DNA from: Octopus vulgaris
Lineage: Eukaryota
Reading direction: 5' to 3'
Assembly (NCBI GenBank): GCA_951406725.2
Contig: OX597834.1
Location: 21,762,001 to 21,826,000, forward strand
DNA length: 64,000 nucleotides
The notes under the pieces: generated by a model
Told to the model about the DNA's origin: nothing
The model's database searches: none
Seen by the model: only the letters and a program-made list of their open reading frames with translations
In this document: positions 1 to 64,000 of the stretch, piece after piece
Position numbering within the stretch: position 1 is the first letter of the stretch
How the letters are laid out: every line of letters starts with the position of its first letter
Program-made: the position numbers and the translations under genes

Positions 1-239
1 GAACTGTTAATTGCCAGTCTCTGGAACCAGATTCTTCATTCTCCATGCTACTTACGCAGTTGAACATTCCTTCAAATTATACGTTTTGAGAAACAGTGTT
101 CGGAGAGGCAGAGTGCATGGTGTGGGCGATTCGGTTCTTTCTTTTATTTTATTTCATATTTTGTTATTTTATTTTTGCTTATTACATATTTTGTAATTTT
201 CGTTGTAATTGTGTGTACATGTTTGTGTCTTTGTGTGTG

Positions 240-422
240 TGTGTAGACACAGACTAGCTGGTATATATTATATATATATATATGCAAACATACCTGTTTG
301 CGCATATGTGCAGCTACACTTAAATAATACCTATTCATGTATATATAAAAATGTTTACAATATATATATGTATATATATGTGTGTGTATGTGTGTGTGTG
401 TGTGTATAGACACAGACTAGCT

Positions 423-462
<40 letters not shown>

Positions 463-537
463 AAGATACCTGTTTGTGCATATGTGCAGCTACACTTAAA
501 TAATACCTATTCATGTATATATAAAAAAATTTACAAA
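240..537. repeat. Local tandem duplication, two copies of a ~165-175 bp unit
   Basis: 'agacacagactagctggta...atacctgtttg..catatgtgcagctacacttaaataatacctattcatgtatatataaaaa' occurs at ~245-360 and ~408-537, differing mainly in (AT)n length. Confidence 0.85.
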
Positions 538-583
538 TGTATGTGTGTGTGTGTGTGCGTGCATGTGTTTGTATGTATATATA

Positions 584-632
<49 letters not shown>

Positions 633-870
633 GTTTGTGTGCATATATACTCATACACACATATGAATATATATATATATATCATCATCATCATCATCGT
701 ATATATATATATATGCATGATGGCATACAGATATATACACACACACAAATACACAGGCTTATATATTATATCTTTATTTGACATATCTAATGGCAAAGCA
801 GTTTAAACTGTTCTATAAATTTAATTCCATTTCTGTATATAAATGGTAAATCATGCTCACAACTGTAGGA

Positions 871-925
<55 letters not shown>

Positions 926-1024
926 TGAGTGTGTGTTGGCATTTATGTATGTGTGTGTGTATATGTAAGTCTATGCATGTGAACATATAGAGGTGTGTGT
1001 TTGCGTATATATCTCTAATTGTTT

Positions 1025-1239
1025 ACCTTGTTCCAGTCATTAGACTGCAGCCATGATGGAGCACCGCATCAAAGACTTTTAATTGAGTGAATCAACCTCT
1101 GTACTAAGCATAGTGCTTAGTCTATCAGTTTCTTTTCACCGACCAGCTAAGTCACAGGGATGTAAACACACCAACACTGGTTGTGAAGTGGTAGTGGTGG
1201 GGTACAAACACAGACACAAACACACACACATACAAAAAT

Positions 1240-1271
<32 letters not shown>

Positions 1272-1378
1272 GACAGGATTTTTTCAGTTTCCATCTACCG
1301 AATCCACTCACCCAAGGTACTATGTAGTGGGACTGAACCCAGAACCATGTGGTTGGGAAGCAAGCTTCTTACCACTCA
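1025..1378 (-). mobile_element. tRNA-headed SINE family A, internally deleted copy
   Basis: Reverse-complement match to the full copy at 25990-26400 (tccagcatggccgcagtc, tttggtagacggaaactgaaa and ccacatggttctgggttcagtccc segments). Confidence 0.8.
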
Positions 1379-1392
1379 TATATATATATACA

Positions 1393-1439
<47 letters not shown>

Positions 1440-2062
1440 GTACATATGGTATGTGTATGTATATATAAAGTGTGAGTGTTTCTGTATATGTTGTGTATCT
1501 GTGTGTGCATGCCTGCATATATGTGTTTGTGTATGTATGTGTGTTGGCATCTGTGTGTATGTATGAGTCTGAATCTGTATATATGTATGTCTGTATATGT
1601 GTGGGTGTTGTATTTCAATTTATTGTTTACATGTGTATGTGTGTGTGCATATGTATTTATATGTATGTGTGTATGTATGTGTATGTGTGTGTATGTTTCT
1701 GTGCGTGAAATTGTGTGTGTGTGTGTGTGTGTGTGTAATTGTATTGTATGTTCGTGCTAATGTATGTCTGTATCTCTCTCTCTCTCGCTCTCTCTCTCCT
1801 TCTTACTCTCCCTTTCTCTCATATCACTTCTCCCGCGCCCTCCCCACACCCATTCATTTCCTTCCCACCTCCACCCACGCATCTCTCTCTCTCTCTCTCT
1901 CCCTATACCCCTGGCACTCCCACTCCTGCCTCCCTCTCTCACTCTCACTCTCACTCAATCACTCACAGCCAAAGTGAGGAAATCAATGCTCAGTGTCTCT
2001 ATTCAATAGAGAGAGGAGGACATCAGAATGTATTGATCAATATTTATTGAACAACAAAAAGC

Positions 2063-2490
2063 ACATCACCACCACCACCACTATCAGCATCACCATTATC
2101 ATCATCATAGTCACCTTCATCACCATCATCATTGCTTCCACCACCACCATCGTTGTCATCATCATCATCATCACCATCATAGTCACCTTCACCATCACCA
2201 GCACCACCACCATCAATCAGCATCATTATCATCATCATCATCATCACCACCATCATCATCATCATAGTCGCCATCATCACCATCATCATCACACCCATCA
2301 CCATCACTATCACCACCAATACTATCATCGTCATCATCATCATCTTCATCACCACATTCATCACTACCACCTCCACCACTACCACCACCATCATCATCAT
2401 CTTCATCACCACATCCACCATTACCACCTCCACCACTACCACCACCATCACCACCACCACCACCATCACCATCATCATTATCATCATCAC
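2063..2490. repeat. (CAT/CAC)n compound trinucleotide microsatellite
   Basis: Direct reading; source of the poly-His/Ile/Asp ORFs. Confidence 0.95.
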
Positions 2491-2837
2491 TCCAACACCC
2501 CTTCACCATTGTCAACCCCCATCACTACTGTCATCAATGCCACCCCACCCACGCATCGTCTCCATTGCCACCTTCTTCCTGCTTATATTCCACACAAACC
2601 ACCCCCCCACTCTCTGCTATTTTGTTTGTCATTAATAATTGTCGTTATCATTTTTCCGAACCCACCACCTGACATACTCTCGTCGATCAAGTTCTATATT
2701 GTTGCTGCCATATCTATGAATTTCTGACTCTAATTATCTCTTCGGTTGAACAGTCACATTTAAAAAATAAACTGGAAAAAAAAAATAATAATAATAATAA
2801 TAATAATAACAATAATAATTATAATTATAATAATAAT

Positions 2838-3382
2838 CGTTTCTGTGAGAAGCACAACAGGTCCTGAAATTTTGAGGAAATTACATTGACCCGGAGTTCA
2901 TTTGGTACTTTGGCACTTATTTTATTCTTTTCTACTCAAGACACAAGGCCCAAAATTTGGGGAGGGGCCAGTCGATTAGATCAACCTCAGTATGCATCTG
3001 GTACTTAATTTAACGACCCCTGAAATGATGTAAAGCAAAGTCAGCCTCGGCAGAATTTGAACTCAGGATGTAGCAGCTGATGCAATGTGCTAGAGATTTT
3101 GCCAGCTCACCACCTTAATAATGATAATAATAATAAGGGTTTCAAATTTTTCCACAAGGGCAGCCATTTCTTGGGAGGGGATGAGTCAATTACATCGACC
3201 CCCAGTATTTCACTGGTACTTAATTTATTGACCCTGAAGGGATGAAAGGCAAAGGCAACTTCAGCAAAACATCACGGCAAGTGAAATATTGCTAAGCATT
3301 TCGCCCAGTGTGCTAACGATTCTACCAGCTTGCCACCCTGGTAATAACAATTATAACAATAATAATGATGATAATAATGATG

Positions 3383-3417
<35 letters not shown>

Positions 3418-3846
3418 GATGATAATAATAATAATGATAATCCTTTCTACTACGGGCAGAAGGCCTGAAATTTGGGGGAGAGGACCAGTCAATTACATCA
3501 ACTCCAGTACATAAGTGATACTTCATTTATCAAACCCCGAAAGGATGAATGGCAAAGTCAACCTCAGCGGAATTTGAACTTAGAACATAGTGATGGGCGA
3601 AATACCACTAAGAATTTCGTCCAGCATGCTAACAATTCTGCCAGTTTGCCACCCTAATCATAATAATAATAATAATAATAATCCTTTGTACTATAGGCAC
3701 AAGGCCTCAAATTTGTGGGGAGGAGACCCCGAAAGGATGAAAGGCAAATTTGACCTCGGCAGAATTTGAACTCAGAATGTAATGATGGATGAAATACCGC
3801 CATGCATTTTGGCCAGTGTGCTAACGATTCTGCCAGCTCACCACCT
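2838..3846 (-). mobile_element. Cluster of 4-5 head-to-tail SINE family B copies, mostly separated by (AAT)n
   Basis: Repeated 'cccgaaaggatgaaaggcaaagtcgacctcggcggaatttgaactcagaa...gctaacgattctgccagctc'-like blocks at ~2925-3115, 3135-3335, 3440-3655 and 3682-3846, plus a fragment at ~2838-2920. B-box GAGTTCAAATTC on the minus strand. Confidence 0.85.
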
Positions 3847-3965
3847 TTTCTTTTTCGCCTGTTAAAGACTTAAAAACTGATGATGTCATTCCATCAACGT
3901 GTGGATGCTACTTGCTCTCGTTCATACTTTACGTTTAAATTTCTGAATTTTTATCACTTCTTATT

Positions 3966-4008
3966 TTGAATTTGACAAAGACAGACATACTGTTGAAATA
4001 TCGTTCAA
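3966..4008 (+). ncRNA. Minimal type I hammerhead-ribozyme-like motif, U3-A8 core variant
   Basis: Stem I ttgaat/gttcaa; core TTGACAA (3972-3978); extra A; stem II gacag-acata-ctgtt; GAAA; palindromic ATAT; AUC triplet; AATAAA overlaps the 3' end of stem I. Confidence 0.6.
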
Positions 4009-4169
4009 TAAAATATCTTACAATCGAATCGCGCTCTTCGTCTTGACTGTTTACCTTTGTGAAGAATTACGTCAATCCTTTTTTAAAATATATAATAATA
4101 ATAGTAATAATAATGATGATAATAATAATAATAATAATGATAATAATAATAATAATAATAATAGTAATA

Positions 4170-4375
4170 ATAAACCATGCTGTCTAGAATTCAGTGTTGT
4201 TCTAATGCAGGATGACTACATTCCTAAAATTCTTTTGTATGGCCAGCAAGACTCATCCATAGCCCTAAGGGTAAGCTGAAAGAATCACCAAATTCTCTAC
4301 AGCTTAGTTGAACATCTTGAGAAAGTGCTTGCCTAGGTTGATCTGACTGGCATGAAATGTGTCATAATGCACCTA
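4170..4375 (+). mobile_element. Degenerate RTE-clade LINE ORF C-terminal fragment
   Basis: Translation contains MQDDYIPKILLYGQ, resembling the RTE motif MxDxRIPKxLLYGEL; a frameshifted downstream SDWHEMCHNA resembles DRSxWRxxxxxG. Confidence 0.55.
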
Positions 4376-4581
4376 ACACAGGTGATACCAGTTAAGACCC
4401 CACCCCCACGAACACTGGACTGATATTTCACTTTAGCAATCCCCCGCCAAAAAAAACAAAAGACTGAAAGGTAAAGTTGACTGGACGAAAATGCTTAAAA
4501 GCATTTTTCTTGGATTGTAACGTTCTGAGTTATTGGTATTAAGTCATTGTATGATATACAGCAGCAGTAGTAGTAGTAGTG

Positions 4582-4621
<40 letters not shown>

Positions 4622-5549
4622 CGGTGGTGGTGGTAGCAGCAGCAGTAGTAGTTGTAGTAGTAGTAGTAGTAGTAGTAATAGCAGCAGCAGTAGTAGTTGT
4701 AGTAGTGCTATTCTGTATTGTCGTTACCCCCACCCACCTACCCCTAGCTCCGTTCTCATATCAAATGCTTTCTCATATTTTTTAAGTTTTTTGGTTTTTT
4801 TACCAAAAAAGATCTTTCAAGAATTTTAGTCAGATTGGGGGAAAAAAATTTTAATTATAACAAAACAAAGAAAAACACTACAGTTGAATTGATTGATCAA
4901 AGTATCGAACATATTTTAGAAGACGAGAACAAGATTGAGCAACCAATCACCTTCAGCTGTCATCATCATCATCATCATCCTCATCATCATCATACCATCA
5001 TCATCATCATCATGCCAGCATCATCACCATCATCATCAATGACTTCATCATCATCATCACGCTCATCCTCCTCATCATCAATGTCATCATTATTATCACT
5101 ATTAACATCTTCATTGCCATCATCATCATCATCATCATCATCATGTTCATTATCATAATCACCATCATTATCATCATCACCACCAATCCCATCATCACCA
5201 TCATTATCATCATCACCACCACTACCACCATTATCATCATCACTCACCCCCAGGGGACCCCGTCAAAATTCTGAATAAAAGTAGTCTAAATTCTTTGATT
5301 CTTCAACTCGTCTTAGTAATTTCACTGTAGCCATCCATCCCATCATGGAGCCCTACCTTCCAGGGTTTTCCAATGCAGTTTTATTTGCTTCAACACCTGT
5401 CAGTTTGATGGAGGGGGTGAACTGATGTACAGCAAAAACATTTGATCACAGTCAACAAATCATTTGCACAGGTTAGTCAGAAAAGAAATTGCTGAAACCG
5501 CTTTCCTTGCAAGACAACAGACTGCCATCCATATGCATAGACATAAAGA

Positions 5550-5574
<25 letters not shown>

Positions 5575-5581
<7 letters not shown>

Positions 5582-5768
5582 GTCTCCCCACCATCGCTTG
5601 ACAACCGATGTTGGTGTGTTTACATCCCCATAACTTAGCAGTTCAGCAAAAGAGACCAATAGAATAAGTACAAGGTTTACAAAGAATAAGTCCCTGGGTT
5701 GATTTGTTCAACTAAAGGCGGTGCTCCAGCATGGCTGCAGTCAAATGACTGTTACAAGTAAAAGAAGA
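5575..5768 (+). mobile_element. SINE family A, 3' half
   Basis: Matches 26200-26400 (gcttgacaaccgatgttggtgtgtttacatcccc...gtgctccagcatggctgcagtcaaatgact). Confidence 0.85.
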
Positions 5769-5885
5769 TATATATATATATATATATATAACTAATGTAG
5801 GATAAAATATTTTTTCGAAAAATAAAAAATTTTATCAATGGCCAGCATATCAAAAAATACCTTTAAAGGTTAAATTTATAAATAA

Positions 5886-6052
5886 CTTATAAAATAAGGG
5901 CAAAAGAAAAATTCTCATGCCAAATATGCCGAAAAGACAAAATTGTCAATAACCATTATAAGAGACGCATTAATTATAACGGCTATTGACAATTTTGTCT
6001 TTTTATCGGCATATTTGGCATTAGAATTTTTCTTTTGCCCTTATTTTATAAG
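5886..6052. repeat. Long inverted repeat (~76 bp arms, ~12 nt loop) in an (AT)n-flanked element
   Basis: cttataaaataagggcaaaagaaaaattct...ccattataa (5886-5961) is the near reverse complement of 5974-6052. Related element at 48225-48505. Confidence 0.9.
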
Positions 6053-6058
6053 CTATAC

Positions 6059-6134
<76 letters not shown>

Positions 6135-6136
<2 letters not shown>

Positions 6137-6260
6137 GTGCATAGCTCAGTGGTTAGAGCATCGGACTCACAATCATGAGGTAATGAGTTCAATTCCCGGA
6201 GCAGGTTGCATGTTGTGTTCTTGAGCAAGACCTTTATTTCATGTTGCTCCAGTTTGACTG
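6135..6260 (+). mobile_element. CORE-like tRNA SINE family C, 5' part
   Basis: tagctcagtggttagagca A-box, gagttcaattcc B-box, then gttgtgttcttgagcaagac CORE-like segment. Confidence 0.8.
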
Positions 6261-7015
6261 AGAAATTTGAATGTTAAAAGGTTAAACAAACTCAAAACAG
6301 TGATCGTTTCGTTAAATTTATCATGAACATCACCATCATCATCATCATCACCACCATCATTTTTATCACCATCATCATCTTCATGATCATCATCATCACC
6401 ATCATCATCAGCATTACCATAATTGTCATCGTCATTGTTGTCATCATTCTCATCATCATCATTACCACAGTCATCATCATTGGCACCACTATCATCATCA
6501 CCATCATCATCATCCTTAAAACTGAATTTCAAAAGTGAATTCTAAATATATTTCGTTGAAACCTGCAACACCTATTTTCATGAAGACCAGATTAAAGACC
6601 AAAAACGAGGAGAATAAAAAGCAGAAAATAAATAAAAGTTGGCTAATTTTTCACTTTTAAATTTTATTGTCGTTGTATCGTGGGGAGGTTTTATTCCTCT
6701 GTTAACAATGATTCAGCAGAAATTCCTTAACCTAGAATTTATTAACATTGCTTAGAATTAATACATAATTCTTTGTTAAGAAACATTTCTTCAAATTTCT
6801 TCAATTATTTCTTTAAATAGTAAAGGCATAGAATTCTTCAAATCTACTGCTGCTCTTTGGAAGCGATTTGACAAATGGCTGTTATTGCTTGCTGTATATC
6901 ATACAATGACTTAATACCAATAACTGACAAATTATATCAGAAATGATTTTGCATTTCTTTTCGGAAATTTAATCATAGAACCTCTTTTATAAAGCATTCC
7001 ATGTTTTGTGCCAGG

Positions 7016-7481
7016 TTAACCCATTCCTTGCCCAATTTTCGTTGAAATATATTGTCTTGGTTTCCATTGATTCAAAATATTCAGATAAATTTAATAAAAT
7101 AAATTTGTCATTATTTATTTGCTGTTTGGAACATAGATTAACACGAAATTTTGATGGAAAGTTTTAATTTAGATCAGTTAAATTAGGAAGTATGGATCAT
7201 AGAACCAAAGTTCGTCTCAGGTAGGGTTGCGAGCTGGCATAATCGTTAGCACGCCGGGCGAAATGCGTAGCCATATTTCGTCTGCAGTTACGTTCTGAGT
7301 TCAAATTCCGTCGAGGTCGACTTTGCCTTTCATCCTTTCGGGATCGATGAATTAAGTACCAGTTACGCACTGGGGTCGATGTAATCGACTTAATCCATGT
7401 GTCTGTCCTTGTTTGTCTCCTCTGTGTTTAGCCCCTTGTGGGTAGTAAAGAAATAGGTAGGGTTGGTGTCAAAATGGTTAA
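7016..7481. mobile_element. TTAA-flanked MITE (family M1) interrupted by a SINE
   Basis: Starts ttaaccc (7016) and ends tggttaa (~7481); internal 'ggaacatagattaacacgaaattttgatggaaagttttaatttagatca' is shared with copies at 7550-7730, 26480-27850 and 34975-35980. Confidence 0.75.
7230..7454 (+). mobile_element. SINE family B with an 11-bp target-site duplication
   Basis: TSD aggtagggttg at 7219-7229 and 7455-7465; A-box-like gagctggcataatcgtt; B-box gagttcaaattcc; central gtcgactttgcctttcatcctttcgggatcgat. Confidence 0.92.
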
Positions 7482-8044
7482 GCTGACAGGCAGGAAACCA
7501 GAAGTGTTTTTTCAACTGTTTGCCATTCTGAGAAAGGTAGAGATGGATCCACTTAACACATATCTATTGGATTACATTGCTTTTGTTTCAACCAAGTTTG
7601 AAAATAACGAAGAATTCAATAAATTAATCTTGTTGTTAAGCTGATATTTGGAACATAAGTCGACATGAGATTTTGATGGAAGAAGATTTCAATTTAGATC
7701 ATATTGGAACAGTAAGTTTGTATTATAGAACCACTGTAAAACTTATCAAACAAGTGTCAACATAAAATAAGAAAGGGAACTCAAAACTGATTAAATACTA
7801 TGTAATGATACAATTTACAGAGAGATTAGTTAGGTGAAACTTTAAGTAACAAAACTTATGTCCATTTTGTATTGTGTTAATATATATATGTATAAATACC
7901 AAGTCACACCCTTAATTTAGTGTTAAATCGCAGTACAAAAGTATTTTCTTTTCATAGCTTTAGCTTTGCCCATATATAAGATGCAACCCAGATTTTCAGT
8001 TAGAATCAAGTATAAAATATTTCAATTTATATATGAGTAAATAT

Positions 8045-8349
8045 CTCTCTCTATCCGCTCAGTCGAAGTCGACTCTCAGTCACTCGTTGGATCAGTGTCC
8101 TCCAGTCAGTTCTATCCTGGGCCGCTTCTTTCAGATTGGCTATGTCCATTCCGGTATCACTCCTGATGGTGTCAAGCCAGCGGGTTCTTGGTTGGCCTCT
8201 TCCTCTCTTGCCACTGACCATTCCGAGCATGATGTCCTCCTCCAGGGATTTTCTCTGGATAATATGACCGAAATATGCCAATCTATGCTTGGTGATCCTA
8301 GCTTCTAGCAACATTTTCGGCCTTATCTGCTTAAGAACTTCTCCATTGG
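8045..8349 (-). mobile_element. 5'-truncated RTE (BovB-like) LINE, ORF C-terminus open, 11-bp TSD
   Basis: ORF 8051-8314 LAYFGHIIQRKSLEEDIMLGMVSGKRGRGQPRTRWLDTIR...DRTDWRTLIQRVTESRLRLSG matches RTE C-terminal motifs; TSD tgagtaaatat at 8034-8044 and 8350-8360. Confidence 0.92.
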
Positions 8350-8916
8350 TGAGTAAATATGGTAGATATTTAAAAAGTTATATTCCTGTACTGAAACTTA
8401 GTAAAACTCAGTAAAAACCAGTAATTTTCTAGAAAATTCTATTGTGTTTTACTTTCCGATAAAATATATTATATTAACAACAGTAAGGTTTGTACAAAGA
8501 AGTTTTGTCAAAATGACAATGCGTTGCTAAATTCATGCTACCATTGTGTTCTGTCATTCTTTGTCGTCATTTTGCACGAGGTGCGGTAAGAATTGCGATG
8601 TCTCTAAAACAAAGTAGAAAGCACCATGCTCTGTCTTCCGAAATGGCGAGCGACAGTGTTTTGTGTTTGCGGATGATAGACAAACTAAATAGAAATGTCT
8701 AACTACACACGACAACAACAGCAACAATAATGAGGATAACGACAAATGCAAAATGACAGTGGAGGGGAAATGAGGACAGATTGCATGTGTGTGTATATGT
8801 GTGCATATGTGTGTATATAAGTGCATGTGTATATATGTATATACACATGACTGCACACACATATATGTAGCCATGCATATGTACGCATAGCTATATATTT
8901 ATAATATCTATGTGTT

Positions 8917-8973
<57 letters not shown>

Positions 8974-10339
8974 ATATGTATATGTGTGTCTATATGTATG
9001 TGTGTGTGCATGTGTATGTGTATATATATATAATCATTTAAATATAGATATATATATATATATATATATATATAAATCTATACACACACATACATATTTA
9101 TGTGTACATATGTATATATTTATAATGTATATATATATTTATAAATGTATACATTAGTATACTTACATATATTGATCTACCTACACACACACACACACAT
9201 ACACACAAGACAAATATGTGTGACATCCGTATATGCATATATATATAAACACACACATACACACACACGCATGCACTCATGTATGTATATGTTATGACTC
9301 TGTTGATCTCTTCTCAACAAAGTATGTGCGCAAATTTCTGAAAAACGAAAAGAAAGAATGGCAATCGAAGTACAAAAGTACCGAATTACCAAAGTCACAC
9401 AGACATTGTTTCACATCAGAATAATTGGTTTTGATTGCGAAAAGTTAGAATTGTATTTTCATTTATTTATTTGAACAACAAAACTTGATTTCATTTTAAA
9501 ACTTTCAGCACTTTTCTCTCAACCACCACCACCACCAACAACAGCCACATCTACTACTACTACTACTACTACTACTACCACTGCTGCTGCTGTTACTACT
9601 ACTATTACTACTACTACTGCTGCTATCATTACCATAACCATCACTGCCACCATCATTAGTAACAATAACAACTACTGCTATCACCATCACCACCACCACC
9701 ACCACCACTACCACCGTCACCACCACAAATAGCACTACCACCACCACCACCACCTCCACAAACACCACCACTAGTAACAACAACTACTACTATCACCACC
9801 ACCACCACCACAAACACCCCCACCGCTACCACTGCCGCCACCACCATAAACACTGTCACCACCAGCACAAACACCACCATTACCGTTGGCAGCAGCTTCA
9901 ACATCAGCAGCAACAGCAGCAGCAGTATACTGGAAAAGCACTTGTAGCTTTTTTTCCTTCTCTGATGGAATGAAAGCAAGCATGATCTTTTTGAAATTGA
10001 GTTTGGCATCATCGCTCATCCATTCAAACAGAACAAAGGTCACTCAACAGCAGAAACAGTAGTAGTAGTAGTAGTAGTTGTAGTAGATGCATTGCTTCCC
10101 CACCCCTTCCCCCCACGTCCCCCCATCTGTAACCCCCTCCTTCCTCTTTACATGCGCCGTCCTCGTCTCTGCCGCCAAAACAAAAACATGATGGGGGAGA
10201 GGTGGTGCGGTGCCGCGGAGAGGAGGGGAGACGGATTAACACGTGTCACTTTGAGACAGGAGATTCGGAAGGTATTTTGTCAAGGCTTTGGATCGCACAT
10301 TTTTTTTCATCAGAGAGAAGGGAAAGAAAATCGATAACA

Positions 10340-10658
10340 GCAACATCAACAACAACAATAATAATAACAATAATAATAATAACAAAAATAAATAAGTAAT
10401 AAAATAATAATAATAATAATAAATATTAATATTAATTATAATAATAATGATAATAATAATAATAATAATGATAATAATAATAATAATAATAATGATAATA
10501 ATAATAATGATAATAATAATGATGATAATAATGATGAAGATGATAATAATAATAAGAAGAAGAAGAAGAAGAATAGTAATATTAATATTAATTATAATAA
10601 TAATAACAATCATAATTAATAACAATGAATCATAATAGAAATAATAATTATAATAATA

Positions 10659-10689
<31 letters not shown>

Positions 10690-10880
10690 TAATAATAATA
10701 TTAAATAAAATAGGTATAACAATAAATAAAAACAATAATAAATAATAATGGCAATAATCTATAATAATAATGATAATAATAATACAAATATAATCAAAAT
10801 AGTAATAATCAATAATAATAATAAGTTGTAATAATGATCATAGTTATGATGGTGATGATGATGATAATAATAGCAACAAC
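10340..10880. repeat. (AAT)n / (GAT)n microsatellite block
   Basis: Direct reading. Confidence 0.95.
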
Positions 10881-11227
10881 AATAGATATAATAAGAGTGC
10901 ATTAAAATGATTTCTTCTTTCTTTCTTTCTTTTTTTTTAAGTCAATTTTTGATGCCAATCGATATTCTGAATGAGATGAAAATGAAACGAGGTTTGACAT
11001 GTTGCGAGAGGCGGGGGTGGAGGTAGGGGAGGAAGAGGAGGCGGAGGGGGGGAGGAACTCGGCTTCTTTAAGATTCCACTCTCACCTTAATCATTGCGGA
11101 ATTGTTAAAGACTTAAAGACATGCTTCGCTTTTTTTTTTACATCATTTGTAATTCTGAACTGCTTTAAACATTTTCTTTTTTTTCATGCGGGTATATACA
11201 CACCCACATATATGTCTGTATGTATAG

Positions 11228-11290
<63 letters not shown>

Positions 11291-11420
11291 TATGCACACT
11301 GTTGCACATGTGTGTGTTTGTATGACCTGTTGATAACTGCAGATTCCGCATCTCTTTTCTCTCTCTCTCTCTCTCTCTGTATATATATATATATATATAT
11401 ATATAATGAGAGGCAGACAG

Positions 11421-11455
<35 letters not shown>

Positions 11456-11466
11456 AATGAAAGACA

Positions 11467-11525
<59 letters not shown>

Positions 11526-11542
11526 ATATATGTATATATATG

Positions 11543-11690
11543 GTGAAAGTACATGGCTCAGTGGTTAGACCATTGAGCTCATAATCATGTGGTAGTGAGT
11601 TCTATTCCTGGACTGGGCGGTGTGTTGTGTTCTTGAGCAAGACACTTTATTTCACATTGCTCCAGTTCACTCAGCTGTAGAAATGAGTTA
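11543..11690 (+). mobile_element. CORE-like SINE family C, 5' part
   Basis: catggctcagtggttaga...gttgtgttcttgagcaagacactttatttcacattgctccagttcactcagctgtagaaatgagtt. Confidence 0.85.
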
Positions 11691-12134
11691 ATATAAGAAA
11701 AAGGAGAAGAAATATAGTAGATTCTTATTTTTATTTGTATTACGATGAAAACATATCAAACAATATAATACATACAAGATTTAAAGGATCATAATTATCA
11801 TAAAAAATAAGCATTAAACATGCCTACACATGTTTCACATCAAATGTATTGTGGAATTTTCTCTCAATATATAAATCGACAACACCAGTTGATATCCAGA
11901 TTTTAAAACCCCTAACGAGGATACTACATCCTTAATATTGACTACATATTTATATATATGTGTGTGTGTATCATCATCATCATCATCGTTTAACGTCCAT
12001 TCTCCATGCTAATATATATATATATATATATATATATAACAAAAGAGGCGGGGTGTTTCCACGTAGGAAAAAATATAGGCAAATTTGTTGTTGAAAATGC
12101 AGCTAAATTTGAAAAACTTGTAATTGTTTAAAAT

Positions 12135-12226
12135 AATTTATTTACATGTATACCAAACTAGTTTCAACAACTATTGATAAACAAAAAATATTGTTGAAAC
12201 TAGTTTGGTTTACATGTAAATAAATT
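12135..12226. repeat. Inverted repeat (36-bp arms, 20-nt loop) overlapping a hammerhead-like motif
   Basis: aatttatttacatgtataccaaactagtttcaacaa / ttgttgaaactagtttggtttacatgtaaataaatt, one mismatch. Confidence 0.9.
12169..12210 (+). ncRNA. Minimal type I hammerhead-ribozyme-like motif, U3-A8 core variant
   Basis: Stem I aacta/tggtt; core TTGATAA (12174-12180); weak stem II acaa/ttgt; GAAA-CTAG-TT (palindrome ACTAGT, GUU triplet). Confidence 0.55.
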
Positions 12227-13039
12227 CTTGTCTTAGCATAGAAAAACAGACATTAAGTGAAATGATATATAAACACACACACACATACACGTACATACTT
12301 ACACACACAAATACACACTCACACAAACATGTGCTCACTCATGCACACAACCACAAATACACTCATACACACACATACATACACACACATACATACACAC
12401 ATGTATACACTCACACATACATATATACACTCATACACACACGTACACATACACACTCACAGACATACACATAAACATACACACATACACACACACGTAC
12501 ACACTGGTACACACATACACACACACATGCATAAACATACATACACACACACTCATACACATGTACACACATACACACATGTACACAGATACACACATGT
12601 ACACACACACACACACACATGCATTTAGTTTTTTTTCCCCATTGCAATTCCAAATTTGTATTTTTTGTCTCCTACTTGTTACAGTCATTGGACTGCAGCC
12701 ATACTGGAGCACTGTTCATTTACAGAATTTTAAATAAGCATTTCAACGCTTAAGCACAAGACTAGAATTTTAAGGAAAAATTTTACCCTTTTTTTTGTCT
12801 GTTTGTATCCCATAAAAATAAATGTTTCCCCCTGATTATTTAATGTCAAAGTAGTAATGTGTTTAACAATGTTTACGATCTCCAAAAGCTTAACAGTACA
12901 AATCGTGGTGGTGGTGGTGGTGGTGGTCATGGCAGGATTGGAGTCATAAGGCTAAGATGTTAATTATAAATGAAAGTGTGCAGAATAAAAGTCTTAATTT
13001 GTCAGCCCAGAAGCACAGATGTACAAAAATAAAATGGGG

Positions 13040-13590
13040 AGGAGATCGAGAGAGAGCAAGGGAAAAGAGAGTAAGGGAGAGGGAGAGGGAGAGAGCAAGA
13101 GATAGACAGAGAGAAGGGAGAGAGAGATCAAGGGAAAGAGAGAGCAAAGGAGAGAGAGGGAGAGGGAGAGAGCAAAGGAGAGAGAGGGAGAGGGAGAGAG
13201 CAAAGGAGAGAGAGGGAGAGGGAGAGAGCAAGGGAAAAGAGAGCAAAGGAGAGGGAGAGGGAGAGAGCAAGAGATAGACAGAGAGAAGGGAGAGGGAGAG
13301 ATCAAGGGAAAGAGAGAGCAAAGGAGAGAGGGAGAGAGCAAGGGAGAAAGAAAGAAGAGGAGCAAGAAAAGGTGGGGAGACAAGAGAGAAGAGACACAGA
13401 GAGAGAGACACAAAGTAATAAAAAGAGGTAGGGAGGCAAAGAGAGAGAGAGAGAGAGAGAAAAATCAAGAGATAGGGAGAGAGCAAGAAAGAAACAGAGA
13501 GAAAGAGAGAGAAAACAAGAGAGAGAGAGAGAGAAAAAGAGAGAGAGAGAAAGAGAGAGACAAAGAGAAAAAGAGAGAAAGACAGACAGT
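13040..13590. repeat. Polypurine (GA)-rich tract with higher-order repeats of 'gagagcaaaggagagagagggagagg'
   Basis: Direct reading; about 550 bp, almost purely purine on the + strand. Confidence 0.9.
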
Positions 13591-13992
13591 GTATAAAATT
13601 TGTGTATGTTATTATTTATTTATATCTCCACCCCCATCTTGCCCTCTTGTTATTTGACTTCATCTGATAATCATTAGTCCCTGATAATTACAAGATTATA
13701 ATCTCATCATGTTTAGATTCCTATAATCTCCCACATTCACTAGATTTGGCTGAAATCTCCTCAGAGACTCTACAGGTTTTTTTTTTTATTTCTTTTGTTT
13801 CTTTTTAAGTACTTTACGTTTTATGTTCTTTTTCAAAATTGTCACTAGTTTCCTTCTTAGAGGTTTGATAGGTGTTAACCCCAGATGCTTTTTGTAATTT
13901 TTTGGGGTGTGTGTGTGTGTGTGTGTGTGTGCTGTAACTCATCCTTCAATATTGTCCTCTATGTCTTGGGCCCTTGTGGCCAATAAAAGAAA

Positions 13993-14023
<31 letters not shown>

Positions 14024-14244
14024 ACACATATGTACACACATACACACTCACAGACACACTTGTACACACATACACACACACACATACATATACACACTCA
14101 TACACACACGTACACATACACACAGACACATGCATACACACACATAAACATACACACACACACATGTACACACAGGTACACACTAACACACACACTCATA
14201 CACATATGTACACATATACACACTCACAGACATTTTTATTATTA

Positions 14245-14276
<32 letters not shown>

Positions 14277-14637
14277 GTTATCATAGACATCACACAGCAT
14301 ACAATATTGTGAGGTTGTTGATTGAAGACATTGTGTCTACCGGGGGAGGGGGGTTGTACTGTTTGTCAAGTCACAATAATTTCATTTATTTGCCACAAGA
14401 GCAAAGGACGAGGGGGGGACAATGGAAAGACAGACATAAAGTGTGGTGGGGGTTTACCTATAATAATGAAATGATAAGAAGAAAAGGTGGTGAGCTGGCA
14501 GAATCATTAGCTCACCGGGAGAAGAAACTTGCTCAATGTGGTGTAAGGTGGGACTGAACCCACAACTGGATACATTGTGAAGTAAGCTTCTTAACCTCAC
14601 AGCCAAACCTGTTCCAATATATCTGTGTATCTGTCTG

Positions 14638-14668
<31 letters not shown>

Positions 14669-14762
14669 AAATATTTATCTAACTATCTATCTACGTATCC
14701 ACCTGTTTACATGTAGATATACATATATATATACATATATATATATACATATATATATATAC

Positions 14763-14837
<75 letters not shown>

Positions 14838-14854
14838 TATACATATATATATAT

Positions 14855-14904
<50 letters not shown>

Positions 14905-15228
14905 TACACATGGATATGCTGCACCATATATTTTCTGTCTCTGCTGTGATTTATTCCAAGAAAATTGGTAAAGAATAAAAGAAAGAGGATGAAGGAATAT
15001 ATAAAAGGAAAAAAGAAAACAATATGAAGAATGTGGAAACAAGAAAACAACAACAACAAAACTGTAAAGAGACATCTAATGTCCACGGATGTTCCATATA
15101 GTAATGTGTCAATATTGAAATATCTCGAGAAAATAGCAGCAGAGTAATAAATATAGGTCTTTGACTCTTTTACACTATGAATGGGTTCCACATATGTGTG
15201 TGTGTGTGCGTTTGCATGTGTGTATATG

Positions 15229-15278
<50 letters not shown>

Positions 15279-15910
15279 TGCATGTGCATGTGTATATATA
15301 CATATATATATAATATGTGTGTGTGTGTGTGTGTATTGAGAGTTATATATATATATACATAAATTCATAGATTTATGCGTGTGTGTGTGTGCATGTGTGT
15401 ATATATATGTGTGTGTGTATGTGTGCTTGCATGTGTATGTATATATATATATATAAATGTGTGTGTGTGTGTGTGTGTATGTCTGTGTGTGTGTAGCTTC
15501 ATAGATTTATGTGTGTGCGTGTGTGTTTGAAGAATTGTCCATTCCAACAGAGTCTTCGATACAGGAGAGTGTAATATTTTTCCTGTAATTTGGGTTTTCA
15601 TGTTTGGTCTGTCCAGTCCCTGTATTATTTAAGGCATCTAGGTAAATGGCTCAAAGAAAAAAAAAAACAAAAACAAAACAACCCAATCACTTAATGCGCC
15701 AATAACGGTCATTCTTGTTGTTTGCTCTGTGAATTTTACGCAACCATTCATTGTGTAGCTTCGAAAGTTTGTCATAAACCATGAGAGCCATGCATAATCT
15801 TTTGTGATCTTTAAGAATAGTGTTCTTCGATCAATACAACCCAATAAATCGCAGTCACGTCTGACTGTTTTTGCCTGTAGAAAATATGTTGTTTTGCCTG
15901 ATACATACAC

Positions 15911-16015
<105 letters not shown>

Positions 16016-16133
16016 TATGTGTATATGGATACATACATACATATATATATATGTATATACACACATCCATACATACATGCACACAAACATGAGTGCCTGT
16101 GCATGTTGATGAGTCGGTATGTATGTGTATATA

Positions 16134-16164
<31 letters not shown>

Positions 16165-17037
16165 GAATATACATGTATAAATATTCGTGTGTGTGTGTGT
16201 GTAAATGTATGTGTATATAAATATGCATATGCACACACACACACACACACACACACATACATACAGAAGGAGGGTGATGACAGAGGAAGGTAGAGATGTA
16301 AATTGAGAGAGAAGAGGGAGGAGGGGAGGGAGGAAAGGACGAAGGAAAAAAGACAAAAAAAGACTAAGTGTGCACATGTGGTGTGGGTGTGGGTGTGGAG
16401 ATGTCTGAAGTGACCAGTGGCCAAGAATTGTAATTTGTACAGTTCATATGACATAAATAAACTGAAGATATGACCAATGAGTTACAAAAAAAAAAAAAAA
16501 AAAACTTTCAGTGATTCCCATTCTTTAGTTTATTGTAAAGAAAGGAAAGAAATCATGGCTGATGTGTGTGGGAGAAGAGCGAGAGAGAGAGATACAGAGG
16601 CAGAGTTAAGGTCGTTTCACAATATTATTTATAAGAATAGCTGCTTTATGATCACATTTTCCATCTCCTTCCTGACTCACAAGAAAGTATGAAACTAATC
16701 TGAATGGTTCTTTATGGTTCTTTATTTATTATCATTGTATTTGCCAACCATGAGATTTCAAGTTCCGTCCCACTGCATGGTACCTTGGGCAAGCTTCTTC
16801 CACTAAAGCTCTGGATCAATACCAGACCCTTATATAATAAAAGTAATAATTTTAAACCCGGGTATACACCCTGTAGTATGTATCTCACCCGTGAGGTACC
16901 TATGTACAATAGGTCAAAATGATCACAGCCAATAATAAAGTCATGTGAATCCTATTTTCTTTCTCTTATATACATACATATATATACTTGGAAATGGATG
17001 TGTCATGTTCAATTAAATTGTAAATAATAAATGACAC

Positions 17038-17070
<33 letters not shown>

Positions 17071-17072
<2 letters not shown>

Positions 17073-17372
17073 AGGCACAATGGCCCAATGGTTAGGGCAG
17101 TGGACTTGTGGTCGTAGGATCGCGGTTTCAATTCCCAGACCGGGTGTTGTGAGTGCTTATTGAGCGGAAACACCTAAAGTTCCACGAGGCTCTGGCAGGG
17201 GATGGTGGCGATCCCTGCTGTACTCTTTCGTCGCAACTTTCTCTCACTCTTTCTTCTGTTGGCCTGCTCACTTAGCCAGCGGGGTGGCATCATTTGAGGG
17301 CTAAAACAATGCGAAGCGCATTGTGACCAGCGATGTGTAGCAGCATCTGATAGCCTGGTCGGTCACGGTGAT
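17071..17372 (+). mobile_element. tRNA-headed SINE family D, full length, inserted in (AT)n
   Basis: tggcccaatggttagggca A-box, ggtttcaattccc B-box, GC-rich body, (AT)n on both sides. Confidence 0.75.
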
Positions 17373-17387
17373 ATATATATATATATA

Positions 17388-17643
17388 TACATGCATATAT
17401 GGGTACAGGACGTCACCAATGGTGCAAATAACATGAAATATGTAAACAAATGAGTGAAATACATAAACAAGAAAAAAGGGAAAACAGGACAAGTAAACAC
17501 AGAAAAAGGACCCTAGACAGCTGACAACTGATGAAGGGTCCTTTCCCTGTGTTTACTTGTCCTGTTTTCCATTTTTTCTCATTATTTATGTATTTCATGT
17601 TATTTGCACCATTGGTGACATCTTGTACCCATATATGCATGTA
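17388..17643. repeat. Long inverted repeat (~110-125 bp arms) with CTGATGA in the 20-nt loop
   Basis: tacatgcatatatgggtacaggacgtcaccaatggtgcaaataacatgaaata...aaggaccct mirrors agggtcctt...gtacccatatatgcatgta; loop 17515-17534 reads agacagctgacaactgatga. Confidence 0.9.
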
Positions 17644-17930
17644 TGTATATATATATATATATGAATGACTATATATATGTGTATGTGTGTATTTATATAC
17701 GTGTGTATGTGTATGTGTATATATATAAATGGATATATGAGTGTGTATATATATGTAGAGAGAAAGAGAGAGAGAGATGTATGTGTGTATATATATACAT
17801 ACATACATTCATACATACATATACACCAGTTGTTGAGTGTCCCACCCATGATGAATCGATGATAGATGTGTCGAAACAATTGTCGTGATAAATAATAAAT
17901 TCTCGTATATTCCATCTTCCGTCTTTCATT

Positions 17931-17978
<48 letters not shown>

Positions 17979-18820
17979 GTATATATATCCATATATATGT
18001 GTGTGTGTGTGAATAAATAGATAAATGTTTTAAGTAGATGAGGATCCAATGAAATTTGACAAAATTCTGAAAATATAAGGAAGCTTAGAAAGTAGAAAGC
18101 AAAATTCTTATGGAAAGAATTTTGGAATCAACAAGAATATTGGCAGAAAGAATTAAAGAGAAAATACCAGGAAAGATGAGATGACGGAATTGGTTTACAT
18201 GACGTTAAATAAAGAAATTTTAGATTATATTTGGTTTTGGTTTAAAAATTGTATTTTATTTTTATTCATAGTTTTATTTTATTTAATTTTTTTAATTTGT
18301 TTTTTTGTTTATACAAATCCTTTAACTGTGTTTGGAAATGATTTAAATGTAATATCATCGCTTTAGGAGGAGGAAAAGATGAAGATGGTATTGTTGATGA
18401 CAAATTGATGGTGATAACAAAGACACTGATGATGACGATGATGATGGTAACAGTGGTGGTAATGGTGGTGGTTTTTCCCTAACATCGATGGCACTGATGG
18501 TGTCTGTGGTGATGATGATGATGTTGAGAATAACAATGGTAGTGGTAATGATGAAGATGATGATGATGATGATTATTATTATCATTATCATTGTCATCAT
18601 CATGGTTGCTTTGAAGCGCATGATAACGAATATGATACTGATGAGGATGTTGATAGTAACACTGAAGTAAACTGATATTGTTAATTGTGGTAGAAGTGGT
18701 GATGTGGTGGTGGTGGATGTTTTGGTGGTGGCAGTAGTGATGATGGTGTTTGTGGTGGTTAATGGAAGTGATATTCATTTTTAAATTTGATACATTTCAG
18801 AATAACTTCTTTGAAACAAA

Positions 18821-19320
18821 TCCCACCCCATCAACACAAAGCCCACCCCATCAACACAAAGCCCACCCCATCAACACAAAGCCCACACCATCAACACAAA
18901 GCCCATACCATCAACACAAAGCCCACCCCATCAACACAAAGCCCATACCATCAACACAAAGCCCATACCATCAACACAAAGCCCATACCATCAGCACAAA
19001 GCCCACCCCATCAACACAAAGCCCATACCATCAGCACAAAGCCCATACCATCAACACAAAGCCCATACCATCAACACAAAGCCTACACCATCAACACAAA
19101 GCCCATACCATCAACACAAAGCCCATACCATCAACACAAAGCCCATACCATCAACACAAAGCCCACCCCATCAACACAAAGCCTACACCATCAACACAAA
19201 GCCCATACCATCAACACAAAGCCCATACCATCAGCACAAAGCCCATACCATCAACACAAAGCCCATACCATCAGCACAAAGCCCATACCATCAACACAAA
19301 ACTCACCCCATCAACACAAA
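18821..19320. repeat. Minisatellite, 25 copies of a 20-bp unit (gcccataccatcaacacaaa)
   Basis: Exact 20-bp period visible across lines 18841-19261, with only a few variant positions. Confidence 0.97.
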
Positions 19321-19467
19321 GCACTCATTACCCTCTGTAAAGTGGTCAGTGTTAGGAAAGGCATCCATCTGTAGAAACCAAATCAAAGCCATCAGTGGAG
19401 CTTGGTACAGTCCTCTGGTTTGACAGATCTTACCAAGCCACTCCACCCATGCCAAATTGGAAAACAG
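19318..19467 (+). mobile_element. Degenerate RTE 3'UTR-family tail
   Basis: ctctgtaaagtggtcagtgttaggaaaggcatccatctgtagaaacc...acccatgccaaattggaaaacag is homologous to 52545-52690. Confidence 0.7.
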
Positions 19468-20267
19468 TTTATCTTATCGACCCTGAAAGGATGAAAGGCA
19501 AAACTGACCTCAGTGCCATTTGATCTCAGAACATAACGTCCGAAGAAATGTCACCAAGCATTTACTTCCAAAATGGTCACGATTCTGCCAACCTGATGTC
19601 TTAGAGTGTTACATACTTCAATGCAGCAAAAAGCCGTTTTTCATGAATATGCTCTGTTAAAATCAGGATGCATCGAATATGGTCCCACATCTTTTATGCC
19701 ATCAAATATGATAATTGCGACCTGTTTGGTCTGAAGAACATTGTTAGAGTCAAAGACACCAGGGAATGGAAGACAGGGAGTGTGAAGGTGGCATGTAGGA
19801 GAATGGTTGGGAGGTGGAGAGGTTGTTTCTGGATGGTTGGCATGGAGATAGAAAAGACCAAGAATAAACAAACAAATAGAATAATAAAAATAAAATAAAT
19901 AACAATAATTCTTTTTTTTGTTTTTGTTGTTGTTGTTTTGGAGAGAGAGAGAAGATCAGAAGATTAAAGATGATGCGTCTCACATGAAAATAGAAGGAAA
20001 TGATCAAAGTTAAAAAATATAATTTATTGACTGTTAATTACAGTAATTATCAATTAACGAAGGGCAGTAATAAATTGACGGAAAGCTGATGTGGATTGGG
20101 AGGGAATCGGTAGAGCGACAGACTAAATGCCATGTGCTGTTGCTGTGTAGGTCATGACCTCATAAATATTTGGTTAGAAACAAGCAAAAATAACATAGTC
20201 CCCTTCCCCTCAAACATTAGGGGTAATGTTATTAGGGCAGACTAAACCGTGAGATTTATATCATATA

Positions 20268-20423
20268 CATGGCTGTTTGGGGTTAAGAAGCTTCCTTTGC
20301 AACCACACGGTTTCAAGTTCAGTCCCACTGTGTAGCATCTTGGACAAATATCTTCAACTCTAGACCCTGGCCGAGAAAAACTTGTGAGTGGATTTGGTAG
20401 AAAGAAACTGTGTTGAAGCCTGT

Positions 20424-20425
<2 letters not shown>
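20268..20425 (+). mobile_element. SINE family A, 5' half
   Basis: caaccacacggtttcaagttcagtcccactg...cttgtgagtggatttggtaga. Confidence 0.75.
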
Positions 20426-20461
<36 letters not shown>

Positions 20462-20525
20462 GGACGCCATGATTGATCGTTAGCTCCTACACATCATTTT
20501 TTCTCTCCTTGTTTTTTTCTGTGTA

Positions 20526-20563
20526 TCTTTCTGTCGAAGAGCATAGGCTCGAAACGTAAAAGA
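20526..20563 (+). ncRNA. Minimal type I hammerhead-like motif (A6U variant) in a ~200-bp element (~20460-20660)
   Basis: Stem I tcttt/aaaga; core CTGTCGA (20531-20537); extra A; perfect stem II gagc-atag-gctc; GAAA-CG-TA (palindrome ACGT, GUA triplet). Degenerate relative at 36291-36330 with core CTGTTGA. Confidence 0.6.
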
Positions 20564-20656
20564 CTTTCTCTATTTCTATTCCTGAGTGCCATACTAATAC
20601 GTTTGTTTGTACTCCACCTGCCTTCGTTTTTTGTTTATTTTCGTAAACCTTCCCGT

Positions 20657-20711
<55 letters not shown>

Positions 20712-20751
20712 GTATATATATGTATGTATATATATGTGTATATATATGAAA

Positions 20752-21165
20752 AGCAAAACCCGTCAAAGGGCGGAGGAACTCTTGAGAGTCAACGGCCATC
20801 CAATAAATGTCTTATGGCTGTATCATGTGCGGGGACATAATAATAATCGGACTGAATACCTGATCGCGCGGTTAAACCATTGGGAGTGAAGGACTCCTAG
20901 CTTTTGTTAGGGCATACTTCTAGGAGAAGGTAACTCAGGTAACTGGGATAACTCCGACATAAAACCTGCGGCTCAATGGTTACCGATGATCTTGACTTGC
21001 TCTTCTTTTCGGATTATGGCTGCTGTTGCTTAGTGAGTGGGATTGATTCAGTGCACAGCCTTTCCTCACTTTAAAAAAAAATCTTCTTGCACAGGCATTG
21101 CACGATAACAACATTGATTAAGCTTCGTGCAATGGCCATACTCAATAACGAGGGGGCAGCCACCA
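20752..21165 (+). mobile_element. GC-richer ~410-bp insertion in (AT)n, probable non-autonomous RTE-related element
   Basis: Sharp boundaries with (AT)n; the 'ctaggagaaggtaactc...aaaacc' motif recalls RTE 5'UTRs (from memory, not verified); hairpin cattgcacga/tcgtgcaatg. Confidence 0.5.
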
Positions 21166-21829
21166 TATATATATATATATGTGTGTGTGTGTATATACAT
21201 ATATATATGCATAGATATAATCATGACCATCTTCAGTCTCGTAATTTAGAATATCATCATCATCACTATAATTATTGCAATTACATTAATGGTAAGTCAA
21301 TATTATTTGAATTTTATTCAGGAATCAAATTAAAATTCATTCACGTTGGTGTTAGGAAATAGCTGCCTCTAATGTTGAGCTTTCTACAAACATCATTACC
21401 TACCTCCACCTGCCTTTCTCATCTCCCACTCACCTCCTCTTCTTCCTCCCTCCCTCCCATCATGACCACCACTGCCAATATAGGTGGTAGTAGTAATGCT
21501 ATATTGTTGTTCTATATTGAAGATTTAATTAACAATTAACATTTAGTTCCACATACAACATTATTATTATTATTTTTATTATTATTATTATTATTTTATC
21601 ATCATCATCATCATTATGCTAAATACTCTCCACTGTCCTTCTATTATTATCAAATTGTAGGTCTTTGTTTTTCTCCCTCTTACCTTTCTTTTTATTTCTC
21701 CTAACATATATATATATATTTATATATATATATACACATGCACACACACACATACAGGTGTCTATCTCAATATATATATATATACATATATATCTATATA
21801 TGTATGTATGTATATATATATATATGATA

Positions 21830-22004
<175 letters not shown>

Positions 22005-23030
22005 GCAGGCTGTCAATATCCCTATATATGTGTGTGTGTGAGTGTGTGTATACAAACACACACACATGTACATATATACATATGTACTTGTATACATCTG
22101 TGTATGCATGTTATATACATCAATATATATTAATACACTCCGACATATACACAATTCGTCTAAATACTGTTTGCAATGAAATTCGATATTGTAAACACAT
22201 GCTCGCAGACAGACAACACAAACAACATCGGAACACTTTCGCATCAGTAAATGTTTAGTAAAATATTAATTAATTAATTAATTAAAGTAAGCTCACCACC
22301 TCCACAATATTTACACAATACGCTTCCTCTGACTACTCTTCTTTATTGTGTCTGTTCCCCACCACCCCCACCACCACCACCACCACCACTAACCACTGCC
22401 TTGGTTGGCACCACTGAAAGGAGGTTTCCCTCTCGTTCTTGTCGCTTCGTTTAATTAAGTAGATAACGAAGTGAAATAAGATTTTTAAATTAAATATCGC
22501 TGCCTTTAATCACTTCCATATCTGTTTCTGCTCTTAACTTATCTCTTCGGAACATCTCAGCAATGACAATGGCAATGATGATGACGATGATGATGACAAT
22601 GATGATGAAGATGATGGTGGTGGTGGTGGCGATGACAATGACGCCAGCAGCGATGACAATGTATGATCTGTTGCTTTGCTTTGCCTTTCCGGTGTTTACG
22701 TTCCCACTAATCTCGTCATCATTGTCATCATCTTTATCATCGTCATCGTCATCGTTATTATTATGAATGCTTTTCTTATTTCCCCACATTATTTTATTTT
22801 TCTACATGAGTGTCTACCTATATCTCTCGCTCTCTTTACATACATACATACATACATATATACATACATGCATGCATACATACATACATATATACATACA
22901 TACATACATACATACATACATACATACAAACATACATACATATATACATAGCTGCCAATCACTGGGGACCATTGAACAATCACATAAATGTGATATATAA
23001 ATATATACATACATATACATATATATACAC

Positions 23031-23097
<67 letters not shown>

Positions 23098-23116
23098 CAT
23101 ATACATATATATATAT

Positions 23117-23175
<59 letters not shown>

Positions 23176-23289
23176 TATAGGCAGATAGGTAGATAATATA
23201 CATATATACATGTGTATGTCATATATATATATACACACACACACATTCATTTGTGTGTATACGTATGTGTATGATTATGTGTGTGTTAG

Positions 23290-23500
23290 TGAAGACACTT
23301 GGCTCAGTGGTTAGAGCATCAGGTTTACAATTAGGAGATTATGAGTTTGATTCCTGGACCAGGCTGTGTTCTGTTCTTAAGCAAAACGCTTTATTTCACA
23401 TTGCTTTAGTTCACTCAGCTGTAGCAATGAGTTTCAATGTCACTGGTACCAAGCTGTATCGGCCCCTTTGCCTTTTCCTTGGACTACATCAGAGGCATTG
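23290..23500 (+). mobile_element. CORE-like SINE family C
   Basis: ggctcagtggttagagcatc...tttatttcacattgctttagttcactcagctgtag...ggtaccaagctgtatcggcccctttg. Confidence 0.8.
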
Positions 23501-23764
23501 ATTACCCTTTTATATATATATTGGATTGTTTTCAAGTATTTTGGTTTTTCTGGGAGTCCCTTTTTAAAGAAGAAGAAATAGCTAACGTTTTTTGGCTGCT
23601 ATTTCTAAACTTCGGTATGTGGTAAGGCAAATCTTTGCTGAACCCTAATTATTAAGTATTACTTAAGTTTACCATGAAATGGTCCTTTTTTCATGCCGAA
23701 TTCTACTTGGTGAAATTATTGATTACTTCTTAATTAATTAATTTTACCCTTTGTTTTATATATA

Positions 23765-23869
<105 letters not shown>

Positions 23870-23871
23870 AT

Positions 23872-24073
23872 TACGGAGATGTACTCGCATAGCAAGTGAT
23901 TTGATCTGAGATCGTGTGCTGAAACGAAAACAATTGCAGCGTGGAAGGTGTTTGTAAGCCATTTAAGAAACACACAAAAGCCATTCAATTCACTTCAACA
24001 TTTAAGTTTAATTTGTCAAAATATTTTCGTCGCTAAAATCCGCGACCTGTTCACTGACAAAAATCCGTGCTGC
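23872..24073 (-). mobile_element. ~200-bp short element carrying a hammerhead-like motif (PLE pseudo-LTR-like), copy 1
   Basis: Near-identical, with the same ends, to 27570-27773; flanked by (AT)n. Confidence 0.85.
24012..24061 (-). ncRNA. Minimal type I hammerhead-ribozyme-like motif, G3-C8 core variant
   Basis: Minus strand: tttgtca-GTGAACA-g-gtcgc-ggatttta-gcgac-GAAA-atat-TT-tgacaaa. Perfect 7-bp stem I, perfect 5-bp stem II, palindrome AATATT, NUH triplet UUU. Confidence 0.7.
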
Positions 24074-24087
24074 ATATATATCTATAT

Positions 24088-24351
24088 ATCATCATCCTCA
24101 TCATCATCTCCGTTTAATATCCACTTTCCTTGCTGGCATGTGTTGAATGGTTTGACTAAGGATTGGCAAGCTAGGGGGCTGCACCAAGCTCCAATCTGAT
24201 CTAGCAAGGTTTCTACACCTGGATGTCCTTCCTAACGCCAACCACTCCAAGAGTATAGTGTGTGCTTTTTACATGCCACTGGCACAGGGGCCAGTCTGTC
24301 GACACTGGCATCACCCACGCTTGAATGGTGATTTTTACATGCCACTGGTGC

Positions 24352-24352
<1 letters not shown>
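24088..24352 (-). mobile_element. RTE 3'UTR-family tail with (GAT)n end
   Basis: Reverse complement of gtggttggcgttaggaagg.catccag.tgtagaaac, with internal tggcatgtaaaaa repeats. Confidence 0.8.
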
Positions 24353-24389
<37 letters not shown>

Positions 24390-24542
24390 AGATAGGGGTT
24401 GAAAATTCAACCCACCATGGGATAACATATATCCAATAATAAAGTATTGATTGGGTATCATCTGATAGTTGATGTTTTATTGATTTAAGTATGTTTCTCC
24501 ATTTTCTAATTTTGTAATATATATAAATATATATATATATAT

Positions 24543-24738
24543 ATTGGGATGGAATGGCTAGAGTTGGAGGCAAGGGGGGTGGTGCTAAATGAGCGGAATT
24601 ATTCAATGGTCCTTCAACATGCCAGTTCAATGTAAAACATTGGTTTTGAACCAATTGTGCTTCTGAACATGCCAATCACTGGGGACCATTGAACAATCAC
24701 GCACACACATACACACACACATATATATATATTTGTAA

Positions 24739-24772
<34 letters not shown>

Positions 24773-25043
24773 ATAAATAAAAAGTGATTCATTGGTTCAT
24801 TAACCAGAGTTTCCCTCTCTCACACACACACACACACAAACACATACACATACATACACACATTTATATGTGATTGTTCAAATGTCCCCAGTGAATGGCA
24901 TGTTCAGAAGTACAATTGGTATGGAACCAGTGTTTTATATTGCACTGGCATGTTGAGGGACCCATTAATAATTCCACTCATTTAGCCACCCTCCTGTCCC
25001 CCCACCCCATCCCCTCCTGTCATTCCATTCCATTCCATTCCAA
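24543..25043. repeat. Diverged inverted pair of a ~160-bp repeat (24543-24700 vs 24868-25043)
   Basis: gctaaatgagcggaattatt...cttctgaacatgccaatcactggggaccattgaacaatcac mirrors gtgattgttcaaatgtccccagtgaatggcatgttcagaag...aataattccactcatttagc. A third fragment lies at 22953-22985. Confidence 0.85.
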
Positions 25044-25850
25044 TAGTGACTGCCACACCTCTTTCATTAGTTACATTGTCAACACACAAAATGGCATGAT
25101 GGGAAGATAATAATAATTACAGTAGCAATGAAGAGGATGATGATCATGATGATGATGATGATGACTGATGATGATGATGACAATGGTGATGGTCGGAGGG
25201 GAAGCACTTGGTTTGGAGTATGACGATGATGATGATGATGATGATGATGGTCGGTGGGGAGGCGCTTGGTTTGGAGTATGATGATGATGATGATGGTGGT
25301 GATAGGAGTATTGTGGTGATTAGGGTTGATGATGGGTGATAATATCAATAGTGATAGCAGTTAGGAGGAGGAGGAGGAGGAGTGAATGGAGGGTGGGTTT
25401 TGTGTATGGTGGTAGTGGTGGTGGTTGAAGGCTTTGGTGTTGGGTATGATAATGATGGTGATGTTGTTGATGACCCTGATGACCACAACAATGATGACAA
25501 AATGACCAATAATGATGATGGCAATGGTTTCTTTCATCTTTGGTGGAAGGTAAAATATCTACTCATTGTAAGTAGTCATGGTGGTGGTGATGGCGGTGGT
25601 GGTGGTGGTGGTGATGGTGGTGGTGGTGGTGGTAGTAGTGGTGGTGGTGGTTATATGACTGATAGTAGTAGCAGAAACAGCAGCAGTTGTTGTTGTTGTA
25701 GTTGTTGTTGTTGTACCTGCATCCAAGCCAACAATTACGTGTCATCAGTTCCAACAGGGCAGGGCCAAGCCAGGCCAGTCGCATCATGCAAGCATCAAGA
25801 TGATTGGTTTGCTCAAGCGTCTGATTTAACACACAGCTGAATGAAAGACC

Positions 25851-25881
<31 letters not shown>

Positions 25882-25989
25882 GATGCATGTGAGAATGAGG
25901 ACATTCAAAGACTTACTTAAAGGAAATTTGAAGACAAAAAAATGGCTTTAATGCATACAAATGGATATCATTAACAAATAATTGACACA

Positions 25990-26160
25990 GGCGCAGGAGT
26001 GGCTGTGTGGTAAGTAGCTTGCTAACCAACCACATGGTTCTGGGTTCAGTGCGACTGTGTGGCATCTTGGGCAAGTGTCTTCTGCTATAGCCCCGGGCCG
26101 ACCAATGCCTTGTGAGTGGATTTGGTAGACGGAAACTGAAAGAAGCCTGTCGTATATATG

Positions 26161-26191
<31 letters not shown>

Positions 26192-26400
26192 ATGTGTGTG
26201 TGTTTGTCCCCCTAGCATTGCTTGACAACCGATGCTGGTGTGTTTACGTCCCCGTCACTTAGCGGTTCGGCAAAAGAGACCAATAGAATAAGTACTGGGC
26301 TTACAAAGAATAAGTCCCGGGGTCGATTTGATCGACTTAAAGGCAGGTGCTCCAGCATGGCCGCAGTCAAATGACTGAAACAAGTAAAAGAGTAAATGAG
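25990..26400 (+). mobile_element. tRNA-headed SINE family A, full length, young
   Basis: ggcgcaggagtggctgtgtggtaag A-box, gggttcagt B-box-like, cttgggcaagtgtctt, internal (AT)(GT) microsatellite, tail (aagagta)n; CpGs retained. Confidence 0.9.
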
Positions 26401-26477
26401 TTAAGAGAGACGTTTTGGAAATCAAATCGTTTCTGTTGATGGTGAACACTTCGTGACAACAAACCCGAAACAAGCCT

Positions 26478-27850
26478 TTTAACTCTTTCGCTATCATAAT
26501 TTTGTTGAAATTCCCTGTTTTTGTTTCATTTAATTTTGGAAATAGTGAAGAATTAAGTAAAATAGCTTTACCGTTATTAATCATTAAACATAACTTTTAA
26601 TGAAATAATCTAAGCACGAAAGGGTTAAAGTTATCTAAACTGGCCCTTATTTCAATTTAATTTGAAAATTATGAAGAATTTAGTAAAATGACTTTATCGT
26701 TAATAATCTGGTGTTTGGAACATAAATTAACCAGAAATTATGAATGAAGGTGTTAATTCAGATCCCTTTAATACTTTGGCATTTAAATCAGCCCTACCTG
26801 GTCAAATTATTCCAGGTGTTTTATGTTGAAATTGGTCAAATCTGGCCTCTCACTCCAACCCTACAATGTTATTCTAAAAATAAACAGTCACCTCTTCGAA
26901 ATCTCAAAGTTACAAGAAAATTTATGATTAATTAAAATCAAGATGAATTAGTAAACATTACTTTTAACGGAATAATCTAAGCACGAAAGGGTTTAAGTTA
27001 TCTAAATTGGCCCTTATTTCAATTTAATTTGAAAATTATGAAGGATTTAGTAAAATGACTTTATCGTTAATAATCTGGTGTCTGGAACATAAATGAACCT
27101 GTAATTAAGAATGAAGGTTTTTTTATTTTGATTACTTTAATACATGAAGTTGGTATCATAGAACCAGATGTAGTCTCAGGTAGATTGATATCCAAAGGGT
27201 TAACAAACTTCTAAATTGGCCAGCAGGAAACAAGGAAGTCTGGTACAAATGTCTGGCATTCTATGAAAGAGAGAAAAGGATCCTGTTAACTTCTGTTTAA
27301 TCCTTTAGTTACCATATTTGTGTTTCAATTTGGAAAATAATAAAGGACTTAGCAAAATAACTTTTTCATTATTAATCTGAGTTTGGAACATAAATCAACG
27401 TAAAATTTGGATAGAATCTTTTAATTTAGATTACTTTAACTTCTTATGTTACCATATTTTTGTTGAAATATTCTGACTTTGGTTCAATTAATTGTGTGAG
27501 TAACGGAGAATTCAATAAAATAGTCTTGGAGTATAAATTAATATGAAATTTTGATGGAAGCATTTAACCTACGGAGATGTACTTGCATAGCAAATGATTT
27601 GATCTGAGATCGTGTGCTGAAACGAAAACAATTGCAGCGTGGAAGGCGTTCGTAAGCCATTTAAGAAACACACAAAAGCCGTTCGACTCACTTCAACATT
27701 TAAGTTTAATTTGTCAAAATATTTTTGTCACTTTATGACCGCGACCTGTTCATTGACAAAAATCCATGCTGCATCTCTTAGATTACTTGAAAACATGAAA
27801 TTTGTATCCTAGAACTGAAGAGTTGTCCCAGGTGGGTTAGCATCAAAGGG
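26478..27850. mobile_element. Nest of TTAA-flanked MITEs (families M1 and M2) with a local ~370-bp-period duplication
   Basis: Several aagggttaa ends (26620, 26988, 27196); the block 'ataatctaagcacgaaaggg...gtaaaatgactttatcgttaataatctggtgt' is duplicated at ~26605-26730 and ~26972-27098. Confidence 0.75.
27570..27773 (-). mobile_element. ~200-bp hammerhead-bearing short element, copy 2 (decayed), nested in a MITE
   Basis: Homologous to 23872-24073; core reads ATGAACA and GAAA has become AAAA; the GAAA and stem II changes are CpG-type. Confidence 0.85.
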
Positions 27851-28006
27851 GTCGATGATAAACTGTAAATATAACAATCAGAATAAAGGTGTCTTCTCAC
27901 TCCCCATCCCAATCAACGAAACAACAAATGAAGTTCTATCTGTGATTGAACATGTGGACATTTCAATGGTCGTGAAATAATCACATGTGGAGCAACATGT
28001 GGAATT

Positions 28007-28238
28007 TTAACTCTTTGGTGTTCAAATTACTCTGTCAAATATAAAGCTTATTTATTTGTATTGTTTTGAATTAGTCATGTATGGTCCCATAGCTTTGAGA
28101 TTTTGATGGTGTCATTGTCTATTCTTAGGATGACATGACATTGTAGGGTAGGTGTGAAAGGCTAGACCTGGCTAATTTGAACTTAAAACAGGAGGCAAAT
28201 TTGGGCCAGATGAGGTCTGATTAAATGCTAAACGATTA
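28007..28238. mobile_element. TTAA-flanked MITE family M2
   Basis: ttaactctttggtgttca ... taaatgctaaacgattaa imperfect terminal inverted repeats; reverse-oriented homolog at ~26770-26996. Confidence 0.7.
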
Positions 28239-29718
28239 AATATTTTGGGCAAGCATCTTGGAGCCTGAAAGATTGTCACGGTTGAATAGTAGCAGCAACA
28301 GTAGCAGCAGTGAAGGAGCAGCAGCAGTAGTAACAGTAGTAGTAGAGGTAGTGGTGGTGGTGGTGGCAGCGGCGGTGGCGGTGTTGGTAGTGGTGGTGGT
28401 GGTGGTGCTGCTGCTGCTAGTTGTAGTGTTTGTGATAGTAGTATGGGGAATACTTGCATTGAAAATAGTGGTGGAGATAGTAGTGGGGGTAACAGCAGAA
28501 ATGGATGCAGCAGCAGCAGTAGTAGTAGTAGTAGTAGTAATAGTAGTAGTAGTAGTAGTAGAACTATGTGAACCCATAGAAACATTTATGCAAGCTGGCT
28601 TCCCCATTGCCACTTTTCCACAGGAGAAGCAACATGCTGCTTACTCACTGCCCACCACTTCCTTCCCACCCCCTCCCACCACCACCACTCACCACCACCA
28701 CCCACACCTACACCCATCTTTCTTGATATAAACTCCCTTTTAAATGCCTTTCTCCCCTCCCCAAATCCCTCTTTTCTTTTCTGTTCTACCAGTTTTTTCC
28801 TTTTGTCTCGTCTCCCATTAATGTCTCCTCCGACCATCCTTGACTTGTCTCCCCTTGCCTAACGCCCGCCTCCCTCCAACTCTCTCTTCTCTCCTCACCT
28901 CATCATATCCCCATCTTCTTACTCTCCTCTCTGCATTCTTTCTTCTCCTTTAAACACCCTATTTTCTTCTTTTTGTTTTTGCTGTTTTCTTAGTCCCCGG
29001 CCCTTCCTTCCATTCCTTTCCTAGTCACCTGCTCCTTATTTACGATATTTTCTTGTGAGGTAGGGGTCGGCGTGAGGGTAGAATTGGTGATGGCAACATG
29101 GTGATGTAGTGGAATATTTCTTTTTTATTAATATGCTCATATTGTTATTTATGGTTGCCAAACAATTTCTTTCCTCTTCTATATTTTTTTATAGATTTCT
29201 GCATATATATATATATGCATGTATGTGTAAGTATGTATATATATACACAGACACACATAGACATGGTTATATGCATGTGTGTGTGTCTGTATAACATGTT
29301 CCATCCCATCTCCACACCTCACTTTTATCCACCATTAGCTTATCTGATACCATATGTGCATGAGAATATGTGTTTGTATATATATGAGTGTGTGTATATA
29401 TATATATATATATACACATGTATGTATGCACTTGTAAATATGCATGCATGTATATTTATACATATATGTGTGTGTGTATGTGTGTGTGTGTGAGTGTGTG
29501 CTTATGCATGGATATGTATGTGTAGGTTGGTCTGCTTGTTTGTATGTGTGTAAGAAACTTGTGTATACTTTCTGTTTTACTTTTCAATCCAACTATGGCC
29601 CTCCCGCATCAACATCCCTTTAATTTCAATAGATTCCATTCTAGATTATTCGCAACATTTTTTTCTTTCAAATTATATATACACATAAGCATATATAATA
29701 TATATATATATACATATA

Positions 29719-29784
<66 letters not shown>

Positions 29785-29796
29785 TATTTATATTCA

Positions 29797-29837
<41 letters not shown>

Positions 29838-30343
29838 ACACATGTTGAAATTGATATATGCAATCATATACATACATTTATATTATGTATATATATATGA
29901 TTCTGTGTGTGTGTGTGTGTGTGTGTGGTGTATCCAATTATCATTTACTCTGTCACATTTATTTCCCCTCCCCACCCACTGATCCTTTCCTTTGTCCCTC
30001 ACGTATTCAGCTTTTCTCACACCTCATCATTCTAATACATGCATACACATACACAGACATGCACACATAGACATACATACTGTGCACGCATTGCACATTC
30101 CACACACACACTCACACACGCGTTCAACCCCACATGTACACACGTGTGTGCGTATGTGTGAGTGTGTGTGCATATAAATTATATACGAATCATAATTACA
30201 GTATATAGATATATGCTACCATCTGTCTCCCACCCTCCCTTTATATCAGTGTAGCTCTGTGTGTGTGTATATATATATATATATATACACACAAACATGA
30301 AGTTAGACAGAGACACATCATTTACATATCTATAATTTATATA

Positions 30344-30431
<88 letters not shown>

Positions 30432-31094
30432 TATAGATAGATAGATATAGATATACATATATACATATATAAACATATATATACATATATATACATATAT
30501 ACCTATGTATGTATAGACATATATATATGATACAAAATAGATATAACATAATGTAATATATATATTTATATATCATAATAGAATGTGATATATATAAATA
30601 TATATGCAATATAATATACAATATATATACACGTGCATGTGTGCACACACACACACACATACACACATGAGTGCATGTGCACTCTTCATAATCCCTTTCC
30701 GATACGTACGGCACGTGTCTGCGTGTATGTGAGACAAGTGGCTGCAGGTGGTGCCAATGTTTAAGCATTGGCTGGGTCTCTGTGTGTGTGTGTTTGTGTG
30801 TGTGTGTGTCTGTGTGTGCGTGCATGTGTGTGTGTATGTGGTGTCCTCTCACCTTACCATTTCTGTGACAAAGAACGATAAACAGGGTTGGAGAAGAAAT
30901 GAGTCATCCACTGCCAATTCCTGTTTCGCAAATGTCTTGCAGCCTGCAAGAGAAGCATTTCGATGCAGTCACATACACCTTCATACAACCGTTCACACTG
31001 CTTTGAATGTATACGCATATATATACGCACACATTTACACACACCTGAAATTTAGATTTGTTTACACATAAAACTTAAATGTCCTTCTTCTATC

Positions 31095-31223
31095 CGTCTA
31101 CCTGTCTACCTATCTATCTATCTATCTATCTATCTATCCATCTACCTGTCTACCTATCTATCTATCTATCTATCTATCTATCCATCTACCTATCTATCTA
31201 TCTATCTTTCTATCTATCTATCC

Positions 31224-31264
<41 letters not shown>

Positions 31265-31278
31265 CTTTCTATCTATCT

Positions 31279-31365
<87 letters not shown>
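31095..31365. repeat. (TATC)n followed by (AT)n microsatellite
   Basis: Direct reading; other GATA/GGTA tracts at 33840-33960, 50210-50490 and 61960-62300. Confidence 0.95.
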
Positions 31366-31369
<4 letters not shown>

Positions 31370-31997
31370 GTATGTATGTGTGTGTGTATGTATGTATGTA
31401 TATATATGAATATATGTCCATGGGTCTATCTCTCTCTCTCTCTCTCACACACACACATACGCACATACATATACATGTATGCTTTCAAATATAAAAACAC
31501 ATTTGTGTGTGTGTGTACTCAGACAGACAGACACATAGATAAATTGAGAAGTAGACAGACACAGATAGATCGATAAAGAGATAGAAACATAGATGGAGGG
31601 ATGGATGGGGTTTTGGGTGGGTGGATGGATGGGTGGATAGATAGATAGATAGATACACAGACAGACAGACAGACAGATGTGAAAGACCTGTCTCTTTCTA
31701 GCTTAACAACATAACTGAACAAATATAACAATCTTAGGAGAAAACCTGTACATGGTCCTTTATTCTGTTAGAAATAGCAACCAAATCTGTCTTAATTTAC
31801 ACCCCATTTTAAAGGATTGATTAGATAATGGAATATTAGACATAATATGTTTAGGGAAAATATTTTTGAAAATGTAAAAGAAACAACATGATCATTTCTG
31901 TATTGCTTCTGTTATATATCTGCTGGATCAGGGCTGCCTGGGGCTAAACAACAACAAGAAGGAAATGAGTAAATTTATCGATCACTGCTCATATATT

Positions 31998-32034
<37 letters not shown>

Positions 32035-32159
32035 GCTACCACCACCACCACTACTACTACTTCTACCCCACTGTTAGCACATGTATATATATACACACAA
32101 ATGTGTATAGATATGTTACATATATATACTGATGCATAGAAACACACATGCAGACGTAT

Positions 32160-32418
32160 AGGCGCTGGCATGCCTGTGTGGTGAGAAGCTTGCTTTCCAA
32201 CCATGTGGTTCTGGGTTCAGTCCCACTACGTGGTACCTTGGGCAAGTGTCTTCTACTATAGCCTCAGGGCCAACCAAAGGCTTGTGAGTGGATTTGGTAG
32301 ACGGAAACTGAAAGAAGCCCATCGCATATGTGCGTGTGTGTGTGTTTCTTTGACTAAAAAAAGGTGGTGCTCCAACATGGCCGCAGTCAACTGACTGAAA
32401 CAAATAAAAAATAAAAGA
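32160..32418 (+). mobile_element. SINE family A, internally deleted
   Basis: 5' half matches 25990-26150 and is joined directly to the ggtgctccaacatggccgcagtcaa 3' end. Confidence 0.85.
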
Positions 32419-32545
32419 ACACACATGGACATTTGAACATGCACAATTATATATATACATATATATAATTGTATATATATATATAATATATATATATAAC
32501 ACATATATATGTATATATATATATATATGTATGTATACATATATA

Positions 32546-32584
<39 letters not shown>

Positions 32585-32638
32585 CATATATATATGTATA
32601 TATGTATATATAAGTATGTATATACATACATATATATG

Positions 32639-32694
<56 letters not shown>

Positions 32695-33204
32695 TATACA
32701 TGCACACCTATTCATGTATATAAATTTACACTCATTCATTATCACTTGTTTATACACACATACACACACACACATACTGCATACTTGCACACACACAAAC
32801 CTGTGTATGTGCCGCATTTTCATGCAGATATTTAGACGGTAACATGCATTCGTGCATTTGTCAACACGTGTGCACTGACCCCAAAAAAAGTATTGTATGC
32901 ACACACACATGCATCTCAGTCATCATCACAATCATCTTCATCATCATCATCGTCCTCATCAGCATCACCATCAACATCATAACCATTATTCAGTATCACT
33001 ATTGTCATTGTTGTCCTCATCATCATCATCATTATCACCACCATCATCATCATCATACCCATTATCACCATCATCATCATCGCCATCATCGTCATCGCCA
33101 TCATCGTCATAGTTTCACATCAGGTGTTCAATGCTGACATGAGTGAAACAATTATCTTCTGGCAGCATTTTATGGCTTGATGCCCTTCATGAAGCCTAAC
33201 CATG

Positions 33205-33548
33205 TTCGTTACCCTTTTCTGCAATCGTGTAGGGTCCTGATGGCTCTCCAACAGTTATGATGACAAAGGTCCCAGTTGATCCAATCAACTGAACAGCCTG
33301 CACATGAAATTAACATCCAAGTGGCTGAGTATTCCACTGGCACATGTATGCTTAACGTAGTCAGCAAGACGCAAAATGCGTTTAGTTTGGCCCCTTTTGT
33401 ATTACATGTGCAATTAATTTTTGCCAGCTGAATGGACTGGGAAAAAACATGAAATAAAGTGTCTTGCTCAAGCTTTCAATGCAGCAGCAGGAATTGAAGT
33501 CATGTCCTTACAATTGCGAGCCAAATACTGTTGCTATTGAGCCATGTG
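33205..33548 (-). mobile_element. Old CORE-like SINE (family C-related)
   Basis: cagctgaatggactgg...tgaaataaagtgtcttgctcaag is the reverse CORE-like segment; head ends tgagccatg. Confidence 0.7.
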
Positions 33549-33877
33549 TATGTATGTACACTCACACACATATACACTGACATATGCATGTGTGTGTTTG
33601 TGTGAGCATATGTAATGGAGCAGGTACTTGTGTATAAGTGTATATACATATATATCTGTATGTATCTTTGTATGTATGTATGTATGTGTGTTTATATAAG
33701 TGCATGTACTCATATATACATATATATATATATATGCATACATGCTCAGTTACATAAATACATTGCATACATTCATGCATACATGCATGTTTTACACCTA
33801 TGTGTAAGTGTATATGTACGTATGTATGTATAGCTGGATTAGTAGATAGATAGATAGATAGATAGATAGGTAGATAG

Positions 33878-33908
<31 letters not shown>

Positions 33909-34382
33909 GATAGATAGAGGTAGGTAGGTAGGTAGGTAGGTAGGTAGGTAGGTAGGTAGAGACAGATGTGTTTCTGCCTATGGACATGAATGTACATGTG
34001 CACTTATTTGCATGTGCATGCACATGCTCTTCTACAATTAAGCACCACATACACACACATTTACACACACGCACAAGAACACACACGCACACACGTATCA
34101 GTTTCCAAAGGCAAACAGTGTAATTAAGTACGAAAGCTCCATCTTAAAAACCGCTCGCTGCACATAAACGCCAGTGAATGCATCGTGCAGCAGTCACTAA
34201 TTCCTTCCATTTGTTGATGCCACACCATTGTGAAGAAGCAACCTGTGCCAGTTCTACAGTCTGACAGCAATGCAACAACATTTGAAGAATTGTTGTTCTT
34301 GTTGTTGTGGTGGTGGTGGTAGTGGTGATAGTGGTGGTGGTGGCAATGGCAGCAATACTAACGGCGGCAGCAGCAGCAGCAA

Positions 34383-34413
<31 letters not shown>

Positions 34414-34698
34414 TGCGGTGGCCATGGTGGGAATGGTGGTGGTTGAGGTTTAAGTGTTGTGCTTTCTTCTTAGCAGCTCTGATGTACGTGTATGTTTGTG
34501 TGCGTATGTGTATATGTATATATGTGTGTGCATGTGTATGAATTATGCATGTATGCAAGTGTGCGTGTGTGTATGTATGTGTTTTGAATATATGCTTCTA
34601 TGGATACTTATGTATATATGTATGTATATGAATGTATATGTGTGTCTAGAAGTATGCGTATGTGTATATGTATGTGTATGCATGCATATATTTATGTG

Positions 34699-34742
<44 letters not shown>

Positions 34743-34974
34743 TATGTTATGCTTGTATGCATGCATATCTTTGTGTTAACATATATGTGTGTGTGTGTGT
34801 ATATATGTATGTATGATATGTATGTACGCTTGTGTGTGTTTGTGTATGTGCATGTGCACACGCTATTCAAAAAATCCCCAAGACACAAACACGGAAGTCT
34901 CAATGTTCCGATATTTTCATATTTAATGGACAGGATAAACATTAAAGAACGGTGCCATAGCAGTCACTTAGGCA

Positions 34975-35980
34975 TTAACCATCTTGATACCAACCCATCT
35001 GAGACTGCTGCAGGCTCTATCATGAAAAATTCCTATTTACAGACTGATCTAAATGGAAACCTTCCATCAGAATTTTGAGTTAATTTATATTCCAAACACT
35101 AAATTAATGATGATTAATTAAGTTATTTTACCAAATTTTTCATTATTTTTTGAAATCAATTGAAACAAAGCATTTTTCGACAGAAATTCTGTAGCTAAAG
35201 AGTTAAGTAGGAGTCGTTAAATGGATTTTTCTCTGCTTTCTTACAGAATGGCAAACATTTGAACCAGACCTTTTGGTTCCCTGCCTGCCAAGTTACAAGC
35301 TTCTGAACCCTTTTGATGCCAATCTACCTGAGACCATCTCCATATACAAATTAGGCATTTTAAAGTGATCTCATTTAAAAACATTCAAACAAAATTCCAT
35401 GTTAATTTATATTCCAAATCCCAGGTTAATAACGATAAAGTTGCTTTTTTTTCCTAAATTCTTCATTATCTTCAAAATTATTTGAAACAAAGGCAATATT
35501 TTTCAACAGAAATTTGGTAACAAAAGGGTTAAAGTGAGCTAAATTAAAAATCTTCCATCAAAATTTCATGTTAATTTTTATTCCAAACATCAGCTTAATA
35601 ATGACAGCTTTTTCTTTATTCTTCATTGCATTCAAAATGAGGTGACATAAAGGCATTGTATTTCAACGGAAATATGGTAACAAAAGGTTAAATGAGAGTT
35701 GTTAAATGGACTCTTCTCCATCATCTTAAGAATGGCAAACATTTCAACCAGATCTTCTGGTTCCCTGTCTTCCAGCTCACAGGTATTTTAGCCCTTTTAA
35801 TGCCAACCTCTCTGAGACTGCTCCTTGGTTCTGTGATCCAAACTTCATGTTTTAAAGTGATCCAAATTTAAAATATTCCATCAAAATTCCATGTTAATTT
35901 ATGTACCAAACACCAGATTAATAACAACAAAGTTATTTTACTGAATTCTATGTTATTCTCAAAATTAATTGAAACAAAGT
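34975..35980. mobile_element. Tandem array of M1 MITE units with a conserved ~95-bp spacer
   Basis: Units at 34975-35206, 35304-35532, 35533-35691 (partial) and 35787-35980; TIR-like aacccttttgat.cc / ggtaacaaaagggttaa; the spacer containing agaatggcaaacattt.aaccaga occurs twice. Confidence 0.8.
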
Positions 35981-36419
35981 GTTAAAGAATAGAACCATAG
36001 CAGAACTTTAAACATTAAGGAATGGTGACATGGCAGTCCATTTAGCGGAGAATAAATAGCAGCTGGATTCTCTCGCTATCTCCAACTGTTGCACATCTTA
36101 TATATTCTATTGGATTATGAGACATTTCTGTCCACCTGTGATGAAACAGGTCCCTAAAACAATTAACGAAAGTATTGTACCTGCTACTAAAGCGCACACC
36201 ATTGTGTGCATTGGCTGTCGTATATATATAGTTGCCATGATTAATCGCTAAATTCACAAGTTTTTTATTCTCTCTCTATTTCTTCGTGTTCCTTTCTGTT
36301 GAAGAGCATAGCCTCAAAACAAAAAAGACTTTCTCACCTTCCCAAGTGTCAAACTAGTACACCTGCTTGTTTATACACCTGTCTTTGTCATTCATTTTTC
36401 TGTAAATTTCAACTATATG

Positions 36420-36652
36420 TGTGTGTGTGTGTGTGTGTAAGTATTTGTGTGTCTGTGTTTGTACTCCCACCATCACTTGACAACCGATGTTGGTGTGTTT
36501 ACATCCCCGTAATGTAGCAGTTCAGTGAAAGAAACTGATAGAGTAAGCACTAGGCTTACAAAGAATATGTCCTGGGGTCAGTTTGTTCGACTAAAGGCAG
36601 TGCTCCAGCATGGCTGCTGTCAATTGACTGAAACAAGTAAAAGAATAAAAGA
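36420..36652 (+). mobile_element. SINE family A, 3' half
   Basis: cttgacaaccgatgttggtgtgtttacatcccc...gtgctccagcatggctg...aaacaagtaaaagaataaaaga. Confidence 0.85.
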
Positions 36653-36654
36653 AT

Positions 36655-36777
36655 TCCTGATATTTTATTATAAAAATATCATAGAATTTTTTTGAACTTC
36701 AAAAGGCAACGAGGGTTCGTTAGGGCAAAATTGAAGCCATGATGATCCCTAGGCTAAAAAATGGTTGAGAACCACTG
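36655..36777. mobile_element. hAT/Charlie-type DNA transposon end fragment
   Basis: ggttgagaaccactg (36763-36777) is the reverse of the CAGTGGTTCTCAACC terminus typical of Charlie/MER5-like elements; the partner TIR was not found. Confidence 0.5.
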
Positions 36778-37189
36778 GCAGTAAAGAATTAGTCTATCAG
36801 CAACTGTCTGGTATTTTCGGTGCTTTTAGAAGAGACCATTCTGTGACAAGAATTTGGGCCAAGTTTTGAGTCAATAAAGGTTAACCCTCCACCCATTCTC
36901 CAGTCCTTCTCTCCCCTGCCAGTCTTGAAGACATTGACAAAGGTCATCGGTAATGTCCTCTCTTTCTCTGATTAAACGAGAAAATAAATGAAAAAAGAAC
37001 AACCAACAAACCATACTACACACATGTGCATACGTACACACATGCATACTAGCACACAATGCCTAATTAGCTAATTAAGATAAATTAATAGAAACGAGAT
37101 GGGAGTGTGTGCTTCAGTTGTCCAGAAAATTAAATTTTACAAATATTTTGATTCTGACTGTGGAGGTTGGTACCACATTGTTGGTATTT

Positions 37190-37480
37190 TGGTGATGGTG
37201 ATAGTGGTGGTGATGGTGATAGTGGTGGTAGTGGTGGTGGTGGTGGTGGTGGTGGTGGTGGTGGTGGTGGTGGTGGTGGTGGTGGTGGTGGTGGTGGTGG
37301 TGATAGTGATGGTGATAGTGGTGGGTGGTAGTGGTGGTGGTGGTGGTGGTGGCGGTGGCGGTGGTGGTGGTGATAGTGATAGTGGAAGTGAGGGAGATGA
37401 CGGTGGCAGTGGTGATTGTAACGGTGGTGGTGGTGGTGGCAGGGAAGATAGTGGTGGTGAGGGTGGTGGCAGCAGAGACA
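37190..37480. repeat. (GGT)n microsatellite
   Basis: Direct reading. Confidence 0.95.
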
Positions 37481-38241
37481 GCAGTAGTTGTGATGGTATT
37501 GGCGGTTGTGATTGAGGTGATGGTTCAGTGGTTGGTTTTGTTTTTTTTTTGTTTCGTTTTGTTTCGAGATCATACCAGGGCAGTCGTGATGTTTGAGGTT
37601 TGCAGTCAGTAATGATGGCATTTAGTAGTGGTGGTGGTGGTGGTGGTGGTTGTAGTGGTGATGGTGGAGGCGGCGGTGGTGGTAGAGGTGGTGGTGGTTG
37701 TGGTCATTATTCTGTGTAGTTGTAGTAGTTGTGTTTGAAGTTGTAGAGTTGATGGTAGCGGTTGAGTTGGTAGTGGTGTTGGTTGTCATTGTCGTGATTG
37801 TAGTAGTTGTAGCGGTGAGGAGGTCATGCTAGTGGTGGTGGTGGTCGTCATCGCCGTCATAGTCGCAGTGTTGTGCGCTAATACCTGAACATTTAAATTG
37901 CTTTAGTTAACAAAACTGAAGCCGTTCAGTTGACAATTGACAATCAATATTGGCCAAAACATTGGTGTCGTCTCTCTTTTCATCTTTCTTTTGATCTCTG
38001 ATAAAACACCATCGCATACACACACACACACGCACACACACATGTGCACTTTTATACACTGTTTCTGACGAACATATATACACACAGTCAAACATATAAA
38101 ATTATATATACACATGGTCACACACACACACATACACAGACATACACACACACTGAATCTAAGGACACATCTATACGTAAAAATCTCTCATAAGCTCATA
38201 TATTTCATATATAGTCTCATATGCACTTTGATACACAGTTT

Positions 38242-38277
<36 letters not shown>

Positions 38278-38771
38278 GAAAGTCTCACACATGCACACTT
38301 GCACAAACATCCTATATAGAAAATCTCTCAAATGCACACACACGTTCACATATGTGTGTGTGTGTGTGTGTGCATGTATATGTATATATACATATATATA
38401 TATATGAACATGCACATTTATATAAATACAAACATATACACACACACTCACAAACACTCAGACACACACACATTTACAGGTATATAAAGTCCAAGAATGG
38501 AGATAATAGTGCTTCATTTATTCCTTTATTACAATTGTTTCAATACTAGATAGTTCAAACACACCAAGAATATGAGCGCATGTGTGTGCGAGTGTGTATA
38601 CATACATATATATATATATATATATAAAATGTGACCGTGTGTGTACCGTTGGCGATTTTTTTCCCTCCGTCTTCCCTTCCTTCCTGAGTGTCCAATAATA
38701 CTATATTTGTTCCACGTCCTCACGTTGTTGTGTTTTCTCTTTGTGTTTTCATGTTTGGATTAACTTTATAT

Positions 38772-38802
<31 letters not shown>

Positions 38803-38806
<4 letters not shown>

Positions 38807-38968
38807 ACAGTCTTCATTAAGTTTCCATCTACCAAATCTACTCACAAGTCTTTGATCAGCCCGAGGCTATAGTAGAAGACACTTGGTCAAAGTGCCATGC
38901 AGTGGGACTGACTCCGGAACCATTCGGTTTCTAAGCAAGCTACTTACCACACAGCCACTCCTGCACCT
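38803..38968 (-). mobile_element. SINE family A, 5' half
   Basis: Ends cttaccacacagccactcctgcacct, the reverse of the family 5' terminus. Confidence 0.88.
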
Positions 38969-38992
38969 ATATATATATATATTTATATTTAC

Positions 38993-39047
<55 letters not shown>

Positions 39048-39067
39048 CATGCATATATATATATATA

Positions 39068-39122
<55 letters not shown>

Positions 39123-39123
39123 G

Positions 39124-39161
<38 letters not shown>

Positions 39162-39204
39162 GCTTATATTTATATATATATATATACACACACATACACA
39201 TATA

Positions 39205-39262
<58 letters not shown>

Positions 39263-39281
39263 CATGGCTATAATCTCCTCC

Positions 39282-39357
39282 CTGATGAGACTGATGCCTT
39301 TATCCACATTATTCTTCCCCTTGGATTTATTTTAATGCATCAATCAAAACATATGTC
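39282..39357 (+). ncRNA. Decayed hammerhead-like motif with a long stem II
   Basis: CTGATGA (39282-39288); stem II gactgatgc/gcatcaatc; AAAA in place of GAAA; C-ATAT-GTC (palindrome ACATATGT, GUC triplet). Stem I is not recognisable. Confidence 0.5.
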
Positions 39358-39569
39358 AGTCATATGGTGATATAAATAATTTAAATAACATCTTGTGTGT
39401 TTGTTTCCATTTTCCATTATTCTTATGTTCTTCAAAACACATCTCATTTCTCCGCGGAATTATCACCCACGCAAGTGTTATTACTAATTTCTTAGGCACT
39501 TATGTGACCCTTGGCTACCCTGGTAATTGTTTCTCTGGAACTTTTCTTGTAAATTGAACATTTATATAC

Positions 39570-39610
<41 letters not shown>

Positions 39611-39766
39611 CATCTCTACATACATTGCATGGGTGAGGAGCATACCACCTTATATATATATATAAAATTAAAGTCAAAATGAGGGTGAAAAAATTGGATA
39701 TTAATTTAATAACATCAATTTAAACACCAGTGGTCTAGGGCATAAAAGACTGAGATTCAGTAAATA

Positions 39767-39978
39767 TTATTAATACATAAATATGAGAGAGAATCCACTA
39801 TGTGGACGCTCTTACGCTAGAGATAGATCCGCAAAGGGACTCAACCACAAAGAATTGTTCTTAATGTGCTAAATTTTTTATTGAAAACAATTCTTAGTGG
39901 TTGAGCCCCTTTGCGGATCTATCTCTAGCGTAAGAGCGTCCACATAGTGGATTCTCTCTCATATTTGTGTATTAATAA
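39767..39978. repeat. Near-perfect inverted repeat, ~99-bp arms, ~14-nt loop
   Basis: aatatgagagagaatccactatgtggacgctcttacgctagagatagatccgcaaaggg is exactly mirrored by ccctttgcggatctatctctagcgtaagagcgtccacatagtggattctctctcatatt. Confidence 0.97.
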
Positions 39979-40024
<46 letters not shown>

Positions 40025-40569
40025 ATATGTCCCTAGATACATTCTGTGTAGAAACCAGACACGGTTGTCACAATTGGAAAACAATTCATTATAAATCTGT
40101 TTTTAGCTGAAAGATGACCTTGAGTTAACCATTAACCCACCCTTAAAGTCATTCCTCCCCCACTACCACCACGCTTCTTCAGACCCTCTGACGGCATCAG
40201 CGAAACCAGTATCGACCACCACAGTTTCAGACAGGGTGCATTGTCTTTCTACCAACCTCTTCGACTCTGTCTCTCCCTCTGCCCTCTCTCTCCCCCTCTC
40301 TCTCTCTCTCCCCATCTCTCTCTCCCTCTCTAGGTCGTCTATAACAAACAATGTCAGAATATTATCTCAAGTTACTTCATCAATCAATCAAAGACATTCT
40401 GACTCGATCAGAAATCAATATTATTTATTGGTATTGAGTTTTATCTTGAAACCCTTACAGCATAGAATACAAACACACACACACACACACACACACATGT
40501 ATACATGCATATACACGTACATCTGCACACTTAGCTGAACTGCCTTTCCTTTTTTGTTACCTCCCTATG

Positions 40570-40897
40570 CACATGCATAAAGCATCGGGCTTGCAGCCAT
40601 GAGGTAGTCAGTTCAATTCCTGGACCAAGCTGTGTGTTGTGTCCTTGAGCAAGACACTTTATTTCACATTGCCCCAGTTCACTCAGCTGTAGAAATGAGT
40701 TGTGACATCACTGGTGCCAGGCTGTATTGGCCCCTTTGCCTCTCCCTTGGATAACAGAAGGGATGCTGGTATGCACAGGTGACTGCTTGTCTTCCATAAA
40801 CAACCTTGCCCAGACATGTGCCTCTTAGGGGAACTTTCTTGGTGCAACCCCGAAGTCATTCTTGATTGGAATGGATCTGTACCCCTTTTACCCTTTG
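40570..40897 (+). mobile_element. CORE-like SINE family C, near full length
   Basis: Colinear with 47855-48204, including the (ttaccct) tail. Confidence 0.85.
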
Positions 40898-41064
40898 ACC
40901 CTAATTGCCAGATGTTAATTAGATAGTTGGAGATGCATTGCTCAGTTGTTAGAACATCATGCTCACGGTCATTGGGTTGGTGGCAATGGTGGTTGAGCAA
41001 TAGAGTTTAAAAAGAGGATGGCGTCGATGACGACGCTGATTAGGATGAGCACGTTGAGGGTGGT

Positions 41065-41066
41065 AG

Positions 41067-41097
<31 letters not shown>

Positions 41098-41350
41098 TGA
41101 TGATAATAGTGGTGGTGGTGGTGGTGGTGGTGGTGGTGGTGGTAGTGATGATGATGAGGAATGATGATGATGAGGAATGATGATGATGAGGATGATGAGG
41201 AGGAATGATGATGACAATGATGATGATGATGAGGAATGATGATGATGATAGTGATGGCAGAGGTGGTGGTATTGATGATGATGATAGTGATAATGAGGAT
41301 GATGATGATGATGATAGCGATGATGATGATGGTGGTGGTAGTGATGATGT

Positions 41351-41385
<35 letters not shown>

Positions 41386-41395
41386 GTGATGATGG
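41065..41395. repeat. (GAT/GGT)n microsatellite; an (AAT)n tract follows at 41587-41813
   Basis: Direct reading. Confidence 0.95.
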
Positions 41396-41609
41396 TACAC
41401 ACTAATAAATGAATGATCCATGGGAAGAACTTAACAATAATTTCATGCCTATATGCTTGTCTTTCGTTTCAGAATAAACACCTCCATCGTAATTACATTC
41501 GCAAAACAAAACGTTGTTCATTATTTAGTGAGGCGAGGAAAGACATTTTAAATGTTATTTACTGCTCTGGGATTCTGGGTGCCAACATAATAATACTAAG
41601 AATAATAAC

Positions 41610-41659
<50 letters not shown>

Positions 41660-41784
41660 TAATAATAAGAATAACAACAACAATAATGATAATAATAATA
41701 ATAATAACAACAACAATAATAATAATAACAATAATAATAATAACAGCAATAATAATATTAATAATAATAATAATAATAATAACG

Positions 41785-41817
<33 letters not shown>

Positions 41818-42158
41818 TGGATTGTAAAAAGATGTTCGTTTTGGGGTTTTATCTGAAATTCTTTGTATTCTTGGATTTTCAATTATCACAATATTTCATG
41901 TGTTGTTATTTTTTTTTATTTTTCGTATTTTTTTTTTATTTTTTGTGTTCTTGTTCTGTTCACAACTCTGCTTATTTTGTTGTTGGTTTTCTTTTTTCCA
42001 GTGTTAGACTGGGGAAATAGGAAACAGGAATAGAAAGAGAAACTATATTTGAATTATTTATTATTTACATATGTATATATGCATGAAACCCTATGTACGC
42101 ATGTGGATGTGTATGTGTGTGTGTGTGTATTTATGTGTGTGCGTGTGTATAAGTATTA

Positions 42159-42191
<33 letters not shown>

Positions 42192-42332
42192 TTCATTCAT
42201 ATATATTCATTTATATATTCATATGTGTATACACATGGATATATATATAAGCATACATATATGTGTTTGTGTATATATATACATATATATGTATATACAT
42301 GTGTGTGTGCTTGTGCATGCATGCACATGAAT

Positions 42333-42364
<32 letters not shown>

Positions 42365-42867
42365 TTTTTGTGTGTGTGTGAGTGTACACTACAACGCACA
42401 GAAAATAATGAATGAAAATTTAGGTTAAAAATTTATACACAACAAATAAAAAAGAGAAGTTAAAAAAAAACAAACAGAATTTTAAAAATTTCATGACTTA
42501 AAATTAAATCTAAGAACAACAGAATAATTGTTGTCTTTAATTTTTTCTTTTTTTTTTTTTTCAAAAATAACTTGTTGCTTTTCAAAATTTCTGGTTTTTA
42601 AATTTCTTTTTTCTTGGTTTTCAAATAAAATTCTGGAAATTGGCTTCAGCTTAATTCTAGCGTCTTTGAATCAATTTGGTTTCCTCGGATTGTCTCATTC
42701 CACATGTAAAGGTAACATGTTTGTTGGAGTATGGAAACTGGATGTGATTACCCTGAAGTCACAATGTCACTCGAGATTCTGTAGGGGTGGCAGCATATTT
42801 CTGCATTTATGATATCTAGATGTCTGTGTATACATATAAACACACACAAACACACATATATATAATC

Positions 42868-43015
42868 AGGTGAACTGGCAGAATCGTTAGCACACCGGGC
42901 AAAAAGCTTAGCAACATTTTGTCTGTCTCTACATTCTGAGATCAAATTCTGGCGAGGTCAACTTTGCCTTTCGTCCTCTCAGGGTTGATAAAATAAGCCA
43001 ATAAAATAAGTACTA
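42868..43015 (+). mobile_element. SINE family B, 5' part
   Basis: ggtgaactggcagaatcgttagcacaccgggc...gaggtcaactttgcctttcgtcctctcagggttgataaa. Confidence 0.8.
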
Positions 43016-43128
43016 GCCACACCTACTTACTTACACACACACACACACATACAATGTATGATCATCATTTAATGTTCCTTTTCCATATATATTTCAATAC
43101 ACACACACACACATGTATATCTGTATAT

Positions 43129-43258
43129 AGGAAGGAGTACGCTTAGACAGCTATTTAATAAACACTACACATGTTTCGGTACAACAGAGATCTACATATG
43201 CATAGGATTTAAATTAAACAACGGTTTATTAAATAGCTGTCTAAACGTTCTCCGTCCT
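43129..43258. repeat. Inverted repeat (~35-bp arms) enclosing the 3' half of a hammerhead-like motif
   Basis: aggaaggagtacgcttagacagctatttaataaac / gtttattaaatagctgtctaaacgttctccgtcct; the internal minus strand reads cGAAACATGTGTA. Confidence 0.8.
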
Positions 43259-43393
43259 GTTGACTCTGTGTATTCAATTTTTATTTTTCACACACGATAA
43301 AAGCCTAAGCCTAGACTTCGAATACTACTGGCTATTTTGTAATTCTAAGGGTGAACAAGCTCTATTTTTACTCATACATTCCTAACAGAATAC

Positions 43394-43434
<41 letters not shown>

Positions 43435-43517
43435 CAGAAATGGAAAACAATAAATTGAACAATTATAAATTCAATTCAATTTAAATATTTTATACAAACA
43501 AAGGACACATCTCATAA

Positions 43518-43606
43518 ATCACAGTTGTTTCTGCTTCATTAATAAAACGAAGTTTTTCACGAATAATCAAATCCATTTAAATATATAATGATGCTTCATC
43601 AGATAG
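43518..43606 (-). ncRNA. Decayed hammerhead-like motif with a long stem II
   Basis: Minus strand: CTGATGA (43602-43596)-a-gcatcatta...taatgaagc-a-GAAACAACTGT (near-palindrome ACAGCTGT); cleavage triplet imperfect. Confidence 0.45.
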
Positions 43607-43704
43607 ACATATCTACTTTCGAAAGGTTACTCTCATATATTTAAGTGTGTGTGTGTCTGTAAAACAAATATTAAACAATGATGATGATAATATCGGTACA
43701 TATG

Positions 43705-44125
43705 TAGGTGTGTGACTGTGTGGTAAGAAGCTAGCTTCTCAGCCACATGGTTCTGGGTTCCATCCCATGGCATGGCACTTTCAGCAAGTATCTTCTGCTA
43801 TAGTTCCAATCTGACCAAAACCTTATGAGTGGATTTGGTAGATGGAAACTGCAAGAAGCCCATCATATATAAATATATGCATATACCTATGTGTGTGAGT
43901 CTTCGTGTGTGGGGGAAAGGTGTTTGTCCTAACCACCACCACTTGATAATTGGTGTTGGTTTGTTTACATCCTCTGTGACTTAGCAGTTTGGCAAAAGAG
44001 ACCAACAGAATAAGTACCAGGCTTTAAAAAACAATAATTATTGCAGTTGATTTATTCAACGAAACATTTCAATGTAGTGCTCCAGCATGGCTGCTATCCA
44101 ATGACTGAAACAAGTAAAAAGGTTA
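43705..44125 (+). mobile_element. SINE family A, full length, diverged
   Basis: Colinear with 25990-26400. Confidence 0.85.
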
Positions 44126-44178
44126 AAAAAACTGACACTTTAAATGATAATCACACTAATAATAATAACAATAATAAC

Positions 44179-44204
<26 letters not shown>

Positions 44205-44209
<5 letters not shown>

Positions 44210-44652
44210 TGTACTATAGGCACAAGGGCTGAAATTTTGGGGGAGGGGCAGCCAGTCGAGTAGCTTGGCCCCAGTACACAACTGGTACTTAATTTATCAA
44301 CCCCGAAAGGATGAAAGGCAAAATCGACCTCAGCAGAATTTGAACTCAGAACGTAGCAATAGGTGAAATATCGCTAAGCATTCTATCCAGTGTTCTAATG
44401 ATTCTACTAATTCGTCACCTATCAATAATAATAATAATAGTAATCTTTTCTACTATAGGCACAAGGCCTGAAATTTAGGGGAGGAGGCTTGGGTCGATTA
44501 CATTGACCCCAGTGCGTAACTGGTACTTATTTCATCAACCCTGAAAGGATGAAAGGCAAAGTTGACCTTGGCAGAATTTGAACTCAGAACGTGTAGACAG
44601 ACGAAATGCTGCTAAGCATTTTGCCCAACATGCTAACTATTCTGCCAGCTCT
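44205..44652 (-). mobile_element. Two tandem SINE family B copies in (AAT)n
   Basis: tactataggcacaagg...gaaaggatgaaaggcaaa...gaatttgaactcagaacgt occurs twice. Other copies at 19470-19600, 45118-45295 (+), 47400-47562, 55362-55680 and 63800-63975. Confidence 0.85.
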
Positions 44653-45602
44653 AATAATAAACAACTCTTAACATTTGTGAGGAATAATTGATTTAGGTGG
44701 AGATTAGAGATCGTGAGAACTTTGTTGGGATTAATAATTATTCGAAGGAACACAATTAATGGGTGGATGTGGTAGAAGCAGGGCTGGCGAAAGAGAAAGA
44801 GGGGATGGAGGAGGGGGAGGGGGAGAATAGGTCACTTTTCATCTTGGGGTTGCAGTATCAACAGTATCTAATTGATAAGGCATTTATTTATCATAACAAC
44901 AACAATAGCAACAACAACAATTTGGCTGCTATGGTGTCAGTTTTATGTCTCCCACCCCCGCCCACCAGCCCCACAATTTATGTTTATTTTTATTTTTTTA
45001 ATTATATTTTTGTTTGTTCTGCCTTGACCGGCTACTGATGACCTCAAGATGAAAAAAAACAAATGTCATGACCTGAGAGTTTAATCGGGTTGAAATTTTT
45101 AATGTCGTGATATTGGTTGCTATTTCGTCTGTCGCTACGTTCTGAGTTCAAATTCCGCCAAGATCGACTTTGCCTTTCATCCTTTCAGGGTCGTACCAGT
45201 TACGCACTGGGGTCGATGTAATCGACTTAATACCTATGTCTGTCCTTGTTTGTCCCCTATATGTTTAGCCCCTTGTGGGTAATAATGAAATAGATATTGG
45301 TTGCTGGCATCACAGAATCTCTTCTGGAACAGGGACAGAATTATAAGCAGATTTTTCTCTCCTATTTCCCAAACAAGAGAGAAATAGAACTCAGTACATA
45401 ATGTAGAGCAGCAACAAAGGGGAAACACTCACTGCATACAATATGTTTTTGTTTGTCGTCAGCTTCAGCTACAACTGAGTGGACTGTAGCAACGTGAAAT
45501 AAAGTGTCTTGTTCAAGGACACAGTGCAGCCCTGGGAATCAAGCCATAACCTTATGATCATAGCCTAATACCCTAACCACTAAGCCACATGCCTTCACCT
45601 TC

Positions 45603-46202
45603 TTTTAGCCTTTTATTTGTTTCAGCCACTTGACTACAGCCATGCTGGAGCATCGCCTTTTACTCAAACAAATTGACCCCAGGACCTATTCTTTGTAAGC
45701 TTAGTATTTATCAGTCACTTTTGCCAAACCGCTAAGTTACGGGGACGTAAACACACAAACATCGGTTGTCAAGCGATGGCTGGCAGACAAACATAGACAC
45801 ACAAACATATCTCTCCCTATCCGCTCAGTCGAAGTCGACTCTCGGTCACTCGTTGGATCAGTGTCCTCCAGTCAGTTCCATACTGGGCTGCTTCTTTCAG
45901 ATTGGCTATGTCCATTCCAGTATCACTCTTGATGGTGTCAAGCCAGCGGGTTCTTGGTCAGCCTCTTCCTCTCTTGCCACTGACCATTCCGAGCATGATG
46001 TCCTTCTCCAGGGATTTTCTCCGTATAATATACATACATATATTTATACGATGGGCTTCTTTCAGTTTCTATCTACCAAATCCACTCACAAGGCTTTGGT
46101 CAGCCTGAGGCTATAGCAGAGGGTACTTGCCCAAGGTGCCATGCAGTGACACTGAACCCAGAACGATATGGTTGGCAAGCAATCTTCTTACCACACTGCC
46201 AT
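45603..46202 (-). mobile_element. SINE family A interrupted by an RTE fragment
   Basis: 3' half at 45603-45810 and 5' half at 46032-46202 flank the LINE fragment; an adjacent CORE-like SINE fragment lies at 45440-45598 (-). Confidence 0.85.
45811..46031 (-). mobile_element. 5'-truncated RTE (BovB-like) LINE 3' end, second copy
   Basis: Nearly identical to 8045-8264 (ctatccgctcagtcgaagtcgactctc...ccagggattttct). Confidence 0.92.
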
Positions 46203-46431
46203 ATGTATGTATTTATTCATTTATTTGTTAGTGATTTCGGTCAAGGATTGTGGCTCCACTGGGCCTCTGTTTCCTTAGATATCATTTACATCAGCAACTT
46301 TAATTATTATAACAGTGATTAGTAAAATGGAGATCAGAACTGAGAATATTTTATACCAAAACAGCACAAGGCATTTTTGTGTCACACCCAACCAATTCCC
46401 ACAGCCACCCATATATTTACATATACGCATG

Positions 46432-46462
<31 letters not shown>

Positions 46463-47854
46463 GAGTATATTTCTGTGTTTGAACCTGTGTGTATATGTTT
46501 TGTTTATTTCAGATATCTAATTGTGATTATACTATACCCACATCTATATAAAGTTAGGGACCCCACCCTCCTCCTTTAGCTGGGTTTCTCTCTCTCTCTT
46601 TCTGGGAACACCACATCTGATTAAGCTAGTTCTCTTCTGCAAAATTACTTCTACCATAAAAAGACCAAACAAAATAAAATAATATAATGTAAAATAATAT
46701 AATATAAAATAATATAAAATAAAATAAAATAAAATAAAATGAGATAAATAAACACTTTTTTAATAATATTCTCATTAAAATCAAACAATGAAATATTAAA
46801 TTCTCTATTGTTTGTTGAGATTTTTCTTTGTGTTTTGGTGGTGAGGGTCGAGGATGGGATGTAGTTTTCAACACAATACAATAGCACTGACTCGTTATTA
46901 TTTTTACCCACTTCATTGCAATAATTTGTATTAGGTTCGTTAATTGTTCGCTTGCCAGATGTGCAGCTGCATTGCATGCGTTAATGCATCGTGGTTAGTT
47001 GATGCACTTTCAGCTTTTGTACGGGTTGTTTTTGTTGTTGTTGCTTTCTTTTCGCGTTTTTGTCCCTTGTTACCATTTCCACATGTCGCCAAAAATGCAA
47101 TTGTTTAAATCCTGTCCGTGTAAAATTTCACTGCGCCCGTCACCGCCATCGGGTTTACATTTAACCGTTGACACGAGTTTTGTTGGTCCCGCGGAAATAA
47201 ACGGCGACAGTGTGTGACTAAAAAAAACACATTCACAGACATTCTGGGACGTTGCCATGGATTTCTTTGTCCTCTTTTTCATCCCCTGTTCATCCTCTGA
47301 TTTGACTCTTACTCCTCCTCCCTCTTCTTCTTTGTCTTCTCTTTCTTTTTCTCTCTTTCTGTCTGCCTGACCCTCTCTGACTCATCAGCTTCCCTAATTT
47401 CTATTTCTTTATTACCCAGAAGGGGCCAAACATAGAGGGCACAAACAAAGACAGACATAGGTATTAAGTCAATTATATCGAGCCCAGTGCATAACTGGTA
47501 CTTAATTTATCGACCCCCGAAAGGATGAAAGGCAAAGTCGACCTCGGCGGAATTTGAACTCACAAATTAGCTTCCTTAATTTCTGATGGCTACCTTCACC
47601 CACGACATTGTCAAAAATAACAGCAGCCTCTGGGTCTGACATTAAACTGCATCTGGTAGTGAGGCTCCAGTTTGGAAATCCTGGAGTTGTGAGGTGTATG
47701 GAGTTACCTCTGAATTACCATTATCTCCAGATTCATTCTGATGCAGCATGATAGGTCCTCTCAGGATCCCACTTATGGATTAAATAGACATACACGCAAA
47801 CATACATACATATATATATGTGTTGTGTGTGCACGTATATATATATATATATAT

Positions 47855-48204
47855 GTGAAGGCGCATGGCTCAGTGGTTAGAGCGTCAAGCTTACGATCAT
47901 GAGGTTGTGAGCTCGAATCCCGGACCGGGCTGCGTGTTGTGTTCTTGAGCAAGGCACTTTATTTCACGTTGCTCCAGTTCACTCAGCTGTAGAAATGAGT
48001 TGCGACGTCACTGGTGCCAAGCTGTATCGACCTTTGTCTTTCCCTTGGATAACACTGGTGGCGTGGAGAGGGGAGGCTGGTATGCATGGGCGCACTGCTG
48101 GTCTTCCATAAACAACCTTGCCCGGACTTGTGTCTAGGAGGGTAACTTTCTAGGTGCAATCCCATGGTCATTCATGACCGAAGGGGGTCTTTACCCTTAC
48201 CCTT
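47855..48204 (+). mobile_element. CORE-like tRNA SINE family C, full length, young
   Basis: tggctcagtggttagagcg A-box, gagctcgaatccc B-box, ttacgat anticodon-loop-like segment; gttgtgttcttgagcaaggcactttatttcacgttgctccagttcactcagctgtagaaatgag resembles the CORE domain; tail (ttaccc)2. Confidence 0.9.
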
Positions 48205-48224
48205 TATATATATATACTTCTAAT

Positions 48225-48505
48225 ATAATGATAACATTTTATTAAAAATTTTTAGCAGTAGCTAACATATGGAAAATACCTTTTCAGGTGAAAATTATAA
48301 ATACAATTACGAATAAGGGCAAAAGAAAAAATTTTCCTTTGCCAATATGCTGAAAAATAGACACTAAATCGTCTTACCACATAAAATATATTCCCCATGT
48401 TATAAGTGAAAATATTTTATGTGGTTAGATAATTTAGCATCTATCTTTCAGCATATTGGCAAAGGAAAATTTTTTTCTTTTACCTTTATTTATAATTGCA
48501 TTTAT
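48225..48505. repeat. (AT)n-flanked element with a diverged ~90-bp-arm inverted repeat; relative of 5790-6052
   Basis: aataagggcaaaagaaaaaattttcctttgccaatatgctgaaa...accacataaaatat mirrors atattttatgtggt...tttcagcatattggcaaaggaaaattttttt. Confidence 0.85.
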
Positions 48506-49136
48506 ATATATATATATATGTGCCGGCGGCACGTAAAAAGCACCATCCGAATGTGGCTGATGCCAGCGCTGCCTTGACTGGCTTCAACAGAGATTAATAA
48601 TACATATATCCTAGTTGTGTTAATCCTTTCCTAATCCATATTCCATCTGTGGGTACACAGAGTCTTCTCCCATGTCTGCAGGCATAGGTGATCTCAGACC
48701 TCTCTGCCAAACTTTGAAGATTCAAAACACTAGTACGTGACATGAGAGATATGGCTACTATTTTTAACAGACTGCATGACCACATAGAGGCTACCTCATC
48801 GACAGGAGCCAGAGTAAATGTATAAAAAGGGTATTGATCTATTGATCAGACATTTATTAACTAATTTAGTTCCACCAAACATGAAACGGAACATGGATTC
48901 TCTTTATCTGGTTTAACATTTTTACCTGGCTCTACAATGATGTTAACCTGATAATTAACGAGGTTTTTAAACGAGTGCTTGTAATCTTATGTTTGAGACA
49001 GATTCTTCATTTGTTTTGTTTTATGGGTTTTTTTATCTGGTTTTTGGTGTTTGGTTTATGTCATTCGTTGTTATTGTTTTTGGATGGTCGGGTGAATTCT
49101 CTATCATAAGAAGCATGTAACCAGACCAGATCCCCA

Positions 49137-49172
<36 letters not shown>

Positions 49173-50072
49173 ATCTCAATTTCATCCCTACAACCACCAA
49201 CAACAACAGTAACAACATCACTGCCACCACCCTCAAAAATACAACCACCACCGTCACCACCTACACCACCAACACCATCATTACCATCAAGACCACATCA
49301 CAACCACCAGTAATCAGCAACCATCGCCACCACCATCACCACCACCATAATCACCCCCACCACCATCGCTATCACCGCCATCACTGTCACCACCATCATC
49401 ACAACCACCATCACCATCATCACCACCACCACCATCACCACCATCACCATCACCCAATACCACCATGACCACGACTATCACCGCCACCATGACCACCACC
49501 ACCAACAACAACAACAACAGCAACCACCGCCACCACCATCACACCACTATAATCACCACCACCACCACCAACAACAACAACAACTGTTGTAGTACTTCAT
49601 CACCAAGTAATCTAAGAGATTGACCGATTCTTCAACATGTTTTACAAGAGCTCCAAGCTGTTCATTCCTTAATCAATACAAACAAATGTACACGGAAACA
49701 GATAAAGAACATACACCCTAACCCCCCCCACACACACACACATTACCACCACCACCACCACCACCCCTTTCTCTCACACACTCTTCTCGCCTTCCTTTTC
49801 TCTCTCTCTCTCTGTCTCTCTCTATCATTCTTCTTGCTCTTAATCTCTCCTTCACTTGCTTTTTATTGCAAAGCCTTTGCAACAACATATGTCTGTTTAT
49901 CTGTTCCCCCCCCACACACACACACATACACACATGCATATACATATCACCATTACCATCATCGTCATCATCATCATCATTTAATACACTGCAATGCCAA
50001 GAACATCCATAGATGTACTACAGTACTAAGAGAGAAAGGATATCTGTATATGTATGTGTGTGTGTGTGTGTA

Positions 50073-50103
<31 letters not shown>

Positions 50104-50330
50104 ATGTATGTATGCATGCATGCATACTGTTGTGTGTTTGTGTGTGTCCTCATGTTTGGAAGTATGTCTAAATTTGTTTATCTAAATATCTATCAATCTC
50201 TTGATGTCTGTCTATCTATCTATCTATCTATTGATGTAGCTATCTCTGTATCACTCTATCTACCTGTCTATCTATCTATCTATCTATCAATCTATCTACC
50301 TGTCTATCTATCTATCTATCTATCTATCAC

Positions 50331-50387
<57 letters not shown>

Positions 50388-50934
50388 TGATGTAGCTATA
50401 TTTGTATCAATCTATCTACCTGTCTATCTATCTATCTGTCTGTTTATCCGTTGAGCTGTCTGTGAAACCATCTATCTATCTATCTATTTATTCATCCACT
50501 TATCTTTCTAGTTGTCCATAGATTTATCCAGCCATTCATCTATGTACTTATCTATCTCTATGTTTATTTGTCTGTCTATCACTTCATCCGTCAACCTCTC
50601 TATCAGTTTGTCTGTCTAGCCATCTATATCATGCCTTGTGGCTATATGGTTGTCCACCTTTATGCTTGTCCATGCATGTGTTTGTGTGTGTGTGTGTGTG
50701 TGTACAAGTGGATGTGTGTCTGTTAACATTTGTACTTCTCCACAACTCATTCAGCAACATGTAGTGACCTTTGTTGCTGGGTTTCCCCTGTCAACAAATC
50801 AACCAATGGCTTTGCTCCTTCCAAAACACGAGGAAATGAGGAACAAGAAACCCTTCCTTGACTAAACAATAAAGAATAAATAAAACAGATAAGTGTTAGC
50901 AACTGTAGTGTGTGTGCGATTTGAATATAGAGGC

Positions 50935-51190
50935 ACCTACCTTTTCTTCTTAGTGACGGAGACCCTCCAATGGTGACTAGTCCTTCCACACAGCCCCGAC
51001 CCGAACACTAACGATAGCAGCTGCTAGCCCAAACCCTTAGCGACGTCCTCACACATTTTGTCACCTGCACGACCCACGTTGGAAAAGCGCAATTCCCCGC
51101 TCCCTGCGCACACCTGACGGCTGACCCCTTCCGGTTGCCCCAGCTTCCGGTCAACGCACCCGGCTGCTGACGTCATCCCACAGCAACTGG
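50935..51190 (-). promoter_or_regulatory. CpG-rich island: candidate promoter plus first (noncoding) exon
   Basis: CRE TGACGTCA at 51168-51175; two ETS-type CCGGAAG sites (minus strand, 51144-51150 and 51128-51134); TGCGCA at 51105-51110; minus-strand donor AAG|GTAGGT at 50941/50940; many intact CpGs; no open frame across it. Confidence 0.45.
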
Positions 51191-51294
51191 AAAAGCATCC
51201 AGATGCAAAACAGTGCATCAGTTATCCTCTAACCCATGCAAGCATGAAAACACAGACATGAAATGAAACAAATGAACAAATAATCTCCAATATA

Positions 51295-51672
51295 GGCGCA
51301 GGAGTGGCTGTGTGGTAAGTAGCTTGCTAACCAACCACACGGTTGCGGGTTCAGTCCCACTGCGTGACATCTTGGGCAAGTGTCTTCTGCTATAGCCCCG
51401 GGCCGACCAATGCCTTGTGAGTGGATTTGGTAGACGGAAACTGAAAGAAGCCTGTCGTATATATGTATATATATATGTATGCGTGTGTTTGTGTGTCTGT
51501 GTTTGTCCCCCTAGCATTGCTTGACAATCGATGCTGGTGTGTTTAGGTCCCCGTCACTTAGCGGTTCGGCAAAAAGAGACCGATAGAATAAGTACTAAAA
51601 GGTGGTGCTCCAGCATGGCCGCAGTCAAATGACTGAAACAAGTAAAAGAGTAAAAGAGAGTAAAGAGAGTAA
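51295..51672 (+). mobile_element. SINE family A, near full length, young
   Basis: Near-identical to 25990-26400, with one internal deletion. Confidence 0.9.
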
Positions 51673-52202
51673 TTCCCAATTCTGTTACGTAATAAAAACT
51701 GTCTTCTAGTTTGTAATATTTTATCGATTTCAATGACAAAAAAATTGTCATGGTGATGGACCAATTTCAACATTTGTGTATTTGAAGTGAACAAATTCCT
51801 GATTTCAGAAAATCCCAAATCAAGCAAGAATTTACATTCTGCTCTTGGAATAAATGGCTTTTTTCGTATTTGGAATAAAATTGCTTTTGCAATTCAGCTT
51901 AAGTAGGGATGATGGCGGGGGGGGGGGTTCAGACGAAGATGTTGAGTGTCATTGGTGTTGATAGCCCAGGAATGGCTGCGTGGTTAAAATGTTTGTTTCC
52001 CAACTGCAAGGTTTTGAGTTCAGTCCCACTGCAGGAATTGAGTGGGGGGTGGGGAGAAATAGTTAGGTATGTAGAAACACACACTCACACACATGTATTT
52101 ATATTTGACGATTTATACACATGGCAAAACCATGTGGGTGAGAAGCAAACATGTTAAACACACAGGCATGCCTTCCACTTATATATGAATATATAAACAT
52201 AA

Positions 52203-52711
52203 TGCCGGTGGCACATAAGAAAACCATCCGAACATGGCCGTAGCCAGTACCGCATCGACTGGCCTCCGTGCTGTGGGCACGTAACAAACACCATCCGATC
52301 GTGGCCGTTCGCCAGCCTTGTCTGGCACCTGTGTCAGTGGCACATAAAAAATACCATCCGAGCGTGGCCGTCTGCCAGCCTCATCTGGCACCTGTGTCGG
52401 TGGCACATAAAAACACCATCCGAGCGTGGCCGTCCGCCAGCCTCGTCTGGCACCTGTGTCGGTGGCACATAAAAAACACCATCCGAGCGTGGCCGTTCGC
52501 CAGCCTCGTCTGGCACCTGTGTCGGTGGCACATAAAATCACCCACTACACTCTCGGAGTGGTTGGCGTTAGGAAGGGCATCCAGCTGTAGAAACACTGCC
52601 AGATCTGACTGGCCTGGTGCAGCCTTCGGGCTCCCCAGACCCCAGTTGAACCGTCCAACCCATGCTAGCATGGAAAGTGGACGTTAAACGATGATGATGA
52701 TGATGATGATG
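52203..52711 (+). mobile_element. RTE 3'UTR-family element with 4-5 internal ~62-bp tandem repeats and a (GAT)n tail
   Basis: Unit tggcacataaaaacaccatccgagcgtggccgttcgccagcctcgtctggcacctgtgtcgg, then gtggttggcgttaggaagggcatccagctgtagaaac...catggaaagtggacgttaaacgatgatgat. Confidence 0.88.
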
Positions 52712-53157
52712 AAGATATTTGAGTATGCATATGTGTGTGTGTGTGTGTGTCTGTATTTAACTCTCCTCCCCCTCCATTCTCAATTACTATTAGTCTTATC
52801 TTTATTCTTATCTTCATCTTTATTTTTATATTTATTTTTATCTTTAACTTTATTTCATTTACTTATTTTTCCCCTTCTTCTTCTTCTTTTTCTTCTACTT
52901 CTTCTTCTTCTTCTTCTGCACACATGCTTTTGTATTTTTTTATAAATATATTTTTTGCTGTTTAAGCAACCAGTAAAACATAGGTTTTTCAGTTTGAAAG
53001 TGGCTATTCAAAGATTGAAACTCATACCAGAGTCACTCACTGTGAACATCATTATTAAAATAAAAAATTATCCCCCCCAACCAAAAGCCATCTCTACTCA
53101 TTTTTTCAAATATATAATACTTTACTAAGAAATTTTTTATTATTATTCTACTATGCA

Positions 53158-53213
<56 letters not shown>

Positions 53214-53290
53214 GATATAGATAGATAGTTAGATAGATAGATAGATAAATATGTGTGTGTATGTGTTAAAGTTAGATAAGGCCAGTTCAT

Positions 53291-53350
53291 AGAATTACCT
53301 TAGGTTTCATGTCGATAAAGGGATTAGCTTTATGGCATGTCATCAGTTCC
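53291..53350 (-). ncRNA. Type I hammerhead-ribozyme-like motif with canonical core
   Basis: Minus strand: ggaa-CTGATGA (53346-53340)-c-atgccataaag-ctaatcc-ctttatcgacat-GAAA-cc-taa-gg-TA-a-ttct. Stem III ACC/GGU, GUA triplet, stem I ggaa/ttct with one extra A. Confidence 0.65.
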
Positions 53351-53493
53351 CAAAACCTGTTGGCTAAAGGCCTCTCTTTAACTTTGAGTGTGCTTCTTTT
53401 TTGAATTTATGCTTACAGACGATATATATATATACACATATTCATACTTATGTAATATATATATATATATACACACATATTTATGTTTATGTA

Positions 53494-53526
<33 letters not shown>

Positions 53527-53887
53527 GACACAATGTCTATATATATCCATAGAATTGCAAACTAGCTACTAAACAGTTGTTCACAAAAACCTCATGACAA
53601 ACAGACTGAAATGTCAAGAAGTGAATGTCAAAGGTCAAACAGGGTAGTTGGGGGTGGGGGTCCAGGGGTGTGGGGTGGTGTTAAGTTTTGTGAGGTGATG
53701 GGGGTTATTATGATCTGTTTGCTTTATCCAATGTCAATGTAGCAGGAGTAGCAGCAGCAAGAGGGTAGCGGGTGGAGCTGGGAGGAGCAGGGGTCCAGTG
53801 GTTTGGTTCTTTGCAGTGTCATCACCAGTTCAAGACACAAACCTACACATTGACACAAAGCATTTTGTTGTGTACTTTATGTACATG

Positions 53888-53941
<54 letters not shown>

Positions 53942-53955
53942 TTTGTACATGTATG

Positions 53956-53993
<38 letters not shown>

Positions 53994-54070
53994 GGTATAC
54001 ATATACACATGATACCCATGGATATGTATATATATATATAGATATACCAATATATGAACAAATGTACGTA

Positions 54071-54116
<46 letters not shown>

Positions 54117-54138
54117 GATATACCAATATATGAACAAA

Positions 54139-54180
<42 letters not shown>

Positions 54181-54571
54181 TATATTGTTCGGTTGATTTT
54201 GTCGTGGGTGCTGTTGTTCTTGCTTTCATTCTTTCATTTGTTTATTTATTTATCATTTAATTATTTAATTGATTGATTGGGTGATTGATCTTTATATCTA
54301 ATGCCAACTTTCCCCTTCTCGTTGTCATTGTGATCGTCGTCGTCATCATCATCATTGTCATCATCGTCGTCATCAGCTGCAGTGCCAGCAACAATTGTCA
54401 TCAATCAAATACCATCACCATCATCACCATCATCATCATCATCATCATCAAACATCACCAACAATGTTATTGTTTTAAATGAGAAAAGTTCATAAGTTTC
54501 ACAAAGCTGTAAAGAAACATGCCACTCCAGCCCCATGCCACCCCAGTCCTATTGCTCCCTAAACCCATATT

Positions 54572-54607
<36 letters not shown>

Positions 54608-55687
54608 TTAATACGCACACACACACATGAAGCATAACATACAGCACCAAAACACACAAATACGCATATGCAAACATACAAACCGAAACAAAGAAAGGTC
54701 AGAAAAATTAAGAGAAAAACAGACAGACAGACAGAGAAAGAAAGAAAGAAAGAAAGAAAAAAGCAGTCATAGCTACTTGGGTGTGTATGTATATGTATTT
54801 ATATACATTGATGTGTATATATATGTATCTCTGTGTGTGGGCATGTATATGCATTTGTGTGTGTGTGTGTTTCTCTATATGTATATGGGTTTGGGTGTAT
54901 GTACATATATTTATACATATGTATATGTGTGTATACATGAGTGTATACATGAGTGTGTGTATATATATATATATATATAAATATATATGTATGTATGTAT
55001 GTATGTGCACACGTATACGTACATTCATATACACACACATATAATATTGATGCCGAAGAGCAGTTCTTAGATGTGGCGCCAAAATTGTGTTGACCATCTT
55101 CATTTGGCAATGTCATAAACACTTCCAGAATAAATATTTATGGAGCAAAAATCACATCAGCTGCACCCCACCCCACCCTCCTTTCAACTTCTTTCATCAC
55201 AACACACACACACACACACACACACACAAAGAGATCAAATGTATTTCAAGAACTAGGAGGGATTTTTGGCTGAGCATTTCTTCTCCTATGTGATGTCCTG
55301 GTCATCATCAACAACAACAGACAAATTAATAATAATGATTATTATTATTATTATTATTATTTTAAATTTTTGTCACAAGGGCAGCTTGGGGGAGGTGGGG
55401 AGGAGTTGATTACATCGATCCCTAGTGTACAACTGGTATTTATTTTATCGAAAAAGATGTAAAGCAAAGCCGACCTCAGTGGAATTTGAACTCAGAACAC
55501 AGCAACTGGCGAAATACCGCAAAGCATTTTGTCCAGCACGCTAACGATTCTGCCACCTCACTGCCTTAATAATAAATGATAATAATAATCTTTTCTGCTA
55601 TAGTCACAAGGCCTGAAATTTGGAGGTAGGGTCTAGTTGATTATACTGACCCCAATGCATAACTGGTACTTATTTTATTGATGCATT

Positions 55688-55844
55688 CTCACCTGGAATC
55701 GATTTTTGTAATTTTTTCAAGACTTATGCATGCCCTGATACCGTCAGTATCTACATATCAAATTTGAGCACAATCGGATAGAGGATGCCCAAGATCCTAG
55801 AAGACACACAGACAGACGGACAGAATGGATTTTATATAATAGAT
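55688..55844 (+). mobile_element. Possible Helentron/DINE-like non-autonomous element end
   Basis: caaatttgagcacaatcgg...acagacagacggacaga...ttttatataatagat terminal pattern; it interrupts a SINE B copy. The family assignment is from recall. Confidence 0.4.
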
Positions 55845-55894
55845 GTGTGTGTTGACTGAGTATGTATGTGCATAAATATAATGTATGTCTGTGA

Positions 55895-56312
55895 CTTTCT
55901 TTTCTTTGTCTCAGTCAGTTGACTGTGGCCATGCTGGAGCACCGCCTTTAGTTGAGCAAATCAACTCCCCAGGAATTTTTCTTTGTAAGCCTAGTGCTTA
56001 TTCTATTGGCCTCTTTTGCCGAACCGCTAAGTTACGGGGACATAAACACACCAGCATCGGTTGTCAAGTGATGTTGGGGGGACAAACACAGACACACAAA
56101 CACACACACACATACCTGCACATATATATATATATATATATGTATATATGACAGGCTTCTTTCAGTTTCCATCTACCAAATCCACTCACAAGGGTTTAGT
56201 CGGCCCGAGGCTATAGTAGAAGACACTTGTCCAAGAAGCCACACAGTGGGACTGAATCTGGAACCATGTGGTTGGTAAGCAAGATACTTAACACACGGCC
56301 ACTCATGCCTGT
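55895..56312 (-). mobile_element. SINE family A, full length
   Basis: Reverse colinear with 25990-26400. Another copy lies at 57325-57705 (+). Confidence 0.88.
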
Positions 56313-56339
56313 GTATCTATTTATATTTAGTCGAGGCAA

Positions 56340-56698
56340 AGTGGCTTAGGCCTCACGGAGGCAATGACCAAGACCTTTGGCATTATGTCGTGCTTGAGAA
56401 GCAGATCCATAAAGCTGAGCAAAATCATAGCCATGGCAGATACCAGTGTTACATAAATTGGCACGTAAACACACCCTGGTGTCATGCAAATGGCACCTGT
56501 GTCAGTGACATGTAAAAGTACCCATTACACTCTCAGAGTGGTTGTCATTAGGAAGGGCATCCAGCTATTAAAAATACCATGCCAAATCAGACTGAAGGCT
56601 GGTGCAGCCTTCCAATGTGCCGACCTAGTCAAACCGTCCAACCCATGCCAGCATAGACAACGGGTAGTTAAATGATGATGATGATGATGATGATGATG
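56340..56698 (+). mobile_element. RTE LINE 3' end (last codons, 3'UTR and (GAT)n tail)
   Basis: ttaggcctcacggaggcaatgacc = LGLTEAMT, then DLWHYVVLEK, homologous to the 59500-59600 minus-strand peptide; 3'UTR contains aggaagggcatccagct. Confidence 0.75.
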
Positions 56699-57831
56699 TA
56701 GAATCAGTTTTGTGCCAATAACTGTAACTTAACCATTCCACAAATACCATAATTAGCAGACAGGAATAAATAACAGGGTTCAGTTTGATCACCTAAATTT
56801 CTTCGAAATGCAGTGCTCAAGTATGGCCACAGTCCAATGGTTGTGACCCATAATAGAGAATGCATGAACCGTTTTGGCATTGGCAAGTATACTTTATTGA
56901 GTAAGAAATCTTGTCGAATTTCTGCAGTGGACAGGAAACAACGGAAGAGAATTTTTAGAAAGTCTTTGGAGTTTGTGTTCTGATCCAAAAGTAGAATTTC
57001 CTCCCAAATTTACTTTACCATAACAAGTTTGATCTTTTCTCATTTTTCAATCTAAATTGCAGATGAAAAACATCGAAGATATGACTTGATTTTTCACGTG
57101 CTCTGTACAATTAGATCTTTTCTTTTTTTTATTTTGGAGTTCTTTTTTGTTGCTTTTTCTTTTTTGTTTTTGCCTTTTTGTGTAAACAGATATGAAATAA
57201 TACATTCTGGTATTTAATTTCTTTAAGAAGCTTTTGTGCCAAGGAACATTCACAGAAAAAAGGAAAAAAAAAAAAAAAAAAAAGCAAAAGAAACTGTTAA
57301 GAATATCTTTTGAACTCTATGATAAAGAGTTTGCTTCTCAACCACATGGTTCCAGGTTCAGTCCCACTGTGTGGTACTTTGGGCAAGTGCCTTCTACCTA
57401 GCCTTAGGCTGACAAAATCCTGTGAGTGGATTTGATAGGCAGAAACTGAAAGAAACCTGTTATAATATATACACAGGGGGGTGAGGTCTTTGTGTCTGTG
57501 TTTGTCCCCACCACTGCTTGACAACTGGTGTTGGTTAGCTTACATCCCTGTGACTTAGTGGTTCAGCAAAAGAGACCGATAAAATAAGTACCAGGCTTTA
57601 TGTCAAAAAATACTGGGGTCGATTCATTCAGCTAAAATTTCTTCAAGGCAATGCTCCAGCATGGCCACAGTCTAATCACTGAAACAAAGAAAAGATAAAA
57701 ACTAAAAGATTAACCTTCCCAATGCTAAACCCACCGGTGCCATTTTGTTATTAAATTTTGGCATTTAAATGAAATTCTCCATCAGAATCTCATTTAAAAT
57801 ATAATTGTTAATACAAAAGTAATTTTCCAAA

Positions 57832-57897
57832 TGGCATAGTGGTTAAGAGCGCAGGCTACTAACCCCAAGATTCCGAATTAAATTCCAGGCAGTGACC

Positions 57898-57948
<51 letters not shown>

Positions 57949-58066
57949 GCATCAAAAAATACCTTAGGAATGAGAACCCAGGTTCGAAATTTCCCCGAGA
58001 CACCTGATGATGGCTGGAGGGTATATCTGCTGAAACACTGTACTAACAACAAACAAGATGAGGACA
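57832..58066 (+). mobile_element. tRNA-headed SINE-like element with a 3' hammerhead-like motif
   Basis: A-box TGGCATAGTGG at 57832-57842; decayed B-box gaattaaattcc; (AAT)n; then gacac-CTGATGA (58004-58010)-t-ggctg..ctgct-GAAAC; tail aacaacaaacaagatgaggac. Confidence 0.7.
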
Positions 58067-58453
58067 TAGGGTGTATGTACCCGCAATTTGTCATACGGGT
58101 ACCCACAAAACTGCCTGATATGATGAAGGGGTACACCAGCACAGCTGTACATGTCAAAATGTACACCTAAATGAAGATAAATGTCTGTGACCTCCTGACC
58201 TTGCAGAAGGTGAAATTCTCTCTGTACAACAATGAATATTAGGATTTTTTTCTTTTTCTTTCAAAGTATTCTTCAACAAAGTTTATAAAAATATTTGTGA
58301 AGAATGCATTAAGATCTGCTTTTACTGGCAGCAACTTTGATTGGCATATGACTTGGGTTTTCTGCCTGTCAGTACCAGTTCCATCTTTGTCAGACTTTGA
58401 CAACGCTACATGTATGTCAATGATAATATATTAGAAGTGTCTGAAAAGTTTGA

Positions 58454-58496
<43 letters not shown>

Positions 58497-58503
58497 GTAT
58501 GTC

Positions 58504-58540
<37 letters not shown>

Positions 58541-59170
58541 GTATATGTATATGTATGTATGTATATATATATATATATATATATGTATATGTGTGTATAT
58601 ATGAATGTACATATATATATATATATATATATATACACAAACATATATATATCTACGCATAGATATACATATATATGCATATGTGTGTATATATATATAT
58701 ACACACACACACACACATATACATATTTATCTACACATATAGATATACATATACATACATATATGTGTATATATATAAATATATATATATAGATATATAT
58801 ATATATATAGTTAGATTTACACACATATACATAGAGAGAGAGAGAGAGAGAGAGAGAGACAAACATACACATGTATTTGACTCAAGGAGGGAAAAATAAA
58901 TCAATAAAGGCAAAAAAAAAATTACTGTTTTAAGGAAAGTAACCAAAGAGAAAAGTGGAAAGAAATTCCTCATGTTGGAGACATAAATATTAATGGTTCG
59001 ATAAATATGATTAACCAGTATTTTTTTCTTTTACTCTGTGTGAGTGTGTGTGTGTGTGTGTGTATGTTTTGCAATTTCTTTCATTTTCTTCTTCATTTTC
59101 CATTTTGACTCAAAGTGACGGTGGAGTCAAATGGGTCAGCTTTTGCATTTTATTTGATTTTAATATTTTC

Positions 59171-59703
59171 ATCATCATCATCATCAGCATCATCATCATC
59201 AGCATCATCATCATCATCATCATTCAACATCTGCTTTCCATGCTGGCTTGGGCTGGACGGTTTGACGGGAGCTGACCAGCTGAAGGGCTGTTCAGGCTCC
59301 ATGTCTGTTTCGGCATGGTTCCTATGGTTGGCCACCCTTCCTAATAATGCCAACCACTTTACAGAGTATACTGGGTGCCTTTATGCAGCACTGGCACAGG
59401 TGCTCTTTACGTGGCACCAGCAACCTACAAGGTCACAAGATTAGGGATGCTCAGCTGGAGAGGGTTGCAGGGGACATGCCCATATACAAGGGCAGCCATG
59501 CTTCTACTTAGCTTCATGCATCTTTTCAAGCACAGCAAACCACCAGGACCCTCGATCCCCTGCTGCCCCTTCTGTGAGTCCCAATGTCTGTAGATCCTTT
59601 CTCACCACTTCGTCCCACATCTTCCTGGATCGACCCCTTCCACATGTTCCCTCTATAATTAGAGATGGCACCTCTTGATGCAACTGTCTTCGTTCATATC
59701 CAT
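59171..59703 (-). mobile_element. 5'-truncated RTE LINE with ORF C-terminus and (GAT)n-tailed 3'UTR
   Basis: Manual translation gives LIIEGTCGRGRSRKMWDEVVRKDLQTLGLTEGAAGDRGSWWFAVLEKMHEAK*, an RTE GRGRPRKTW-type motif; the 3'UTR is homologous to 52545-52711. Confidence 0.85.
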
Positions 59704-59734
59704 TTTTTCATAATATAAATACTATTTATATTAG

Positions 59735-60040
59735 CCAGCCTCATCTTGATTGTTGCTTTCACTATGTTTTGGCTGTTCTATACTCCAGCTGTCTTCAGGT
59801 GTTTTATGTTGAACTCAGATGCTGCATCAGAATTTCACCCCTAACCCATTATTAGATCCACAGGGGCAGAATGACAGGGGTGGGGGCAGTGTTCTCATTC
59901 AGCTCATGGCATTTCCTGACACTTTTTTTTTTTTTTTGCTACAGTTGAAATATGTGAATAAATAATTGTTAATTACCTTAGTGCTTTGCCTGGGAATGAA
60001 CTCAGAACCTTTAGGTGACTGCACTGCATTAACCAAAGTC
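59735..60040 (-). mobile_element. Older relative of the tRNA-head plus hammerhead element
   Basis: Minus strand: tggttaatgca...gagttcattcccaggca head; aacac-CTGAAGA (59798-59792)-c-agctg-gagtatagaa-cagcc-AAAAC...caacaatcaagatgaggc tail. Confidence 0.6.
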
Positions 60041-60127
60041 TTTGTCATGGAAAATGGACATCAAATGATGACGATGATGACGATGGCCATAGCTTATGCT
60101 TTTCTAATATTTATATTCATTTCATTA

Positions 60128-60895
60128 CCATTCATCCTTTAACGTCTGTTTTCCATGCTGGCATGGGTCAGATGCTTTGACAGGAGTTGGCAAGGCCAGG
60201 AGCCCCCCCCCCCAGGTTTCTACAGTCTCTTTTGGTAATGTTTTCTACAGCTGGATGCCCTTCCTAATGCCAACCATTTTACAGAGTGTACTGGGTGTTT
60301 TTTTTTATGTGGTACCAGTGAATATAATATAGGTTGTTTTGCTTGACAACCACATGGGTTCGGGGTTCAGCCCTACTAATGTGGTACCTTGGGCAAGTAT
60401 CTTCTTCCAAAGCTCCAGGATCACCAAAGGCTTGTGGAGTGGATTTGAAAGAAGCACATTGTATATACACATCGTAAAATGCACCATCTGAATGTGGTTG
60501 ATGCTAGTGCCCCCTGACTGGCTCCCATGCTGGTGGCACATGATAAAAGCACTATCCGAATGTGATCGATGCCAGGGACACGTGACTGGCTACTGTGCAA
60601 GTGGCATGTAAAACGACCGGCCTCGTGCCAGTGGCACGTAAAAAGTACCATCCGATTGTGGCTGTTGCCAGCCTCGCCTGGCCCCCGTGCTGGTGGCACG
60701 TAAAGAGCACCATCTGATCGTGACCGTTTGCCAGCCTCGCCTGGCTCCTGTGCCGGTGGCACGTAAAATGCACGCACTACACTCTCGGAGTGGTTGGCAT
60801 TAGGAAGGGCATCCAGCTGTAGAAGTATTGCCAGATCAAACCGTCCAACCCATGCCAGCATGGAAAACAGACGTTAAACGATGATAATGATGATT
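60128..60895. mobile_element. RTE tail (-, 60128-60315), SINE A head (+, 60340-60455) and RTE tail with tandem units (+, 60470-60895)
   Basis: Matches to the families above; the two RTE tails are in opposite orientation. Confidence 0.8.
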
Positions 60896-62049
60896 TTGCT
60901 TAGGTAATAGTGATACTAATAACTTATAACTGGTTGCTAGAACTCAATATAGCCGCGCTTTAGAGTTAAAGCCTCTTTCTTTAGTCTCTTTGTTCTGTGC
61001 ATGGCCACCTATGGGCTGGTGGTGGTGGTGGTGGAGATTGTATTTGTGGTGGCACTGGTGATGGTCACGTTAATGATGAAGGTGGTGGTGGCGGTGGTGG
61101 TGGTGGATACTGATGGTGATGGTGATGATAACATTTTAAGTATTGAAGTAAAATGCAATTTACGTAAGAGCTGCAATAAATTCTTACGGAAATTGGAGGA
61201 GAAAGAAAAAAAGAAAGAAAGAAAGAGAGAGAGAGAGAAAGAAAGAGAGAGCAAGAGAGAAAGAAAGAGAGAGCGAGAGAGAAAGAAAGAAAGAAAGAGA
61301 GTGAGTGAGAGAAAGAAAGAGAGAGAGAGAGAGAAAGAAAGAAAGAAAGAAAGAAAGGGAGGGAGGGAGGGAGAGTTCAAATACAGGCTTCACCCATCAT
61401 CCCTTTCTTCTTACCAAAACTCAATAAACCACCGCCGCCACCACTATCGTGACTGCATCCACCCCAATAATAACCAGCCACCTGTAATGTTATGGAACGT
61501 AAGAGACCAGAGTCTGCTGTGTCTGTTTGAAGATGAGTTTAACAAATCAGGTGAAATTGGTGAGGAATTGAAAGAAGGAGCGGGGTTGGGGAAAGTGAGA
61601 GAGAAGGAGAGAGAGAGTGAGAGAGAGAGGAGGGGAGACAGACACACAAGGAGAGAAATAGAGAGATGGATGAAGAGAGACTTTGAAATAGGTAGATATA
61701 TGTAGAGAGAAAGGACTATGTATAAGAGAGAGAAAAAGTAGTTAGAGAGAGAGAGAGAGAAATACATTAATGGACAGGGCAGTGGATTGAGAGAGAGGGA
61801 GAGAGAGAGAGATTAGATAGAGGGAGGGAGAGAGAGATAAATAGAAGAAGTGAAAGAGAGAAATTTATATATAGACGGAGAGATAAATAGACTAATAGAT
61901 TGGGAGAGAGAGAAAGAGGGCAATAGATAGAGACAGAGAGAAACAGACCGACAGACAGACAGGTAGGTAGGTAAGTAGGTAGATAGATAAATAGATATAG
62001 GTAGGTAGGTAGATAGATAGGTAGGTAGGTAGGTAGGTAGGTAGATAGG

Positions 62050-62092
<43 letters not shown>

Positions 62093-62973
62093 GTAGGTAG
62101 GTATGTAGATAGGTAGACAGGTAGGTAGGTAGATAGATAGGTAGGTAGGTAGGTAGGTAGGTAGGTAGGTAGATAGATAGATAGATAGATAGGTAGGTAG
62201 GTAGGTAGGTAGATAGGTAGGTAGATAGGTTGGTAGGTAGGTAGGTAGGTAGGTAGATAGATAGGTATGTAGGTAGGTAGATAGATAGATAGATAGATAG
62301 ACAGGTAGACAGAGAGATTAGATAGAGAGGGGAATAGAGATAAATAGAGAGAATGACAACAACAGAAATTTATATACAGACATAGAGAAATAGAGAAAGG
62401 GAGAGAGAGAGAGAGAGACAAAGAAATACATAGAGAGAGAGGGAGAAAGACAAAGAGCGAGTGACATAGAACTCTCCAGACATACAGCTAAATATATCTG
62501 GTAGAGCTATACATTCTATACACCCACCAGTATTCTATATACATACGACGAAGTTCAATAAACACAAATAAGTAGATTATTTCCTGAGTGTATAAAAAAA
62601 AATTACTTTTTTTTTTCAACCATTGCTTTTTGAACAAGAGAGACAGACAGACAGACAGACAGAGAGCAAGACAAAGAGTGACAGAAAGAGGAAGAGGGGT
62701 GGTAGTGGTGGTGGTGAGGGTGATGGCGGTGAGTCTGTAAACTGAGGCATTAAGAAGAAAAAAAATCCAGACTCAAGAGAACGAGAAAAACTTTAACTTC
62801 GATATAAGTTTCTATATACAGGTATATATACAGGTATATATACATGTGTGTGTGTTATATATAGGTAAATATATTTTGTATAGATTTGTATGGTCTATGT
62901 ACCTATTTATCATATGTTATTGTATACAGCTTTGTATTTTATATACCTGTCTATATCGTATATGCATGCATCA

Positions 62974-63013
<40 letters not shown>

Positions 63014-63172
63014 AATGTTTGTATGTATGTATAGCACTTATACATACACATTCAGTATATACCTTTTTATTCATATGTGTATATTCACTTTATATATGTG
63101 TGTGTGTGCGGTATGTATGTATGTATAACACTTATACATAGACATTCACTATACCTTTTTATTCAAATGTGT

Positions 63173-63296
<124 letters not shown>

Positions 63297-64000
63297 TATG
63301 AATATATGTATATATATATATATATGAATATATATATGCACACACAGACTCACATTCTGTGCCTATATGTATGTATATCTCGACGGTGACAATAAACGGT
63401 AAACATTCCATCGATTAAAGAAGAAAAGCTGGAATATTAGTTGGAAACACGTGACTGAACAATTGATTCCAATCTTGTCAGGTCTTGTGGGGTTACCATT
63501 TCGTGGAGAAAATGGAAGAACTTCTGCTGAGCCAAAGTTTCAATAGCATCATCTAATAAGACACTGGTTCTTTGTTCCTTATAATTCTATTGAATTTCTG
63601 CTAAACAGTCCAGAAAACAGGATTGACCTCTCATCTGAAGATTCTTTCACTAACTTTGTCTACTGCTGCTGCTACTGCTACTACTACTACTACTACTTTT
63701 GTATATTGTGGAATCAAGTTTGAGGTTTCTTCTTTCGGAAACAATAACGATTTCAACAAAACAACAACAACAACAACACCAAAAAATAATACTAATAATG
63801 GTTTCAAATTTTTGGTACAAATGCAGCAATTTCAGGGGACAGAATAAGTTGATTACATTGACCCCGGAATTCAACTGGTACCCATTTCATTGACCCTGAA
63901 AGTGAAAGGGTGAGAAAGTAAGACAAATCTCAGCAGCATTTGAGCTCAGAGCATAAAGACAGATGAAATGCTGTTCCACTGTACCCTCATACACACGCAT

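What the first reader, a model, noticed from the sequence alone, without database searches (positions are those of the whole stretch)
23872..24073. 200-bp mobile unit carrying a G3-C8 swapped hammerhead
Seen: minus strand tttgtca GTGAACA g gtcgc ggatttta gcgac GAAA atat TT tgacaaa, with perfect stems I and II. A second copy at 27570-27773 has identical ends, keeps C8, and changes the stem II loop while the stem stays pairable (gtcgc/gtgac). Both substitutions relative to CUGAAGA are transversions, so CpG decay cannot explain them. There is no tRNA head, ORF or obvious TSD. Inference: a non-autonomous solo pseudo-LTR or retrozyme-like unit with a rare natural core variant.
Basis: partly seen in the sequence, partly recalled or inferred. 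Interest (0 to 1): 0.8.

Follow-up and report, generated by a model that had tools for sequence, protein, structure and literature searches.

The report
Swapped-core hammerhead in octopus Penelope stub
This 200-base repeat is the end-piece of an abundant Penelope-type jumping gene, and it carries a predicted self-cutting hammerhead RNA in which two paired core letters have traded places across the whole lineage; that it still cuts is likely but untested.

Summary
The motif is real, but the unit is not an independent element. It is the pseudo-LTR plus 58-nt tail of an autonomous Penelope-like retrotransposon (RT, CX3CxxC linker, GIY-YIG), and its last 91 nt are the first 30 codons of that ORF. 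G3-C8 is the family state: 5,534 of 6,024 exact-context copies, none C3-G8. An older homologous family, 58-70% alike downstream of the motif, keeps G3-C8; sister families with a related stem II keep C3-G8. Inverted insertions mostly pair a 146-nt with a 204-nt arm (50 of 63) and carry TSDs. Many copies begin with an extra G, likely a copied cap, and few begin at the predicted cut, so the templates were uncut RNA. Against activity: about 136 G3-G8 copies, a predicted G3-U17 trap, and a C9 core in the sister family. Window copy 2 is decayed (A3, A12). No natural G3-C8 hammerhead appeared in nine paper searches, but the key survey (Lunse 2017) was not held. The scan noted this motif before, in this genome and two others. 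Verdict: new variant of a known kind; cleavage untested.

The parts
23872..24075 (-). Copy 1: solo pseudo-LTR (unit positions 1-146) plus tail (147-204) of a Penelope-like retrotransposon, young subfamily
   Evidence: 97-99% identical to the other 29 fetched best genomic hits; same unit lies 3' of RT+GIY-YIG ORFs and 5' of the ORF start
24055..24061 (-). Hammerhead stem I, 5' strand (pairs with 24012-24018)
24048..24054 (-). Core positions 3-9, G3 U4 G5 A6 A7 C8 A9 (G3 at 24054, C8 at 24049)
   Evidence: family counts
24047..24047 (-). Extra nucleotide between A9 and G10.1, typical of PLE minimal hammerheads
   Evidence: PMC4209133
24029..24046 (-). Stem II (5 bp, closed by G10.1-C11.1) with an 8-nt loop that differs between subfamilies
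24019..24028 (-). G12 A13 A14 A15.1, palindromic stem III (AAUAUU, too short for a monomer) and U17; predicted cut between 24019 and 24018
   Evidence: the cut site is inferred from hammerhead numbering
24012..24018 (-). Hammerhead stem I, 3' strand
23872..23962 (-). First 30 codons of the element's RT-endonuclease ORF (ATG at 23960-23962)
   Evidence: continues in frame into the RT N-terminus in L140; homologous peptide at the same place in sister family B
23872..23929 (-). 58-nt tail between the two preferred 3' ends (unit positions about 146 and 204), inferred to be the two reverse-transcription start sites
   Evidence: PMC11167929
23757..23871 (.). (TA)n target tract flanking copy 1; a short AT tract continues on the other side from 24076
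27570..27777 (-). Copy 2: same unit, middle-aged subfamily, begins GAG-ATG; core decayed (A3 at 27753, A12 at 27726)

Best explanation
The unit is the pseudo-LTR and tail of an autonomous Neptune/Nematis-type Penelope-like retrotransposon, and its minimal hammerhead has a lineage-wide G3-C8 core pair that likely still supports weak, dimer- or protein-assisted self-cleavage. Shown: the link to an RT+GIY-YIG ORF, the ORF start inside the unit, two fixed 3' ends, TA-rich targets, inverted arms with TSDs, and the G3-C8 state in the young family and an older homologue. Inferred: the element protein nicks both strands of an AT-rich target about 8-14 bp apart and starts reverse transcription inside the RNA, 33 or 91 nt into the ORF. 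An RNA that starts at the pseudo-LTR can then template only the 200 or so nucleotides back to its 5' end, and the extra G at many 5' ends would be the copied cap. So solo units would be by-products of the element's own uncut mRNA, probably unable to move again. Inferred: the 3-8 pair was swapped once after the split from the sister lineage and has been kept by selection for the active fold; cleavage would act on the RNA (removing the capped 59-nt leader, or cutting tandem read-through transcripts), not make the insertion template.
For: ORF linkage: a 997-aa reading with DKSG, YVDD, CQSNCAVC and VYQIKC...YIGET, Pfam GIY-YIG E 1.6e-5; 17 of 20 loci fetched around RT hits show unit sequence downstream of the RT. 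Core counts: G3-C8 5,534; G3 with other N8 324; other N3 with C8 152; neither 14, none of them C3-G8. In 226 distinct copies (a biased sample) U4, G5, A6, A9, G10.1, A13-A15.1 and U16.1 are 98-100% fixed. Older family C keeps G3-C8 while N7, loop II and stem III differ and the sequence downstream is 58-70% alike in the five copies that reach the tail. A search with positions 3, 7 and 8 left free gave 283 matches; of the first 100, 60 were C-G, 12 G-C, 2 G-G and 2 C-C (counted by hand); 30 fetched loci gave 17 C-G and 4 G-C. On 18 hand-picked rows the 3-8 pair is G-C in 10 and C-G in 7, and stem II pair 4 changes G-C to A-U. 50 of 63 inverted junctions join a 146 arm to a 204 arm; flanks share 8 or more bases in 19 of 21 non-TA pairs against 20 of 420 mismatched controls. 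285 copies start [AGT]GAG-ATG against 246 that read through into the upstream element; 30 consecutive GAG copies share nothing upstream except target or inverted element, and in L287, L288 and L298 the TSD abuts the G. The laboratory C3G/G8C double mutant partly restores cleavage in a PLE hammerhead (PMC11167929).
Against: No cleavage was measured. The swap is one evolutionary event, so the covariation counts are not independent. About 42 of the first 100 G3/non-C8 copies are G3-G8 (about 136 of 324), against 10 of 100 for the mirror change at position 3 (about 15 of 152) (by hand), so mispaired cores may have amplified; they form no clade in a poorly resolved tree. Sister family B has C at position 9 in 94 of the first 100 of 3,684 copies (by hand), which shows that a non-canonical core can spread. 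The predicted fold pairs G3 with U17 and so lengthens stem I, a possible inactive trap. Junctions at the predicted cut are few: 25 against 14, 16 and 14 at neighbouring positions, and 6 of the 25 are explained by stem I microhomology. Hammerhead mutants did not affect insertion in vitro for the anole element. Family C loci were selected by a pattern that required G3 and C8; only one search is free of that bias. The cap reading is indirect.
Confidence: 0.62

Rival explanations
1. Same element, but the swapped motif no longer cuts. The fold or sequence is kept for another use, such as binding the element's protein or acting as a downstream promoter element just after the transcription start.
For: G3-G8 excess; C9 in sister family B; G3-U17 in the predicted fold; no clear peak of 5' ends at the cut; cleavage not needed for insertion in vitro. 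The motif lies about 24-66 nt after the inferred start.
Against: A non-catalytic role does not readily explain why both 3 and 8 changed to a new Watson-Crick pair while U4, G5, A6, A9, G12-A15.1 stayed fixed and N7 and loop II varied between families A and C.
Confidence: 0.27
2. An independent non-autonomous retrozyme-like unit that replicates through short linear or circular RNAs cut out by the hammerhead.
For: Solo units far outnumber ORF-bearing copies (6,024 motif matches, against 83 first-look candidates for an RT stretch). Head-to-tail arrays of the 146-nt unit exist (L147, L043), and animal retrozymes are reported to derive from PLE pseudo-LTRs (bioRxiv 10.64898/2026.07.22.740005).
Against: Ends match the element's start and tail, not the cut site. 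Both window copies are solitary. Solo units are nearly identical to the terminal repeats of ORF-bearing copies (95-98%). In the anole element the RNA needed for insertion extends past the reverse-transcription start, a part that solo units lack.
Confidence: 0.06
3. A neutral relic: two chance transversions became fixed in one master copy of a dispensable motif and were carried along by amplification.
For: One event; amplification copies whatever the master holds; hammerhead-less PLE clades thrive (PMC8557442).
Against: The core is retained between families A and C while flanks diverged by 30-40%; mixed states G-G and C-C are rare in the unbiased search, 4 of 100.
Confidence: 0.05

Closest known systems
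Minimal type I hammerheads of metazoan Penelope-like elements (Cervera and de la Pena 2014, PMC4209133; read: main text parts 1-2 of 4, supplement file 2 parts 1-2 of 3)
   Same: Position in the pseudo-LTR, extra nucleotide after A9, G10.1-C11.1, short palindromic stem III, frequent U17, mostly single dispersed copies.
   Different: Core 3-8 pair is G-C. The 56 representatives in their Figure S3 are C3-G8 apart from two U3-A8 and one U3-G8; none is G3-C8. The inserted base is G, outside their H consensus.
Poseidon element of Anolis carolinensis, PAc (Frangieh et al. 2024, PMC11167929; read: parts 1-2 of 4)
   Same: Two internal reverse-transcription starts inside the ORF that bound the tail, AT-rich target, both strands nicked, uncut RNA as template. 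Both 3' ends here fall at AATT.
   Different: There C3G/G8C is an engineered partial rescue; here it is the natural consensus. The tail is 58 nt rather than the usual 30-40, and the hammerhead lies wholly before the ATG.
Neptune and Nematis clades of endonuclease-bearing PLEs (Craig et al. 2021, PMC8557442; read: passages)
   Same: C-terminal GIY-YIG with CCHH-type residues, CX2-5CxxC linker, (TA)n target bias, inverted 5'-truncated arms.
   Different: Clade not placed by a tree; Neptune against Nematis is not resolved.
Adineta vaga Pen2a/Pen3 insertions (Arkhipova et al. 2013, PMC3846280; read: passages)
   Same: Pseudo-LTR holding the first codons of the ORF, one-sided tail, inverted pseudo-LTR, 8-10 bp TSD, solo pseudo-LTRs.
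   Different: Thousands of copies here; a sharp GAG 5' end is not described in the passages read.
Natural U3-A8 hammerhead variants (Perreault et al. 2011, PMC3088659; read: passages)
   Same: Natural covariation of the 3-8 pair.
   Different: U-A needs two transitions; G-C needs two transversions and reverses the purine and pyrimidine.
Non-LTR retrozymes (bioRxiv 10.64898/2026.07.22.740005; read: parts 1-2 of 5)
   Same: Type I hammerhead, PLE pseudo-LTR origin; some arrays of this family fit the layout.
   Different: Defined by tandem units with a hammerhead in each; the two window copies are solitary stubs 3.5 kb apart.

Membership tests
Endonuclease-bearing Penelope-like element | Single ORF with PLE-type RT and C-terminal GIY-YIG | tested here: met
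   L131, L124, L109; DKSG, YVDD, VYQIKC...YIGET; Pfam GIY-YIG. Pfam RVT_1 was not hit for this family and only weakly for the sister protein (E 0.004).
Endonuclease-bearing Penelope-like element | Pseudo-LTR that includes the ORF start, optional tail, direct or inverted partial tandems | tested here: met
Endonuclease-bearing Penelope-like element | Variable TSD at AT-rich targets | tested here: met
   19 of 21 non-TA inverted pairs, control 20 of 420; not discernible for the two window copies
Neptune/Nematis clades | CX2-5CxxC linker before the GIY-YIG domain | tested here: met
   CQSNCAVC at residue 868
Neptune/Nematis clades | RT phylogeny with reference elements | not testable with these tools
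   no named reference PLE proteins at hand; homologues are almost all unnamed
Minimal type I PLE hammerhead | Stems I and II, extra base after A9, G10.1-C11.1, GAAA, NUH | tested here: met
Minimal type I PLE hammerhead | Core consensus C3 U4 G5 A6 N7 G8 A9 | tested here: not met
   G3 and C8 in 5,534 of 6,024; C3-G8 in none; the 3-8 Watson-Crick pair itself is kept
Minimal type I PLE hammerhead | Palindromic stem III allowing a dimer | tested here: inconclusive
   AAUAUU is self-complementary but forms only -0.2 kcal/mol, and the two-molecule fold did not give the active dimer
Minimal type I PLE hammerhead | Self-cleavage after position 17 | not testable with these tools
   needs a bench assay; genomic 5' ends show no clear peak at the site
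Non-LTR retrozyme | Tandem units each with a complete hammerhead | tested here: not met
   window copies are solitary; met only by separate arrays such as L147
Non-LTR retrozyme | Circular or unit-length RNA | not testable with these tools
   only assembled contigs were available
tRNA-derived SINE | tRNA-like head | tested here: not met
   ARAGORN 0 genes in 23000-28500; no Rfam match

The most novel reading that the evidence does not exclude
A naturally evolved, active G3-C8 hammerhead, fixed in an old octopus PLE lineage together with U17 (which avoids the stronger G3-C17 trap; its C3-G8 sister families mostly carry C17). Because insertions come from capped, uncut RNA, the ribozyme would serve as an off-switch that removes the capped leader from the element's mRNA. 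The swapped and unswapped sister lineages in one genome would then be a natural experiment on what PLE hammerheads are for.
Probability: 0.33. Interest if true: 0.68.

Novelty: new variant of a known kind. Interest (0 to 1): 0.48.

Why it matters
The role of hammerheads in Penelope-like elements is an open question: they cleave poorly in vitro and were dispensable for insertion in the one reconstituted system. A compensatory double transversion at a pair that exists only in the active tertiary fold, kept across diverged families, is comparative evidence that the active fold is under selection. It also shows that searches built on CUGANGA miss whole families. The insertion footprints (146/204 arm pairing, extra 5' G) give genome-scale support for priming on both strands from uncut RNA. 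The element's overall design is already known.

Tried and rejected
Rfam at gathering and E-value thresholds: no hammerhead match. DNA transposon with short terminal inverted repeats: considered from the ends, dropped once the ORF link, variable TSDs and 5' truncations appeared. Spliced first exon as the source of the GAG start: the upstream sequence resembles a branch point and acceptor, but 30 consecutive GAG copies share no upstream exon, so it was ranked below the cap reading; an intron there is not excluded. Cleaved RNA as template: 25 junctions at position 58 against 14, 16 and 14; only the 25 were inspected. G3-G8 copies as one clade or a basal intermediate: scattered in a 52-sequence tree of about 196 columns with little resolution (8 of 69 young and 20 of 46 middle copies sampled, plus all old and all G8 copies). 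Whole-unit folding is no better than shuffles (z -0.51). Expression: no RNA holder listed; four guessed-RNA contig sets cover the unit but cannot show ends or strand. Four further contig sets, labelled as four organisms, hold the unit with no listed variant at positions 3 or 8, but 9 rows were hidden. The window holds no RT-coding part of the element. Lunse et al. 2017 and Przybilski and Hammann 2007 were not held.

Full report
Observation. The minus strand at 24012-24061 holds a minimal type I hammerhead layout: a 7-bp stem I, GTGAACA in place of CTGANGA, one extra G, a 5-bp stem II closed by G10.1-C11.1, GAAA, the palindrome AATATT and U17. It folds better than all 200 shuffles (z -3.92). 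My relaxed descriptor found this one site in the window and none in 40 shuffles of the window. The unit spans 23872-24075 in a (TA)n tract. The second copy (27570-27777, 92% identical) has A3 and A12 and is a decayed member. Rfam and ARAGORN give nothing relevant.

The unit is a large genomic family. The window lies in a 2.8-Gb genome, probably an octopus: the best protein hit is labelled Octopus vulgaris and is 93% identical to a locus of the sister family here. Exact 22-base patterns give whole-genome counts: G3-C8 5,534; G3 with another base at 8, 324; another base at 3 with C8, 152; both changed, 14, none of them C3-G8; total 6,024. Three subfamilies differ in loop II and flanks, with mean divergence from their own majority of 1.3%, 3.6% and 5.1% in a biased sample of 226 distinct copies; G3-C8 is the commonest state in each, only narrowly so in the oldest group, where loci had been picked for lacking C8.

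It belongs to an autonomous Penelope-like element. Copies that read through the 5' end continue into a spacer of about 1.1 kb rich in microsatellites and then into the end of an ORF. Of 20 loci fetched around RT hits, 17 show unit sequence downstream of the RT. One copy gives a 997-aa open reading with DKSG, YVDD, a CX3CxxC linker and a GIY-YIG domain, the make-up described for Neptune and Nematis (PMC8557442, passages). In L140 the unit runs on past position 204: the ATG at unit position 114 opens a frame that continues into the RT N-terminus (that copy has a stop at codon 201). So the last 91 nt of the finding are coding.

Insertion footprints. Copies end at unit position about 146 or about 204 (75 and 137 of 226), both at AATT. 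Of 63 head-to-head inverted junctions, 50 join one arm of each kind. Among the 42 such pairs examined for flanks, 21 lie outside (TA)n, and 19 of these share 8-14 flanking bases (control 20 of 420). This matches the two internal reverse-transcription starts, the tail and the two-strand nicking shown for the anole element (PMC11167929, parts 1-2) and the inverted pseudo-LTR structures of Adineta (PMC3846280, passages). The 5' ends are also sharp: 285 copies start [AGT]GAG-ATG, where the element's own upstream sequence is CAG-ATG (246 read-through copies). In 30 consecutive GAG copies nothing is shared upstream but target or inverted element, and in three the TSD abuts the G. I infer an RNA that starts at the A of TCAGAT, an initiator-like word (recalled consensus), whose cap was copied as G (known for other retroelements; recalled). 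Junctions at the predicted cut are few (25 against 14, 16, 14). The templates were therefore mostly uncut RNA, in line.

Is the swap selected? A sister family B (54% amino-acid identity) has a hammerhead before a homologous ORF start and the same two 3' ends, with C3-G8 and C17. Searching for G3-C8 cores outside family A revealed an older family C with different N7, loop II and stem III; the five copies that reach the tail are 58-70% alike to A downstream of the motif. Those loci were selected for G3 and C8. A search with 3, 7 and 8 free gave 283 matches: of the first 100, 60 C-G (mainly an older relative of B, family D), 12 G-C, 2 G-G, 2 C-C and 24 other states (counted by hand; 17 C-G and 4 G-C among 30 fetched). 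On 18 chosen rows the 3-8 pair is G-C in 10 and C-G in 7, and one stem II pair changes on both sides. This is one swap on one branch, then retention while flanks diverged. G3-C8 families carry U17 (219 of 226 in A); a paper notes that a G3-C8 variant is less active with C17 than with G17 (PMC3884650, passage, data not shown there), which suggests a G3-C17 trap that U17 would weaken. U17 is, however, common in ordinary PLE hammerheads.

Results against activity. G3-G8 copies are about nine times more frequent than the mirror change (about 136 against about 15, extrapolated from the first 100 rows) and form no clade; this is unexplained and may mean that mispaired cores amplified. Family B has C9 in 94 of the first 100 of 3,684 copies. 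The predicted fold pairs G3 with U17. The stem III palindrome is barely stable. G8C alone lowers the rate 100,000-fold and C3G restores it only in part (PMC8495972, passage).

Comparison with what is known. The layout is that of PLE minimal hammerheads (PMC4209133). Their 56 representatives include U3-A8 and U3-G8 but no G3-C8 (supplement file 1 and part 3 of file 2 not seen). Perreault et al. report U3-A8 as the natural covariant (passages). Nine searches showed G3-C8 only as an engineered mutant. A 2026 Octopus vulgaris repeat annotation does not mention hammerheads in its main text. Lunse et al. 2017, the largest survey of PLE hammerheads, and Przybilski and Hammann 2007 were not held, so the claim that the variant is unreported is provisional. 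Earlier notes of this scan describe the same motif in this genome and in two others; one gave the lead to look for related families, which I then tested.

Verdict. Identity as a PLE pseudo-LTR plus tail is close to certain (about 0.97). That the swapped hammerhead still cleaves and is kept for it is about 0.6. New variant of a known kind; interest 0.48.

Noticed in passing
L201-L230 (family B, e.g. L228:890-943 minus): A sister PLE family with 3,684 exact-context copies has a hammerhead with C3-G8 but C at position 9 in 94 of the first 100; A9 survives in a few. Another non-canonical core fixed in an abundant family.
   Followed up: partly
genome-wide, e.g. L231, L241, L242, L244, L256: Excess of G3-G8 copies in family A (about 136), mostly in older subfamilies and not one clade; the 10 bases around G8 equal those of family D, so patchy conversion between families is one untested idea.
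   Followed up: partly
L147:1719-3057, L043, and further sites on contig C28: Head-to-tail arrays of the 146-nt unit separated by (TA)n, each with the G3-C8 motif; a retrozyme-like layout in which dimers could form in cis.
   Followed up: partly
L170, L127, L255: Three different minimal-hammerhead-like motifs with U3-A8 cores.
   Followed up: no
L044, L058, L246, L281; L015, L128, L136, L175; L059; L215: Several other C3-G8 minimal hammerhead families occur in the fetched loci.
   Followed up: no
L109:8271-9363: About 1.1 kb between the ORF stop and the pseudo-LTR is shared between copies yet made largely of (CT)n, (CA)n, (TA)n and (ATAC)n tracts, and ends in a branch-point and acceptor-like sequence.
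   Followed up: partly
L034 and L040, just 3' of the unit: Two insertions on different contigs share the same downstream flank, which resembles part of the element's own spacer; possibly repeated insertion into a related element.
   Followed up: no
window 25970-26409: An interspersed repeat of about 440 bp with several 74-85% copies elsewhere in the window, e.g. 51272-51669 and 55898-56314.
   Followed up: no
window 18716-19435: Tandem array with a 20-bp period.
   Followed up: no
window about 6135-6200: A tRNA-like SINE head directly after a (TA)n tract (seen).
   Followed up: no
L108:3427-5865 and L091 minus strand: ORF pieces of other RT and GIY-YIG elements lie next to family A insertions, consistent with shared (TA)n targets.
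   Followed up: no
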